64,000 bases of DNA from Silvanigrellaceae bacterium (GTDB lineage Bacteria; Bdellovibrionota_B; Oligoflexia; Silvanigrellales; Silvanigrellaceae): positions 1-64,000 of the forward strand of contig JBMSQQ010000006.1 in assembly GCA_049423385.1 (NCBI GenBank), given 5' to 3'. The translations under genes and the position numbers were made by a program. The notes below the pieces were generated by a model, which worked only from the letters and a program-made list of their open reading frames with translations, was not told the DNA's origin and did no database searches. How positions within the stretch are numbered: the stretch's first letter is position 1; every line of letters starts with the position of its first letter. Positions 1-64,000 of this stretch are shown here, one piece after another.

Positions 1-788
1 GGCATTTGTTCCATATTGACTGGCTTGTGTTGGGCTGTCGTGTCTGATCCCTGCGCATAGTCGAGCGAAGATCTGCACTTCACCTCACCACCTTGTGAAT
101 GAAGAACGTTGATCCTCGTGGCTGCGCCGGTGACCAAAACAGCGAGCGATGCATCGCCGCTGCCTTGAATCAGCTTCGAGCTGGTCACCGTTCCCATGGG
201 ACAATCGCTGACGGCAGCCGAGGATGCATTGTAAAAATCCTCTGCAGCAAGGCCACCATCAGATCCGTAGCGAATCGCCTTGATACCCGTGGAAATTTGC
301 GCATGCAAAAACCCGGTCTGCAGCCCCGTGACGAGCGACGTGGCGCGCGCACTCTTGAATGCCGCCTTGATGCTGCTCTCAGAACCCCATGCCTTGTTCT
401 TGATGAGTCCCGTTTTTACGTCGAATGTTCCCAGAGTCTCCTTGTCGGTACCCGGGTCTATGAAAAACATCAGGGTCGAAGCATCCAGGAAATGCAGCGC
501 AGTGACTGGACCATAATCAAGGCCACTTTCGCGCAAATCGATCGTCAAGGACAAGCGACCCGTGGAGTCATAGCGATAGGCAACGGGCCCGCCTCCATCC
601 TTGGGATTCGAACTCATCCAGAAAGACACGGCTCCAGTTTCTGGCGCTTCCGTGGCCGTTGCAGTGGGAGTGGGAATCGGTGCGTCGGAGGTCTTGCTTG
701 AAGAGGACTCTTTGCCACACGACAACGCCGTTGCAAGCAAAACGCCGACCGCCATTGAGGGGAGATATTTTGTATTGCAATAGTTCAT
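1..788 (-). CDS. Putative lipoprotein, hypothetical (3' end runs off the window)
   Basis: Read by hand, not in the ORF track: ATG at 788 gives MNYCNTKYLPSMAVGVLLATALS-CGKESSSSK (lipobox-like ALS-C), a P/T/A linker, then an open frame to position 1. Confidence 0.7.
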   Translation of the reverse strand, partial: MNYCNTKYLPSMAVGVLLATALSCGKESSSSKTSDAPIPTPTATATEAPETGAVSFWMSSNPKDGGGPVAYRYDSTGRLSLTIDLRESGLDYGPVTALHFLDASTLMFFIDPGTDKETLGTFDVKTGLIKNKAWGSESSIKAAFKSARATSLVTGLQTGFLHAQISTGIKAIRYGSDGGLAAEDFYNASSAAVSDCPMGTVTSSKLIQGSGDASLAVLVTGAATRINVLHSQGGEVKCRSSLDYAQGSDTTAQHKPVNMEQM

Positions 789-810
789 CGCTCGACACCC
801 ACCCTGCAGA

Positions 811-1911
811 TTAAAAAACAGGTTCCTTGAGATCCGCACCGCGACCAAGATCTGAATCCACCTTTTCGCGACCAAAGATTTTCCACGCCGACAAAATACA
901 GACCGATGAGAAGATGACCGTCGCGAGGAAAAACAAAGGATGAAAAAACAATGCCAATCCAAGACTGATGACCGCCAATGATCCGCAAACAACGATATTA
1001 GTCATGACCTTGTCCGCACTCGACAACGGCAACTCAGCCTCAAGTACTGCCAAGGAATGTCCCTGCACCAGCAGGCGTCGTTCCCGGGCGGTGGTCATGA
1101 ATTTGAATGGACTTTTGGGAGCGAAGGAATATCGCACCACCCAATAGGGCAAATGCACCAGGTGAATACCGACAATTTCAATTTCAGTACGGTGTTCGTA
1201 GAGCGTTCCCACTTTCGTTTTTGCAATACGTCGATGGTATTCCTGTATTTGATCCTTCGCCCTTGCTATCGCGGAGCTCTCTTTAACCTGGACGCCGGAG
1301 ATGGTGAGGCCGTTTGCATGATCAAATTTGAACGTCTGCCGTGCATCATAAACTGTGGCAGAGGCAGCACCTTTCACAACTCCGAGCGTCTCATCAAGCG
1401 GAAATCCGTCCCAGTCAATAATCACGTCTTCCTTGGGATGATGCAGACGTTCGAGACCCCAATGCTCCTTTGGAGACTTTCTCGCAAGAATTGACCAGCG
1501 ATACCTTCGGCTGAACCGATTTTCTTCCTTCAAAAATCGAGCGCCATATTCGTTTCCCTGACCTCGATAGTGGTTTGCCTTTTGGCTGTGGCCACTCCAA
1601 AAGGTGTGCGCCTCAACCGAAACGACCCAATAGGGAAGACTGATTCCATAGGAACCCAGAATATTGAATTCGCTCTTTACCCGATCGGGACGATGGTATC
1701 GCTCTGTGATCCAATCATAAAAAATCGACTCAACCTGCTCACGATCAAGACGGTTGGGCACAATGAAATGATCACCAATGATATCCTTGGCGCCCTCTTC
1801 CAGGTCTAGAATGAATCCGGTCGAGCAATAGGGGCAAAGGTGAATGTAGTCGTCGATATTGTATTCGAACGACGCATTGCACGCGGCACACGAGACCTGA
1901 AACATGAACAC
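811..1911 (-). CDS. Zinc-ribbon domain membrane protein, hypothetical
   Basis: N-terminal CAAC...CPYC pairs and two C-terminal hydrophobic helices; 366 aa. Confidence 0.7.
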   Translation of the reverse strand: MFMFQVSCAACNASFEYNIDDYIHLCPYCSTGFILDLEEGAKDIIGDHFIVPNRLDREQVESIFYDWITERYHRPDRVKSEFNILGSYGISLPYWVVSVEAHTFWSGHSQKANHYRGQGNEYGARFLKEENRFSRRYRWSILARKSPKEHWGLERLHHPKEDVIIDWDGFPLDETLGVVKGAASATVYDARQTFKFDHANGLTISGVQVKESSAIARAKDQIQEYHRRIAKTKVGTLYEHRTEIEIVGIHLVHLPYWVVRYSFAPKSPFKFMTTARERRLLVQGHSLAVLEAELPLSSADKVMTNIVVCGSLAVISLGLALFFHPLFFLATVIFSSVCILSAWKIFGREKVDSDLGRGADLKEPVF

Positions 1912-1968
1912 ACCCCAATTGAATGCAATTCAGTCTCAGATTAACGCCATCTTCCGGCCGAAACGATG

Positions 1969-2619
1969 TCAACGAGATTGCGGATGAAAAAAGTTCCTCA
2001 AGTTGCTCAAGAGGACCAAGGTCTCGTTTTTGAGCTCAGCAATTCCGGCCGAATTTTCAACAACAAAATTCGATTTCTGCCGGCGCTGGTCGTCGCCGAC
2101 CTGTGCGGAAAAAATTGCCGAGAGAGTCTCGACTGAGAGTTTACGGGACTTCAACAACCGGGCCTTGCGGACCTCATCGGAAGCAATCACAGAGACAACG
2201 GCATCGAAATCCTCTTCGCGGCCCGCTTCAAAAATGAGAGCTGCCTCATAGAAAACCCAAATGCCACCCGCCCGCTCCTCCAATTGTGAGCAAATTGAAT
2301 TGAACAATTTGGCAATTTCGGGATGGACAATTGCTTCAAGGGAAGACCTCAAAGCCGCATCGCCAAAGACCCTGTCGCGAACCCATGATCGTTGGTAAAC
2401 CTTGGCTCCACCTGCATCTTGCACATAGGCGCCTTCGCCCAAGAGCGATATGATCCTTGTCGTGACATGTTCCTGCAAGACGACCCGGGACACGAGCTGA
2501 TCAGCGTCGAATACGGGATATCCGAACGCTGCCAATTCGGATACAAGCGTGGATTTTCCGGAGCCAATGCCACCGGTCACCGCAATCTTCTTCAAATGAC
2601 CCTGCCGCCGCAATGACAT
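1969..2619 (-). CDS. coaE: Dephospho-CoA kinase
   Basis: IAVTGGIGSGKST P-loop, DAD motif, LEAIVHPEI and YEAALIFE. Confidence 0.93.
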   Translation of the reverse strand: MSLRRQGHLKKIAVTGGIGSGKSTLVSELAAFGYPVFDADQLVSRVVLQEHVTTRIISLLGEGAYVQDAGGAKVYQRSWVRDRVFGDAALRSSLEAIVHPEIAKLFNSICSQLEERAGGIWVFYEAALIFEAGREEDFDAVVSVIASDEVRKARLLKSRKLSVETLSAIFSAQVGDDQRRQKSNFVVENSAGIAELKNETLVLLSNLRNFFHPQSR

Positions 2620-2625
2620 GCGCCG

Positions 2626-3378
2626 TTATTTTCCGTTACGTTGCTTGTTTTTGAATTGATTTTGGCGATTTCGCCCTTGAAATTGGTTGCCACCGCGGTT
2701 GTTCTGATGGAAGCGGCGATTGTTGTTGCCCTGATGATTTCCGCGTTGGTTTCCCTGCATCCCATGGTGGCTCAATTGCGGCTGATGAACATTGCCGTTG
2801 GCATCTGGAGCTACATAACCGGTGCGGGTCATAAGGTGGCTCGGTGCGGGACGTTGGGCATCTTCAAAGGCACGACGAGTCACGCCTTCAGCAATAAGTT
2901 CAATCAGGATATCTTCGGGGAAAACACCTTCCATGCGTGCAACCTGGCGAACATGATTCATGAGGGAATAACTGAGTGTCAGCAAAATCTGATTTTGGTT
3001 TTGACCATATTGCTCACCCGACTCGCTGTAGTTTTCGTCTTCGTAGTAGGCAGGGTCGCCAATAAATTCACCGCCACCCACGGACTCAGGATAAGCTTCA
3101 TTCATGTTTGCAGCTGAACTCTCGTTCCAAGTCTGTGGCGAATTTTGTTGCTGAGTCATTCCTGTGGATTCCTCCTGAAATTCATCTGCGGAAAAATTTT
3201 GTTCTGCTGAAGATTGTTTACTGTCTTGGGTTTGCCGATTTTCAGCTTCGTTGTTTTGACCGCTGTCGACTTTCAATTCATTTTCATCCTTTGTCTTGCG
3301 GCTGGATGCTTTTCGCGGACGCGAAGGAGATGACGCCTTGGCGTCGCTGTTCAAAAAAGGACGTGAAATATTTAACAC
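2626..3378 (-). CDS. Hypothetical protein with a ribbon-helix-helix-like core and Q/N/G/R-rich disordered flanks
   Basis: GTG start with upstream GGAG; core QILLTLSYSLMNHVRQVARMEGVFPEDILIELIAEG; low-complexity termini. Confidence 0.65.
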   Translation of the reverse strand: MLNISRPFLNSDAKASSPSRPRKASSRKTKDENELKVDSGQNNEAENRQTQDSKQSSAEQNFSADEFQEESTGMTQQQNSPQTWNESSAANMNEAYPESVGGGEFIGDPAYYEDENYSESGEQYGQNQNQILLTLSYSLMNHVRQVARMEGVFPEDILIELIAEGVTRRAFEDAQRPAPSHLMTRTGYVAPDANGNVHQPQLSHHGMQGNQRGNHQGNNNRRFHQNNRGGNQFQGRNRQNQFKNKQRNGK

Positions 3379-3597
3379 AGATAAAAAACTCCGAGAGGAA
3401 CAAAAGAAACTGGCTCCTGCGCGATCGCGGCTTCAAGACCGCTTTTGCATGGAGACGACTGTAAGGCCGATGATCTCAGGACCAAGGGAACAAGATGGCG
3501 CGGTGCGCATCTTCAGGTGGGAAACGGCCTTGAAACACAAGCCCAGCTCGCCCAACCCTTCGACACTGACACAGGCTCGGCCCGAAGACAAGAAAGA

Positions 3598-4572
3598 TCA
3601 CTCTTCCAATTTATCAAGACTGGCATATTCCGCCAGAAGGCTGTCGGAATCTATCCAATTCGGTTGAACCTTGACAAACAATTCAAGATGGACTTTGCGT
3701 CCCAAATGTTTCTCAAGTGACTCACGAGCAGCAGTGCCTATGGCCTTGACGCGTGAACCCCTTGAACCAATGACCATGGCCTTGTGGTTGTCTTTGTGAA
3801 CAATAATGCTCGACTGAATGATCGTCATGCCTGCCTTGTTTTCAAAGCGCTCAACCTTGACAGCGGCACTGTAGGGCAACTCTTGTCCCAATTGACGGAA
3901 CAACTGCTCACGAATCAATTCTCCACAAACAAATTGCTGCGGACGATCGGTCAGGTCATCCTCTGAATACAACCAGGGCCCCTCGGGCATCCGCTCAGCC
4001 AGAAACTCACGAAAGATGCGAACGTCTTCAGGTCTCTTTGCAGAAACTGCAAGCGGAACCCGGGACACAAGATGCGCCTGCGACCCGGAGGCCGATCCTC
4101 CGGTCGCCTCTGCGGCTCGTCCGATGCAAGTGTTCATGCGCTCGCTGATCTGGTCAACATTCTCGTTGATGATTTCTGATTTCAACTTGTCAGTCTTGGT
4201 TGCCACAACAACAACGCTCTTCGCCGATTCGCGCAGCAGCTGGGTAAAAAACAAGTCATCTTCATCGCTCCAGCCGCGACTCGCGTCGACCAGAAAACAC
4301 GCCAGATCGGCATCCTGCAGGACGGACCAGGCCGTTGAATTCATCCTCTGATTCAACTTTGGAAGTCCGTTGCTCTGGTGAATACCCGGAGTATCGAGGA
4401 ACAAAATCTGGCTCTCGCCATTGGGGCAAATTCCAAGAATTCGATTTCGGGTCGTTTGCGGCTTTGCGCTCACAACCGCAAGTTTTGTACCAAGACAAGC
4501 ATTCATCAAAGTGCTCTTGCCCGCATTCGGCTGGCCCAACAAAGCAACATATCCACATTTCTTAACACTCAT
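3598..4572 (-). CDS. era: GTPase Era
   Basis: GQPNAGKSTL, KPQTTR, DTPG, TKTD and a C-terminal KH domain (QELPYS, VIGSRG). Confidence 0.96.
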   Translation of the reverse strand: MSVKKCGYVALLGQPNAGKSTLMNACLGTKLAVVSAKPQTTRNRILGICPNGESQILFLDTPGIHQSNGLPKLNQRMNSTAWSVLQDADLACFLVDASRGWSDEDDLFFTQLLRESAKSVVVVATKTDKLKSEIINENVDQISERMNTCIGRAAEATGGSASGSQAHLVSRVPLAVSAKRPEDVRIFREFLAERMPEGPWLYSEDDLTDRPQQFVCGELIREQLFRQLGQELPYSAAVKVERFENKAGMTIIQSSIIVHKDNHKAMVIGSRGSRVKAIGTAARESLEKHLGRKVHLELFVKVQPNWIDSDSLLAEYASLDKLEE

Positions 4573-5427
4573 TCAATCATCCTCTTGAACATCGCTGTCT
4601 TGGGCATATTTCTTGACCATTTCGGCAGTCAGTGCTCCTGACTCCATCATTTTTTGCATTCGTGCCGCAACCATTTTGCTTGCCTCACGCTTGTTGGCGG
4701 CCCCTGCGCGCGCAAGCTCAGTCTTGCCAATAAAGCCGGCGACCACAAATTGGTTTTCTTCGGGGGTCGAGATCGTCCGCACCAGTCGATAGACAGGTGG
4801 ACGTCCGCAAACGCTTTGCGTCCATTGCTGAAAACGGGTCTTCACATCGAAGTCTCCCAGAGTCTTTTCGGCGACAACCAGATCTGCGGCAAAAAGCGAG
4901 CGCAACCAATCCCATGCCTTCTGTTCACCCGCATCGAGCAAAAGCGCTGCCGTCACGGCTTCGAAAGCATCGGCCAAAATATTTTGGCGTTTCTCCGAGC
5001 GAAATCCACCCTTGGCAATCTCTCCGCGGCCAAACATGATCATTTCGTGAAGGCCAATTGACTTCGCCTTTTCAGAAAGATTTTCGGTTCCAACCAGGGC
5101 AGCGCGCAACCGCGAAAGCTCGCCTTCAGCCATTTTTGGAAAAGACGCCATGGCCTCGCAGGCAACAAAGAAATTGACGAAAGAATCACCCAGAAATTCA
5201 AGGCGCTCGTTGCTGAAAATGGTCGATTTGTCATTCGGCCAATACACGAGGGCACTGCGGTGAATCAGCGACACAACGGCAAATCTCTTGTTTGCGTAAA
5301 CGTGGCCCTGGGTCCTTTCCAGAGCAGCGATGCGAGCATCAAGATCCGGAAAAAACTTGCGCAACCTGGGCTCATCCAGCGGCTTGAGCCAGTCTGCCAA
5401 TGCTTCGGTGTTCTGTCGTGCGGTCAT
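4573..5427 (-). CDS. rnc: Ribonuclease III
   Basis: NERLEFLGDS signature, ADAFEA, C-terminal dsRBD; directly upstream of era. Confidence 0.95.
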   Translation of the reverse strand: MTARQNTEALADWLKPLDEPRLRKFFPDLDARIAALERTQGHVYANKRFAVVSLIHRSALVYWPNDKSTIFSNERLEFLGDSFVNFFVACEAMASFPKMAEGELSRLRAALVGTENLSEKAKSIGLHEMIMFGRGEIAKGGFRSEKRQNILADAFEAVTAALLLDAGEQKAWDWLRSLFAADLVVAEKTLGDFDVKTRFQQWTQSVCGRPPVYRLVRTISTPEENQFVVAGFIGKTELARAGAANKREASKMVAARMQKMMESGALTAEMVKKYAQDSDVQEDD

Positions 5428-6536
5428 GTCACAGCAACCTGATGGATGAATCCACCACCGAGCACCTCATCGCCACGGTACAAAACCGCAATTTGTCCTG
5501 GAGTGACCGATCTTTGGGGACTGTGAAACTGCATGAGGGTCTCGCCACTGTCTGATCGACGAGTGACGTGCCCCGCAACTGGTTGCGAACGATATCGAAT
5601 TCGAACATCAAATGGCTCAGTGACATCGACGTTGCGGACAAGGTGGAACTTGTCGAACACAAATCCAGAGCGCATCAGGAATTCCTCTTCCCCAACAAAC
5701 ACCTTTCCAGTTTCGTGTTCGATTCGTGTCACATAAAGGGGCTTGTCCGAGACGATTCCAATGCCTTTCCGCTGACCCACAGTGAATTTGTGAATTCCAT
5801 CATGCTGTCCAAGGACAGACCCATTCTCATGGTGAATCTCACCTTTGACAATCCTTGCCACATCGGCATTTTTTTCAATAAACGCGGCGTAATCATTGTT
5901 TGGAATGAAGCAGATTTCCATACTCTCTTTTTTGCGTGCATTCACCAATCCAAAACGCTCTGCATGAGCACGAACTTCAGGTTTGGTCATTGCACCAAGC
6001 GGAAACAAAATCCTGCTGAGCCGATCTTGGGTCATTGAGTACAAAAAATAACTCTGATCCTTTTGGCTATCCACGCCCTTCAGCAATCGATACTCATTGC
6101 TGTCCGTGCAATAGTCAATCCTGGCGTAATGGCCCGTCGCAACCGCATCACAACCCAGCCGCAAAGCCCGCTCAAGCAGGTGATCAAATTTCAAAAATGT
6201 ATTGCAGGCAACGCATGGATTCGGCGTTCGTCCGCGCAGATATTCTGTTGTGAAATAATCAACGACGCTTTTTTGAAAGTCTTCCTGATAGTCCATGACA
6301 TAAAATGGAATACCAATTTTTTCTGCAACCTCACGTGCGTCGGCTACGTCATCATGACTGCAACAGCTGTCAAATTTCGCAGAGGGATCGCAACTCGATT
6401 CATTCTTCGAGTAATCCCAAAGCTGCATGGTGACACCAATGACTTCATGTCCCTGTTCTTTAAGCAGGGCAGCAGCCACGCTGCTGTCAACGCCACCAGA
6501 CATTGCCACTAGAATTCTTTTTCGCTGATTGATCAT
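5424..6536 (-). CDS. mnmA: tRNA-specific 2-thiouridylase MnmA
   Basis: AMSGGVDSS, TPNPCVACN, ATGHYA, KDQSYFL, ESMEICF, TPGQ. Confidence 0.97.
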   Translation of the reverse strand: MINQRKRILVAMSGGVDSSVAAALLKEQGHEVIGVTMQLWDYSKNESSCDPSAKFDSCCSHDDVADAREVAEKIGIPFYVMDYQEDFQKSVVDYFTTEYLRGRTPNPCVACNTFLKFDHLLERALRLGCDAVATGHYARIDYCTDSNEYRLLKGVDSQKDQSYFLYSMTQDRLSRILFPLGAMTKPEVRAHAERFGLVNARKKESMEICFIPNNDYAAFIEKNADVARIVKGEIHHENGSVLGQHDGIHKFTVGQRKGIGIVSDKPLYVTRIEHETGKVFVGEEEFLMRSGFVFDKFHLVRNVDVTEPFDVRIRYRSQPVAGHVTRRSDSGETLMQFHSPQRSVTPGQIAVLYRGDEVLGGGFIHQVAVT

Positions 6537-6557
6537 CGATTGAATGCCTGACCGGTT

Positions 6558-7055
6558 TCAAAGTTCGTCTGAGATGGGTTCGATCTCGTGATCGCCATGA
6601 CCGTGCTTGCGGAACAGCTCATCCGCCTGCTGTTCGAGAGAACGATTGCGAATGAATCCCCGAATATAGAAGTCCACTCCCTCACATGTATGCTTGTCCC
6701 AGGCCAACGTCACAAAAACATCGCGACCTTCCGACAAATATTCCTGCCAGTAGACGTCGATATAATCCAACATCAAGGATGCAAGCTCATCGGCGCTTGG
6801 AACTGCCTGTCCCTGCTCGTCGCCATCTTCGCGCACGTGCAACAACTCGATCGGATAAAAGACCGACTTGTCTGTTCGTTCGAGGGTCACCTTGATTTGA
6901 ACCTGCCGAGCATCGTAGCCGGATTCAACAATGAACCTCTCGTTTTCAAGAAGCGATCCATATTTCGTGTTCAGAAGCGAATTTATTTTCGCAACGTCCG
7001 ACTCGTTCCAGACTGGAGTCAAGGTCTCCGATTCTTTGTATGCAAGCTTCAGCAT
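6558..7055 (-). CDS. Hypothetical acidic protein
   Basis: 165-aa ORF abutting the upstream gene's stop and in line with mnmA. Confidence 0.65.
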   Translation of the reverse strand: MLKLAYKESETLTPVWNESDVAKINSLLNTKYGSLLENERFIVESGYDARQVQIKVTLERTDKSVFYPIELLHVREDGDEQGQAVPSADELASLMLDYIDVYWQEYLSEGRDVFVTLAWDKHTCEGVDFYIRGFIRNRSLEQQADELFRKHGHGDHEIEPISDEL

Positions 7056-8984
7056 TCAATCCTCCCGACCCGAAAAACCCACAACGCGACTCGAGTGCTT
7101 CCAGAAATCTCTCGTTCTTTCAATCTCTTCGAGCCTCTCGTAGGGCTTGACTTCAACCGAACCACGGGTCGTTGCGTTTTCCTCCATCAATATGATCGGA
7201 AAAACTGGCAAACGATTAAGCGTGGAACTCAAAATATGTTGAATTGCGGGGTCGACATGGGAAGCCAACTGCTGCATCCATTTTCTGACTTCAAGATGGC
7301 GACCCTGACTCTGGAGCTGCAAAACAGACAGGCGAACGCTCTCGCCATCAGCCAGCTGGACGACAAAATCACTTCCGATTTTTGTCTTGAGTTCTTTATT
7401 ATTATCAACGTTATAGACCAAAATTTGTAGAGCATCCATGGCCATATCCTGGAGGGTCTGCCAACCAATTTGAAACAGGGCCTCAGGACCCACTGCCGTC
7501 ATCGCTGCAGCAGCGGTGGTCACGTTGCGCAACGAGTCATGCGAATCCGTGTTGCAATTTATACTGCTGAATTCAAAGACTTCTGGCGTTTTGACCAGTC
7601 TTTCGAGACCCACGTTCAGGCATCCACGAACCGCTGAAACCACCCTTGCGAGCTCGGACGTTTCATTCACGACCCCCATCGCGGCAGCCAGAGTGTTTAT
7701 GCTTCGCGCCATGCGGGCTTTATAATCCATGGCTCTTTCGAGATTGTTTTCCGCGAGCCAAGCAATCGTCTGATCAATCAACAATGTTGATTCCGACTGC
7801 TGAAGTTTCTGCTTGAGTGTGCGCACCTTCTGCGCCTCGAGATTGACCAGAATTTGATGGGTTCGCCGGGAGAGTTTCTCCACAAACAAATCCATCACGT
7901 CTTCATCCTGAAGAAGGATTTCCGGATGAGGAGCGCTCGTTCCAACCAGCCTCACGAGTTCGCTGGTGCCCAACAGCTGCTCAATTTCCTGGGCGAGTTC
8001 ATCACCATCGATCTGTTGAACGTACTCGAAGATCCGTTCTTGCATTTCTGTTGGTAGCGGCGACGCATCACTTGCTTCGGAAGAGGAGACGGTCGAATAT
8101 CTTTTGGGTTCCGTGGCAACTGCAATCCGGATCATTTCGACAAGTTGCTTGTTTGATTTTGGCTTCAATAAATAACGCGCTTCATCAGGAGACAAAAAGC
8201 CCTGCTCTTCAAGGCGTCCATCACGCCACCGGCGCGCCTCTTCAATGGATTCTTCTCGAATCAACATTGCAGAGTGGGCCAAAATTGATTGAGCCAAACG
8301 AACGTCTCGCTTGTACAAAGAGTGAACGAATTGATGCAAAATTTCGAAATCGGATGCTTCACTTGTTTTCAATTTCAACCCGAAGCGGTTGTCGGGCGTG
8401 ATCCAATAATCATCCGACAACTCTTCCTGGTTTCGATTCAATCCGACCGGAATAATTTCACAGGCCGCGGTCATGCACCCGACAATCAATCCCTCATCGA
8501 GTTCAACAACTCTCTGCGCGGCAAATTCCGGTGAAATTTCGTTCCACCATTTGATCCACTGAATAAACCTTTCAGCAGATGGAGAGTCTCCATTTCCGAA
8601 GGCTTGTTCCTTCGAATGTGCATTCGTCCAAAGATCGTAATCCAGAACGCGGACAAGTGCTTCACCCCGCACCCATTCAATCACCTCGAGTGAATCTTCC
8701 ACTCCATGATTCATGATGCTCCGATAGAGCAGGTGCGTCGGCAGAGCTTGCACGAGGTAGGGTAGTTCCCGCTGCGCAATCAACCAATCAATATCCAATG
8801 GTGCCATCGCCACAGACTGAGCAGCGTCGGGGTCTGCTTTCCAGGGTTGTGTCTTGAATCCGAGTGACTCAATGGCATCCAGCTCTCGCTCCATTCGATT
8901 GCCAACCGTCGGCCAGAGTCTCTCATTTGTCTGCTGGTTTGCGGACAAAGAAATATGATTTGGAAGCTCAACGTTCTCTGACAT
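7056..8984 (-). CDS. DUF6178-like family protein
   Basis: VQALPTHLLYRSIMNHGVEDSLEVI...VLDYDLW and EEARRWRDGRLEEQGF resemble my recollection of DUF6178. Start placed at ATG 8984 (MSENVEL) because the longer track ORF overlaps the divergent gene. Confidence 0.65.
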   Translation of the reverse strand: MSENVELPNHISLSANQQTNERLWPTVGNRMERELDAIESLGFKTQPWKADPDAAQSVAMAPLDIDWLIAQRELPYLVQALPTHLLYRSIMNHGVEDSLEVIEWVRGEALVRVLDYDLWTNAHSKEQAFGNGDSPSAERFIQWIKWWNEISPEFAAQRVVELDEGLIVGCMTAACEIIPVGLNRNQEELSDDYWITPDNRFGLKLKTSEASDFEILHQFVHSLYKRDVRLAQSILAHSAMLIREESIEEARRWRDGRLEEQGFLSPDEARYLLKPKSNKQLVEMIRIAVATEPKRYSTVSSSEASDASPLPTEMQERIFEYVQQIDGDELAQEIEQLLGTSELVRLVGTSAPHPEILLQDEDVMDLFVEKLSRRTHQILVNLEAQKVRTLKQKLQQSESTLLIDQTIAWLAENNLERAMDYKARMARSINTLAAAMGVVNETSELARVVSAVRGCLNVGLERLVKTPEVFEFSSINCNTDSHDSLRNVTTAAAAMTAVGPEALFQIGWQTLQDMAMDALQILVYNVDNNKELKTKIGSDFVVQLADGESVRLSVLQLQSQGRHLEVRKWMQQLASHVDPAIQHILSSTLNRLPVFPIILMEENATTRGSVEVKPYERLEEIERTRDFWKHSSRVVGFSGRED

Positions 8985-9178
8985 GCATCTACCATCCGTG
9001 TTCGGCTGAATTGCCCTTGCGTTCAGGCCACTTGGGGCACTGTCGCAGCGGACCATAGCCGTCAAAATTCCTTCATGGCAACAGGTTTTTGTCTTTGCGT
9101 GTGAGAATTGTCCGAAAGTCTTGCGCGCAGGCGCCGATACCTTATCAACCGTCGGAGAGGCGTTGAGTGACAAGATTG

Positions 9179-10177
9179 ATGTCCACGAAATCAGTGAGAA
9201 AAAGGAATCCCGAAGGAGGTTCGCTGGAAACCTCGCTCGAGGTGACCTTCTGGGGCGTCCGGGGAACACTTCCGTCGGCCGGAACCCGCTTCTCGGAATT
9301 CGGCGGAAATACATCTTGTGTCGAAGTGGCGTGCCCAAGCATTGGCGATGCGGATTCGTCCAGTTCGCTCATTCTGGACGCAGGAACGGGTATTGTTCCC
9401 TTCGGTGACAGGGCCTTGGCCGGCGGCCAGCGAACTTTCCATATTCTTCTGAGCCACTATCATTATGACCACATCATGGGGCTGACACGGTTTCTGCCTT
9501 TGTTTCGGCCCGACGTGCGCATTCACTTCTATGGCCAAGCCAAGGGTGGAATGGAACTTCACACAATTATTGAGAAAATATTTTCATTTCCATTCTTTCC
9601 CGTGGAGTACCGTCACTTGCCTGCAAAGAACAATCTGTATTTCCATACGGTTGTTCCGGGGTCTCCGTTCGAGGTTGAGAACATGGTGGTCATCGCCCAC
9701 GACCTTCACCATCCCCAACAAGCGGTTGCCTACCGCGTTTGGGACCATGACCTGAGGGTGAGCGTCGTCTATGCCACCGACCACGAGCACGGAACCGATG
9801 CCGATCTCTCGCTCGCAGCCTTTTCCCGAAACTCCAATCTTTTCCTTTTCGATACCACCTACACGGACGAGACCTATCAAAATGGTCGCGTTGGCTGGGG
9901 TCACTCGACGGCACGACGTGGTGCCGAAATTGCAGCAATGGCCGAAGTCCGCTCGTTTGGCTTGTTTCACCATGACCCCGATGCCACCGACCATGACCTT
10001 CGGACGAAACTTCTACCCGAAGCGCTGGCCCATTTCCCCGCTTCGTTCCTTTGCAAAGAGAGCGAAACAATAGTTTTGCAATCTTCCTCCAGCGAAGACC
10101 AGCTCCCCATGGTCGTTGGTGGAGGCACGCCAATTCGCCGCACGCTTTTGAGCAAGAGACGCAAAATCAGCGGTTGA
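9179..10177 (+). CDS. MBL-fold metallo-hydrolase (RNase Z/PhnP-like)
   Basis: FWGVRGTLP, GGNTSC, DAGTG, HYHYDH (HxHxDH), TDHE, GWGHS, FHHDP. Confidence 0.9.
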   Translation: MSTKSVRKRNPEGGSLETSLEVTFWGVRGTLPSAGTRFSEFGGNTSCVEVACPSIGDADSSSSLILDAGTGIVPFGDRALAGGQRTFHILLSHYHYDHIMGLTRFLPLFRPDVRIHFYGQAKGGMELHTIIEKIFSFPFFPVEYRHLPAKNNLYFHTVVPGSPFEVENMVVIAHDLHHPQQAVAYRVWDHDLRVSVVYATDHEHGTDADLSLAAFSRNSNLFLFDTTYTDETYQNGRVGWGHSTARRGAEIAAMAEVRSFGLFHHDPDATDHDLRTKLLPEALAHFPASFLCKESETIVLQSSSSEDQLPMVVGGGTPIRRTLLSKRRKISG

Positions 10178-10245
10178 CCCTTCCTCAACTTTATGGGAAT
10201 CCCCTCCTTTGACTTGATTGACCTCACTTCGGGGAACCCACTGAA

Positions 10246-12243
10246 TTGACTCTGGAACAAGACCGAACAAAGCACAGAACCATTGAAAATTCAGTACGGC
10301 AGTCGAGTGCCCGATCCAGTGATCGGCCGTCTGCAAGGCTTCCCATCGCATTGCCACAAAGGCCCGGCTGGTTGTCCAAGTCTCCACGCCAGCTCAATTT
10401 TGTCTTTTTCGATCTGGAAACCACGGGTGGCAATCCATCAAACAGCGAAGTCATCGAAATTGCGGCGATCAAAATCCGTGAGGGCAAAGAGGTTGGCCGC
10501 TATCAGACTCTCGTCAATCCCAGGCGCCACATTCCGCGCCCGGTCCGAGAAATCACCGGAATTGATCAGAGCATGGTGCGTGATGCTCCAGTCATCGAAG
10601 ATGTCATCGACGAGCTCCTGCAATTCATCCACGACAGTGTCCTGGTGTCTCATGGAGTGCTGAATGATTTTTCATTCATCGCCCACTACGCTCGAAAAAT
10701 TCGCGCCATTGAGTTGCCCAACTTCTACGTCTGCACGCATCTTCTCGTTTCCAATTTTTTACCCAACATCCCGGTGAAAAGCTTGTCGGGTGTTGCAAAT
10801 TATTTTGGCCTGCCGGTTGGTAATGCACATCGTGCCATGGCAGACGCAGAGATGACTCGTGATGTTTTTTGGGAAATCCAGAAGGTTTGCGAGAAGAATG
10901 GATTCAAGTCGGTTGAGGATCTCCTTAAAATCCAGGCCGACAACCAAACCCTCAATCGTCTTGGTCCAGGGCTGTTGTCCCATCATGTGGACAAGGCACC
11001 CAGTACGCCAGGACTGCTTTATCTTTTCAACTCATCGCGTGAAGTGACATACATGTCGGCGACTCCGAACATGCGCAAGTCACTGATGAATGTCACCGAG
11101 CTGAGTGACGAGCGGGATTTCAATCGCTTGCTCGTCGACGTCACCGATTTCAAATTCGAACGCACCGCGCATTTTCTTGCTGCACTTTTACAGGAAAAGA
11201 AAGAGCTCAAGAAGCTCGAGTTGTCGGTTGATCCTCGCAAATTTGAGGGGCGTGCCGATAACACCATTCAAATCCTTCTGCCGGAAGATTTGTTGCAATA
11301 CTGGGAAGAAAATCCTGCAGCGATTCCATTTTCCCATCCCATCCGGCAGCACAGAGTGCTTGCGGGTGGTTTTCTCCTCGGAGACGGCGAAGCAGACAAG
11401 GCCGACAGCAATGATTCCAGCAATTCAAAAATTGGATTGCCGGATCTTGAAAGAAACCAATACGTCTATGCTCATCTCGAAAATGCCGGGCGCGAGGTTT
11501 TGCGGGTGCCCATCCGCAAAACGAAGAGACTTGTGAATGCGGTCAAAAATCCGAAATACAAACTCAACCGGGTGGCCGACAGCAGGCGCTCAGCTGTTCA
11601 CATGGGTCACCTTGTGGCTGGAACAGGATGGTTTTTTGGCCCAGTCGAGCAACCAAAACTGGTACGAAAGAAACTCGATGAACTCCTGATGCTCTGGCCC
11701 TTTCACGACACGACTCTACCACTTGACCAGCGCGCAGAATTCGTCACCCACTTTATTCAGGTCCTGATTGGCCGGGCTGATGATGAAATCAAACGTATCG
11801 CTGAAGTGAAGAATTCCGTTCGAAATATCTTCAACCCATTCAAGCGCAAGCAGTTCAGCCAGACAATCGAACTTGTCAAAGCACTCAAGGCTGAAGGATA
11901 TGCGCTCCCGGACAGTGCAATTCCCAAAACAGGCATTGCCGTGTTGACCAACAATGACACCAAGGAACTCGACGTTGCCATCGTCATCCGAGGCAGAATT
12001 CGCCAGCAATTGCGACTGCCTCTTGAGGATTCCGAGAAGCTCCGCTCGCAACGCTTCTTCACCAGATTGATGAATCCTTACCGCGACGAGCTTTTCAGTC
12101 CGGAAGATTGTATGGAATTCAACGAAGATATCTGTAATGATCTTGAACTCTTCGCCCACTGGTTCAGCAAACGGCGAGGCGAAGGCGAGTGGGTCGATTT
12201 CGAAACACTTGCACCGCTGTACAACCCCCACACAACTGAATAA
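10246..12243 (+). CDS. DEDDh 3'-5' exonuclease (DnaQ/epsilon-like) fused to a degenerate GIY-YIG-like domain
   Basis: ExoI FDLETTG, ExoII SHGVLNDF, ExoIII HRAMADA, then PSTPGLLYLF...TYMS. Start codon uncertain. Confidence 0.8.
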   Translation: MTLEQDRTKHRTIENSVRQSSARSSDRPSARLPIALPQRPGWLSKSPRQLNFVFFDLETTGGNPSNSEVIEIAAIKIREGKEVGRYQTLVNPRRHIPRPVREITGIDQSMVRDAPVIEDVIDELLQFIHDSVLVSHGVLNDFSFIAHYARKIRAIELPNFYVCTHLLVSNFLPNIPVKSLSGVANYFGLPVGNAHRAMADAEMTRDVFWEIQKVCEKNGFKSVEDLLKIQADNQTLNRLGPGLLSHHVDKAPSTPGLLYLFNSSREVTYMSATPNMRKSLMNVTELSDERDFNRLLVDVTDFKFERTAHFLAALLQEKKELKKLELSVDPRKFEGRADNTIQILLPEDLLQYWEENPAAIPFSHPIRQHRVLAGGFLLGDGEADKADSNDSSNSKIGLPDLERNQYVYAHLENAGREVLRVPIRKTKRLVNAVKNPKYKLNRVADSRRSAVHMGHLVAGTGWFFGPVEQPKLVRKKLDELLMLWPFHDTTLPLDQRAEFVTHFIQVLIGRADDEIKRIAEVKNSVRNIFNPFKRKQFSQTIELVKALKAEGYALPDSAIPKTGIAVLTNNDTKELDVAIVIRGRIRQQLRLPLEDSEKLRSQRFFTRLMNPYRDELFSPEDCMEFNEDICNDLELFAHWFSKRRGEGEWVDFETLAPLYNPHTTE

Positions 12244-12337
12244 ACTCTCGCATCAACCAGATGAGCCCATCGATGCGAACGATTCGTCCCTTCGATGTCT
12301 GCCGAGAGGATTGCTGATGTTCGGATGCAAAATTAAG

Positions 12338-13387
12338 ATGAGCAAATATTCACCTCGCCGTATTGTTTGTCTTGTTACAGGTCTCTGGCTCCTTTCATCA
12401 GCCAGTCCCATCCGCGCGGACGGGCCGGTAGCAGGCAAAGACTCAACGAACCAAACGGGCAGCATCAACGCGAGCACACTCGACGCCGTGATAGTGACGA
12501 TTGCCGACGAGCCACTGCTTCTGAGTGAATTGCAACGAGCAATTTATTTGGCGAGCCAGCATCAGACCAGAATGTCATCCACAGGCCAGCTCATTGGTGG
12601 GTCAATGACATCCACAGATGCAGAAGTCATTCTCGAGCAACTGATCAATCAAAAGATTCTATCGATCAAAACCCGGGAAATGGGTCTCAATCTTGGCGAA
12701 GAAGAACTCGATTCGGAGCTGAGAACATTCTTGCAGCAGCAAAACATCAGCGAAGAGAAATTCGCTGAACTCCTCAAGGCCGAGGGAGAAACTGTTGAGT
12801 CGCACCGCGAAGAATTCGCCAAGCAAATCGAAACCCAAAGATTCATCGGTCGTGTCATCCGACCACTGGTCTCTGTCACGGAAGACCAGATCCGCGGTTA
12901 CTATTCCCAGGATCGCGAAAAGACCCAGCTCATCAAGCTTCGGAGTTTGATGATTGAAATTCCTGCCCGCCTTTCCAGTGATGAGCTTCAGGCGAAAAAG
13001 CGGAGCATTGAAGCCATACGCAGGGATGTCGATGCCGGCAGGCCTTTCATTGAATTGGTCAAATTGTATTCAGAAGACAAGGATGCGCTGAAAACCAACG
13101 GCGATTTGCCGGCACGACAACTCAGTTCGTTGCCAGAAAAGCTGCAAGTCCGATTGAAGGGAAAAAAGCCACCACTTGTCGTCGGCCCACTAGAAATCGG
13201 CAGCGCAGTTTTCTTCTTTGAATATCTCGGAACAGAACTGGGCAATCAAAAAGAATACGAGAAGCTGAAGCCACAACTCGAGGCTCGGCTGCTCGATATC
13301 AAATTTCGCGAACGACTGGACGAATATCTGCGCAGCGAGCGGCTGAAATTCAAAATCAACCGCAGGGAGTTGAAAATCCTTCGCTGA
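12338..13387 (+). CDS. surA: SurA-like periplasmic chaperone / peptidyl-prolyl isomerase
   Basis: Signal peptide, LDAVIVTIADEPLLLSEL (SurA_N-like), ILEQLINQKIL, parvulin-like FIELVKLYSED..GDL. Confidence 0.75.
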   Translation: MSKYSPRRIVCLVTGLWLLSSASPIRADGPVAGKDSTNQTGSINASTLDAVIVTIADEPLLLSELQRAIYLASQHQTRMSSTGQLIGGSMTSTDAEVILEQLINQKILSIKTREMGLNLGEEELDSELRTFLQQQNISEEKFAELLKAEGETVESHREEFAKQIETQRFIGRVIRPLVSVTEDQIRGYYSQDREKTQLIKLRSLMIEIPARLSSDELQAKKRSIEAIRRDVDAGRPFIELVKLYSEDKDALKTNGDLPARQLSSLPEKLQVRLKGKKPPLVVGPLEIGSAVFFFEYLGTELGNQKEYEKLKPQLEARLLDIKFRERLDEYLRSERLKFKINRRELKILR

Positions 13388-13413
13388 TTATTTGTGGAAT
13401 TGTCTACACCTGT

Positions 13414-14535
13414 TTATTTCCGTAGCTTCGTGAATATCTGCCAGCGCTTCTTCAATTCCGGCGGTGCCGTCTCTTCATCGACAACCTGGCTCAAGGGAAT
13501 GCTTTGCGGTGGTGCCGACAGGTCCTTGTCGCTGAATGCTTGTTCAACCGGCTCGCTCGCAGTTCCTTTGGCCGAGCTTTGATCTGCAACTCCAATCATG
13601 GACTGAGGAATCATGGAGTACTCGGGACCACCGGCAGACGCTCGAGGATCATTTCGACTTGAGACAGTTCCGCTGGCGGATGGGAGACTCAAGCCCATGG
13701 ATCCGGGCCCATGTGACGTCGGATCCATCGTCAATGATGTGGGGGCATTGGATACGCCAGATGCTGGATAACCTCCTGCAACACTGCCAACACCCGACGC
13801 ATTTCGCCTGCCCTTGATGAGCAAGGCTAAAACCGCAAATACCGCGACTGCGGCTACAGCCCAAGGCAGATAAGCCTGAACCAACGCTGCAAGCGCTGTC
13901 GATTGAGGTTGGGGCGCACTCTTGAATTCAAGTGAAGTCATGTAGGGATAGTAGAGTTCAAGGTTGCGATCGAAATTGAGTCGGTGGTCCGACAGCGTGA
14001 CGCGATACCTGACTGTTTCATCTCCCATGACTAGAATGGCCTGACCTGCATCGACACCATCTGTCTTGAAAGAGACGTAGTACAAAAGCCCGGAATGTCC
14101 GCCTGGCAGGTCTCTCAAAAGATTCTTCTGAAAAATTTGAAACTCGGAACCTGCGCCATTGAATCGAATGAAACTTTCTTCGATCTCTTTTGCAGTTGCA
14201 TCCAACGATTCCTGGTTGAATGTCACGGGTTTTTTTACAACCGCGACTGTGATGCTGGGATCCGCCACGACACCCTTGGGCAACTTTATCCGCTCCGCCT
14301 TGCTCGAAGGCTTCAGCGTCACGGCGAATCTTTGCGTGCCAACCTCGGCAATCCATTTGGGTGGAATCTTGATCTTGAATTCCTGACCGGACTCTCGCGA
14401 TTCATAGTAATCCATGAACACCGGCGTTTTCGCCTGGGATGGTTTGGAATGTGCTGCAAAGGGCCAAACAGTCATCAAGACTGAAAAAATTCCGATACAG
14501 ACAAGTTTCCAGAGCCTCCCAAGATTAGACAGCAT
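13414..14535 (-). CDS. Exported, membrane-anchored hypothetical protein (possible PsbP/DcrB-like domain, one TM helix, disordered tail)
   Basis: Signal peptide ending AAHS, FKIKIPPKW motif, TM LPWAVAAVAVFAVLALLI, S/P/G-rich tail; overlaps the upstream TPR gene by 11 bp. Confidence 0.6.
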   Translation of the reverse strand: MLSNLGRLWKLVCIGIFSVLMTVWPFAAHSKPSQAKTPVFMDYYESRESGQEFKIKIPPKWIAEVGTQRFAVTLKPSSKAERIKLPKGVVADPSITVAVVKKPVTFNQESLDATAKEIEESFIRFNGAGSEFQIFQKNLLRDLPGGHSGLLYYVSFKTDGVDAGQAILVMGDETVRYRVTLSDHRLNFDRNLELYYPYMTSLEFKSAPQPQSTALAALVQAYLPWAVAAVAVFAVLALLIKGRRNASGVGSVAGGYPASGVSNAPTSLTMDPTSHGPGSMGLSLPSASGTVSSRNDPRASAGGPEYSMIPQSMIGVADQSSAKGTASEPVEQAFSDKDLSAPPQSIPLSQVVDEETAPPELKKRWQIFTKLRK

Positions 14536-16081
14536 ACCGAACGGCCTCTGTCTGCTGAGTCAGGCGGAGCGAACGCTCCACCGCGCGCACGAGCGTCTCA
14601 CTCGTTTCCGGGTCAGTATCGAGAAAATAAACCGGAGAATTCGCTGAGAAGTTTTCACAGCCAAAGAAATCAAGCAAGGCTGTTGTTCCCCGCCCAAGCT
14701 GCAAATCAACCGGTGTTTCGAGATCCTGGAAGCGACCGACACACACAGCAAATCCGTAGCGTGAATCGGGCGTGACTTCGCTGAGTGTGCACATGACGCC
14801 AACAATCTGTTGTTGACCGGTTCTCCAGTCATTGCTTCCAAAACGTCGAGCAACAAGAACAAGATCTCCCTTGTTCACAGAGTCCGGGCTGCGCAGCAGC
14901 AAATTGGCATGTCTTCTGAAGTTTTCGACATCATGGTCTTCCACTGAAAGAATCCATGCTCTTGGTGATCCCGCGGTGGACTCCGACAATTGATTGGGAC
15001 GACCGTTTCCACGACGCGAAGTCTTGGTGTTTTCGCCAACTCCCAATTCAGTCAATGCAAGACGCAGGGGGGCTTCTGAAAGACCCAATTTTTCGGCCGA
15101 ACTGATCGCAGTCGAGATTGCACGCACTGCTTCATCACGATGCTCTTCCATTCGATAGCGCTCGTAAAGGCGCTTGCTCAGTGCACCGAGTGTTGCACTG
15201 AAATCATAATCATTGCTTTCAAAGAGATAATTCGAAGACACCAGAATGTCTCTTGCAGCGAGGAGATCTCCGGTTTTCTCGAGACAATTCGCCAAGGCAA
15301 TCAGGGCGTCCGTGTTGTCTGGATTGTCGGCAACAAGCTCCTGCAACACACGCACAGCTTCACTCCAACGCCCTTGCGCGACCGCAAGTCGTGCTGCGCC
15401 CCAGAAAGGCTCTGGACAGCGAGGAAAACGCGAGTGAATCAATTCAAAGGCTTTCGATGCCTCTTCAAGATAATCATTTTCGAGCGAATAAACGAGATAA
15501 TTGCGCGCAAGAAAGTAATTTTCCTTGTTGTGTACATTCAATGCCTGAAGATATTGGAGTCCGCGTTCACGTCGCATCCGGTTCGGTGATTCACAATTAT
15601 AAACAGCGACGCATTCAACATGAGAAATGCTGCGGCGAAGATTTGATGCGTTTAAAGATTTGATGATTTTTCCGCTGAAGCGGCGCTCGCCCGAATAGGC
15701 CAAAGCAAGCGCTGCAAGTGGCAAAAAGGACTTGGATGAGTGACGAAGGCCAAGAAGATGCCTTGAGAGTGTTTTCAATGCCGCGAAGTTGTAGTCAACG
15801 CGCAGGGATTCAATCCAGAAGCGGTAAAGTCTGAAGGTTGCCCTGAAACCGCATCCCGCTGCGATGACCCGCGATGCGATCTCCTCAACCTGGTCCCACG
15901 AGCCCTTCCAGAACAGAAGCTCACATCCTCGCAGTGCTGCGTTGATGTCGCCAGTCTTCAATTCGCCTCGTGCAAGTCCTTGCTCCACGCGATCAAGCAG
16001 CCTGGTGATCTCGGGATTGAATGTTCCCGAAGCGCTGAGATTTTTGTGTGGATAGAACCTGTTTCCGCGTCTTTCACCCAT
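14525..16081 (-). CDS. Tetratricopeptide-repeat protein with a C-terminal EVE/PUA-like domain
   Basis: TPR patterns (PEPFWGAARLAVAQGRWSEAVRVLQELVADNPDNTDALIALANCLEKTGD) and C-terminal WILSV...VNKGDLVLV...IVGV..LSEVTPD...LETPVDL; GGAG before ATG 16081. Confidence 0.7.
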   Translation of the reverse strand: MGERRGNRFYPHKNLSASGTFNPEITRLLDRVEQGLARGELKTGDINAALRGCELLFWKGSWDQVEEIASRVIAAGCGFRATFRLYRFWIESLRVDYNFAALKTLSRHLLGLRHSSKSFLPLAALALAYSGERRFSGKIIKSLNASNLRRSISHVECVAVYNCESPNRMRRERGLQYLQALNVHNKENYFLARNYLVYSLENDYLEEASKAFELIHSRFPRCPEPFWGAARLAVAQGRWSEAVRVLQELVADNPDNTDALIALANCLEKTGDLLAARDILVSSNYLFESNDYDFSATLGALSKRLYERYRMEEHRDEAVRAISTAISSAEKLGLSEAPLRLALTELGVGENTKTSRRGNGRPNQLSESTAGSPRAWILSVEDHDVENFRRHANLLLRSPDSVNKGDLVLVARRFGSNDWRTGQQQIVGVMCTLSEVTPDSRYGFAVCVGRFQDLETPVDLQLGRGTTALLDFFGCENFSANSPVYFLDTDPETSETLVRAVERSLRLTQQTEAVRYAV

Positions 16082-16212
16082 ACGTTCGACTCCTTCCGGC
16101 TGATCCGACTGTAGCAATCGGAAGAGGTATCGGTGAGGAACAAAACTTCACTGAGGGGTGGCACGTCAAAGGCAGTTTCCGGGGTGAAAATTCGAACAGG
16201 CAAATTGAGCCG

Positions 16213-18675
16213 TCAGAACTCAACGACCTGATCTGCAAAGCGAAGAAACTCTTCCCTGTTCTCGAGGACGACAAAGCTTGCACCACGGGAAACCATCATC
16301 CGCAACAATCGCCCCAAGGTGGCGATGTCGGGCGTGTGAAGACCGGTGCCTGGATGCAGAAGCATGAACCAAGCACCCTCCAGCTGTGACCTTCGCAACT
16401 CAAGTGTGAGCGTGAGTCTTTGCAATTCACCTCCACTGAGTGAATCCATTCCCTGGCCCAGAGTGATATAACCAAGGCCAAACTGGAGAGCGGCAGCGAG
16501 CCGGCTTTCAACAAGCCTGACGTGAGCAAAGAACTGGCGAGCTTCATCCAGCGACAGACTCATAATCTCCGCAAGATTGAGTCCCTTGAAACGTGGGACG
16601 AGGCTTCTTTGGGAAAGTTTCGTTCCCAGACACTCCTCACAATTGATCTCAACAGGTGGTCCGAAGCGCTGCGGAATTTCGAGATATCCACGGCCTTCGC
16701 AGGATTCGCAACGGCCGGATTTTGAATTCCAGGAAAAGTGAGAAGGAGTCAGGCCCATCACCTGGGACTGAGGCAGCTGGGCAAAAATTTCCCTTATGGG
16801 AACAAGTATATCAAGCGCTGCCGCAACCGTGCGCCGTGAAGTCCGGACAAGACTTCCAGGCCGAACATCGTGCAGTGACGTCACCAAAAGTGGTCCTTCG
16901 GGAACAACCTTGCAGAACTCCAATTGATGACTTGAAAGTTTGTTTGAATCCAGCAACTTTTCAAGCGAAGGTCGTACACAAAGCTCAAGCACCGAGCTCT
17001 TTCCTCGCCCAGCCTCTCCACGCAGGAGCGTGAGTCCTGCCTGCTGAATTTTGATTTTTTGCACCTTGGCTGTTCTCACTTTGACGCTCTCGAGGATCAT
17101 CGCAGCAGGTTGCTTTTCTGTTGGCAATTCGGGCTCTCCCTTGCGGCGGCGACGGCCGGTGTCGAGTCCAACGCCCGTTCCCGCCTCGAGGGCCTTCGTC
17201 GTCGTTGCAGAATCGAAAAGCTGAGCTTCCTTCTTCAACAGCATCTTGACGATTTGATCGGTGCCAACAAAATGTTCCGTAATGCGTCCACCCAGTCGGC
17301 CAGCACCGGGTCCCATCAGAAAAATCTCGTCGCAATGCTGAAGGAACTGCGGATGATGTTCAACCACCACAACCGATGAACCACCGTCGACGAGCGAACG
17401 CAAAACCTTCACCAATCGCGCCACCTCGGCACCTGTGAGACCCTGACAAGGCTCGTCCATGATATAGAGTGCACCTCGCAGCTGATTTGAAATCATCGAT
17501 GCAAGCCTGAGACGCTGAAGATCGCCTGGAGACAAACTTCCACCATCGCGATTGAGCGTGAGGTGTTCAAGTCCAAGTGCGCACATTGTTTCAACCAACC
17601 GAAGCGCTTCAGACAAAACCTGGTTCTTGGCTCTTTCGCTTCCTGCATCCTGTCGAAAGGAAGTCGAGAGGTGCATGAGCAATTCCTGCAGAGGATTTTG
17701 ATGCAGTTTTTCGAAGTTCAGACCCTGAACCCGGACGATCGGACGACTGGGATCGAGACGGCTTCCTGCACATTTCTTGCAGGGATAGAGGTCTGCCGGA
17801 AGTTCCTCCTCAAGTGCGCCCGTTCCTGCGCAAGTTTCACACTGTGCCAAAGAGGAATGACTAAAGTAACGCGGGTCGAGTCGGGGCGCACTTTCTCCAC
17901 ATTGCGGACAAGCCGACTTCGTGTTGAATTTTTGAATCTCGGACTTGCACTCGATCTTGACCACTCCCTTGCCATATTCAAGTGCTTGCCCGATGGCCCG
18001 TTCAAGGCGTGCCATTCGTTCAGGCAGCACCTGCACAGCATCGATCAGAACTTCGATGGTGTTGAGTTTTTTTGCGTCAATCAAGATTTTCTGATCATCG
18101 TCCTGCAGTGAATATGTTTCTGCATTGACGCGAATCTTCGAAAATCCAAGTTGTCTGAATTTTTCTATCTCTGTGCTGAAGCCACCTTTTCGGCGCTCCA
18201 CGATGGGCGCGACGACCGTGATTTTCTGGCCATCGAAGCTTTGGCTGATCTTGCTCATCAATTCACGAAAGGGTGTTGCCCGGAGCGGAACATCGCAATG
18301 GCGACAGTGAACATCTCCAAAGGCAGCAAAATAAACGCGCAAAAGATCGCTGACTCCGGAAATCGTTCCCACTGTAGAGAGTTTACCTGCCACCCCTTGC
18401 CGTTGAGACAAACCCAGTGCGGGAGGAAGACCACGAATAGCCTTGAATTTGGGACGCACTGTTCTTGACCAAAAAGAGTGGCCCATGAGTTGAACCGGGG
18501 CATGACTGGCGTCCGCGAAACGCCGAAAAGCCTCGACATAAAGTGTATCGAAAACCAAACTGGACTTTCCGGAGCCACTGACACCCGTGAATGCCACAAG
18601 CTTGTGTTTGCTGATGTCGACATCGACGGACTGCAAATTGTGCTCATGTGCACCTTTTACCTCGATCGTCTGCAT
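16213..18675 (-). CDS. uvrA: Atypical UvrA-family ABC ATPase (820 aa)
   Basis: GAHEHNL, TGVSGSGKSSL, STVGT, Cys-pair Zn modules, YIMDEP, second P-loop GEAGRGKSS, LGQ..LSGGELQRL; several motifs are degenerate (see findings). Confidence 0.85.
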   Translation of the reverse strand: MQTIEVKGAHEHNLQSVDVDISKHKLVAFTGVSGSGKSSLVFDTLYVEAFRRFADASHAPVQLMGHSFWSRTVRPKFKAIRGLPPALGLSQRQGVAGKLSTVGTISGVSDLLRVYFAAFGDVHCRHCDVPLRATPFRELMSKISQSFDGQKITVVAPIVERRKGGFSTEIEKFRQLGFSKIRVNAETYSLQDDDQKILIDAKKLNTIEVLIDAVQVLPERMARLERAIGQALEYGKGVVKIECKSEIQKFNTKSACPQCGESAPRLDPRYFSHSSLAQCETCAGTGALEEELPADLYPCKKCAGSRLDPSRPIVRVQGLNFEKLHQNPLQELLMHLSTSFRQDAGSERAKNQVLSEALRLVETMCALGLEHLTLNRDGGSLSPGDLQRLRLASMISNQLRGALYIMDEPCQGLTGAEVARLVKVLRSLVDGGSSVVVVEHHPQFLQHCDEIFLMGPGAGRLGGRITEHFVGTDQIVKMLLKKEAQLFDSATTTKALEAGTGVGLDTGRRRRKGEPELPTEKQPAAMILESVKVRTAKVQKIKIQQAGLTLLRGEAGRGKSSVLELCVRPSLEKLLDSNKLSSHQLEFCKVVPEGPLLVTSLHDVRPGSLVRTSRRTVAAALDILVPIREIFAQLPQSQVMGLTPSHFSWNSKSGRCESCEGRGYLEIPQRFGPPVEINCEECLGTKLSQRSLVPRFKGLNLAEIMSLSLDEARQFFAHVRLVESRLAAALQFGLGYITLGQGMDSLSGGELQRLTLTLELRRSQLEGAWFMLLHPGTGLHTPDIATLGRLLRMMVSRGASFVVLENREEFLRFADQVVEF

Positions 18676-18809
18676 TTTGCCTTTTCCTCCGATGTCCCGT
18701 CATTGACGCCGTGCGCACTATATCAGAGTCGGGTACGATTGAACTGTCTCCCATTGGAAGGGAGTCAGCCGCTGGTGGTCTTCCCAATGGTGGGCCCAGC
18801 CATGAACGG

Positions 18810-19982
18810 ATGAAATATATGATAAACAGTGAAAGCAACATGGCGAGTGCAGACGTGTCCAAACAAATCGACTTTCAAGCAGTTTTGAAAGCCCACGAAC
18901 AGGGCCTCAACCAGCCTGAGGGCACGATGACGCTGATCGCTGGCGATGCCAGCGACCGGAAGTTCTACCGCCTGCAATCCGAGGAATTCAGTGCCATTTG
19001 CATGAAGTTCCCCAAATGGGAAGGCGGATATGGCGGAGATCCACTCAGCTGGTTGGGCATGCAATCGGCACTCGTGGGTATCGGCATACCAGTTCCGCGC
19101 GTTCTTTTTGTGGATGAGCAAAATGCGTGCATCTGGACAGAGGATTTCGGCGACCATTTTCTCAACTTCAGCCTTGGCAATCGAATCCTCGATGAGAAGG
19201 ACAACGAGTGCGCAGCAACCCTTGGGCTTTTTAGAGACGCACTCGATTTGCTGGTCCAGGTGCAATACCCGCGCCGTCATTTGCTCAAACATCCAGCGCA
19301 AGACAGGGCATTCGATTTTGAAAAACTGATGTTCGAAATGAATTTTTTCATGACCCACTTTGTGAAGGGTTGGCTTGGCCTGCCGCTCACGGAAAGCGAT
19401 CCTCGTGACCGTGAATTGGTGAAGGAAATGGAATCTGTCTGCACACTTCTTCACGGTGCCGAGCGGGTACTCTGTCATCGCGATTATCACGTGAGGAATG
19501 TGATGGTCGTGCACGGCGGTATTCGCTGGATTGATTTTCAGGATGCCCGCATGGGACCTCACACATACGATGTCGTCAGTCTGATTCGCGACAGCTACAC
19601 CAAAATCACCCCGGCAACCCGGGTTTCGCTGTTGAAGTTCTATGGAGCCAAACTCAATGAGGCAAGGTCCCGAGCAGGACGAAATCCGCTCGGCAACGAG
19701 GAGCTGTTCCATGAAGCTTCATTGATGGGACTCCAACGCAACATCAAAGCTCTTGGCAGCTTTGGTTACCTTGCAACGCAAAAGCAAAAGACCGGCTATC
19801 TGAAATACGTCAGCTCGACGATCGAAACGATTTTAGCAGATGACTTTTCCAAGGGATCTGGAATGCGAATTGCCGACGCGTTCCCTGCAACCGGCGAATT
19901 CCTGCACGACATCATCCACGGACGATGGAAAGCACTCTTTGAATCAAAGCTTCGTGCTTATGGAGTCAATGAGACGTTCTGA
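18810..19982 (+). CDS. amgK: APH-family anomeric MurNAc/GlcNAc kinase (AmgK-like)
   Basis: IAGDASDRKFYR, EDFGD, CHRDYHVRNVM, IDFQDARMGP..YDVVSL..D, QRNIKALGSF. Start could be 18810 or 18840. Confidence 0.8.
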   Translation: MKYMINSESNMASADVSKQIDFQAVLKAHEQGLNQPEGTMTLIAGDASDRKFYRLQSEEFSAICMKFPKWEGGYGGDPLSWLGMQSALVGIGIPVPRVLFVDEQNACIWTEDFGDHFLNFSLGNRILDEKDNECAATLGLFRDALDLLVQVQYPRRHLLKHPAQDRAFDFEKLMFEMNFFMTHFVKGWLGLPLTESDPRDRELVKEMESVCTLLHGAERVLCHRDYHVRNVMVVHGGIRWIDFQDARMGPHTYDVVSLIRDSYTKITPATRVSLLKFYGAKLNEARSRAGRNPLGNEELFHEASLMGLQRNIKALGSFGYLATQKQKTGYLKYVSSTIETILADDFSKGSGMRIADAFPATGEFLHDIIHGRWKALFESKLRAYGVNETF

Positions 19983-20024
19983 TCAGGGGCTGAAATTGGG
20001 CCTGGAGCTGAACTCCGCCCCTCA

Positions 20025-20369
20025 TTATTTCAGGTCGGAAATCGGAACAACTTCGAAGCTGCCACTCGCCCGATCAACAAGAATTGTCACCGTTTTGCTC
20101 TGCTTGTCGATCATGTAAGGATACTCACCGCGATTGTTGCCAAAGCGACGGTCGAGCCATTTCTTCAATGCTGCAGAGACCTGCACGTCCGTCATTGTCA
20201 TTTCAAGTTCAACGGTTCGACCATCTTCCTGATAGGACAACTTTTTTGGTGGTGGAACATTGATTACAATACTTCCGGCATGCGCGCTTTGATCAAAAGC
20301 GGCAGTGATCGAAACGAAGGTCGTCGTCAAAACCATCAAAACGCGAACCAATGTATTACGCTTTGCCAT
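20025..20369 (-). CDS. Small secreted hypothetical protein
   Basis: MAKRNTLVRVLMVLTTTFVSITAAFDQSAHA-GS signal peptide with AHA cleavage motif; overlaps the upstream gene by 14 bp. Confidence 0.65.
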   Translation of the reverse strand: MAKRNTLVRVLMVLTTTFVSITAAFDQSAHAGSIVINVPPPKKLSYQEDGRTVELEMTMTDVQVSAALKKWLDRRFGNNRGEYPYMIDKQSKTVTILVDRASGSFEVVPISDLK

Positions 20370-20910
20370 GACGTGTGATCCTCCCGGAAACAATAAGATC
20401 GAAGGCGGTATTTTGTTCGCCGGTCTCCGCCACACCCGGATTCGATGCATGCTTCAAAATCACTCTGCGCAGGTCGTCCAGCAATGCTTGCGACGCGTGC
20501 ACACTTTCGCCGAGGCCATGGTAATAGCAATACAAACTTTCCTCGGGCTTATCGTTGGCTGTTGCAATTTTCGACAGAGCCGTGGCGCGATCGGCTGCAA
20601 CCTGAGCTGCTGAAAGCGAATCGTGGCCCATGAATTCGAGCCCGCTCACCAGGGCCTCATAGCCACATTTGTGTTGTTTGGACGCACGAATCGCTTCGTG
20701 TTGAAGCAAAAGTGGGAGATGAAGATTCTCGATGTAAAGACGGACAATTTCGGAATCGCCAGATTGAGCGAGCAAAACTCCGGTGTGTAATGGTCGGTCT
20801 GCTACAACGTTATGGAAAACCTCGATCAGCTCAGGATGATGCTTGATGAAGCGATAGAGTTGCGCATGTGCCTCCTCGCTCACAAGCATTTTTGACAATG
20901 CATTCGTCAC
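20356..20910 (-). CDS. Hypothetical protein
   Basis: GTG at 20910 preceded by GGAGG; 184 aa; no recognisable motif. Confidence 0.6.
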   Translation of the reverse strand: MTNALSKMLVSEEAHAQLYRFIKHHPELIEVFHNVVADRPLHTGVLLAQSGDSEIVRLYIENLHLPLLLQHEAIRASKQHKCGYEALVSGLEFMGHDSLSAAQVAADRATALSKIATANDKPEESLYCYYHGLGESVHASQALLDDLRRVILKHASNPGVAETGEQNTAFDLIVSGRITRHGKA

Positions 20911-21006
20911 AGGTATCCCTCCGCACGCCCAGTTTGTTAATTGGCCGGTCGACCAAACTTGTAACATGCACAGTACCACCCTGCAAGAACTGCCGCCACA
21001 AAATTC

Positions 21007-21666
21007 TCACCGGCGCATCAGCTCAAAATGGGTGAAGTAATGCTTGAGGAGTTCGCGCAGGCGCTCGATCACCTGCTGGGATTGGAGGTCATCGGATTTG
21101 GGCTTTTTCCAATCGATATAATCTTCGAGAACCTGCCGCTCAAAACGCAGTCGGGTATCGTAGGGAAGCTGACAAAGGAGAGCACCCAGCCTGACCCACC
21201 AGCGGATCCGGCGCGGCATCAATGGTTCGCGGGTTTCATCGTTGCGCCGGCTGCCAACCTGCAGCGCTCGTTCATCCGGACTCACGGGATTTTCTATAAC
21301 CTGCAGGAAATGCTCACGTTCGTCGATGGACACTTCCGAAAAATGCAACAGGAGTTTCTCCTGCCACGGGTCGAGCTGGCTTTCGCCCCTTTGGTCGACC
21401 TCGCCCGAATGTATCCTGGCAAGGAAATGGGACAATTCCAGCGCCTCGAGATCGGCGATCCTGAGCAACAAATCTAGAGCAATGCCCTTGGAATTGTCGG
21501 TCGTGTTCTGTTCGTACTCTCGATATCTGTTGAGTGACAAACCCAAGCGATTGGCCATTTCGCTTTGAGTCAGACCTTCACGTGCGCGAAATGTTGCCAA
21601 GAAACGCGCGACCCCATCCAGATAACCAGCCAATTGCGGATGTGATGGGGAACTCGACATTTTCAA
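21007..21666 (-). CDS. XRE-family helix-turn-helix regulator
   Basis: RAREGLTQSEMANRLGLSLNRYREYE Cro/C1-type HTH plus a helical C-terminal domain. Confidence 0.8.
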   Translation of the reverse strand: MKMSSSPSHPQLAGYLDGVARFLATFRAREGLTQSEMANRLGLSLNRYREYEQNTTDNSKGIALDLLLRIADLEALELSHFLARIHSGEVDQRGESQLDPWQEKLLLHFSEVSIDEREHFLQVIENPVSPDERALQVGSRRNDETREPLMPRRIRWWVRLGALLCQLPYDTRLRFERQVLEDYIDWKKPKSDDLQSQQVIERLRELLKHYFTHFELMRR

Positions 21667-21831
21667 GCCTCGCGAGGGGCTGCGGTTTCAAAAAAAATCA
21701 ATACTTGCTGTCACTGGTTTAATCATGCCCACCTTGAGCTGTCCAGCGAGTCTCCCGTAGGCTTGATCAAGCAAGCCTGTTCTCGCGGGGTCAATCACCG
21801 TGTCCAGCGGGTTCGCAGGGAGAAATCTGGA

Positions 21832-23175
21832 ATGATGAATACACAAGATTTTAATGCCATCGTTCTCTGTGCAGGACTCGGAACACGGCTTCGCCCACTC
21901 ACGAATGCCATGGCCAAGCCATCGGTTCCGGTGGGTCCTGTGCCTGCCGCACTGCGAAACATCGAACAGTTGTTATCCTTCAACATTCCGGTGGTGCACT
22001 GCAATACCCATTATTTGGCTGAAGATCTCGAAATGGAGCTTTTGGCAGCCTGCCAATCACGCGGAATTCCTGCTGCGCGCTTGCGTTTTTGGAATGAGCC
22101 CGAATTGCTCGAAACCGGTGGGGGTATTGCGAGGATAGCAAAGACCTTGGCGAATGAATCAAATCCACAGACCTGCAAGGACACTTTGGTTGTCTCTGGA
22201 GACATTGTGGCGGACATTCCGTTGGCAAAAATGATGAGTGCCTGGCGGGCGCGAAAAGAGTCGGAGACCGCACTCATGGTGACCTTGCCTTTGGACAGGC
22301 CCCGAAAGGACGTCACATGGGTAGATGAAGTCAATCGTTCTGTTGTGGGTTTTGGAGCCGATTGGGATTCCGAGATTGCAGGCGGGCGAGGCTATTCACC
22401 CAGGGTTTTCTCCAATCATCAAATCATATCGGGCACAATTCTCCAGAACAGCAGGTTGGAGAAAAAATCGAGCATCGATATTTTTTATCGACAGGCCATA
22501 CGAGATGGTGAATCCATTATTCACGTCCCGTTTGAGTCTGATGCCCATTGGTTTGATATTGGCACGCCAGAGACCTACCTGAAGTGCATAAGCAAGCTTG
22601 ATCATGATCTCCCGGAGCGACTTGAACAATTGGGATCAAGCATGATCAATCTTTGCACGCTTGATCACACTGGCACGGATGGGAGTGCGACTGTCCTCAA
22701 CAATCCCAATCATGTTCATTCCCGCTCAGCCAAGAAGAAGTTTGCCGAACATTGCTTAAGCAAGATCAGTCAGGGCTCCACAACCCAATGGTTATGGATA
22801 GGCACCATTCATTCTCTTCCATCTGTTTTTCATTCTGGATTGTTGAATCTGGCTCGTTGCTTCTCTGTGCGCCCCGAGGGCGAATCGCAACATGCGGAAG
22901 GCTCATCGAACTTGCCCTTGGCCATTCATGCTCTTCAGGGCGGCTTGCAGAGGCTTCTGGCCTCTTCATTGGCTCAAATATCCCGGGACACCTCATTGGA
23001 CACAGCAGGCTTCATCGACTTGCCCCGTCCTCAACCTCTCTCCACGCATCCCCTCTTCCAGGCCCCTTTGCTTGTTCCACTCGACCTGTTGCTCAACACC
23101 GGGGGACTCTCTCAACTCGCTTCAAACGAAGCCATCTCGCCATTTTGGATTCTTGTCACTCCGCCGCGGCAGTGA
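21832..23175 (+). CDS. murU: Sugar-1-phosphate nucleotidyltransferase (MurU-like) with a C-terminal extension
   Basis: VLCAGLGTRLRPLT..MAKP, NTHYLA, EPELLETGGG, WFDIGTPE; near the amgK-like gene. Confidence 0.72.
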   Translation: MMNTQDFNAIVLCAGLGTRLRPLTNAMAKPSVPVGPVPAALRNIEQLLSFNIPVVHCNTHYLAEDLEMELLAACQSRGIPAARLRFWNEPELLETGGGIARIAKTLANESNPQTCKDTLVVSGDIVADIPLAKMMSAWRARKESETALMVTLPLDRPRKDVTWVDEVNRSVVGFGADWDSEIAGGRGYSPRVFSNHQIISGTILQNSRLEKKSSIDIFYRQAIRDGESIIHVPFESDAHWFDIGTPETYLKCISKLDHDLPERLEQLGSSMINLCTLDHTGTDGSATVLNNPNHVHSRSAKKKFAEHCLSKISQGSTTQWLWIGTIHSLPSVFHSGLLNLARCFSVRPEGESQHAEGSSNLPLAIHALQGGLQRLLASSLAQISRDTSLDTAGFIDLPRPQPLSTHPLFQAPLLVPLDLLLNTGGLSQLASNEAISPFWILVTPPRQ

Positions 23176-24361
23176 GCTGCACAGGGGTGGATTCATCAAC
23201 TGCCAATCCACCTTCAACACCTGAGTCATTGTCGGCAGTTTCATTTTCGTCTTCCTTCAATTCACCTTCATTCTCACGCTCGTCCTTCAGCGCGACCTTG
23301 CTGGTTGCGCGATAGGTCAAAACCATTCCCACGCGAATGCGGTCGGGATTCAGAATCTGTGGATTCTCTTTCCAGAGCGAGCGCCAAGCGCCCTGTGTTC
23401 CGTAGAATTTAGCGGCCAAACCAGACAGTGTGTCACCTTTGGCGATGGTGTACGCCTGACGGTTTCCAATCTCATACTTTTCAGCGAAAGCCTTGGACGA
23501 TTCGTCGAGGGTGAAATAAATCACATCTCCTGGATAAATCTTGTTTGCGTCGGCCAGACCATTTTCAGCCTGCAGGGCTTTCCATTTTTTGCGTGACCCA
23601 AAGATTTTCTGTGCAATCGAACCGAGAGTGTCACCACGCATCACATAGTAGGCCATCTTCGAGCCCATCTCGGGCAGTGCTGTGGGTCCTGTCGCGACAG
23701 GAGCCGAGGCTGCGCCGGCCGACTCACCACCAGCTGCTGGAGCTGGAGCTGCTGCCGCACTTTCAGTGCCCATTGGGGCAGTTGCCCCTGCATCTGGAGC
23801 TGCTGCCGGCTCAGCACCTGCGGCATATGTTCCACCAGCGGGCTCAGATGGTGCAGCATTGGCAGGAACAGCGCCTGCGTCCGATGGAGATGCGAACGGG
23901 TTGCTTGCGTTTGCGTCTGCTGCACCTGCTGGCGCGGCCGAAGCATCTGCTGCACCGGTTGCGGCAATGTTTCCGTTGGCCTCAGCGTTGATTGCTCCAC
24001 CATCGGCAGGAGATGCAGCATTATTGCTGGCTCCTTCACCCTTTTCATTGGCAATGGCGTTGTTCAGCTCATTGCCAATCGGGTTGTTGGCTGCAGCGGA
24101 CTCACCTTCAGGCTTGGCCGTGTTCGACGCTTCCGTGTTGGCATTCACCGCAGCATTGTTCTCGGACCCGCTTGCATTGGATCCGTTTGTCGCGGCATTG
24201 CCTGAAGCCGCCTCTTCGCCAGATGCGGCACCCTCTAACGCCGGACTGGGCGATTCCTCGCCGGAAGAACTGCATGCCATCGGCCCCACAGCAAGAAAGA
24301 TTGCCGCGACTGCCGGAAGCAGATAACTTCGCATGATGGAGAACGGACGAGAACACTTCAT
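23156..24361 (-). CDS. Lipoprotein with an Ala/Asn/Pro-rich disordered linker and two LysM domains
   Basis: Lipobox PMA-C; YYVMRGDTLGSIA...IYPGD and YTIAKGDTLSGLA...IRVG LysM repeats. Confidence 0.88.
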   Translation of the reverse strand: MKCSRPFSIMRSYLLPAVAAIFLAVGPMACSSSGEESPSPALEGAASGEEAASGNAATNGSNASGSENNAAVNANTEASNTAKPEGESAAANNPIGNELNNAIANEKGEGASNNAASPADGGAINAEANGNIAATGAADASAAPAGAADANASNPFASPSDAGAVPANAAPSEPAGGTYAAGAEPAAAPDAGATAPMGTESAAAAPAPAAGGESAGAASAPVATGPTALPEMGSKMAYYVMRGDTLGSIAQKIFGSRKKWKALQAENGLADANKIYPGDVIYFTLDESSKAFAEKYEIGNRQAYTIAKGDTLSGLAAKFYGTQGAWRSLWKENPQILNPDRIRVGMVLTYRATSKVALKDERENEGELKEDENETADNDSGVEGGLAVDESTPVQLTAAAE

Positions 24362-24529
24362 TGCCGGATACCCTCAAAAGGTTTCCCATGTTGGAACCCC
24401 AAGTCCCAACGTCACACGCTGATGATTCGGAGCCTCTTTGAAAAGCTTTAAACGCGTTGCAATATTTTTTGGCATATCCTTTTGCCCGCCGCCAAATCCT
24501 TGGCACTCTGCTCAAAAAGGACCTGCAAA

Positions 24530-25612
24530 ATGACCTTTGAACATGTGACTGTTTTGCTCGACGAAACAGTCGATATTGTCACTCAAGACTCTGAAATCAG
24601 TAAACTATCTTCAAAGGGACTGCTTTTCGTGGACTGCACACTGGGTGGCGCAGGACACACGATTCGCCTATTGGAAAAATTGACACACCAGCTCCGCAAC
24701 GGAGTGCTGAGTACTCCTCAAATCGAACACATCTGCTGCGACCAGGACCCGCACGCACTCGAAGTTGCACGCCAACGAATCAACAGTTGGCAAGACAAGA
24801 ACCCCGATTGGGCACACGTCATCCGGGTCACCCCACTCGAACTCAATTTCCGCGAATTGCCCCATTGGATCCGCAGCCACCGTCCGGAAACATCAGTTTC
24901 TGGATTGATTGCCGACCTTGGTGTGAGTTCCCCACAAATCGACAATCCCGACAGGGGTTTTTCATTTCTGCGGGAAGGTCCGCTCGACATGCGCATGAAC
25001 ACCTCCGCGCAAACGACGGCCCGAGAATTGTTGATGACCCTTGATGCCTTAAAACTCGAAAACATTTTCGACAAGTACGGTGAAGAGCCGCGGGCAAGAG
25101 CGTTGGCACGAGCCATCGTCCAGGACCGGGACAAAGGTGTTTTGCCAATGTCAAATACTGTGGAGTTTGCAAACTACATCTCCAAAGTCTTGGGTTATCA
25201 TCAAAGTCGGGTGCATCCTGCGACTCGAATTTTTCAAGCACTCAGGATTGCCGTGAATGAAGAGCTGAGCGCCGTGGAAGAACTGTTGGCCGGCCTGCCT
25301 CAACTGATGAAAGATGGGAGTTGTGCCGGGCTGATCAGCTTTCATTCGCTTGAAGATCGCATCGTGAAGAGGTTTTTCCGGGCTTGGGAACAAGGCGAGC
25401 TTTCGCCAGAAGCCAAGCGAGCCAGCGAAAAAAAGCGATGGACGGAATCACAAATGGGTTTGTTTGGGGAATCGGCAGAAAACGAAAAATCTTTTGGAAA
25501 AGAAATGCCACGCGGAGGAATCGTTGCAAGCGATCAGGAAATCAAGGCCAATCCGAGGTCGCGTTCGGCACGTCTCCGCGGATTTCGATTTTCGAAGGGT
25601 GCTCGAGAGTAA
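24530..25612 (+). CDS. rsmH: 16S rRNA m4C1402 methyltransferase
   Basis: HVTVLLDE, DCTLGGAGH, DLGVSSPQID..RGFSF, HPATRIFQALRIAVN, FHSLEDR, NPRSRSARLR. Confidence 0.96.
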   Translation: MTFEHVTVLLDETVDIVTQDSEISKLSSKGLLFVDCTLGGAGHTIRLLEKLTHQLRNGVLSTPQIEHICCDQDPHALEVARQRINSWQDKNPDWAHVIRVTPLELNFRELPHWIRSHRPETSVSGLIADLGVSSPQIDNPDRGFSFLREGPLDMRMNTSAQTTARELLMTLDALKLENIFDKYGEEPRARALARAIVQDRDKGVLPMSNTVEFANYISKVLGYHQSRVHPATRIFQALRIAVNEELSAVEELLAGLPQLMKDGSCAGLISFHSLEDRIVKRFFRAWEQGELSPEAKRASEKKRWTESQMGLFGESAENEKSFGKEMPRGGIVASDQEIKANPRSRSARLRGFRFSKGARE

Positions 25613-25666
25613 TCTGCAGATTTGACCACGTTGAAATGGAATTTCACCACGTCAGGAGGACAGGCG

Positions 25667-26008
25667 ATGAAAGTTCATTGGAAACGCATTGATGCGAGCC
25701 TTTTGTGCTTTGCATTGGTCGTGATTGCGGCGGTCCCGGTCGCAGCACTTCGCAGTAAAACATATTCAGTTGGTTACGAACTTGGGCGTCTGAAATCTGA
25801 AGAAAAATCGCTGCGGCAGCGCAATGTGGATTTGCAAAGCCAACTCGCCGCGCTGCAGAAAAACGTGCGGGAAAATCGTCTCAAGGCAAACGATGGCGAT
25901 GGCCAGCCGAAATTGAACCTGCCTGCCAAGTCGAATGTCTGGCGAGCAAACTCAAAGCCATCCACACCAGATCAAAACACAGGTGACCCAAGTGCTCAGA
26001 AACCGTAA
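25667..26008 (+). CDS. ftsL: FtsL-like cell division protein
   Basis: One TM helix plus coiled coil, between rsmH and ftsI; AGGAGG RBS. Confidence 0.65.
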   Translation: MKVHWKRIDASLLCFALVVIAAVPVAALRSKTYSVGYELGRLKSEEKSLRQRNVDLQSQLAALQKNVRENRLKANDGDGQPKLNLPAKSNVWRANSKPSTPDQNTGDPSAQKP

Positions 26009-27803
26009 GTCGACCTCCAAGAAAAAAGTATCAGCACAAAACGTTGATGCCGACTTTCGCTTGAGAGTCATGATTCTGGCCTCGGCACTCGCCATGGCAG
26101 GCACACTCATGCTCGCGAGATATGCACAGCTCGCCGTGTTGCCAACCGAGCTCAATGAAAAGCTCCGCACCCGCGCTACAAAGCAATTCGAATCAGAAGT
26201 GACGTTGTTGCCACCCCGTGCAAAAATTGTCGACCGCAGCGGCCGAACTCTCGCTGTGAGCGTTCTTCAACCCAGCCTTTTCGCAATCCCCAAAAGGTTG
26301 CCATCCGATCGCGCGACCCTTGAGGTGATTGCAAAGCAGATCAAAATTCCCCTCAATCAATTGCTTGAATTGAAAAAGTCAAAAAAAGGTTTTGCTTGGT
26401 TGCGGCGGCATGTGCCTCCTCAGGACTTTGAAAACATGGGCGACCTCCATCAATGGAGAGAATTCATTGGCATTGCCGAAGAGCCGAAACGCATTTACCC
26501 GGAGAAAGACGTCGCAGCACATTTGTTGGGGTTTGTCGGAATCGACAACAACGGACTTGAGGGTGTGGAAGCCATCTTCAATTCAAAACTCAATGGCAAC
26601 GCCCAGATAGCAAAAGTAACCCGTGACGCGCGTGGTCACATTACGCTCACAGTTCCGAACGGTGCCGTGATGCCGGAGACCCAAAGTCAACCTCTGGCTT
26701 TGTCCATTGACCTCTCCATTCAATCGGCAGCCGAAATTGCGCTGAAGGAAGGCGTGCTCAAAGCCAAGGCACGGGCAGGATCTGCGGTGGTGATGGATGT
26801 TGAAACAGGTGAATTGTTGGCCATCGCCAGTTATCCATCGTTTGATCTCAACAATCCATCCTCTGCACAACCCGAAGCAAAAAGATTCCGCCCGCTGATG
26901 GATGCACTGGAATTGGGTTCGGTGGTGAAACCACTTTTCATCGCACGTGCAATAGACAAAAAGAAAATCCGCCCGGATGAAAAGTTTTTTTGCGAAAACG
27001 GCTCAATGCAGGTTCCCGGCGGTAAAATACGCGACACCCACCCGCATGGAATGCTGACACCAGCAGAAGTCATCAAGGTGAGCAGCAACATCTGTACATA
27101 TAAGATAGTGCAGCGCTTGGGCAGAAATGGACTCTATGATTCCTTGGGAGCCTATGGCCTGACGAGGACTCCCGGAACAGGCCTCCCGGGTGAATGGGCG
27201 GGACGAGTTCAAAAGCCAGAAGCCTGGCGAGAAATGCGCTTTGCGAATATGGCATTTGGTCAGGGCCTTGCCATCAGCCCTCTGCAGATGACTCGCGCCA
27301 TGGCAATACTCACCGGAGGCGGCACAGACCCTGGAATTGGAATTGTGTCTCGCGAGAAAATGGACGACGACGAAAATCTCAACCTTCCACCCCTCAGAGT
27401 CATTTCCGAATCGACGAGCCAGCTCGTGACCAACATGATGCGCGGGGTGGTTGAGGAAGAAGGCGGAACAGGACGACTTGCTTCCATCGCGGGAATTGCT
27501 GTTGCCGGCAAAACAGGAACAGCTCAAAAATACGATCCCAAAACCCGCTCCTACAGCGAACGCATTGCGACTTTCACTGGTGTTTTGCCTGCCGATCATC
27601 CGAGACTGGCCATCACGGTGGTGATCGATGAGCCACAAGTGCGGCCAGCTTACGGCGGCGTGCTCGCCGGGCCAGTGTTTTCCGACATTGGGCACAAGGC
27701 GATCAACTATTTGAACTCACGAGGACTCATCCAATTGGATCCAACAACCCCGTCACAGCAAGACAACTCTTTGGCCAAATTGCCAAAGCGGGGAGAGATG
27801 TGA
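25935..27803 (+). CDS. ftsI: Class B penicillin-binding protein (PBP3)
   Basis: RIYP, GLEGVE, SVVK (SxxK), SSN (SxN), GKTGTAQK (KTG); dcw position. Confidence 0.92.
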   Translation: MSGEQTQSHPHQIKTQVTQVLRNRKSTSKKKVSAQNVDADFRLRVMILASALAMAGTLMLARYAQLAVLPTELNEKLRTRATKQFESEVTLLPPRAKIVDRSGRTLAVSVLQPSLFAIPKRLPSDRATLEVIAKQIKIPLNQLLELKKSKKGFAWLRRHVPPQDFENMGDLHQWREFIGIAEEPKRIYPEKDVAAHLLGFVGIDNNGLEGVEAIFNSKLNGNAQIAKVTRDARGHITLTVPNGAVMPETQSQPLALSIDLSIQSAAEIALKEGVLKAKARAGSAVVMDVETGELLAIASYPSFDLNNPSSAQPEAKRFRPLMDALELGSVVKPLFIARAIDKKKIRPDEKFFCENGSMQVPGGKIRDTHPHGMLTPAEVIKVSSNICTYKIVQRLGRNGLYDSLGAYGLTRTPGTGLPGEWAGRVQKPEAWREMRFANMAFGQGLAISPLQMTRAMAILTGGGTDPGIGIVSREKMDDDENLNLPPLRVISESTSQLVTNMMRGVVEEEGGTGRLASIAGIAVAGKTGTAQKYDPKTRSYSERIATFTGVLPADHPRLAITVVIDEPQVRPAYGGVLAGPVFSDIGHKAINYLNSRGLIQLDPTTPSQQDNSLAKLPKRGEM

Positions 27804-29507
27804 ATGCTTGGGTATGAACTGAACCTCGATTTCATGATGCAGCCAGGACGAGCACTCCTTCTGCTGGAAGTCCAAAATCAACTCAAAATCTCACCTCCGG
27901 AGGATTCTCCGTTGAGGCGTGAAACACCGTTCGGCTCCAAAGAGCGAAAACTGGTGTGGGACACCCGCAAGATTGATCGATCCCAGACTGCCGACAAGAT
28001 TATTTTCATCGCCATGAAAACATCCAGACACGATGGCCATTCTGAGGTTGCGGATCTGCTCAACGCAGGCCATTTCGTTATTGCACAGTGGGATTGCTTG
28101 AATCCTGCTCTCGAGGATCAACAAGTCGAACCAAAGAGTGATTGGCTGAAAAATCTGTTGACTCATCCCCATCTTGTCTGTGTTCATTCCAGTGAGATTG
28201 CACGGAACATTTTGGTGAGCAGTGCCAGCGGGGTGGATCCCAAATTGTGGACGAGCCTTGCGATTACAGGCACGAACGGAAAAACCAGCACAACCCAGTT
28301 GGCCGCTGCCATGTTGGAGGGGATGAGCAAAAGATCAGTCCTTCGTTTGGGCACATTGGGTGTTCAGATCTCAAACCAAACCATCGAGAATCCCTTTCCA
28401 ACGCAGCCGGATTTTCCCGGTTTGCTTGCAGCCATGCGCATGGCACATGAACAGCACTCTTGCGACCAATTGGTTATGGAAGCAACCAGTATTGGAATCG
28501 CGGAAAAAAGACTCGGCGAATGGACTGTTCAGTGCGCAGCGTTCTTGAACCTGACCCGAGACCATCTTGACTACCATGGAAACATGGAGAACTACCTTCA
28601 GGCCAAACTTGATCTTTTCCGGCGGCATCTGAACTCTTCTGGACATGTTGTCGTCAACTGTGTTGACCCCAGCTGGGAGGCAGTTGTTCGCGCCGCAGCC
28701 GGTGCACAGCGACTTTGTCTGGGAATTGGAAGACCGGAGCAACGGGACTCGTTTTTGGAAACAACCGGACCGCTTTTTGCGGGAATCCGTTATCTGGAAA
28801 CAAGCCACCAACGCAGTTCGGTGGCAGGAATTGCAGGACAATGGACGCTCTGGCTGGACAAGCATTCCAGTGTCGCACAATGCCAATATTCAGCGAAACT
28901 TTTGGGCAAGGTTCAGCATGAAAATCTTGCTGCGGCTGCGGCGATGATGATTTCGCTGGGATATCCACTCAATCAAGTTGCCGGTGCTTGTCTGGGAATA
29001 ATGCCGATACCTGGTCGACTCGAACTCGTGGAGACCACCAGCGGTCAAGGTCGTGCTTCTGTGTTGATCGATTACGCGCATTCGCCGGACGCCCTGGAAA
29101 AAACGCTTGAAACCTGTCGTGAACTCCTTGCCGACGAGGGACAGTTGATCTGCGTTTTTGGTTGTGGTGGGGACCGGGATCCAACAAAGCGACCCATCAT
29201 GGGGCAAATTGCATCTCGACTCTCTGATCGTGTCTGGATCACATCCGACAATCCCCGTACAGAGAGTCCTCAAAACATTGTTGATCAAATCCTCGAGGGA
29301 GTCCTGCCGGAAAAGCGCTCCCGCGTCTGCGTTCAAATCGACAGGGCCGTTGCAATCAAGGAAGCTATCCGTAATTCAAAGGGAAAAGACATTCTGCTGA
29401 TTGCAGGAAAAGGTCATGAAGATTACCAAATCCTGGGCACGACAAAGTATCCGTTCTCTGACTCCGCTGTCGCTCGACAGATCTTGAGCGAGGAACGTAA
29501 CATTTAA
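27804..29507 (+). CDS. murE: UDP-MurNAc-tripeptide synthetase (meso-DAP type)
   Basis: ITGTNGKTST, NLTRDHLDYH, PGRLE, DYAHSPDA, FGCGGDRD, SDNPR (DAP specificity), AGKGHE. Confidence 0.95.
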   Translation: MLGYELNLDFMMQPGRALLLLEVQNQLKISPPEDSPLRRETPFGSKERKLVWDTRKIDRSQTADKIIFIAMKTSRHDGHSEVADLLNAGHFVIAQWDCLNPALEDQQVEPKSDWLKNLLTHPHLVCVHSSEIARNILVSSASGVDPKLWTSLAITGTNGKTSTTQLAAAMLEGMSKRSVLRLGTLGVQISNQTIENPFPTQPDFPGLLAAMRMAHEQHSCDQLVMEATSIGIAEKRLGEWTVQCAAFLNLTRDHLDYHGNMENYLQAKLDLFRRHLNSSGHVVVNCVDPSWEAVVRAAAGAQRLCLGIGRPEQRDSFLETTGPLFAGIRYLETSHQRSSVAGIAGQWTLWLDKHSSVAQCQYSAKLLGKVQHENLAAAAAMMISLGYPLNQVAGACLGIMPIPGRLELVETTSGQGRASVLIDYAHSPDALEKTLETCRELLADEGQLICVFGCGGDRDPTKRPIMGQIASRLSDRVWITSDNPRTESPQNIVDQILEGVLPEKRSRVCVQIDRAVAIKEAIRNSKGKDILLIAGKGHEDYQILGTTKYPFSDSAVARQILSEERNI

Positions 29508-29530
29508 GGCAAACAGGAAGGCCAAAAAAA

Positions 29531-30637
29531 ATGTTGCTTGCACTCATTCACAAGTTCACCATTTATGAACCCAAGTTGAACGCGCTGACGTACCTCTCCA
29601 GTCGCGGCATTCTTGCACTGATCACTTCAATCCTGATTTCACTCGCTCTTTACCCACCTTTCATCATGCGACTCAGGGCCCTCAAGCTTGGTCAACCCAT
29701 TCGAGAATTGGGTCCTGCAACACATCAGGAAAAAAAAGGAACCCCAACAATGGGGGGTGTAATCATCCTTTTTGCAACCCTCATGAGCGCTCTGCTATGG
29801 ACGGACCTCAAGAATCACCATTTGTGGACGCTGACGATTGTTACCGTTTCTTTTGGATTGGTTGGCTTTATTGACGACTACCTCAAGATTTCAAAGAAGA
29901 ACCCCAAAGGGCTGGCAAGCAGATACAAATACATAGGTCTCTCGATTGGGGCATGCATCGCACTGGCGTGGCATTTCAATCAAACCGGCACAGTCGACCT
30001 CACGGCATCCACACGATCAAGTCTTTCAGTCATCTATCTTCCATTCCTGAAGGACGTCTCGATCAACCTGGGATGGCTCTATTTGCCGTTCGCGTATTTT
30101 GTTCTCGTCGGTTCGAGCAATGCCGTCAATTTGACCGATGGTCTCGACGGACTCGTTATCGGACCTGTCATGACGTGTTCAATTGCACTGCTCGTATTGA
30201 GTTATGTGACGGGAAATATCGTCGTAGCAAAATATCTCTATTATCATACGGTCGCTGGTTCGGGCGAAATCACTGTATTCTTGGCTGCGTTGATTGGAAG
30301 CTCCATCGGATTTCTCTGGTACAACACCTGGCCAGCGCAGATTTTCATGGGTGACTCTGGAGCACTCCCTCTCGGCGGAATCCTGGGCGCCGTTACCATG
30401 ATCACAGGGCACGAAATTCTTCTGGTGATTATGGGCGGTGTCTTCGTGGTTGAAGCATTGTCTGTCATCATTCAAGTGGGCTCGTTCAAAATGCGACAGA
30501 AACGTGTCTTCAGGATGGCGCCAATTCACCATCACTTTGAAAAAGGTGGTTGGCCAGAGCAAAAAATCACGGTTCGTGCATGGATCATCAGCCTTGTCCT
30601 GGCTCTAATCAGCATCTTGTCACTCAAGTTGAGATAA
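29531..30637 (+). CDS. mraY: Phospho-MurNAc-pentapeptide transferase
   Basis: KGTPTMGG, FIDDY, NAVNLTDGLDGL, FMGDSG, MAPIHHHFE. Confidence 0.97.
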   Translation: MLLALIHKFTIYEPKLNALTYLSSRGILALITSILISLALYPPFIMRLRALKLGQPIRELGPATHQEKKGTPTMGGVIILFATLMSALLWTDLKNHHLWTLTIVTVSFGLVGFIDDYLKISKKNPKGLASRYKYIGLSIGACIALAWHFNQTGTVDLTASTRSSLSVIYLPFLKDVSINLGWLYLPFAYFVLVGSSNAVNLTDGLDGLVIGPVMTCSIALLVLSYVTGNIVVAKYLYYHTVAGSGEITVFLAALIGSSIGFLWYNTWPAQIFMGDSGALPLGGILGAVTMITGHEILLVIMGGVFVVEALSVIIQVGSFKMRQKRVFRMAPIHHHFEKGGWPEQKITVRAWIISLVLALISILSLKLR

Positions 30638-30641
30638 CGAC

Positions 30642-32225
30642 ATGGACATCCGTGGCAAAAAAATCTGGATCATAGGTGCTGCGCGCAGCGGCATGGCCGC
30701 TGCACGAATTATGCACAGTCAAGGCGCGGAACTCTTTGTCAGCGACTCCGCCACAATTGGCGAAAGTCAGAAGACAACTCTCAATGAACTCGGCATTTCA
30801 TTCGAGGAAGGCACACATTCTCTCGAGCGAATGATTCAAGAAGCACAATTCGTCGTGTTGTCTCCAGCGATCACTCTCGACTCAAAAATCGCACTGGCAG
30901 CTCGCCAGGCCGGAATTCCAATTTTCAGTGAAATTGAAATTGCAAGCTGGTATTTGCCGCAGTCGTCGTTTGTTTTGGGTATCACCGGTACAAATGGCAA
31001 GAGCACAACGACACACTACGCTGCTCAACTTTTCGCCCTCGGCCAAAGAAATGCAGTGGCTTGTGGAAACTACGGACTCCCTCTTGCCGAGGCCCTGTTG
31101 GCACCTGCGCGTTTCAATTCCTTTATGATTGAACTGAGCAGCTATCAACTTGAGACCACTTTTTCCCTGCGACCGAATGTCACCATCTTTTTAAATCTGC
31201 AAAACGATCACATGGCTCGCTATGGCAACATGAATGAATACATGAAGGCCAAGTGGCGTCTCGTGACGCTCACAAAGAGAGACGGACTCGCCATCATTGA
31301 TCATGATGTCTTCATCAAGGCGCTCGTTCTGGGTTTGCCATTGCCGGAATGCCGAATTGCAGTCGTCCACGGATTTCTTGAAAAAAGCCCAGTCGAAGGC
31401 ATCAAAATGCCAGCCAAGAGAGTCGAACATTTCGCGCTTTCTTCACCCGAAATCCTCGCCAGACTCCCAGTGCAAACCTACGGTTCACTCGCCAAGCTCG
31501 ACGTGGATTCACTGGCTGAGTCCGCAGATATCATTCACATCTGGATGACAAACCAGTCAGCCACAGACAACAGCCACAGGCTACACATTGCTTCAGTTGA
31601 TCCCAAGGGAATGCGCATTGAACTCGACATTCAAAACCCATGTCTTTCGGGCGAACACAATCAGTTCAACATTGCCTCGGCAAGCGTGGCCGCACTTCTG
31701 GATGGAATGCATCCCAACATCATTCGCGCCCAATGGAATTCGGGCACGACCGTATATGAGCATCTGGCGCATCGCCTCGAGGTCATCAACAGTTCTTTTC
31801 CGTTGTTTGACTCCAAGGGAGTGCAAAAAGACGTCCGCGCGATAAATGACTCAAAAGCGACAAACGTTGAAAGCACTCTTGTGGCAGTGAAAAGTTTTAA
31901 AAAGTCGATTCGCCTGCTTTTGGGTGGGGAACCCAAAGGCGATTTTTACGGCGATCTCAGTCCATATATTGGGGAAAAAATCTGCCGAATTTATCCTTTT
32001 GGCAAGGCGGCCCCCGTTATCCAGCAACACCTCGCGGGATTCGAGAAATTTGTTGCACCTTCCAGTGCCAAATTGTTCGACGCAGCGCAAATGGCGCTCG
32101 ACGATGCGGCCGATGGAGATATCGTTCTTCTCAGTCCTGCCTGCGCGAGTTTTGATGAGTTCAAGAATTTTGAACATCGTGGCGACGCTTTTCGTCATTG
32201 GGTTCTTCAAAAAAGGCAAAAGTGA
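30642..32225 (+). CDS. murD: UDP-MurNAc-L-Ala-D-Glu ligase
   Basis: IGAARSG, ITGTNGKSTT, ELSSYQL, HRLE, NDSKATN, LSPACASFD. Confidence 0.95.
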   Translation: MDIRGKKIWIIGAARSGMAAARIMHSQGAELFVSDSATIGESQKTTLNELGISFEEGTHSLERMIQEAQFVVLSPAITLDSKIALAARQAGIPIFSEIEIASWYLPQSSFVLGITGTNGKSTTTHYAAQLFALGQRNAVACGNYGLPLAEALLAPARFNSFMIELSSYQLETTFSLRPNVTIFLNLQNDHMARYGNMNEYMKAKWRLVTLTKRDGLAIIDHDVFIKALVLGLPLPECRIAVVHGFLEKSPVEGIKMPAKRVEHFALSSPEILARLPVQTYGSLAKLDVDSLAESADIIHIWMTNQSATDNSHRLHIASVDPKGMRIELDIQNPCLSGEHNQFNIASASVAALLDGMHPNIIRAQWNSGTTVYEHLAHRLEVINSSFPLFDSKGVQKDVRAINDSKATNVESTLVAVKSFKKSIRLLLGGEPKGDFYGDLSPYIGEKICRIYPFGKAAPVIQQHLAGFEKFVAPSSAKLFDAAQMALDDAADGDIVLLSPACASFDEFKNFEHRGDAFRHWVLQKRQK

Positions 32226-32266
32226 AGAAATCTTGAATTCGCTTTGTTTGCCGCGGAGGGCGTTGC

Positions 32267-33406
32267 GTGAGCACAAGGAAGGATCACAATTTCAGCGTAT
32301 TTGATGCCTACGGTGGGCAAACAATCTGGTTCCCCGTGATTGCACTTTTGTCGTTTGGACTTCTTTTTGTCTACAGTGCGTCGAGTGTTTATGCCGGGCA
32401 AAAGTATGGTGATGAATTTCTTTTTGCCCGCAAGCAAATCATCTATTTTATTCCGGGTGCCATGGCAGCTTTTCTGGGTGCACGACTGCCACTCCAGAAG
32501 TTGAGAAACCATTCAACTTCGATATTCATTGTTGTCCTGGCGATCACCGGTTTGACACTCGTGCCAGGAATTGGAAAAAGAATCCTTGGTGCAGCACGAT
32601 GGATTTCCGCAGGTGGCGTTCAAATTCAGCCGAGCGAATTCCTCAAGATTGCGGTTGTTATCTACCTGGCCTCAATTCTCTCCGAGGCCAAATTGGCCCT
32701 GGGCAAGGCGCTTTCTGTGCTGCTCGCGTTTGCGGTACTTCTAAAGCAACCCGATTTTGGCAGCTCGGTCATCCTCATGGTCGGCATTCTGGCCGTCCTG
32801 TTTTTTACCGGCATTCCCAAACGCTTCTTCTTTGGCGGGATCGTCATGCTGCTGCCGGTGATTGCCATCCTCGCTGTTGCGGCTCCCTATCGGCTTCGCA
32901 GGCTTGTCTCATTCCTGGACCCGTTTGCCGATCCTCTGGGCTCAGGTTTTCAGGTGATTCAGTCATTTGTTGCCATTGCCAGCGGTGGCCTGTTCGGCAA
33001 GGGACTTGGAGGCAGCCAGCAAAAACTGTTTTTTCTTCCCGAGGCACACACAGACTTTATCTTGGCTGTGATAGGTGAAGAAATGGGCTTTGTTGGACTC
33101 GCGATCATCATCGTGATTTACGCCATGCTTTTTTATTCTATTTTGCAAATTCTGGTGGCGGTCACCTGCAAGTTTTCTCGAATGTTGACTGCCGGCCTGA
33201 TGTCCATGATTGCTGCATCGACTCTGGTCAACATGGGTGTTTGTGCCGGTTTGCTGCCAACCAAGGGTCTCACCCTCCCCTTCATATCCTCTGGCGGTTC
33301 CTCACTTGTTGCCAATCTTTTTGCCATGGGATTGCTGGCGCAAATTCATGCTTCGGCATACATCCGGCAGCATGGAGGCCTCAAGCAGCATGTTCAAGGC
33401 GATTGA
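32267..33406 (+). CDS. ftsW: SEDS peptidoglycan polymerase FtsW
   Basis: IQPSEFLK, QPDFG, LPEAHTDFI, KGLTLPFISSGGSS. Confidence 0.95.
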   Translation: MSTRKDHNFSVFDAYGGQTIWFPVIALLSFGLLFVYSASSVYAGQKYGDEFLFARKQIIYFIPGAMAAFLGARLPLQKLRNHSTSIFIVVLAITGLTLVPGIGKRILGAARWISAGGVQIQPSEFLKIAVVIYLASILSEAKLALGKALSVLLAFAVLLKQPDFGSSVILMVGILAVLFFTGIPKRFFFGGIVMLLPVIAILAVAAPYRLRRLVSFLDPFADPLGSGFQVIQSFVAIASGGLFGKGLGGSQQKLFFLPEAHTDFILAVIGEEMGFVGLAIIIVIYAMLFYSILQILVAVTCKFSRMLTAGLMSMIAASTLVNMGVCAGLLPTKGLTLPFISSGGSSLVANLFAMGLLAQIHASAYIRQHGGLKQHVQGD

Positions 33407-34805
33407 TCGAATTCATTTTATCGGGATTGGCGGAAGCGGAATGTCTGGACTTGCCGAAGTCCTGCTGAATCTCGGCTACAAGGTCAGTGGAAGCGATCTC
33501 AAGGAATCACATGTCGTGCATCGCCTGCGCTCGCTGGGAGCCTTGATTCACAATTTCCATGACGGTTCGAATGTCAACAACGTTCAGGTTGTTGTTGTCA
33601 GCAGCGCGATTGATGAGCGTAATCCTGAAATTCAAATGTCTCGAAAACTTAAACTGCCGATCATTCATCGATCCGAAATGTTGGCCGAGTTGATGCGACT
33701 GAAATATGGAGTGATTGTTGCTGGTACACACGGCAAGACGACAACCACGAGTATTCTGGAAAACGTGCTTCACGATGCGGGTTTGGATCCCACTGTGGTC
33801 ATTGGCGGAATTCTCAATTCAACGAGTTCAAATGCAAAGCTCGGCGGTGGAGATTGGTTTCTTGCCGAGGCTGATGAGAGCGACGGAAGTTTTCTAAGAT
33901 TGAGTCCCACCATAGCCGTGGTCACGAACATCGATCGCGATCACATGGACCATTATTCTTCCTTTGAGGAAATTCTTTCAGCATTTGGAAGTTTCATTGA
34001 GAAAGTTCCTTTTTATGGAGCGGTTTGTGCGTGCGTGGACGATCCCGGAGTCAGGAAGATTCTTCCAAAAGTCCGGCGTCGCACCGTTTCATTTGGACTC
34101 AGTCCGGATGCCGATGTGACTGCCGCTGATGTCGTTCACAACGGAATGACCAGTGAGTTCACGCCAGTCATAGATGGTCATCATGGCCCGCGGGTCTGTC
34201 TTAAAATGCCTGGCAAGTACAACATCGTAAATGCACTTGCGAGCTTTGCGGTTGGCAAGGTTCTCGATGTACCCATAGAAAAAGTTTCCGCTGCGGTTTC
34301 GGCATTCCAGGGTGTTCTTCACCGGTTCACTATTCTTGGCGAAAAAGAACGGACACTTGTTGTCGACGACTACGCGCACAACCCCAAAAAAATCTCGACC
34401 GTCCTTGAAGGTATTCGGCAAAGTTGGCCCAACCACCGAATTTGCGCCATTTTCCAGCCACATCGATACTCTCGGGTCAAACATCTGGCGGAAGAATTTG
34501 CAGTCTCGTTTTCTCATGCAGACCACGTGATCGTCACGCCTGTCTACTCAGCTGGAGAAGCACCAATAGAGCACTGTGATCACGGTACGTTAGCCAATCT
34601 CATCCAAGCCAAATCGTTCCCGAAGAGCCCGGATGCCGTCGCAACCTGTCAAAACCTCGACCACGCAGTGTCCCTTGCGGCCGACTACGCATGCCAACAT
34701 AGACAGGATATTCTGAATTGCACCGGCGTGTTGCTAATCACCCTCGGAGCGGGTGACGTGCAGTCTGTGGGTCCGAGGATTTTGGAAAATTTGACTGATC
34801 CGTGA
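33390..34805 (+). CDS. murC: UDP-MurNAc-L-Ala ligase
   Basis: HFIGIGGSGMS, AGTHGKTTT, EADESD, DDYAHNP, FQPHRYSR; ATG at 33390. Confidence 0.96.
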   Translation: MFKAIDRIHFIGIGGSGMSGLAEVLLNLGYKVSGSDLKESHVVHRLRSLGALIHNFHDGSNVNNVQVVVVSSAIDERNPEIQMSRKLKLPIIHRSEMLAELMRLKYGVIVAGTHGKTTTTSILENVLHDAGLDPTVVIGGILNSTSSNAKLGGGDWFLAEADESDGSFLRLSPTIAVVTNIDRDHMDHYSSFEEILSAFGSFIEKVPFYGAVCACVDDPGVRKILPKVRRRTVSFGLSPDADVTAADVVHNGMTSEFTPVIDGHHGPRVCLKMPGKYNIVNALASFAVGKVLDVPIEKVSAAVSAFQGVLHRFTILGEKERTLVVDDYAHNPKKISTVLEGIRQSWPNHRICAIFQPHRYSRVKHLAEEFAVSFSHADHVIVTPVYSAGEAPIEHCDHGTLANLIQAKSFPKSPDAVATCQNLDHAVSLAADYACQHRQDILNCTGVLLITLGAGDVQSVGPRILENLTDP

Positions 34806-34811
34806 GGAGTC

Positions 34812-35930
34812 ATGTCGCAACTGAAAAAACAGACAGTGGTTGGCCGCAAATCGGCACGTCGCAGCAAGCCTGCGCCGACGCATTCACACAAAAAGTCCGG
34901 TGGCGTCCTGCGCCTCATGGGCCAGACTTCCATGAAGCTTGTGAAGTCCGCAATGGTCGTCGTTCATCCGTGCCTCGCGGCCGTTCGCCGCTGGCCCCTG
35001 GCGACAGCATCGCTTCTCGTCGGAGGAGCGATCTTCCTTGGCGTAGGTTATGGGGTTTCAAGGCTGACGCAGTCTCTGACTCAGTCACTGCCTACTTCGA
35101 TTGAAGTGAACAGCCCACGACCTGAGCTCAATGATACAATCATCCGAATCACTTCGGAAACACTGCAGGCTGCACGAAACGAAAAGTGGAGCCGCAATGC
35201 GTTGGCAGACAAGCTTCTCTCGCGCGTCAGCATGGTTGATGGAGTTGACGAGGTTTCGCTTCGCACAGGTCTCGACAAAAAGCTCAGAGTCGATGTTGTT
35301 GCGCAGGCGCCACTTCTCGTGATGGAAGCGAAGGGTGGTGAGCGAATCCTGGTTGGCAGCAAATTCAAAATCATTGCCCGCGGACTGGGGGCCAACGACT
35401 ACACATCTTTGCCGTTGCTTGAAGCGCCTGATTTGTCGCTGAATGTTGCCTCATCCAGGGAAAAGAGGCGCGAAAACAGCGGTCTGTTTGTGAGGCCTTC
35501 AACAATGACGAGTGCAAACGTTCGTTGGCTGGGTCAACAGACACTCAAAATAGATTCTCTTTTTTCTGCTGCAAAAATTCCTGCAAAGATCGAGAATATT
35601 CTTTGGCGCAACGGGGCTGGGTTCTCGATTGTCATTTCCGACAACGCAAGTGCGGATCAAGATCAACCAAATCCAAACACCCTGACCGCCGTTCCTGTCG
35701 GACAAACCGGACTCTCAGGACATCCAGAATCCAAAAGCCAAAACCATCGGACAACCGTGGTTTTGGGTGAGAATCAATTCAACGAAAAATTCGATCGACT
35801 TTCGCAGATTATTCAAGACTTGAGACAACGAAAATTAAAAGCCGAGCAAATTGATCTTGGATTTTCAGACAAGGCCATCATACGCATGCCGGAAGGCTTG
35901 TCGGAAGCCAAGCGCGGAGGAATTCAATGA
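34812..35930 (+). CDS. ftsQ: Divergent FtsQ/DivIB-like protein
   Basis: Basic N-terminal tail, one TM helix, POTRA-like segment, C-terminal IDLGFSDKAII; immediately before ftsA. Confidence 0.6.
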   Translation: MSQLKKQTVVGRKSARRSKPAPTHSHKKSGGVLRLMGQTSMKLVKSAMVVVHPCLAAVRRWPLATASLLVGGAIFLGVGYGVSRLTQSLTQSLPTSIEVNSPRPELNDTIIRITSETLQAARNEKWSRNALADKLLSRVSMVDGVDEVSLRTGLDKKLRVDVVAQAPLLVMEAKGGERILVGSKFKIIARGLGANDYTSLPLLEAPDLSLNVASSREKRRENSGLFVRPSTMTSANVRWLGQQTLKIDSLFSAAKIPAKIENILWRNGAGFSIVISDNASADQDQPNPNTLTAVPVGQTGLSGHPESKSQNHRTTVVLGENQFNEKFDRLSQIIQDLRQRKLKAEQIDLGFSDKAIIRMPEGLSEAKRGGIQ

Positions 35931-37270
35931 GTGAAGCCGAAACTAAAAGCGAGTTTTCCGTTGGATTGATCATTGGATCCCACCAGACGAAAATCGTGGT
36001 GGGAACAGCCCAGATCGACTCCAATGACGTTCTCTCGGGTTTTTCATCACATGCTGGATATGACTTCGGCGACACGGAAACTCTCGATCAAAATCGCCAC
36101 ACCAGCAGGTCTTTTCATATTCTTGCCGCAGCAGAGTCGTCGCACAATGGCGTGAAAAGAGGAAATATCGTTGACCTTGAATCGGTTTCGCAGTCGATTC
36201 AAGAGGCAGTGGATGAAGTCGAGCGGCAATCTGGTCTTGAAATCGACCAAGTGAGGGTTGCGATTGCCAGCACCAATGCGATTTCTGAGAACTTCACCGA
36301 ATCTTTGGCTCTCAACAGCACCGAGGTCAAGGAATCCGACCGTGAGAAACTTCTGAATCTTGCGCATGCGCACGGAGTTCAACCTGGGTTGGAACAGATT
36401 GCCACGCTCACAGGTCACTTTATTGTTGATGGCAGACCAGGAATTTTGAATCCCGTTGGCATGTACGGCAATTCACTCGGCGGACTGTTTCATCGCATCG
36501 CAGTCCCGGAGGCTGAGATCCAGAACATGATCAGGGCCGTCAACAAGGCGGGTTTGCGTGTTGAGTCTTTTGCGTTTGAAGCACTTGCCGCGGCTGAGGC
36601 AACTCTCGACTCCGATGAACGTGAAATGGGATCTGTTTGCATCAACTTTGGAGCCAACCTCACGCACGTCGTGGTTTACTCTTCAGGAACTCCCATTTTC
36701 AGCCGCGATTTTCCTTTCGGCGCTCATCACATCACCAAGGACATTGCGATTGGCCTGCGAACAACCCAGACGGAAGCGGAGCGCATCAAAAAAGATTTTG
36801 GCCAGGCTTATTTCAACACTCAGGATGCGCACGAAGCGTTTGTCGTTCAGACCGCGGAACACCTCGGTGGCACACGCCAGTTCACCCGCGGCCAGTTGAT
36901 GCATATTGTCGAGCCACGGGTCAGGGAAATTTTGGGTTTCATTCACAACGAGCTCAAAAAGTTGAAGGTGACACAGTTCGTCTCAAAGGGAGTCGTACTC
37001 ACTGGCGGTGGCTCGTTGATGCCGGGTTTGTGCTGGATTGCCGAAGACGTTTTTGGCGTGAGTGCACGCGTTGGCTATCCATTGAATCTGACGGGCGTCA
37101 CCGAGGGCCTGCGGTCTCCCCTTTGTACGTCGTCGATTGGACTGCTGTCTCCGCTGTTTGCCTCACGTGAGGAAGCGAGTCGACCATCGTGGAGTTTGAC
37201 CGAAGGAGGGCTTTGGGGATGGGCCCGTACTGTTTGGGAAAAGTTCAAGGAACCCAACGAAATTTCGTAG
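35927..37270 (+). CDS. ftsA: Cell division protein FtsA
   Basis: GVKRGNIVD, NPVGM, HITKDIA, AERIK, VLTGGG, C-terminal amphipathic WARTVWEKF. Confidence 0.92.
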   Translation: MSEAETKSEFSVGLIIGSHQTKIVVGTAQIDSNDVLSGFSSHAGYDFGDTETLDQNRHTSRSFHILAAAESSHNGVKRGNIVDLESVSQSIQEAVDEVERQSGLEIDQVRVAIASTNAISENFTESLALNSTEVKESDREKLLNLAHAHGVQPGLEQIATLTGHFIVDGRPGILNPVGMYGNSLGGLFHRIAVPEAEIQNMIRAVNKAGLRVESFAFEALAAAEATLDSDEREMGSVCINFGANLTHVVVYSSGTPIFSRDFPFGAHHITKDIAIGLRTTQTEAERIKKDFGQAYFNTQDAHEAFVVQTAEHLGGTRQFTRGQLMHIVEPRVREILGFIHNELKKLKVTQFVSKGVVLTGGGSLMPGLCWIAEDVFGVSARVGYPLNLTGVTEGLRSPLCTSSIGLLSPLFASREEASRPSWSLTEGGLWGWARTVWEKFKEPNEIS

Positions 37271-37324
37271 AATTAAAGTTTTTAGTTCAAAATGACGAAG
37301 AGACGGAAGTCTCTCCGGAATCGG

Positions 37325-37354
37325 GTCGAGTCAGTTTCCTGACTCGACTTTTTT
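37325..37354 (+). terminator. Rho-independent terminator between ftsA and ftsZ
   Basis: Perfect 10-bp stem GTCGAGTCAG-tttc-CTGACTCGAC followed by TTTTTT. Confidence 0.8.
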
Positions 37355-37420
37355 CTTGCCAGTTTTTTGACAGAGGGAGTCAATTTTCAAACCCTGTTGT
37401 CAAGGAATTATGCGGAAATC

Positions 37421-37450
37421 TTTACACATCTGAGATGCCCCTCCTATACT
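37421..37450 (+). promoter_or_regulatory. Putative sigma70 promoter for ftsZ
   Basis: TTTACA-N18-TATACT, downstream of the terminator and about 60 bp before the ftsZ ATG. Confidence 0.5.
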
Positions 37451-37508
37451 TCAAATTATCCGCAAAAACGTTCGTAGTGCCTTGAGTGGCACGGAGGAGC
37501 TCACCACC

Positions 37509-39353
37509 ATGCTAGAAAATGACAAGTTTTCGTCCAATGCAGTCATCAAAGTGATCGGTGTCGGTGGAGCGGGTGGAAATGCAATCAATACGATGATCGA
37601 GCAAGGTCTTTCGGGCGTCGAGTTTATTGCTGCCAACACAGATGTACAGGCTTTGGCATCCAACCTCGCTCCCATAAAGATTCAGCTTGGCAGGGAATTG
37701 ACTAAGGGATTGGGCGCTGGTGCCAACCCCGAAGTTGGCCGAGATGCAGCACTTGAAGACAAGGCAATCATTCAAGAGGTTCTTTCTGGCGCAGATATGG
37801 TCTTTGTGACTGCCGGTACGGGCGGCGGCACGGGTACCGGCGCTGCTCCCATTATTGCGCAGGTGGCCCGCGAATTGGGTGCCTTGACGGTTGGTGTCGT
37901 GACAAAGCCATTTTCGTTCGAAGGCAAAAGACGAAAGGTGCATTCCGAGCAGGGTATTCAGTCGTTGAAAAGCTGTGTCGACACGCTCATCACGATCCCA
38001 AATCAGCGCCTCTTGAGCATTGCTCCACCACAGATGTCGATGCTCGATGGATTCAAGCTGGCAGACGAAGTTCTGTTGAATGCCGTCAAGGGGATTTCTG
38101 ACATCATCAACATTCCCGGCCGCGTCAATGTCGACTTCGCCGACGTTCGCACAATCATGTCGGAAATGGGCATGGCGCTCATGGGTATCGGCACTGCGAC
38201 GGGTGAAAACCGGGCAATCGAGGCAGCAAGGGCTGCAATCAATTCGCCACTCCTCGAGGATGTCGATATTGAGGGTGCCACGGGAATTCTCATCAATATC
38301 ACGGGCAGCAGTGCCATGACACTCCACGAAATCAGCGAGGCATCCACACTCATCCAGGAAGCTGTTCACGAGGATGCCAACATCATCTTCGGCTCTGTTG
38401 TTGATGAGACCATGGGAGAAACACTGCGTGTCACAGTCATCGCGACTGGATTCGATCACGCCCGGGTATCGCTACCAGACGCCCATAACAAGATTTATTC
38501 CAATTCAAGCAACGGATATGGTTACCATGCACCGGGGTCCTTGCCGAACGGTGCTGAACAGATTCAGCAGCCCTATGGTTACGGCAACAATGCTCATAAC
38601 CAGCGCCAAGTTGGAACGGGATTCGGTTATGGAAACACGCAGGTCGATCCTCGTGCGCTCAACAAGCCGACAGCAGGCTTCCAGTCTCAGCAGCAGCGAA
38701 TTGAGCCTTCACCTGCCGCCAACAGGACACAGCATGCGGTCAATTCAAACAACCCAGCCGCGTATCACAACCAGGCTGCCTCAAACCCGGTTGCAGCAGG
38801 CCTCTCGCTGAGAGCACCATATGAGGTGGGTCAACCAGTGAATTCCGGCAAACGGTTTGAAACCAATAACCAGACAGGCGAGCTTGGCAACCCGGGTTAT
38901 GGACGCGCCAACAGCTATGGAAATTCCAGCCAGTCGACGACAGCCGCGACCGCTCAACAGAACCTGGCCCTGCAAAACGCAGCACAATCTGTAAATCAAC
39001 TCAGAAATGCTTTGGCAAGCAACAATATTCAAAGCGAAACCGACAACAGCGCTGCGCGTTCCTTGAATCAGAATTCGAAGAATGAGTTCGAAGAGCTGAC
39101 ACAATGGACATTGGAATTGTCTCGCCAGTCCTCAAGCGAAGATGATATCCAGAATGAAGCATGCTTGACTGAGACCACCGAAACTTCGATTGGTGCAGGT
39201 CAGCTCGCGGCATCTGCAAGTCTCGACGAAAGCGAGAATGAGAGGGCACTGAGATTGGCGCGTGAGCTTGCCGACATCACTCCGGATGAAGGCGACTTCG
39301 AAACGCCTGCCTTCTTGCGTCGCAAGGACGAGACCCTCAATCGATCGATTTGA
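37509..39353 (+). CDS. ftsZ: Cell division GTPase FtsZ with a very long C-terminal linker
   Basis: [30 protein letters not shown], terminal peptide [20 protein letters not shown]. Confidence 0.97.
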
Positions 39354-39393
39354 ACGAAATGCCATTGAGACCGGGGCGGGCTGCTGCCCGCAT

Positions 39394-39430
39394 AAAAAAA
39401 CCGAGGGAAACACTCCCTCGGTTTTTTTTT
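39394..39430. terminator. Bidirectional rho-independent terminator
   Basis: A7-CCGAGGGA-aacac-TCCCTCGG-T9 between convergent genes. Confidence 0.9.
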
Positions 39431-39460
39431 GGCAACACAAAGTCGACATACACTCGTCAC

Positions 39461-40573
39461 CTAGACAAGAACGCCCTCTTCCTGCGAATTCGCGCCATAC
39501 GCTTCGTAAATCGAAGGAAAGGCAGATGCTCCCTGGGTGCCGCGAGTGTGCTTCTTGAGCGCAAATTCCGGCGAACTGGACTGTTCGAGAACACCCAGAA
39601 AATAAAGCCAACGAGCCGCCTCCGGAGACGGAAAATCAAGTGCGCCGGTACGAGCGAGAACAGCCGGTGACAGATTCCAAAATTGCTTTCTTGCCACGTC
39701 CATACGCAAGTAACGATCCCATCGACAAGACATGGTCAAAAGCCCCTGATCGAGCACAGGTGTTCGGCTCTGAATACCTGCTGCAATCAACTCAGGTGAA
39801 AGACGGGACAACGCAGACCGGCCATCGAGCCTCGGTTGAACGGGCCCATAAATGATGTCCGAGTCGACAGAGCAGACCCACGGTGCCGCGGTCTCGCGGT
39901 CAACCTGCTCACCCGGCCCGGGAATTGGCAGATTCAAAAAACTCAAAACTTCATGAGTCAACTTTGCCACGCTTGCCAAACGGGCTGCATGGTTACGGCA
40001 TTCTTTGGGCAGAAGATGAACGCCCAGAACCTTCCGCGGCACGAGCCCGGCTTGTCCGGTCGCAAGCTCAAGCATTTCAAACGTTGGCGCAGACTGAACA
40101 CAATAAATCTCTGGACCATCGGTGTTCCACAACACTTCAAAAGCACCAACCAGCCTTTGAAAAAACACATTCAGCTCGCTGCGCTGACCCTTGGACTGCT
40201 GTTGAGTGGCCGGAACGGTTTCCCACTGTCCGTGCCACGGCTTGGGCATAAGTATCAACGTGCGACGCGCCAAATTGAATGCCGGCCTCAAATCCTGCAT
40301 CAACTTGAGAAGATTCTCCGCAAACAGAAAACCCCACAAATCCAGAACCAACAGCGCGGGCTCGCGACGCTCAACCAGCTTTCTTTCAAGGGCATCAAAA
40401 CTGAAGGCATCAACACGAATGACTTCATCAAGATATGGAGAAGAAAATTCTGTCGCCTTTGCTCCAGGATCAACCTGGATACAAATCTGCAGTTTTCGTG
40501 TGCCGTTGCTCAATTCGTTGACGACAGACTCAACCACTTTCGGAAGCATTCTACCCCAAAAAATGACTCTCAT
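39461..40573 (-). CDS. Hypothetical protein (possibly a degenerate Rossmann-like fold)
   Basis: 370-aa ORF with an ATGA overlap to the glycosyltransferase; no GxxGxxG motif. Confidence 0.6.
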   Translation of the reverse strand: MRVIFWGRMLPKVVESVVNELSNGTRKLQICIQVDPGAKATEFSSPYLDEVIRVDAFSFDALERKLVERREPALLVLDLWGFLFAENLLKLMQDLRPAFNLARRTLILMPKPWHGQWETVPATQQQSKGQRSELNVFFQRLVGAFEVLWNTDGPEIYCVQSAPTFEMLELATGQAGLVPRKVLGVHLLPKECRNHAARLASVAKLTHEVLSFLNLPIPGPGEQVDRETAAPWVCSVDSDIIYGPVQPRLDGRSALSRLSPELIAAGIQSRTPVLDQGLLTMSCRWDRYLRMDVARKQFWNLSPAVLARTGALDFPSPEAARWLYFLGVLEQSSSPEFALKKHTRGTQGASAFPSIYEAYGANSQEEGVLV

Positions 40574-42036
40574 TCGGATGCCTCCGCAGTGGTTCCGATC
40601 TTCGTCTGGCTCAGCAAAATTGAAAGCAGGTTGTCAGCCGCGCGTGACCAGCGAAAATCCTGTCCACCTCCGCGCTGACAAATAAACGAACGGGGATGAA
40701 CTGCTGTTTGCATCTCGGCCAGAAACAAGTCCAGACCGCTCTTGTTGCGCAACACGGCGAGCACAGCTTCACGCCAGAGCGTCTGATCATCGGAATCAAT
40801 ACCTTGCCAGAAATTCGGATGAAAAGAATGACCCTTGAAATGACCATCCACTGCGGTTCCACGTCGATAGACGACCGGAAGGCCAGAAAGGGCAGCTTCC
40901 ACCGGTGGAAAACCGAAGCCTTCGGCCTGACTGGGGTGCACAAGCACATCTGCACATCGATACAATTGTGCCAGCATTTCATCGGGAAGCGATTCCACAT
41001 TTAATACAAGCCCGTTGTCGGAACGCGTCACGGTGAATCCGGATTTGCTTTGTTCTGCTAACCTTTGAGCGTCTTGCTTGGCAGATGACTTGCCATTGCG
41101 CTGAGAGCCATCCTCGTCGCCACCAACCCGGATGAAAGAAACACCTTCAGAAAGATCACTGTGCAATTGGTTCACAACATCTTCTGCCAATTCCCAGCCT
41201 TTGTACTTCTGGGCTCGACCAACGCCCACAATCCAGCGGCGCCTGACGAGTGCATCGAGTTCTTCACCCGTCGGTCCTCTCCGCATGGCTCCAGAATCAG
41301 AAGAAATCTCAGCACTTCCTGCAAACAGAATATCTAGAAAAGCACGGCGAGCAGAAAGCAAATCAGCAATCGATCGGTGCCGTGGAAGCGAGCCAAAAAT
41401 GGGTTCGACTCCATTGGGCAAAACATGCACCGGACCGCTCCGACGTGGCGCCAGCTTGGCAAGCCGCTCGGCAGAATCATCCGAGACGGTAAAAACGAAT
41501 GGAAATTTCGTCAGGGTTCTTTTCACCAGCAATGAAAACTGTGTTCGGAAAAGAAAGCTCATCGAACGTGCGTGATCGATTGGAATTGTATCGTGAATGA
41601 CTTGCACCACGTGGTGCCTGAGCGCGCGCGGAAGCAACAGTCCCGTCAAAACCGGACGATCAAAATTGCCCGGTGCAATCCAAAAAAATTGCCCACGCGA
41701 CCACTTGAGAATCCAGCGAAGCACACGGCTGGACCAAAGGTACTGAGGCTTTTCCCACGCCTGTGCAAGCGCGCCAGGGCCGCCACTCCAGAATGAGACA
41801 AGCGAAGGATATTCCTGAATCAACTCGATTGCCCAGCGGGGGGGCTCAGACTTTGAAACAAGCAGAAGCCGAACATTCGCCATTCCGGCATCGGTTTGCA
41901 CTTGCCTCGACACTAGCGACTCGCCAAGTGCACGCGACAGACCAATCACAAAGCGCGCAAGCCCAGAATGCTTGTCGGACGCGGCTGCGCGGATGTCCAT
42001 AACCAACCAAAAAGGACGAACCTCAGTGCTCGCCAT
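40570..42036 (-). CDS. GT4 (GT-B) glycosyltransferase
   Basis: SGLARF, IHDTIP, TVSDDS, LPNGV, VGR..YKG, HPSQAEGFGFPPVEA (EX7E). Confidence 0.88.
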   Translation of the reverse strand: MASTEVRPFWLVMDIRAAASDKHSGLARFVIGLSRALGESLVSRQVQTDAGMANVRLLLVSKSEPPRWAIELIQEYPSLVSFWSGGPGALAQAWEKPQYLWSSRVLRWILKWSRGQFFWIAPGNFDRPVLTGLLLPRALRHHVVQVIHDTIPIDHARSMSFLFRTQFSLLVKRTLTKFPFVFTVSDDSAERLAKLAPRRSGPVHVLPNGVEPIFGSLPRHRSIADLLSARRAFLDILFAGSAEISSDSGAMRRGPTGEELDALVRRRWIVGVGRAQKYKGWELAEDVVNQLHSDLSEGVSFIRVGGDEDGSQRNGKSSAKQDAQRLAEQSKSGFTVTRSDNGLVLNVESLPDEMLAQLYRCADVLVHPSQAEGFGFPPVEAALSGLPVVYRRGTAVDGHFKGHSFHPNFWQGIDSDDQTLWREAVLAVLRNKSGLDLFLAEMQTAVHPRSFICQRGGGQDFRWSRAADNLLSILLSQTKIGTTAEASE

Positions 42037-42052
42037 GCTGAAACTCCAGAAC

Positions 42053-42080
42053 AAAAAAGGGGGGACCATCAGATCCCCCC
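42053..42080 (-). terminator. Terminator of the atp operon
   Basis: Minus strand GGGGGGAT-ctgatg-GTCCCCCC followed by TTTTTT, about 40 bp after the atpC stop. Confidence 0.8.
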
Positions 42081-42121
42081 AAGTGTAGCATGCCGAGCGA
42101 AAAAATAATGCCAATGTCAGT

Positions 42122-42562
42122 TCATCGTCCGGTCGAATGCAATGTTGCAGCTTCGATACGCGCCATCGCCCTGTCCTGAGCAGCCATGGCCTCGTGAACT
42201 TCTTCTGGCGTTCCATTGCCTTCGCCGGTCACAAGACGTGTCCGGGCACGTTCCAACGCACGTTGGGCCCGACCAACATCAATGGAGGCGGCATCCTCTG
42301 CCACGTCGGCAAGCAATGTGACAGTTTTTCCGTCGACCTTGGCAATGCCGCCAGACACCGTCAGAAAAGACGTGACGTTGTTTGTTTCAAAGTAAACAAG
42401 GCCAGTTCCCAACGCACAAACCAAATCGGCGTGCTCTGGCAAAATTCCAAGCACACCTTGTGTGCTTGGAAAGTGAACGGCCGTGCACCCCACTCCTTCA
42501 ACGATTCGACGCGTGGGCGTCAAAACCGTGAGTTGAATCGGATATTGTTGAGTCGATTGCAT
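42122..42562 (-). CDS. atpC: ATP synthase F1 epsilon
   Basis: LTP, GVLGILPEHA, VSGG, C-terminal helical hairpin. Confidence 0.93.
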   Translation of the reverse strand: MQSTQQYPIQLTVLTPTRRIVEGVGCTAVHFPSTQGVLGILPEHADLVCALGTGLVYFETNNVTSFLTVSGGIAKVDGKTVTLLADVAEDAASIDVGRAQRALERARTRLVTGEGNGTPEEVHEAMAAQDRAMARIEAATLHSTGR

Positions 42563-42589
42563 GAATCATTCCTCTCGGTGAAAAGCGAC

Positions 42590-44017
<1,428 letters not shown>

Positions 44018-44030
44018 TTACGGCTGCTCA

Positions 44031-44978
44031 TCAAAGAGCTTCTGCGCCGCTGATAATCTCAATAAGTTCGCGTGTAATTGCTGCCTGGCGAGCACGTTGA
44101 TACGTGATTTGCAGGCGTCGCTCCATGTCTTTGGCATTGCGTGTCGCATTGTCCATTGCGGTCATGCGTGCACCGTGTTCGCTGGCAATTGCTTCAAGCA
44201 TCACCTGATACAAACGAGTCGCAAGATAGCGAGGCAAAACTGCGTCCGCCAATTCGTTCCACGATGGTTCGAGAATGCTCTCTCCGGCAGTGACACCTGC
44301 AGATTCCTTCGAGGACAAGGGCAAAACCTTCTCGCAGACAGGAATCTGTGTCATTGCTGATTGGAATTGATTGTAAACGATGTGGACTTCGCCAACGGCA
44401 CCGGCTCCAAAACCCATCTCAATTGCAGACGCCAATGTTTGCGCAAAATCGAAACTCGGTTTGTCAAACGTCACACCCAACTGAAAAACGCCGCTTTCGT
44501 TCTCTTCAATGATCGTGGAGGGTGAATCCACGAACTTCTGCAGAGGGACGTTCTTGTTGCCCTTGACTCCGCCGGGAAGTGCGCGGCGCGTCAGCACTTG
44601 AAATGCTTTCTTGCCAAGGCACATCACAACGGGCTTTTTGCCTGCGGCTGCAAGTTCCTCGAGAACCCGAAGGGTCGCCTTGACTGTGTTGGTGTTGTAT
44701 CCACCACACAATCCACGCTCGGAAGATACCACGACCAGCAGGACACGCTGATTGTCATTTTGCTTCAAAAGATTGTTTGCAGAGTCCGCATCGCGTCCGC
44801 CCGCAACAAGCTTGATGACAAGCTTTTCAAGTGCACGGGCGTAGGGACGAGCCTGCAGCACATTGTTTTGCGCACGACCGAACTTGGCGGCAGACACCAG
44901 CTTCATCGCCTTGGTGATTTGCTGCGTGTTCTTGACGCTTTTGATGCGCGTACGAAGATCTTTGAGGTTAGCCGGCAT
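44031..44978 (-). CDS. atpG: ATP synthase F1 gamma
   Basis: [38 protein letters not shown] at 44978. Confidence 0.97.
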
Positions 44979-46488
44979 TAGCGTCGAACCTCTTGGCAAA
45001 TGCCTCAATGCCAGACTTGACCTTGGCCTGAAGCTCGTTGCTCATCTTCTTGCCGTTTGCGATCTCGTCGAGCTCGGCGCGATGGTTGCGATCGAAGTAC
45101 TCAAGCATCTGCGCTTCGAACTTGCCGACATTGCGCACGTCAACTTCATCCATGAAGCCGTTGGTGGCAGCAAAGATAACAAGAATTTGTTTTTCAACAG
45201 CCATCGGGTTGTATTGAGCCTGCTTGAGCAGCTCCATCAAACGCTGACCACGATTCAGCTGACGTTTGGTTACGGCGTCCAAATCGGATCCGAACTGGGC
45301 AAATGCCGCCAATTCACGATACTGCGCAAGCTCAAGGCGCAAGCTGCCGGCAACCTGCTTCATTGCACCGATTTGCGCAGAACCACCCACGCGGGACACC
45401 GACAAACCGGCGTTCACGGCTGGACGCAAACCAGAGTTGAAGAGATCGGCTTCAAGGTAGATCTGGCCATCTGTAATCGAAATCACGTTGGTCGGAATGT
45501 ATGCGGACACGTCGCCCGCTTGGGTTTCGATGATTGGGAATGCCGTCAAGCTGCCAGCTCCAAGCTCATCATTCAATTTGCAAGCACGCTCGAGCAGGCG
45601 GCTGTGCAGATAGAAAACGTCGCCGGGATACGCTTCACGTCCTGGAGGGCGGCGCAACAGAAGTGACAATTCGCGATAAGCCTGGGCGTGCTTGGTCAAG
45701 TCATCATAGAAAATAACCGCATGTTGACCGTTGTCGCGGAAGTACTCGCCCATCGTGCAGCCCGAGTAAGGCGCAAGGAACTGAAGTGGAGCCGGATCCG
45801 ATGCTCCAGCAACTACGATGATGGTGTATTCCAGCGCGCCGGCTCTGCGCAGCTTTTCAACCACCTGGGCAACCGTGGATGCCTTCTGACCAATTGCGAC
45901 GTAAATACAGACGACGCCCTTGCCCTTTTGATTGATGATTGTGTCGAGTGCAACGGCAGTCTTGCCGGTCTGACGGTCACCGATGATCAACTCGCGCTGA
46001 CCGCGACCAATCGGAATCATCGCGTCGATTGATTTCAAACCCGTTTGCAGAGGCTCATGAACGCTCTTGCGTGCCATGATGCCTGGAGCCTTGACTTCAA
46101 CGACAGACGTCGCCTCGGTCTTGATTGGCCCTAATCCGTCCATTGGCTCGCCCATGGCGTTCACAACGCGACCAAGCAACCCACGTCCCACAGGAACGCG
46201 GTTGATCTCAGCAGTGCGCTTCACTGTCATGCCTTCGCGAATCTTGTCTGCTTCTCCGAAGATCGCGACACCGACATTGTCCTCTTCGAGGTTCAACACC
46301 AGTCCCTTGGTTCCATTTTCAAAGGCAACGGTCTCCGAGGTCATGGCCTTGTCCAAGCCGTAAACGCGGGCGATACCATCTGCGACGGACACGACTGTGC
46401 CAGTTTCAGCAACTTCGGCGCCATGGCCGAGTGCCTGGATCTTCTGTTTAAGCAACTGGCTGATCTCATCAATGCGGATCTGTTCCAT
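44968..46488 (-). CDS. atpA: ATP synthase F1 alpha
   Basis: [20 protein letters not shown]. Confidence 0.99.
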
Positions 46489-46491
46489 TCG

Positions 46492-47037
46492 TTAGACTCC
46501 CTGACTCAAAGATTCTTTAAGGTTTGAAAGGCGCGTTTTAAGGCTCGCATCAATTTGGCTTGTACCAATCTTAACAACCATGCCAGCACGCAGTTCCGGA
46601 TCTGTCTCGCATTCGAAAACTACCGTTCTGCCCTGTGCCTGTGACATGGTTTTTTCAAGGTCTGCAATCTCCTGTGCAGACATCGCAGTCGCGGATCGGA
46701 TTTGACCCCGAACTATATTTTTGTGCGCATCAATTTTTTCGAGAACTTTTTGCATCACCAATTTGATGTGTGGCAATCTGTTGTTCTCGGTCATCAAGTT
46801 CAGAGTTCTTGATGTCATCGGGCTCAATTTCATCTTCTCGACAAGTGTATCAACAAGACTCTGCTTCTCCGTCGCGCTCCGCGCAGGACTTGCAAAAAAA
46901 GCCTCGAGTTGGGCGTTGAGAACACCCAACAGAGCTGTCGCTTCACCAACCAGGGTGTCAATTTGTTTCGCTTCCACTGCACTCTCGTACAATGCGGTCG
47001 CATACCTGCGCGCCAATTGTCCCGTGCTGACCTTCAT
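46492..47037 (-). CDS. atpH: ATP synthase F1 delta
   Basis: ARRYATAL, DPELRAG, IDASLK. Confidence 0.93.
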   Translation of the reverse strand: MKVSTGQLARRYATALYESAVEAKQIDTLVGEATALLGVLNAQLEAFFASPARSATEKQSLVDTLVEKMKLSPMTSRTLNLMTENNRLPHIKLVMQKVLEKIDAHKNIVRGQIRSATAMSAQEIADLEKTMSQAQGRTVVFECETDPELRAGMVVKIGTSQIDASLKTRLSNLKESLSQGV

Positions 47038-47058
47038 TCTTTTCTCTCCATTCCTGGC

Positions 47059-48054
47059 TTAGTGAGAATCCGAAACCCGAGCGGCACTTTGCAATCCCTT
47101 CAGCGCAGACTGCCGCAGTGTCGAATCAATTTTATTCAAAACGTCGCCGTTCAATTTTGAATCAAGCGTGGCAACAACCTGATCGAAAATCTCTTGGCGC
47201 AGTTGTTCTTTTCCAGCAGCGATTAACTGTTGTCCAACACGTTCGGCATCACGCAAAAGCTGGTCGGCTACTTGTTTCGCTTCGCTGATGAGTTTGTCGC
47301 GCTGACGCACGCCATCATCGGCATATTCTTTTCTGATGGCATCAATTTCAGACTGGAGATTCCTGATTTTTGCTTCGTATTCATCACTTTTGCGTTGTGC
47401 AATTGTCATCGCCTCGCGTGCTTCAGAAAGCTTTGTGCGGAGTGCGTCACGGCGGTCATCAAGCAATTTGCTGATTCCCTTTTTAGCGAGGAAAGTCAGC
47501 GCTGCCGCGAATACAATGAACTGAAAATAAGGCCAGAGAATTCCGTAGTAGGGATCCACAGCCGTGCCACCCGCAAAAGCCACCGACGACATTGCAACAG
47601 ATGCAACTCCAATGACGATCGAATTCTTAACGAGTCGATTCAATACCGCGTCAGACAATTCAGCTACAATCGAAGGAATCTTGCTGCGCTCCTGGGATAT
47701 TTGCAGCGCTATTTTTTCCTTGGCAGCGTGAAGCCTGGATTTGGCGGTTTCGTGCGCTTCCTGGAGAATGCCCGATGCTTCTGCCTGCCCCGCAAGTACC
47801 TGATTATTCAACATATCCCGAGCTTCAGTCAGGGCGCCTTGTTGAGCATTGGTATACGATTTTTCGAGGCGCTCGAGCTTCGCCTGCAAATCTTTTGCTG
47901 ATTCCTCGGCACCTTGGGTTCTGCGTCGACGCTCAGCCGTGAGGGCCAAAAGCGGCTTTACAAGCAGGGCATGGGTGCTGACCAAAGCCGCAAGGTAGAA
48001 ACCACCTTGCACAACCATTGGAATAAGCTCAGGTTTTAGTTTCAATTCCGACAT
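47059..48054 (-). CDS. atpF: ATP synthase F0 b'-b fusion (two tandem b-type domains, 331 aa)
   Basis: Domain 1: TM + KPLLALTAERRRR coiled coil. Linker IVIGVASVAMSSVAFA-GG. Domain 2: TM + KLLDDRRDALR coiled coil. No stop between them; RBS AAGGGA before ATG 48054. Confidence 0.85.
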   Translation of the reverse strand: MSELKLKPELIPMVVQGGFYLAALVSTHALLVKPLLALTAERRRRTQGAEESAKDLQAKLERLEKSYTNAQQGALTEARDMLNNQVLAGQAEASGILQEAHETAKSRLHAAKEKIALQISQERSKIPSIVAELSDAVLNRLVKNSIVIGVASVAMSSVAFAGGTAVDPYYGILWPYFQFIVFAAALTFLAKKGISKLLDDRRDALRTKLSEAREAMTIAQRKSDEYEAKIRNLQSEIDAIRKEYADDGVRQRDKLISEAKQVADQLLRDAERVGQQLIAAGKEQLRQEIFDQVVATLDSKLNGDVLNKIDSTLRQSALKGLQSAARVSDSH

Positions 48055-48220
48055 TTCAATTCCCTTGTTGTTGGGATCAAACCATGGTGGATCGGCGGCA
48101 CAGGGGCCAATGGCCGGTTTCTTACTGTTTAGTTTATTCACGCGCAAGTGCTCAGAAGACGCAGTTTGAACAATCGTTTTTGCTGGATTTGGCCCGAATT
48201 TTTGGCCATTCCGCCAATCC

Positions 48221-49060
48221 TTAGGCATGATTCTTTTCTGGAAGAAAATACTCAGCAACATTGAGGTGTTCTGCGAGCTGGAGATGTGACTGCAGGGTTG
48301 AACGAGACACCTTGAGGATTCGGCTCGCCTCGGATTGGGTCAGGTTGCGACCATGGAAGACGTAATAAGCGAGCGATGCCTTTAGAACATCGTGAGGATC
48401 GGGCAGTGCTATGATCTTGTCGAAGACGAGCTCCATGGCTGAGGGATTGCCATTTTCGGAGTTTGCAGATTTGGTTAAGTATCCATTTTTTTTCGAATTT
48501 TCAATCTGAACGTATGTCTTTTCGAGTGTTTGGTAGGCCTGAACATCCTCTCCCCGGTAGCCCGCAAGGTAGGCGACTTGCACAACCGCATCGAAAAATC
48601 GCTCGGGGCCGCTGCTCTCAAGGATCTTTTTGAGAAGACTCATTTTCTTACCATCAAAAGCATCAATGTACTTTTCCAACTGAGTGTTTTCCAGGATTTG
48701 AACAACCATGGTTGAAGCGGGTGGCAGGAGTTCAGGGAGTGGTGGAATTTCAAAACAGATCGCTCCGAGACCCGGTTTGGGATGTCCGTAGTGAATGGTA
48801 AGACGCGTCGCTGCGCGGGGCTCGACCGTCTCGCTCCGCACGAGTGTGGATTCGTCCCCAGGGGTTGTGGAGGGGCTTCTCAACTCTGACAATTGCGGCC
48901 TCCGAGAGATGAACCCTTCAATGACCATGTGAACTTCTTTGTCGTGACAGATAACGGCAACGGTGAATCCTGATTTTGCAGCCGCCAGCCATCGTTGACT
49001 TTCCGTCTCAAGGCGGCGTTCGAGGATGCTGACGAGATGTTGATTTATTTGTTCATGCAT
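48221..49060 (-). CDS. Putative DNA-binding protein with a C-terminal Fis-like HTH
   Basis: NLTQSEASRILKVSRSTLQSHL; AGGGAG before ATG 49060. Confidence 0.65.
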   Translation of the reverse strand: MHEQINQHLVSILERRLETESQRWLAAAKSGFTVAVICHDKEVHMVIEGFISRRPQLSELRSPSTTPGDESTLVRSETVEPRAATRLTIHYGHPKPGLGAICFEIPPLPELLPPASTMVVQILENTQLEKYIDAFDGKKMSLLKKILESSGPERFFDAVVQVAYLAGYRGEDVQAYQTLEKTYVQIENSKKNGYLTKSANSENGNPSAMELVFDKIIALPDPHDVLKASLAYYVFHGRNLTQSEASRILKVSRSTLQSHLQLAEHLNVAEYFLPEKNHA

Positions 49061-49175
49061 ATTGGGCTCCCTTCTATTTTCTGAGCCAAGTATGCCTCGA
49101 GCCTCGCGTTTTGCGATGGACATTTCGATCCAGGAACACGACGAAGATTTGCTTGCGATTAGGACATTTTTCGAG

Positions 49176-49191
49176 TGTTTCACGTGGAACA
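49176..49191. promoter_or_regulatory. parS site 1 (ParB binding)
   Basis: TGTTTCACGTGGAACA matches the universal parS palindrome TGTTTCACGTGAAACA. Confidence 0.93.
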
Positions 49192-49212
49192 AAGTTTTGC
49201 ACAACTGATGAG

Positions 49213-49228
49213 CGTTTCACGTGGAACA
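49213..49228. promoter_or_regulatory. parS site 2 (ParB binding)
   Basis: CGTTTCACGTGGAACA, starting 37 bp after site 1. Confidence 0.9.
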
Positions 49229-49390
49229 TCGTCAAGCTTTTGTCCCATCAGAAAACACTGACAAAAATAATTTAAACCACCCTAAAACTTGCGGGCCCGC
49301 TCGTCCCCGATGTAAGAACTACGCCACGAGCAACATGTTCTAATCAATTCATGAGCCGAATGCCAAGTCGGGCGACACGGAGGCAACCAC

Positions 49391-50227
49391 ATGGCAGATG
49401 CAAGAATTATCGCGCTTTCCAATCAAAAAGGCGGAGTCGGAAAAACGACATCGGCTGTCAATATCGCTGCATCACTGGCAGCTGCAGAATACAGGGTACT
49501 TTTGGTTGACTTCGACCCACAAGGCAACGCATCAAGTGCTCTCGGCGTCGAAGCCCGCAACATGAAACCCAGCAGCTATGAAATGCTCATCCAAGAAGCT
49601 GAGCCATCGGACTGCATAGTCAAGACTGAGCTGAGCTGTCTGGACCTAATCCCAGCTAATCAAGAATTGATTGGAGCTGAGATTGAGCTCGTATCAGCAC
49701 TTGGACGCGAGCATAGACTCAAAGACGCCCTCTCTCTTGTAAAACACAACTATGACTTCATTCTGATCGACTGCCCGCCAGCCCTGGGTCTCCTGACAGT
49801 CAATGCGTTGGTGGCGGCACATGGAATTCTAGTCCCCCTACAATGCGAGTATTTTGCCCTCGAGGGACTCTCGCAATTGATGAAAACTGTTGAGCTGGTC
49901 AAAAAATTCCTCAATACAAACCTGGAATTGGAGGGAATTTTGCTGACCATGTTCGACCGCCGCAACAACCTTTCGCACCAAGTTGAAGTCGACGTCCGCG
50001 AACATTTCAAAGAGCTTGTCCTCAGCACGAAAATTCCAAGAAACGTTAAACTCGGTGAGGCGCCCTCTCACGGCAAACCAATTATACTCTATGACATTTC
50101 GAGCCCTGGCGCCCTCGCCTACATGGAAGCTGCCCAGGAGCTCCTTGCCCGAACCCAGCTCAAGAGAACCAAGCCAGCCAGCAATCGGTCGGCCAACACC
50201 AAAAACCAACAAATCGAACATCCATAA
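49391..50227 (+). CDS. parA: Chromosome partitioning ATPase ParA/Soj
   Basis: NQKGGVGKTT, DPQGNAS, DCPPALG, QCEYFALEG, IPRNVKLGEAPSHG. Confidence 0.97.
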   Translation: MADARIIALSNQKGGVGKTTSAVNIAASLAAAEYRVLLVDFDPQGNASSALGVEARNMKPSSYEMLIQEAEPSDCIVKTELSCLDLIPANQELIGAEIELVSALGREHRLKDALSLVKHNYDFILIDCPPALGLLTVNALVAAHGILVPLQCEYFALEGLSQLMKTVELVKKFLNTNLELEGILLTMFDRRNNLSHQVEVDVREHFKELVLSTKIPRNVKLGEAPSHGKPIILYDISSPGALAYMEAAQELLARTQLKRTKPASNRSANTKNQQIEHP

Positions 50228-50242
50228 CCAAGGAGGTCATGT

Positions 50243-51361
50243 ATGCAAAAGAAACCGAACGGACTCGGACGCGGCCTTGGAGCACTTCTCAATCCAGACT
50301 TGGCAAAAGCACCCACAAACAGTCTGGTTGGAAAGATTCCAGCACACATACAAGAACCACTGACCCAGAACTCAAACGAATCGACTCTAAAAGAACAAGA
50401 ACAAGTTAAGGCCGTACTGCCCAAAACGGGCCGCGCCAGCCTGGAGATTCCAACGCCTCCAACACAAAAACCAACTTTGCAGGACCTCAAAACAGCCGAC
50501 CTCGTTGAGCAACAGACCATTGCGGAAACCACCAAACCAAATCCGCAGGCAGTTCTCGAACTCGCACCCACGCAGCTGACTCCCCTGGTGGACCAGCCAC
50601 GTACCGAATTCTACAGCTCAACACTCGATGAACTCGCTGTCAGCATCAAAAGCTATGGCATTCTCCAACCGCTCGTGGTGGCACCGACCTCAACCCCCGG
50701 ACACTTCACAATCATCGCAGGCGAAAGACGTTGGCGAGCAGCACAACTCGCGGGCCTCGAAAAGGTGCCTTGTGTTGTCCGCAAGCCAACCGAGCACAGC
50801 TCACTCGAACTCGCGCTCATCGAGAACATTCAACGTGAAGAACTGAGCCCCCTGGACGAGGCGCGCGCTTTCTCAAGACTGATTGACGAGCACTCCTACA
50901 CACAAGACACGCTGGCTTCCAAAGTTGGAAAAGACAGAGCCACCATCGCGAACAGCATGCGTCTCCTCAGCCTTCCAGTCGAAATTCTGAATGACTTGCA
51001 AGCCAAAGTTTTAACCGCCGGTCATGCACGTGCGCTGTGCTCACTCGATGAGAAAAAAATGCAGCTCAAAGTTCGCGACATGGTCGTTTCAAAGAAACTC
51101 TCGGTCCGGCAAACTGAAGACATAGTAAAGGAACTCAAGAAAGACCGAGACGCAAAAGAGCCTAACACCGTTCCTCAATTGTCACCCGACCTTCGCCATT
51201 TGTGCGACCAATTCAAGGGACATTTGGGAACCAAAGTTCGGATCAGTGGTACAGCAGACCGCGGAAAGATTGAGATCAGTTACTATACGTTTGAGGATCT
51301 GGAACGGATTGCAGAGCTGATGTTGTCGCCTGGCCTGAACCCCAGAAGGCCCATGGCTTGA
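50243..51361 (+). CDS. parB: Chromosome partitioning CTPase ParB
   Basis: LGRGLGALL, QPR, GILQP, AGERRWRA, ALIENIQRE, HTH, GHARAL. Confidence 0.96.
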   Translation: MQKKPNGLGRGLGALLNPDLAKAPTNSLVGKIPAHIQEPLTQNSNESTLKEQEQVKAVLPKTGRASLEIPTPPTQKPTLQDLKTADLVEQQTIAETTKPNPQAVLELAPTQLTPLVDQPRTEFYSSTLDELAVSIKSYGILQPLVVAPTSTPGHFTIIAGERRWRAAQLAGLEKVPCVVRKPTEHSSLELALIENIQREELSPLDEARAFSRLIDEHSYTQDTLASKVGKDRATIANSMRLLSLPVEILNDLQAKVLTAGHARALCSLDEKKMQLKVRDMVVSKKLSVRQTEDIVKELKKDRDAKEPNTVPQLSPDLRHLCDQFKGHLGTKVRISGTADRGKIEISYYTFEDLERIAELMLSPGLNPRRPMA

Positions 51362-51388
51362 ACATTCCGGGACAGCAAATGACACACC

Positions 51389-51817
51389 GTGGAGCTTTCG
51401 AAAATGGTGCTTAAAAAGACCGATGCCGCCTATAACGACCGAGAAATACGAGCATTTCTCGAAGAAGGCTGTGAGTTCGAGGGCAAGTTGAATTTCAATG
51501 GAGTAGTCCGTCTGAACGGTCGATTCTTCGGTGATATCGATTCAGACGACACTTTGATTATAGGCGAAACCGCCCTTGTTCAGGGAAACATCCGTGTCGG
51601 TGTTGCAATCCTCGGGGGTCGCGTGGTGGGTGACGTTTCCACAAAACACTACACTGAAATTCTTTCAACGGGCATTGTTGAAGGCTCCATCACCTCACCC
51701 AAAATGATCACTCACGAAGGTGCCCAAATCATTGGACACATCACAGTTCAGCATGAAAAGCCGGAATTGACACTGGTCAGCAACACCAACACGAGCGTCA
51801 ACCAGCCTAATTTATGA
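51389..51817 (+). CDS. Bactofilin (polymer-forming cytoskeletal protein)
   Basis: Beta-helical repeats EGCEFEGKLNFNGVVRLNGRFFGDI...GA.IIG; start may be 51404. Confidence 0.88.
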   Translation: MELSKMVLKKTDAAYNDREIRAFLEEGCEFEGKLNFNGVVRLNGRFFGDIDSDDTLIIGETALVQGNIRVGVAILGGRVVGDVSTKHYTEILSTGIVEGSITSPKMITHEGAQIIGHITVQHEKPELTLVSNTNTSVNQPNL

Positions 51818-52637
51818 AGTAGAGAATCGCGATTGCGACCGCAATGCGATACCAGGCAAAAACCGTGAGCGGAAAACGCTTCAAGAACGCCAAGAACAAC
51901 TTCACAAACAAATAAGCCACGATCCAGGCGACCCCGATGCCAAGCAGCAATTGACCTCGCAATTCGCTATCAATCAATTGCCATGAGCTCTTGGCTTCGT
52001 ACAACGCCGTGCCACAGAGTGTTGGAAGCCCGACGAGAAAACTAATTTCGGCAGCAGATGTCCTTGAAAAACCAAGCCAACGGCCAGTAATAATTGTCGC
52101 CGCCGAACGACTGAATCCCGGCCACAACGCACAGCATTGCCCCAAGCCAACAAGAAACGCATCCACCAGACCAAAATTTTCAAGAGAACGCTCACGCCCT
52201 CTTCGCTTCTTTGCAAACACGTGCTCATCCAACAGAATCAAAACACCGCCAACAAGCAGCGCGTATGCAACAACACGCACATCGAACAATGCCTTGATCT
52301 GGTTTTTGAAAACGTACCCAAAAAGCGCAAACGGTATTACCGACAACGCAAAATAAATCGACTGTTGTCGTGCACCAATCATTGACGCGCTCGCGTTTGA
52401 CCTTCGCAGCACAAAAGCGAGCCAAGCATGCAACCAACCCAACAACGTCGGCCAAAACACGGTCACAACAGCCAATATGGCCCCAGCCTGAACGATGACA
52501 AGAAAGGCATCCAGGGAATCGCTCTTCTCAAGCCCCAACAATTGACGCGCGATAATCATATGACCGGTTGAACTCACCGGAAGGAACTCTGTCACGCCTT
52601 CAACAATCGAAAGACAAATCGAATCGATCAATCTCAT
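51807..52637 (-). CDS. uppP: Undecaprenyl-diphosphatase
   Basis: VEGVTEFLPVSSTGH, Q.GAILAV, PGFSRS. Confidence 0.95.
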   Translation of the reverse strand: MRLIDSICLSIVEGVTEFLPVSSTGHMIIARQLLGLEKSDSLDAFLVIVQAGAILAVVTVFWPTLLGWLHAWLAFVLRRSNASASMIGARQQSIYFALSVIPFALFGYVFKNQIKALFDVRVVAYALLVGGVLILLDEHVFAKKRRGRERSLENFGLVDAFLVGLGQCCALWPGFSRSAATIITGRWLGFSRTSAAEISFLVGLPTLCGTALYEAKSSWQLIDSELRGQLLLGIGVAWIVAYLFVKLFLAFLKRFPLTVFAWYRIAVAIAILYFIN

Positions 52638-52666
52638 GTAAAAAATCCATTCAATGCGCGGCCAAT

Positions 52667-53995
52667 TCAGAGGAGGTTTGCAGCGATTGTCGCCAGAGCA
52701 GAACGTTCGCCCTTCACGAGAGTCACATGCCCACCAATGGCCTCTCTGCGGAACCTCTCAACCACGTAGGTCAAACCATTTGAAGCAGCATCCACGTAGG
52801 GATTGTCAATCTGATACGGGTCTCCGGTGAGAATCACCTTGGTGTTGTCGCCCGCTCGGGTCAGAATTGTTTTTATTTCGTGCGGAGTCAGGTTTTGAGC
52901 CTCATCGACAATGAAAAACTGATTGGGAATCGAACGACCACGAATGTAGGTCAACGGCTCAACTTCAAGAATCCCTTGGGAGATGAGCTCATGATAACTC
53001 TGCGAAAGACGCTTGCCACGGCCCTGCGAATGCCCCCCCAACAACAATTCAAGATTGTCGAAAATCGGCTGCATCCAAGGATTCAACTTCTCTTCCAGGC
53101 TGCCCGGAAGATAGCCCACGTCACGCCCCAGAGGAAAAATTGGCCGGCTCACAAGCAACTTCTGATAACGAGCCTCATCGGTCGTCTTTTCAAGACCCGC
53201 CGCAATGGCAAGCAGCGTTTTACCGGTACCCGCAGTACCCACCAGTGTGACCATTTTGATATCGTCATCGAGAAGCAAATCGAGAGCAAAACTCTGCTCA
53301 AGATTGCGGGGATAGATTCCCCAAACATAATCCTTGCCACCGAAATTGAGTGGCTTGAGCGAGCCTGTCACATGGTCGAACTTGCCATAAACAAACTGTG
53401 AAGCCTGCTCAGCATCCCGAAGAATCACGTACTGGTTCGGCATCAGTTCGTAACCCTCAAGAGACACGGAACCACTCGACAGAAAATCACGCAGAAGACG
53501 ACCATCCACCTCAAACTCGGCAATGCCTGTATAAAGCTCGTCTATGTTGACTTTGTCAGCTTCAAAATCCTCGACCGCCACACCCAGCGCATCGGCTTTG
53601 ATTCGCAGGTTGGAGTCCTTGGTGATGAGAACCACCGGCAGAGAAGACTTAGACTTGAGCATCAAAGCGACCGACAAAATCAAATTGTCGGCCTTTCGCT
53701 CAAAATACGACGGGAGAAGAGCCATATCTGAATCGAGTGTCACGAAAACATGCCCGCTATCCGAGCGGTCTGGAAAAAGCGGGATACCGGTGCTCAATGA
53801 TCCGCGAGACCTGAGATCATCCATGATTCTCGAAAGATGACGGGCGTTTCGTCCAGTCTCACTCAATCCCTTTTTGAAAGTATCTATTTCCTCAATCACG
53901 GATATGGGTATGTACACATCGTTGTCTTCGAATGAAAAAATAGCATTCGGATTGGACAACAGCACGTTGGTATCCAGGACAAATTTCTTTTTCAA
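52667..53995 (-). CDS. PIN-PhoH fusion protein (PhoH2/YlaK-like)
   Basis: PIN VLDTNVL...TKD.NLRIKA; PhoH GTAGTGKT, GYLPG, RGRS, DEAQN, GDPYQID. Confidence 0.92.
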   Translation of the reverse strand: MKKKFVLDTNVLLSNPNAIFSFEDNDVYIPISVIEEIDTFKKGLSETGRNARHLSRIMDDLRSRGSLSTGIPLFPDRSDSGHVFVTLDSDMALLPSYFERKADNLILSVALMLKSKSSLPVVLITKDSNLRIKADALGVAVEDFEADKVNIDELYTGIAEFEVDGRLLRDFLSSGSVSLEGYELMPNQYVILRDAEQASQFVYGKFDHVTGSLKPLNFGGKDYVWGIYPRNLEQSFALDLLLDDDIKMVTLVGTAGTGKTLLAIAAGLEKTTDEARYQKLLVSRPIFPLGRDVGYLPGSLEEKLNPWMQPIFDNLELLLGGHSQGRGKRLSQSYHELISQGILEVEPLTYIRGRSIPNQFFIVDEAQNLTPHEIKTILTRAGDNTKVILTGDPYQIDNPYVDAASNGLTYVVERFRREAIGGHVTLVKGERSALATIAANLL

Positions 53996-54113
53996 ATTCC
54001 GACACCTCGTATCTGGTCGTTTGGCACACTGCGCTTACCTTGCAAAAGATATTAAACTATCATCTCGGGAGAACAAGAGAGCGCCTTAAGACTTTCACAA
54101 TCGGGGCCAACCC

Positions 54114-56369
54114 ATGACGAAATCTTCAACGACACGCGAAATTATCGAATCGATCAACAGCGAATCGAAACGAGATTTCAAGGAAAAGAACTATCTGTTG
54201 TCATTTGACGAATATCTCGACCTGGTGGCTCGCAAACCGCAAATTCTCCTGCGTTCTTCGGCCCAGTACATGAAAGACATGATCGACTCCTTTGGAGTCG
54301 AAAAGGTCACCCTTGGACACGAAGGTGCCAGCCAGCACTTCAAGGTGTTTGAACGACCCAGAGGCCGAAATCGTCCTCCGATTGTTGGACAACATGAAGC
54401 GCATGAACACATCTACAAAATCCTTGAGCAATTTGTCCGCCAGGGACGAGTCGACAAGCTCATACTCCTGCATGGACCCAATGGATCATCAAAGTCATCC
54501 ACGGCAGAGGCCCTTGCCCAAGCACTCGAAGAATATTCAAAAACCGATGAAGGGGCGATCTATCGATTCAATTGGGTTTTCCCGAACGAAAAACTTGGAC
54601 ACGAAGGCCTTTCCACAAATGAAGCGGGAAAGAAAATCGGATTCGGTGACTCGGCTCCGCAATGGAACAACGGGGCTTCCTTTGCTCATTTGCCAGACGA
54701 CGAATTGCTTTGCAAAATTGTCAGCGAGTTGAAGGAAAACCCCATCTTTCTTTTGCCTGCAAGCAAGCGAACCTCCTTCATCCGTACATGCATGAACAAA
54801 GGGGAAACAGAAGAGATTCCCGCATTCCTCGTCGACAGCGACCTGAGTGCAAAAAACAAAAAGATATTCGAAGCACTTCTTATTGCCTATCATGGTGATC
54901 TCGAAAAACTGTTCCGTCACGTGCAGGTCGAGCGCTTCTTCTTCAGCTCACGCTACAGAACCGGCATTGCAACCGTTGAACCGCAAATGACAATCGACGC
55001 ACAAGACAAGCAAATCACCATGGAGAGGAATCTACAAAACATTCCCCCCGTCCTGCAGAACATTCGCTTCTACGAGCCATCAGGTGACCTCGTCGACGCC
55101 AGCCGTGGATTCATTGAATTTGCAGATCTGCTCAAACGCCCCGTGGAGGCTTTCAAGTACCTGCTCACAACAGTGGAAAAAATGAGCATCAATTTGACTT
55201 CCGGATTCGCGGATCTCGACCTTGTGATGATGGGCAGCGCAAATGAAAAACATCTCGATGCATTCAAGGCATCGCCCGATTGGCCGTCGTTCAAGGGTCG
55301 ATTTGAACTTGTTCGGGTGCCCTATTTGCTCTCCTCGCAACTTGAAAGCAGGATTTACGAAGAAGACGTGCGCACCATCTCGCGAAACAAAAAAATAGGA
55401 CCTCACGCACTCGATCTCCTGGCAAAATGGGCAGTCCTTACCCGGCTTCGCCCACCCGACCCGGAATTCTTTGAATTCAATGTCCGAAACCTTATCGCCA
55501 GACTCGATCCATTTGAAAAACTCGCGCTCTACGATGGGCTGGAGCCGTCAATGCACTTCTCGGATGCTGAAAAAGGCCAGTTGAAAAAACTCGTGGGAGA
55601 AATCAAACGCGAATCGCAGGCATCGCACTTTTATGAGGGTCGCTTTGGTGCTTCACCCCGCGAAATGAAGATGCTCCTCTATTTCGCATCACAACACCCA
55701 ACCCGTGACCAGGTCAGTGCGCTAGCCATTTTCGATGAAATCGAGAATCTCATGCGGGACCGTTCCGTCTATGATTATCTTCAATTTGAGCCGCGCAATG
55801 GCTATCATGACTTTCGCGAGTTCCATAAATTTATTCGTTTCACATACGCACAAAACTTTCATCGCGAGTTCATGATCTCGATGAATCTGTTTGATGAAAC
55901 CCAATATCATCGTGCGTTCGAAAAATATCTGAAGAACATCGTCGCCTTCCTCAAGAAGGAAAACGTGGTCAACGAAATCACTCAAAAACTCGAGCCCGCA
56001 AGCGAAACAATCATGGACGAGATGGAGCAACTTCTCGGACTGAATGGCGAGAAAAGAGAACTTCGCGAATCGCTGGTAGCGAAGATTGCCTCGTGGCGGG
56101 TTGAGAATCCGGGGGCCGAGCTCGACATCGGCAAGGTCTTCAAATCGGAACTGCAAACTGTGGAACACCGCATTTATGAGAGCAAAAAAGACTTGATTGA
56201 GCGGGTCAAGGCTTCAATGCTGACATACGGAACTGAAGACTATCAAAAACAGCCCGGCGAACTCCTCAAAACTTGTGAAGAAACTTTCAAGAATTTGGAT
56301 TCGCGATTCGGCTATTCGTGGAATAGCACTTGGGAGAGCTTGGTCTTTTTGCGTTCTCAGGGTATTTAA
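54114..56369 (+). CDS. PrkA/YeaG-family AAA+ serine protein kinase
   Basis: LLHGPNGSSKSS, GDLVDASRGFIEFADLLK, SFKGRFELVRVPYLL, GASPRE. Confidence 0.85.
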   Translation: MTKSSTTREIIESINSESKRDFKEKNYLLSFDEYLDLVARKPQILLRSSAQYMKDMIDSFGVEKVTLGHEGASQHFKVFERPRGRNRPPIVGQHEAHEHIYKILEQFVRQGRVDKLILLHGPNGSSKSSTAEALAQALEEYSKTDEGAIYRFNWVFPNEKLGHEGLSTNEAGKKIGFGDSAPQWNNGASFAHLPDDELLCKIVSELKENPIFLLPASKRTSFIRTCMNKGETEEIPAFLVDSDLSAKNKKIFEALLIAYHGDLEKLFRHVQVERFFFSSRYRTGIATVEPQMTIDAQDKQITMERNLQNIPPVLQNIRFYEPSGDLVDASRGFIEFADLLKRPVEAFKYLLTTVEKMSINLTSGFADLDLVMMGSANEKHLDAFKASPDWPSFKGRFELVRVPYLLSSQLESRIYEEDVRTISRNKKIGPHALDLLAKWAVLTRLRPPDPEFFEFNVRNLIARLDPFEKLALYDGLEPSMHFSDAEKGQLKKLVGEIKRESQASHFYEGRFGASPREMKMLLYFASQHPTRDQVSALAIFDEIENLMRDRSVYDYLQFEPRNGYHDFREFHKFIRFTYAQNFHREFMISMNLFDETQYHRAFEKYLKNIVAFLKKENVVNEITQKLEPASETIMDEMEQLLGLNGEKRELRESLVAKIASWRVENPGAELDIGKVFKSELQTVEHRIYESKKDLIERVKASMLTYGTEDYQKQPGELLKTCEETFKNLDSRFGYSWNSTWESLVFLRSQGI

Positions 56370-56395
56370 AAGGAAAATAACCTGGAGAACGCTTT

Positions 56396-57709
56396 ATGAA
56401 CCGGAACCCGTGCAGGGCAGTTCTGCCCTCATTGCTGTCGTTGATCCCAGTCGTTTCATCAGCTTCACAAATTGCCAACAATCCGCATTTCACAATCGAA
56501 AAAAAAGCAACCATCAGCATCAACAAGCCGGGGTATCTCAGCCTCGTCACCGATCCCTCAACCAGAGCACCGCACCTCCTGGTTTCAACCTTCCAGGCCT
56601 TCGGAAAAGACAACCTTTATTCAATCGCCAACTGGGACAAGGGACTTGCAGAGCCGGAACTCCTCGACACAGCCAACCTCAACAACCAAATCACCTGGCC
56701 AAACGAAGCACGCATGGCCGACAATCAGCTGTTTGGTCAAGAGGGTTTGATCGTTTCGGGGGGATTTCTTGTACCTGGAAAGTCGACTGGAGCGATCAGC
56801 TTTGTCCCCTGGTCACAGCCACAGAGCCACCGCACCATCACCACACCCAAAAAGGGTTGGTATTATCACCGAACGGAAGAATACGACGTCAATGGCGATG
56901 GCCTGCTGGATCTGGTCACTGCACGCGGCACAATCCCAATGATGGGCAAACCCGACGGTGAATTGATTTGGCTCGAAAATCCAGGAAACAGCAACAGCAA
57001 CGAGCCATGGAAGGAACACTTCATTGCACGCGGACCCGACGTACACTTTCGCATTCTGAACAAGGCGCCCTCAAAACAAGCCGCAATGCTTCCGCTGACC
57101 ATCGTGACTACCGAATTCTCTGCAAGAAAGTTGTCTGTTTATCAGCAAAATGCTGCGGGAGCTTTTGATTTTCACCGACTCGATGACACCCTCGGAGCCG
57201 CTTTCGACATCCAGATTGAGGACCTCAATTCAGATGGCGCGCCAGAATTGTTGGTGACCAATCATGAACCAGACGCTAAGGCTTCCGTCTTTGCATACGA
57301 ATTCGATATCCAAACCCTAAAAATCATCAAGAGACACACTCTCCTGACTGGAATCGAAACACGCCAGAAGGGCATCAAGCAAGCATCACCAGGAACCGTG
57401 TTGGCTTTCAGGACGTCAACCAATCCCAAACAGGCCAACCTGAAATCCTGGATTCTTGTTTCGGGTGATGGCTCGCAAAGAGCACATTTGCTTGTCCCAC
57501 AAAGCGACACCGACCCACTCAATTGGTCGTACGATCAATTTGAAATCTGGGATGCGAAATCAACGGTCGGGCAATCAGTCGTTGGAGATGTGGATGGCGA
57601 TGGTCAGCCTGAAATCTTTGTTCCTGCATATGATGCAAATCAAGTCGCCGTCTTCAAAATCAACGCGAAGAAAATTTCACCATTCAACAGGCGTCGTCGA
57701 TCTGAGTGA
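56396..57709 (+). CDS. Secreted FG-GAP/VCBS-repeat (beta-propeller) protein
   Basis: Signal peptide; DVNGDGLLDLV, DLNSDGAPELLV and DVDGDGQPEIFV Ca-binding motifs. Confidence 0.8.
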   Translation: MNRNPCRAVLPSLLSLIPVVSSASQIANNPHFTIEKKATISINKPGYLSLVTDPSTRAPHLLVSTFQAFGKDNLYSIANWDKGLAEPELLDTANLNNQITWPNEARMADNQLFGQEGLIVSGGFLVPGKSTGAISFVPWSQPQSHRTITTPKKGWYYHRTEEYDVNGDGLLDLVTARGTIPMMGKPDGELIWLENPGNSNSNEPWKEHFIARGPDVHFRILNKAPSKQAAMLPLTIVTTEFSARKLSVYQQNAAGAFDFHRLDDTLGAAFDIQIEDLNSDGAPELLVTNHEPDAKASVFAYEFDIQTLKIIKRHTLLTGIETRQKGIKQASPGTVLAFRTSTNPKQANLKSWILVSGDGSQRAHLLVPQSDTDPLNWSYDQFEIWDAKSTVGQSVVGDVDGDGQPEIFVPAYDANQVAVFKINAKKISPFNRRRRSE

Positions 57710-60664
57710 ATTGGATTCATCCAGCGGAAACACTCCCTCGTCGCCAATCCAAAGCAGAGGAGTCGTCTGAAGAATGTCCCCAGCTGAGCTTCTGACGATT
57801 CCTCCCACTATTCCGCTGAATCCAAGCCCGTGGTTGATCACGGGTGACATCTTCAATTCGGTTTCGCCTCGATAGTCACCTTCGCCGACCCGTTGCAACG
57901 GCACAACCTCCGTTTCCACCATCACACGGTCGTCCGAAAGCGAAGCAATCAGGACCTCCATTTCGGGAAATTCAGTCGACGGAAGAACGGCACTGCGAGC
58001 CGACAACTGAACAGCAGACTCAGGTCGGGAACCCACATCGGCCAGACGGGTGAATTGCAAATGCAGAATCTTGTGGCCATCCCTTTCGCTCAACTGACCC
58101 ACAAGGCGCCCGTGCCTTCTGGCCAACGGAGACATCTGAAGTGGACCCAGCACTGTCGGTTCATCACCCAACTTCCACTTGACCTGCCCCACAACACTGG
58201 CCCTTTCGAGAGCAGATGGAACGGTCGAAAGATAGGTTCGGATGGTTCTGGGCAAGCGAACCGTCGACATCCATTGCTTGTCTGCAGTCCTGCTGAATTG
58301 CACAGGCAACCAAACCACAGGCCCATCATGCGAATCATCCAGGCGCAGGCCCAATAGACCCGCCAACGTGCCATTGCGCTGGGCTTGCGCACGTACCTCG
58401 CTCGCTGCAATCGAAAGCAAAACTTGCGACGAGCCCTGCCATGCTATCAACGCATTTGAGGACAACGAGACCCGTGACAATGAACGCGAAGGTCCGAGTG
58501 GGGAATCGCCCGTCTTGCCCAAAATCCCAAAAAGGGTCATGAAATCCCGAAATGTGCCTCCCACCGTTCGATTTCCACCCTTCCCACCGGGTGGCTGGGT
58601 GGGGGTCAATGGAGCCGATGCTTTGGAATATGAAGATGAAACAGCGGGCGGACGCTCATCAGACGCAAATTCAAAAAATGATTTTGGCAACGTCTTCCAC
58701 AATCCAATCTGTCGGTATGGCTCCTGTTCCAAGGTCGACCTCAAAAGAGTGGCTTCTTCGGCCAAAACTTTCCTGTGTGCATCGCGGATTTGCCGTTCGG
58801 TGAGTGGTTGCCATTGCGTGCGACCTGAATAAAGTATCAAACCCATTTGCACTCCCACACGGGCAATGGGATCTTCGTCCAATTTTGTAATCGAACGTGT
58901 GTTGTCACCTATCGGATAGGCAAAATTCAGAGGCCTCAAACCTCCTAGAACCTGAACTTCCGGACGCGAAAGTGCCCACAGGTTCAATGACAACTGATGC
59001 GCTCCGGAGCCTGTTCTCGACTTGGTGGGGTTGAGCAAATGAGAAGCCAGGTGTTCTTCCCGATCGATCTCGCTGCTGCCCGACATCCAAAGATGATCTT
59101 CCCTGGGTTGAACGAGCTTGATACCCACATGCGGCTCCACTCCAACACCCTGCAGGCTCTGACCTGCTGGCGTAAAATAATGGGCAACCGTCAGCTTCAA
59201 TGCCGTGCCGGTCGAAAGCTCAAACAAACTCTGCACACTTCCCTTGCCAAAAGTGCGCTCGCCAACAATCAATGATCTGCCTTGATCCTTCAATGCTCCT
59301 GCCACGATTTCACTCGCACTCGCAGATGATGAATTCACCAAAGTCACCACCGGCAAATCGATCTTTGTTCCACGTGTCGCCTGCTCAATTTGTTCTTCAA
59401 AACGCGAGCGGGTTGAAACGATTTTGCCATGTCTCAAAAACAAATCGGACACCTGAATGGCCTGATCCAACAGCCCGCCGGGATTTCCGCGCAGATCCAG
59501 AAGCATCATCTTCAGTTTGCCGCGTGCCGCCTGCTGCGCATGTTCAAAAAGCGCGTAGACATCATCTGCTGTATGATTCGCAAAACCTGTCACGCGGATA
59601 TGCAAAACCTCAGGATGACCTTCAACAATTCTCAACTCCGCGCTCCGGGTTGGAATTTCCTCACGCGCCAGAAACGATCTGAAAACTCGTCGACTCGAGG
59701 GCCTGAAAAACCAAACGGGCGCAGCGGTGTCGACTGCAAGTTCACGAATATCGCGCAAAACGCTCTCAAGCGGACGAAAGGCTGAGACGTTATTCCCAAC
59801 CCTCAGCAAAACGTCGCCAGAGCGGATTCCGGCCATGTGTGCTGGACTGTTGGGAACAACTTCACGAATGACCGGCAATTCTTGTGCTTCGTCGATCACA
59901 AGACCCACACCGCCAAATTGACCCCGCGTGCCACTGCGCAATTCCTTGTACTCATCGAGCGACATATAGGAGCTGTGTGGATCAAGTTCATCAAGGATTC
60001 CATTCAGGTAGGTATGCACCGCCTGCGAGACAGGAATTCCCCTCAGGCGCGCATATTCCGGAACAACATATCGACCGACCAAATCCAGGCTGCGCAAGCC
60101 TGGTTCAACCGACAATGGCACGCCAAAAACGCGCAAACCCACCCGCAAGACAGCCTGAACTTCAAAATTCTCCTGGGATGGCAACAGTGACGATTCAATA
60201 CCCGACTCTGGACAGATATCTGCGCTTTGCCGGGTCATCGAAGGACACAATTGAAGAGTCCGATAGCCCGACAATTGCATTCCACCGGACTGCCCACCCC
60301 GTTTCACGAAACCAAGCTCAATGTCGGCACCGTGCTCCCGCCCAAGCGCCCTGATTCCACTCGAAAGCATGCGCACCGCATCAAGTCGCTCACGCTGCAC
60401 ATAATGCTGTTCAACTATGCGCAGCGCATGGCGAATCACTTCTGCTTCGGTATCAAAAGACAATCCGGGGAAAATTTCTTCCAGGGGAACGACGGCATGG
60501 CCAGCGGAAAAATCGTGACTCAGTCCAAAGGTTGGAAACCAGATTGAACCCAGGCGATCCGAGGACGATGGATAAAAACCAACGGTCAAACCCAATAACC
60601 AGAACAATGGCCTGGTGGGTTTGCTCAATCTGGCCTTGATTTGTGAAAACCAAGCTGCAATCAC
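57677..60664 (-). CDS. S41 carboxyl-terminal processing protease with PDZ domain and long C-terminal extension
   Basis: LDPHS, GQFGGVG, PNSPA..AGI, DLRGNPGG, SASASEI (catalytic Ser), TFGKGSVQ (catalytic Lys). Start uncertain. Confidence 0.88.
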   Translation of the reverse strand: MIAAWFSQIKARLSKPTRPLFWLLGLTVGFYPSSSDRLGSIWFPTFGLSHDFSAGHAVVPLEEIFPGLSFDTEAEVIRHALRIVEQHYVQRERLDAVRMLSSGIRALGREHGADIELGFVKRGGQSGGMQLSGYRTLQLCPSMTRQSADICPESGIESSLLPSQENFEVQAVLRVGLRVFGVPLSVEPGLRSLDLVGRYVVPEYARLRGIPVSQAVHTYLNGILDELDPHSSYMSLDEYKELRSGTRGQFGGVGLVIDEAQELPVIREVVPNSPAHMAGIRSGDVLLRVGNNVSAFRPLESVLRDIRELAVDTAAPVWFFRPSSRRVFRSFLAREEIPTRSAELRIVEGHPEVLHIRVTGFANHTADDVYALFEHAQQAARGKLKMMLLDLRGNPGGLLDQAIQVSDLFLRHGKIVSTRSRFEEQIEQATRGTKIDLPVVTLVNSSSASASEIVAGALKDQGRSLIVGERTFGKGSVQSLFELSTGTALKLTVAHYFTPAGQSLQGVGVEPHVGIKLVQPREDHLWMSGSSEIDREEHLASHLLNPTKSRTGSGAHQLSLNLWALSRPEVQVLGGLRPLNFAYPIGDNTRSITKLDEDPIARVGVQMGLILYSGRTQWQPLTERQIRDAHRKVLAEEATLLRSTLEQEPYRQIGLWKTLPKSFFEFASDERPPAVSSSYSKASAPLTPTQPPGGKGGNRTVGGTFRDFMTLFGILGKTGDSPLGPSRSLSRVSLSSNALIAWQGSSQVLLSIAASEVRAQAQRNGTLAGLLGLRLDDSHDGPVVWLPVQFSRTADKQWMSTVRLPRTIRTYLSTVPSALERASVVGQVKWKLGDEPTVLGPLQMSPLARRHGRLVGQLSERDGHKILHLQFTRLADVGSRPESAVQLSARSAVLPSTEFPEMEVLIASLSDDRVMVETEVVPLQRVGEGDYRGETELKMSPVINHGLGFSGIVGGIVRSSAGDILQTTPLLWIGDEGVFPLDESNSLRSTTPVEW

Positions 60665-60766
60665 ACAACATCTCCTCCAGCAAAATTAGCAGAAGTTGTG
60701 CTTTGACAAGTGACAATGCAGCGGGTTGGATGGGCAACTCTTACCCGAATCAATCCAAGTTGAGTT

Positions 60767-62614
60767 CTACTCCACGGTCACGCTTTTCGCGAGGTTACGT
60801 GGTTGATCAACATCCGTTCCCTTGCGAACCGCAATCCAGTAGGCAAGCAAGTGCATCGGAATTGTGGTTATGAAAGGCAGGATGGTTTCTGAACAATCGG
60901 GAATTCCAATAAAATCATCGGCGATAGACTTTAACGTTGCATCATCTTCCTGACCGACAGCGAGAATGCGCCCACCCCGCGCCTTGATTTCCTCTATGTT
61001 GGAGATGGTTTTCTCGTAGTATGCATCGCGGGGCGCCAAACATACGACGCACATGTTCTCGTCAATCAGGGCAATCGGACCGTGCTTGAGTTCACCGGCT
61101 GCATAAGCCTCGGCATGTATGTAGGAGAGCTCTTTGAGCTTCAATGATCCCTCAAGCGCCACGGGCCACTGAGGACCACGACCAATGAAAAGGAGATTTG
61201 TCGTCTGCTGGAATTTGTTGGCAAGCCGCTCAATGGATTCCGAAAGCCCCAAAGACTTTTCGACAAGGCTGGGAATCTTGACGAGGTCGTCGATCTTGGC
61301 ACGCAAATCCGCCTCACCCAACGATGCTCTCTCCTGCCCAAGTGCCAATCCCAAAAGATGAAGCGCTGTCACCTGTGCAGCGAACGCCTTCGTGCTGGCA
61401 ACACCAATTTCCGGGCCTGCCTTTGTAAGCGACTCGGCATGGCATGCATGCGCAATTGTGCTTCCCGGGACATTGACAACTGCCAATGTAAACGCACCAT
61501 TGGCGCGTGCAGACTTGATCGCCTGCAAGGTGTCTGCCGTCTCGCCACTCTGCGACACAGCAACCACGAGAGTGTTTTGATCGACTGTTGAGGTACGGTA
61601 GCGATATTCACTCGCGAGGTCGACTTCAACAGGAATGCGAGATTGCGACTCGATGAAATATTTACTCAAAAGTGCCGCGTAATAACTTGTGCCGCAGGCA
61701 ATGATTTGCAAACGCTGAAAATTCCGAAGCGGCAAATTTCCTACGCCCAAATCAACCAGATTGATGCGACCAGCTTCACGCTCAATCCGTCCGTTGAGAG
61801 TCTGGGCGATGGCCTGTGGATGCTCATGGATCTCCTTGAGCATGAAATGCCGGTATCCACCTTTTTCCATCATGGACACAGACCATTCAACTTTGCTGAA
61901 GGCCCGTGTCACAGGCTTGCCATCGAAATTCTCAATCTCGATTCCCGAAGGCTTCAAAACGACAATTTCGGAATCCTCCACAACCAGAAACTGACGGGTG
62001 TGCTCCACGAGAGCAGTGATGCCCGAGGCCAGGTAGCACTCTCCGTCGGATTGACCAATCACCAAAGGACTTCCAAGCTTCGCTGAGTAAAGAACCTCGG
62101 GAGTATCCAGACAAAGAATTCCAAACGCGAACGCTCCCTTGAGGCGACCCACCAGGGACCGCAAGGCATTGCGCATCCGCTCTTCTGCATTTCCGGATTT
62201 CTGCTTGATGTATTCGTCGTGAAGAAGATGCGCAGCGACTTCAGTGTCGGTCTCGCTCAAAAACTTGTAACCCCTGGTCACCAACTCATCCTTGAGCTGA
62301 CGATAATTTTCGATGATGCCGTTGTGCAGCAACACAATCGGGCCAGACCTGTGGGGGTGAGCGTTGTTCTCTGTCGGTTTGCCATGTGTTGCCCAACGCG
62401 TGTGTCCAATCCCAACTTTTGCGCTGGGAGGAAGGCGATCGAGCTTGCGCTCGAGTTGAGACAATTTGCCTTCGGCACGTTCAATGGAAATTCCCTCGGG
62501 AGTCAGCATTGCGATCCCGGCAGAGTCATAACCGCGGTATTCCAGACGCCTCAGTGCGTTGAGAAAAAAAGAAGGATTCGCCCCGGGCCCGACATAACCA
62601 ATGACTCCGCACAT
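60767..62614 (-). CDS. glmS: Glutamine-fructose-6-phosphate aminotransferase
   Basis: MCG, LEYRGYDSAG, GHTRWATHG, SQSGETAD, PRNLAKSVTVE. Confidence 0.98.
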   Translation of the reverse strand: MCGVIGYVGPGANPSFFLNALRRLEYRGYDSAGIAMLTPEGISIERAEGKLSQLERKLDRLPPSAKVGIGHTRWATHGKPTENNAHPHRSGPIVLLHNGIIENYRQLKDELVTRGYKFLSETDTEVAAHLLHDEYIKQKSGNAEERMRNALRSLVGRLKGAFAFGILCLDTPEVLYSAKLGSPLVIGQSDGECYLASGITALVEHTRQFLVVEDSEIVVLKPSGIEIENFDGKPVTRAFSKVEWSVSMMEKGGYRHFMLKEIHEHPQAIAQTLNGRIEREAGRINLVDLGVGNLPLRNFQRLQIIACGTSYYAALLSKYFIESQSRIPVEVDLASEYRYRTSTVDQNTLVVAVSQSGETADTLQAIKSARANGAFTLAVVNVPGSTIAHACHAESLTKAGPEIGVASTKAFAAQVTALHLLGLALGQERASLGEADLRAKIDDLVKIPSLVEKSLGLSESIERLANKFQQTTNLLFIGRGPQWPVALEGSLKLKELSYIHAEAYAAGELKHGPIALIDENMCVVCLAPRDAYYEKTISNIEEIKARGGRILAVGQEDDATLKSIADDFIGIPDCSETILPFITTIPMHLLAYWIAVRKGTDVDQPRNLAKSVTVE

Positions 62615-62624
62615 AATTCATCCT

Positions 62625-63605
62625 TCACTTGAAGACTTCGGACTGCTGTGTCCAGCGGGAAAAAGATGGCACTCTGGATTCATCCGGAATCCGGACATCA
62701 CCCGAAAGGTGGACGAACGGTTCCACAACAACGTTCTGCCCGAAAACGACAGAGTCCTCAATGTAGACCTGATCCGGATTGAGGATTTGCGTTCCTGATG
62801 CCATCAGTGCTTGAACAATCCGCTTTTGCAATCGACGGGCCACATCGGCGAGTTGTGCCTGCGAATTCACACCAAGCACAGATTCCTCAGGAACACCTTC
62901 GTATGCGGTTGCTCGTCTGCCATTGCTCGTGAGCAACACGGGCAAATCCGTCAGATAAAACTCATTCGCGGCATTTTCAGGTTTGATTTGCGGCAAAAAT
63001 TCGCTCAAAACGCGAAAGTCGGCAGCAAAAAAACCGCTGTTGCATGAGCGGATATTGCGTTGTTCAGGATTGCAATCCTTCTCTTCCTGGATGCGGTAAA
63101 CCTGTCCATCCATCGTCTTCAGGACCCGGCCGTAGCCCGTCGGATCTGCTGCATCAAATGCCAGGACCGTGAGCGAACTTTTGTCGAGTCGCAAGCGATC
63201 CAAAAGACCGTTCAAAATCAGTGGCTCAACACCCGGAACATCACCCAGGCCAATCAGTGCGGTTCCATCGCTCACACCCTGCGCCTGCAATGCTTTTACC
63301 CCACACAACGCGGCGTGACCTGTGCCCATGGCGACGTCCTGAAAAACATGACGGACCCGACAACGGCTGGCTACTTTTTGAGCAAACTTTTCCACGATGG
63401 CATGAACTTCAGGCTGGCTGGGAGAAACGACCACACTGAGATCTGCAACACCAGCCTCAACAAAATGACTCATCGACCATTCGATCAGGGGCTTGCCCAA
63501 AAGCGTGTGCGCGACCTTGGGTCGGGTGGTCTTCATGCGCTTGCCTTGGCCAGCGGCCAAAATAATTCCCACCACATCTTGCTTTTTCACATGCTTCTCT
63601 GACAC
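62625..63605 (-). CDS. glmU: GlmU uridyltransferase domain lacking most of the C-terminal acetyltransferase
   Basis: LAAGQGKRMK..PKV.H, GTGHA, GDVP, PTGYGR, EEKD, EFYLTD, GVN; only about two beta-helix coils before the stop; 326 aa. Confidence 0.85.
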   Translation of the reverse strand: MSEKHVKKQDVVGIILAAGQGKRMKTTRPKVAHTLLGKPLIEWSMSHFVEAGVADLSVVVSPSQPEVHAIVEKFAQKVASRCRVRHVFQDVAMGTGHAALCGVKALQAQGVSDGTALIGLGDVPGVEPLILNGLLDRLRLDKSSLTVLAFDAADPTGYGRVLKTMDGQVYRIQEEKDCNPEQRNIRSCNSGFFAADFRVLSEFLPQIKPENAANEFYLTDLPVLLTSNGRRATAYEGVPEESVLGVNSQAQLADVARRLQKRIVQALMASGTQILNPDQVYIEDSVVFGQNVVVEPFVHLSGDVRIPDESRVPSFSRWTQQSEVFK

Positions 63606-63672
63606 TCATAACCTCTGTATAATAAAAAAACTCGACGATCTTTCCGTTCTTCCAATTTTGAAAGGACACACC

Positions 63673-64000
63673 ATGGCGGGCACGTCCTCACCACAAACTG
63701 AAACAACCTGCACAGTCCACGCCCCAACGCGCATCGATCTCGCCGGCGGGACTTTGGATATTTGGCCTTTAGCAGCAATTCTACAAGAAAAATTTGAACT
63801 GTGGAACGCTCCGGTTGAAACAGTGAATCTTGCCATCAGCCTGCATGCCGAGGCCAAAGTCACCTTCAAACCCTCCCGCGAATTACGCTGGCACTTCAAC
63901 GACAAATCGCTGGGCCGCAGCGCAGAGGGCTCAAGTCTTCAGCAAAACGAAGCTGCTGACTTTGTCCTGCATCGTGCTGTGACGCGCCTCTACAAATCCG
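63673..64000 (+). CDS. GHMP-family sugar kinase (HddA-like), 5' part only
   Basis: Read by hand: ATG 63673 after AAGGA, MAGTSS...APTRIDLAGGTLDIWPL...TVNLAI (GHMP motif 1); open to the window end. Confidence 0.75.
   Translation, partial: MAGTSSPQTETTCTVHAPTRIDLAGGTLDIWPLAAILQEKFELWNAPVETVNLAISLHAEAKVTFKPSRELRWHFNDKSLGRSAEGSSLQQNEAADFVLHRAVTRLYKS

Follow-up and report, generated by a model that had tools for sequence, protein, structure and literature searches.

What can a UvrA protein still do once its insertion domain and one of its two composite ATPase sites have been lost? The question is raised by a gene in a 64,000-nucleotide window (the whole stretch of DNA analysed; contig JBMSQQ010000006.1 of assembly GCA_049423385.1) from a Silvanigrellaceae bacterium of the order Silvanigrellales, class Oligoflexia. 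How the ATPase sites and the insertion domain of UvrA share out the search for lesions, the loading of UvrB and release is still debated in reviews and kinetic studies, and engineered mutants of symmetric homodimers have hitherto been the only means of examining it. The order studied here appears to carry a natural pair, in which one protomer has a good UvrB-docking domain and lacks both the insertion domain and distal catalysis, and the other has the reverse emphasis. Below, the product of the gene in the window and its orthologs are referred to as the short paralog, and the accompanying full-length UvrA paralog as the long paralog.

Architecture of the short paralog

The short paralog is a UvrA homolog. 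Its reading frame is open throughout, without interruption, the protein matches UvrA chain 3pih_A in the PDB (E 2e-133), and its AF2 model (mean pLDDT 86.3, pTM 0.81) has UvrA chains as its best PDB fold matches (3uwx_A, E 9e-65, TMq 0.72). With the class I UvrAs of E. coli, Geobacillus stearothermophilus and Thermotoga maritima it shares two ABC ATPase modules in one chain, Zn modules 1-3 with all their Cys ligands, a UvrB-binding domain, signature II with the Zn3 hairpin, and an intact proximal site. It differs from them in the loss of the insertion domain, of the catalytic residues at the distal one of the two composite sites, and of about 37 C-terminal residues, in being accompanied by a second paralog, and in its score against the UvrA equivalog profile TIGR00630, which at 551.9 bits in two stretches lies below the curated cut-off of 729.8 (in round figures, 552 against 730), so that it falls outside the equivalog. 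Coordinates are collected in Table 1.

Table 1. Position of the short paralog gene and its features in the window (res, residues of the product; fractions refer to 92 orthologs)
Feature	Position	Strand	Remarks
Short paralog gene (insertion-domain-less UvrA paralog)	16213..18675	-	820 aa, stop codon included
Walker A-I GVSGSGKSS (res 31-39)	18559..18585	-	proximal, intact; G31, S33, G34, G36, K37, S39 in 92/92
UvrB-binding domain (res 128-255)	17911..18294	-	between Zn1 half-sites C124xxC127 and C256xxC259; PF17760
Zn module 2 (C279xxC282 ... C299xxC302) with 16-residue loop	17770..17841	-	replaces the ~110-aa insertion (DNA-binding) domain
Signature-I LSPGD (res 381-385)	17521..17535	-	distal, degenerate; G to P in 92/92, E to D in 91/92
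Walker B-I LYIMDE (res 403-408)	17452..17469	-	proximal, intact; D407 and E408 in 92/92
H-loop-I His440	17356..17358	-	proximal, intact; 92/92
Walker A-II GEAGRGKSS (res 553-561)	16993..17019	-	G553, G556, G558, K559 in 92/92
Q-loop-II position Pro606	16858..16860	-	Gln to Pro in 92/92; equivalent of E. coli Q690
C-terminal Zn finger Zn3, C656xxC659 ... C679xxC682	16630..16710	-	four Cys invariant
Signature-II LSGGE (res 746-750)	16426..16440	-	proximal, intact; all five positions 92/92
Walker B-II region WFMLLHPGTGLH (res 769-780)	16336..16371	-	Asp to hydrophobic or Thr; Glu to His
H-loop-II replacement ENREEF (res 805-810)	16246..16263	-	N806, R807, E808 in 92/92
Early protein end (..ADQVVEF)	in 16216..16263	-	about 37 aa shorter than E. 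coli UvrA

The UvrB-binding domain is matched by PF17760 at 77.6 bits (profile positions 5-107 of 109). Within it, the equivalent of E. coli R216 is retained in 91/92 orthologs and that of E222 is lost, these two being E. coli interface residues mutated in the study PMC3025350, according to its available text. The insertion domain is gone: 14 residues occupy the alignment columns of E. coli residues 283-402, a profile search of the short paralog with PF17755 (insertion or DNA-binding domain) gave no match, and the four Cys of Zn module 2 are invariant. Of the four Arg with which E. coli UvrA binds DNA, three are not retained, and the same three are missing from the long paralog family. Beyond E. 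coli position 903, the 16/16 members of the order have 2-5 residues, against 19-42 in 16 insertion-domain-less relatives from outside the order.

Class II UvrAs (D. radiodurans UvrA2, DrrC, Ecm16) have likewise lost one accessory domain and coexist with another UvrA. A subdivision into IIa and IIb is said to have been made by Marszalkowska in 2013, with Zn1 also absent in IIa. The short paralog is not of class II, because its UvrB-binding domain is present; it is the reverse, with Zn1 also present and the insertion domain absent, whereas in class II the UvrB-binding domain is absent and the insertion domain present, as far as the available parts of PMC3167621 and PMC9328131 describe it. It differs from Ecm16 also in that the ATPase is required there, and here one site is dead.

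A motif census of 92 full-length orthologs (43-89% identity) separates the two composite sites. All catalytic residues of the proximal site are retained in 92/92, and alignment to E. coli UvrA finds Q-loop-I intact as well. The distal site retains only the P-loop GxxGxGK, which is invariant; the Q-loop Gln, the Walker B Asp and Glu, the H-loop His and the signature-I Gly are lost, and their substitutes are mostly invariant. Relative to E. coli UvrA, the protein in the window has G489 replaced by P and E491 by D in signature-I, D857 by L and E858 by H in Walker B-II, and H890 by N in H-loop-II. Across the orthologs, the D857 position is variable (V28, T22, M16, L10, F8) and the E858 position is H in 91/92; the signature-I Ser position also varies (S64, A19, V6), as does position 560, which follows the Walker A-II Lys (S44, G15, A12, T10, L4 and others). 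The Walker B-II/H-loop-II segment did not align to solved UvrA chains, either as a single sequence or as a family profile. It is doubtful whether the distal site can bind Mg-ATP, given the loss both of the Walker B Asp and of the Ser that follows the P-loop Lys. The invariance of the P-loop and of the substitutes indicates that the pocket matters.

Heterodimeric exporters and CFTR are asymmetric ABC proteins in which one nucleotide-binding site is degenerate. As in these, Walker A is kept in the short paralog, the Glu of Walker B and the His of the H-loop are replaced, and the opposite half has a deviating signature; its distal module is probably a non-catalytic degenerate site of this kind. 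In the asymmetric ABC proteins, however, the Walker B Asp is usually retained and ATP remains bound, whereas in the short paralog that Asp is gone too, together with the Gln of the Q-loop and the Ser that follows the Lys.

Much of this had been anticipated by a first-pass annotation of the window, which called Walker A-I, Walker B-I, H-loop-I and signature-II intact and placed every defect at the distal site and none at the proximal one. The alignment to E. coli UvrA upholds the former, and the latter holds across 92/92 orthologs. Its assignment of the distal site to ATP-binding domain II plus signature-I agrees with the available text of PMC12796330, where that site combines the ATP-binding domain that is C-terminal with the signature domain that is N-terminal. 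Its motif coordinates match the recomputed residue and window positions, and the short loop in place of the insertion domain, the retained UvrB-binding domain and C-terminal Zn finger, and an architecture other than class II are borne out by the domain searches above. The alignment and the structure model that it proposed place the changes and give a UvrA-like fold. The Q-loop-II Gln-to-Pro change, the unconserved residue after the Walker A-II Lys and the shortened C-terminus had escaped it.

Conservation and class-wide family

The source genome is fragmented (183 contigs, 90.6% complete), and the pattern could be taken to reflect recent decay, to mark a pseudogene, or to stem from an error of assembly or sequencing. 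This explanation, whose probability is negligible, is refuted by the open frame and by the orthologs, which show the same pattern in 92/92 over the whole range of identities. Synonymous sites being saturated between the window and its same-genus relatives, dN/dS was taken from closer pairs of relatives; for one of them (G026/G033) the overall ratio is 0.053, with 0.026 for the UvrB-binding domain and 0.027 for the segment that spans Walker B-II and H-loop-II. Contigs from another study are collinear and indel-free: a 35-kb metagenome contig covers positions 16000-18900 with 4 substitutions and zero indels, and the listed population differences within the gene are synonymous in 5/5 cases. The description of the protein as selected in the first-pass annotation, which suggested asking whether relatives share the substitutions under purifying selection, is thereby substantiated, and neither the decay or sequencing error nor the scatter of changes over both sites that it named as possible objections is found. 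In one metatranscriptome run, two identical 151-nt contigs lie at positions 17780-17930 and 17942-18092; they are silent on strand and level and may stem from DNA carry-over, and are not counted as expression.

The short paralog belongs to a large, apparently undescribed family of insertion-domain-less UvrA paralogs that extends across the class. In quick IQ-TREE searches, with the root placed by choice on canonical UvrA, it falls within an insertion-domain-less clade that is distinct from canonical UvrA and from the full-length paralogs (SH-aLRT 99-100). The family (e.g. in Oligoflexus and Pseudobacteriovorax) is unnamed, its members being labelled in databases ‘excinuclease ABC subunit UvrA’ or ‘ABC-ATPase UvrA’. 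Members outside the order resemble the short paralog in having the insertion domain replaced by 3-33 residues, a strong PF17760 match, a Q-loop-II Gln that is already gone (R in 16/17, H in 1/17) and a signature-I Gly that is already variable (G in 10/17). They differ in retaining the full C-terminus, the Walker B-II Asp (14/17) and Glu (17/17) and the H-loop-II His (14/17), whereas 16/16 members from the order are altered at the distal site and truncated, unlike most of the family elsewhere. What is specific to the order is the dead distal site together with the shortened C-terminus; the loss of the insertion domain is a defining trait of the family across the class.

That so large a family has gone unremarked in databases, under the label of plain UvrA or ‘hypothetical protein’, bears on the annotation and the inferred repair capacity of these genomes. 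Literature searches for natural insertion-domain-less UvrAs, class III or IV UvrA and degenerate UvrA sites, and for uvrA in these taxa, returned nothing relevant; subscription papers, in which an earlier description may exist, were mostly outside their coverage.

The long paralog and the repair partners

The short paralog is present in 33/34 genomes of the order and the long paralog in 34/34, and only 1/34 encodes a UvrA above the TIGR00630 cut-off. No canonical UvrA is found in 33/34 surveyed genomes, this one included; what the first-pass suggestion to look for a canonical uvrA turned up here is a further UvrA paralog, full-length, in which the motifs of both ATPase sites are intact. Its description of the short paralog as ‘repurposed’ may therefore be wrong. 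With no canonical UvrA found in 33/34 genomes of the order, the short paralog is more likely a component of ordinary excision repair, the work of which is divided between the two paralogs.

The accessory domains of the two paralogs are complementary. PF17755 is found in 12/13 long and 0/8 short paralogs; PF17760 is found in 8/8 short paralogs (77.6-86.9 bits) and reaches its cut-off in only 2/13 long paralogs, as partial matches of 26.3 and 26.7 bits. The UvrB-binding domain of the long paralog, as judged by these profiles, appears barely recognisable in this order, whereas in the partner paralog outside the order it is still recognisable (26-65 bits, 11/11). For the same genome pair, dN/dS of this region is 0.163 in the long paralog versus 0.026 in the short one, and the long paralog may keep the R216-equivalent Arg if the alignment is shifted by one column. 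In the tree, the stem branch of this order is long for each of the two paralogs (0.94 and 0.87). Their genes are never adjacent, lying 142-241 kb apart in the six genomes that have both on one contig.

The remaining excision repair proteins, UvrB, UvrC and Mfd, are ordinary and canonical by their sequences. UvrB of relatives scores 1014-1039 bits (5/5), with equal scores inside and outside the order. The genome itself holds a UvrB fragment, uvrC and mfd, the last on a different contig, and its Mfd scores 941 bits, above the cut-off of 800. The surroundings of the short paralog gene show housekeeping synteny and no biosynthetic cluster. A downstream gene for a TPR protein is syntenic with the short paralog; the C-terminal ~150-aa domain of this protein has no Pfam match even at E 5, and in the Atlas it gives only a faint lead to an EVE domain, which ranks 8th with a score of 0.94, the family being on 11% of members. 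The TPR protein was considered as an obligate partner and dropped, its C-terminal domain being missing from the orthologs of one genus.

Function of the paralog pair

Engineered E. coli UvrAs lacking the same parts as the short paralog offer a guide to its function. According to the available text of PMC3025350, UvrA without residues 290-400 loses damage discrimination and still supports Mfd-coupled repair. The available text of PMC7835731 reports that UvrB loading stays intact when distal-site hydrolysis is blocked, that it demands a working proximal site and nothing beyond ATP binding from the distal one, and that finding lesions needs the distal site. The laboratory constructs, however, retain distal Mg-ATP binding, whereas the short paralog is natural, order-wide and without the Mg ligands. 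On the account preferred here, which is given an even chance of being right, the short paralog would be a functional, strongly selected UvrA paralog, acting as the UvrB-docking, proximal-site-driven subunit of a two-paralog system, possibly as a heterodimer. It would have been pared down to what docks UvrB and, under the control of the proximal ATPase, releases it: DNA would be bound via signature II and Zn3, and UvrB recruited through residues 128-255 and released upon proximal-site hydrolysis. UvrB docking is suggested here by domain retention. The distal P-loop may still hold nucleotide; alternatively, the residues that are new and invariant there (P383, D385, P606, H774, N806, R807 and E808) may lock the distal module. 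Damage discrimination would come from the long paralog, most simply within a long:short heterodimer, and since the short paralog always co-occurs with a fuller UvrA copy, the job of the sensor is probably shared by both.

This two-paralog account is favoured by the coherence of the motif losses, selection, fold, co-occurrence, the complementary domains, the ordinary partners, the fusion precedent described below and the mutant literature. Several points count against it, namely that the equivalent of R216 is conserved and that of E222 is not, that the short and long genes are never adjacent, that co-occurrence among kin is not independent evidence, and that distal Mg-ATP binding is doubtful, whereas the cited mutants retained ATP binding. 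In addition, the UvrB-binding-like region of the long paralog is still under purifying selection and may keep the Arg; the long paralog may therefore itself bind UvrB through co-adaptation, in which case a heterodimer would not be needed. The tandem proteins described below, a biased sample in which the second halves do not group directly with the short paralog family, also count against it.

The properties of the insertion-domain deletion lend themselves to a different account, which is considered unlikely, in which the short paralog is a homodimeric UvrB loader dedicated to transcription-coupled repair and the long paralog, its UvrB-binding domain being co-adapted, performs global repair alone. 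The short paralog would be recruited, via its UvrB-binding domain, by Mfd at a stalled RNA polymerase, so that damage sensing by UvrA would be unnecessary. Such a role accords with the retention of Mfd-dependent template-strand repair by E. coli damage-recognition mutants as well as by the insertion-domain deletion, in the portion of PMC3025350 available, with the presence of a canonical Mfd, and with the UvrB-binding domain (likely Mfd-binding too, per the same source) being the most constrained accessory part. It is hard to reconcile with the invariance of the proximal ATPase, which that source finds less important for coupled repair, with the nearly unrecognisable UvrB-binding domain of the long paralog, and with the lack of linkage to mfd. 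A role outside excision repair is rather improbable, whether the short paralog were to displace ligands as a DNA-binding ABC protein, in the manner of class II UvrAs, or to act in regulation or competition by sequestering UvrB or capping the long paralog. Precedent exists among UvrA paralogs, Ecm16 working independently of UvrB and UvrC in the available account of PMC9328131, and both the sub-threshold equivalog score and the loss of three of the four DNA-binding Arg point the same way; yet the long paralog family lacks the same Arg, the short paralog keeps the UvrB-binding domain that is absent in class II proteins, its gene lies in housekeeping synteny, and no other UvrA of the genome has a UvrB-binding domain that can be recognised. 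It is very improbable that the distal site is catalytic through substitute residues (e.g. His774 as base) and that the short paralog is an ordinary two-site UvrA: the invariant P-loop and substitutes would suit this idea, but six elements have been lost jointly (the Gln of the Q-loop, the Asp and Glu of Walker B, the His of the H-loop, the Ser following the Lys, and the signature Gly and Ser), the position of the Mg-coordinating Asp is variable and hydrophobic, and the segment concerned resists alignment to solved chains.

The two-paralog account has a stronger form, possible though doubtful, in which UvrA of this order, and perhaps of the class, would be an obligate heterodimer of a damage-sensing protomer, using its insertion domain and two live ATPase sites, and a UvrB-docking protomer, in which the proximal site alone would be live and the distal site would serve as a nucleotide-independent latch. 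If the stronger form is true, an asymmetric A.A'.B complex would load a single UvrB in a defined orientation, and the functions of a machine that most studies treat as a symmetric A2B2 would here be naturally separated. Direct tests could then address what the sites of each protomer do, whether a single UvrB per complex is enough, and what structural contribution the dead distal site makes.

A precedent for pairing unlike protomers is found in tandem UvrAs (~1600-2300 aa, NCBIfam NF001885 type), many of which join a full protomer to an insertion-domain-less one (48/123, in a sample retrieved with, and therefore biased by, an insertion-domain-less query). These differ from the present system in being covalent fusions with four mostly intact sites, whereas here the genes are separate and one site is dead. 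Tandem UvrAs dominated a representative-library search through their summed scores, and no clean outgroup was obtained from it. In the trees, tandem second halves do not group directly with the short paralog family, and the first half of one of the 48, an 1808-aa protein from the same class, groups with the long paralog family (SH-aLRT 96).

Architecture and ATPase sites of the short paralog

The closest solved structures to the short paralog, a UvrA homolog without the insertion domain, are UvrA chains (3pih_A, E 2e-133; 2r6f_A, E 8e-123). The protein contains the UvrB-binding domain (PF17760, 77.6 bits), has no Pfam match to the insertion domain (PF17755), and scores 551.9 bits against the UvrA equivalog TIGR00630 (cut-off 729.8), in a match of two pieces that skips model positions ~287-403. 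In place of the insertion domain, Zn module 2 has a loop of 16 residues joining its two Cys pairs, and 12/12 Zn ligands are present, in agreement with the first-pass annotation, which had described an insertion domain reduced to a short loop together with a retained UvrB-binding domain and C-terminal Zn finger. That description was right about the motif changes and overlooked an early C-terminal stop, common to all short-paralog orthologs, which ends the protein just past the strand after H-loop-II, ~37 residues ahead of the E. coli UvrA end. The structure model it had called for, built by AlphaFold2 with 60 orthologs as input, is confident (mean pLDDT 86.3, pTM 0.81; low confidence only at residues 62-66 and in the inter-module linker 499-519), with UvrA structures as its top fold matches (3uwx_A, E 9e-65, TMq 0.72).

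The assignment of motifs to the proximal site (ATP-binding domain I plus signature II) and the distal site (ATP-binding domain II plus signature I) agrees with the definition in PMC12796330. In an alignment of the short paralog and 91 orthologs (n=92) with E. coli UvrA, the proximal site is unaltered (K37, Q91, D407, E408, H440 and signature-II LSGGE, each 92/92), and the distal site retains the P-loop skeleton only (G553, G556, G558 and K559, each 92/92). The residue after the distal P-loop Lys varies (S44, G15, A12, T10, L4 and others), the Q-loop Gln is Pro (92/92), the Walker B Asp is V, T, M, L or F, the Walker B Glu is His (91/92), the H-loop His is Asn within an invariant ENREEF (92/92), and signature-I reads L-[S/A/V]-P-G-D, its Pro being present in 92/92. 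The reported distal defects with a spared proximal site are thus borne out, and the altered pattern extends to all 92 sequences.

Coordinates of the UvrA paralogs and of the genes surrounding the short paralog
Feature	Location	Strand	Remarks
Short UvrA paralog	16213-18675	-	820 codons, frame open throughout
APH-family kinase (phosphotransferase)	18648-19982	+	upstream, divergent from uvrA paralog; conserved neighbour across order
Nucleotidyl-transferase	21763-23175	+	upstream; conserved neighbour across order
TPR protein	14525-16117	-	530 aa; directly downstream of short-paralog gene, 96-nt gap
Protein without Pfam match	13414-14535	-	373 aa; overlaps TPR gene end by 11 nt
Long UvrA paralog, part 1 (loci L003, L004)	G000:C19:3-1673	-	gene split at contig end
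Long UvrA paralog, part 2 (loci L003, L004)	G000:C80:14729-15964	-	gene split at contig end
Canonical UvrA of a relative (L045)	G002:C487:300-3700		1354 bits
Full-length-family member (L044)	G031:C8:23000-26200		816-aa frame
Tandem UvrA (L095)	G082:C5:2000-8600, frame 525-5948	-	1808 aa

The second UvrA and domain complementarity

Searches with the short paralog and TIGR00630 located a second UvrA gene in the same genome, interrupted by an assembly break exactly at Walker B-I (..ALYVL / EPSVGL..), with ~1 residue missing. This long paralog, at 28-30% identity to the short one, retains an insertion domain and two intact sites. The recommended check for a canonical uvrA yielded this full-length protein, which at 273 + 319 bits also falls short of the TIGR00630 cut-off. 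In the 34 genomes of the order that were surveyed, from 9 genera, the long paralog is present in 34/34 and the short paralog in 33/34, the sole exception being a genome that is 72% complete. UvrA above the cut-off occurs in 1/34, on an 8.5-kb contig; this canonical protein (L045), found beside both paralogs of the same genome, is either a third paralog retained there or a contaminant, the listed contamination of that genome being 4%. A single, canonical UvrB copy is present in each of 5/5 relatives examined (1014-1039 bits). The window's own genome contains mfd in canonical form, uvrC, and an N-terminal piece of UvrB lying at the end of a contig.

The two paralogs are complementary in domains. 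PF17760 is full length in 8/8 short paralogs (77.6-86.9 bits), which contain PF17755 in 0/8. PF17755 is found in 12/13 long paralogs (31-61 bits), where PF17760 exceeds the cut-off in 2/13 (partial matches of 26.3 and 26.7 bits), falls short of it in 3 and is unreported in 8, for two of which the scan reached only E 1e-4. The corresponding scores for E. coli UvrA are 132 bits (PF17760) and 135 bits (PF17755). Both class-specific paralog families lack Arg at the columns of E. coli R722, R724 and R730, and only the R712 equivalent is universal; joint mutation of the four Arg abolishes DNA binding by E. coli UvrA. Because three of the four are missing, the DNA-binding surface of both families differs from that of canonical UvrA.

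Erosion across the class and tandem fusions

Among 71 genomes labelled as the same phylum and class, UvrA paralogs without the insertion domain (~830-900 aa) are common and coexist with a full-length paralog that scores 750-815 bits; in 15 of the genomes a truly canonical UvrA (1143-1376 bits) is present too. A database search with one insertion-less paralog gave at least 120 clusters (820-924 aa, PF17760 only) from Oligoflexus, Pseudobacteriovorax and unnamed MAGs, named UvrA, 'ABC-ATPase UvrA' or hypothetical at source. In a quick IQ-TREE (813 columns, root chosen on canonical UvrAs), the short paralog and its order-mates fall in one clade with the insertion-less class paralogs, and the long paralogs in another with full-length 'mid' paralogs (SH-aLRT 99 for each), the order-level groups of both lying on long stems (0.94 and 0.87); with three major clades only, the duplication order depends on the chosen root. 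Within the class, three proteins from a single family (L064, L066 and L071), whose genomes have two insertion-less copies and none with the domain, lie in the full-length clade, and L044, encoded by an order member with a 1.8-Mb genome, has both Zn2 and the insertion domain deleted. These are independent insertion-domain losses in the full-length paralog family.

In 17 insertion-less family members outside the order, the proximal site is intact (17/17), Walker B-II retains Asp in 14/17 and Glu in 17/17, the H-loop-II His is present in 14/17, and the C-terminus is full in 16/17, the 17th being cut by a contig end. Since these members already lack the Q-loop-II Gln (0/17; Arg in 16, His in 1) and have Gly as the second signature-I residue in only 10/17, distal-site alteration began in the family ancestor. 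Its completion, with the C-terminal truncation, is placed by these sequences on the stem of the order, where the long paralog's UvrB-binding domain also faded (PF17760 at 26-65 bits in 11/11 full-length paralogs outside the order). UvrB scores as well outside the order as within it (965-1039 bits), so that for this one control the acceleration is specific to the UvrA pair.

The representative search was headed by tandem UvrAs, of which 123 were divided into protomers, giving 44 full plus insertion-less and 4 in reverse order, which makes 48 of this composition, and 7 without the domain in both halves, in a sample biased by a query that itself lacks it. L095, of the same class, is a full plus insertion-less fusion from a genome with separate copies of both. 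The first half of this protein belongs with the long-paralog family, as do the first halves of five similar tandems (SH-aLRT 96), and the second halves branch nearby, not as sister to the insertion-less family. The tandems show that a full plus an insertion-less protomer is a recurrent, workable arrangement, which does not thereby prove pairing of the separate proteins.

Selection, proposed function and gene surroundings

Short-paralog orthologs range from 43 to 89% identity, and the replaced distal residues are nonetheless invariant. For G026/G033, the relatives whose comparison is least saturated (dS 0.51), overall dN/dS is 0.053; it is 0.026 for the UvrB-binding domain and 0.027 for the stretch with the altered Walker B-II and H-loop-II, and is raised only in the linker (0.57) and near Walker A-II (0.13); the homologous UvrB-binding region of the long paralog, at 0.163, is six times less constrained than that of the short one, and still constrained. 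Metagenome contigs of another study run through 16000-18900 free of indels and with 4-6 substitutions, 5/5 listed in-gene differences being synonymous. The short paralog is selected, not broken, its substitutions being shared by relatives under purifying selection as the first-pass annotation had proposed, and decay or artefact as the source of the lost motifs has a negligible probability. Two 151-nt contigs from a metatranscriptome run of another study are identical to the gene within 17780-18092, a weak hint of transcription.

In PMC7835731, the proximal site is implicated in how UvrA interacts with UvrB and with DNA and how it is released, and the distal site in telling damaged from native DNA; the loading of UvrB needs the proximal site to be functional and the distal site only to bind ATP, and remains intact in live E. 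coli when distal hydrolysis is blocked. PMC6486640 identifies the distal site as the one that binds tightly and hydrolyses in a burst, and deletion of residues 290-400 deprives E. coli UvrA of damage discrimination and leaves its support of Mfd-coupled repair in place (PMC3025350). In the terms of these studies, the short paralog retains exactly the parts assigned to UvrB docking and release, and lacks those assigned to lesion discrimination. Its anatomy, conservation and selection, the co-occurrence and complementary domain retention of the two paralogs, and their ordinary partners favour a two-paralog UvrA, to which we give roughly even chances: the short paralog would dock UvrB, driven by its proximal site, the long paralog would sense lesions, most simply within a long:short heterodimer, and the distal module of the short paralog may be kept for a structural or allosteric role, without catalysis. 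Against this proposal, only one of two known UvrB-interface residues is conserved in the short paralog, the long paralog's UvrB-binding-like domain is under constraint, the two genes never neighbour each other (where one contig contains both, 142-241 kb separate them), and the Mg ligands are lost, which casts doubt even on ATP binding by the distal site. These losses make a still-active distal site very improbable, despite the invariant P-loop skeleton. A homodimeric, Mfd-recruited loader for transcription-coupled repair would match the behaviour of the E. coli deletion protein, and is unlikely; a role outside excision repair is slightly less likely again, given the conserved UvrB-binding domain.

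The short paralog lacks two of the defining features of class I UvrA and, as first noted, differs from class II in its reverse domain loss, with the UvrB-binding domain present. A full-text literature search, with key subscription papers beyond its reach, found neither a natural insertion-less UvrA nor a degenerate UvrA site, nor any class III/IV UvrA or publication about uvrA of these taxa.

The gene lies within conserved housekeeping synteny, and none of the neighbouring kinase, nucleotidyl-transferase and TPR genes is a repair gene. The upstream kinase and nucleotidyl-transferase presumably resemble the MurNAc/GlcNAc kinase and uridylyltransferase cell-wall recycling pair. The TPR gene is downstream on the same strand in 10/12 loci of the order, and ~5 kb away in one; the last ~150 residues of its product, which have no Pfam match and a faint EVE-domain lead in Atlas (rank 8, score 0.94, family on 11% of members), are absent from the ~375-405-aa orthologs of one genus. 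Several loci of the order conserve the 373-aa protein.
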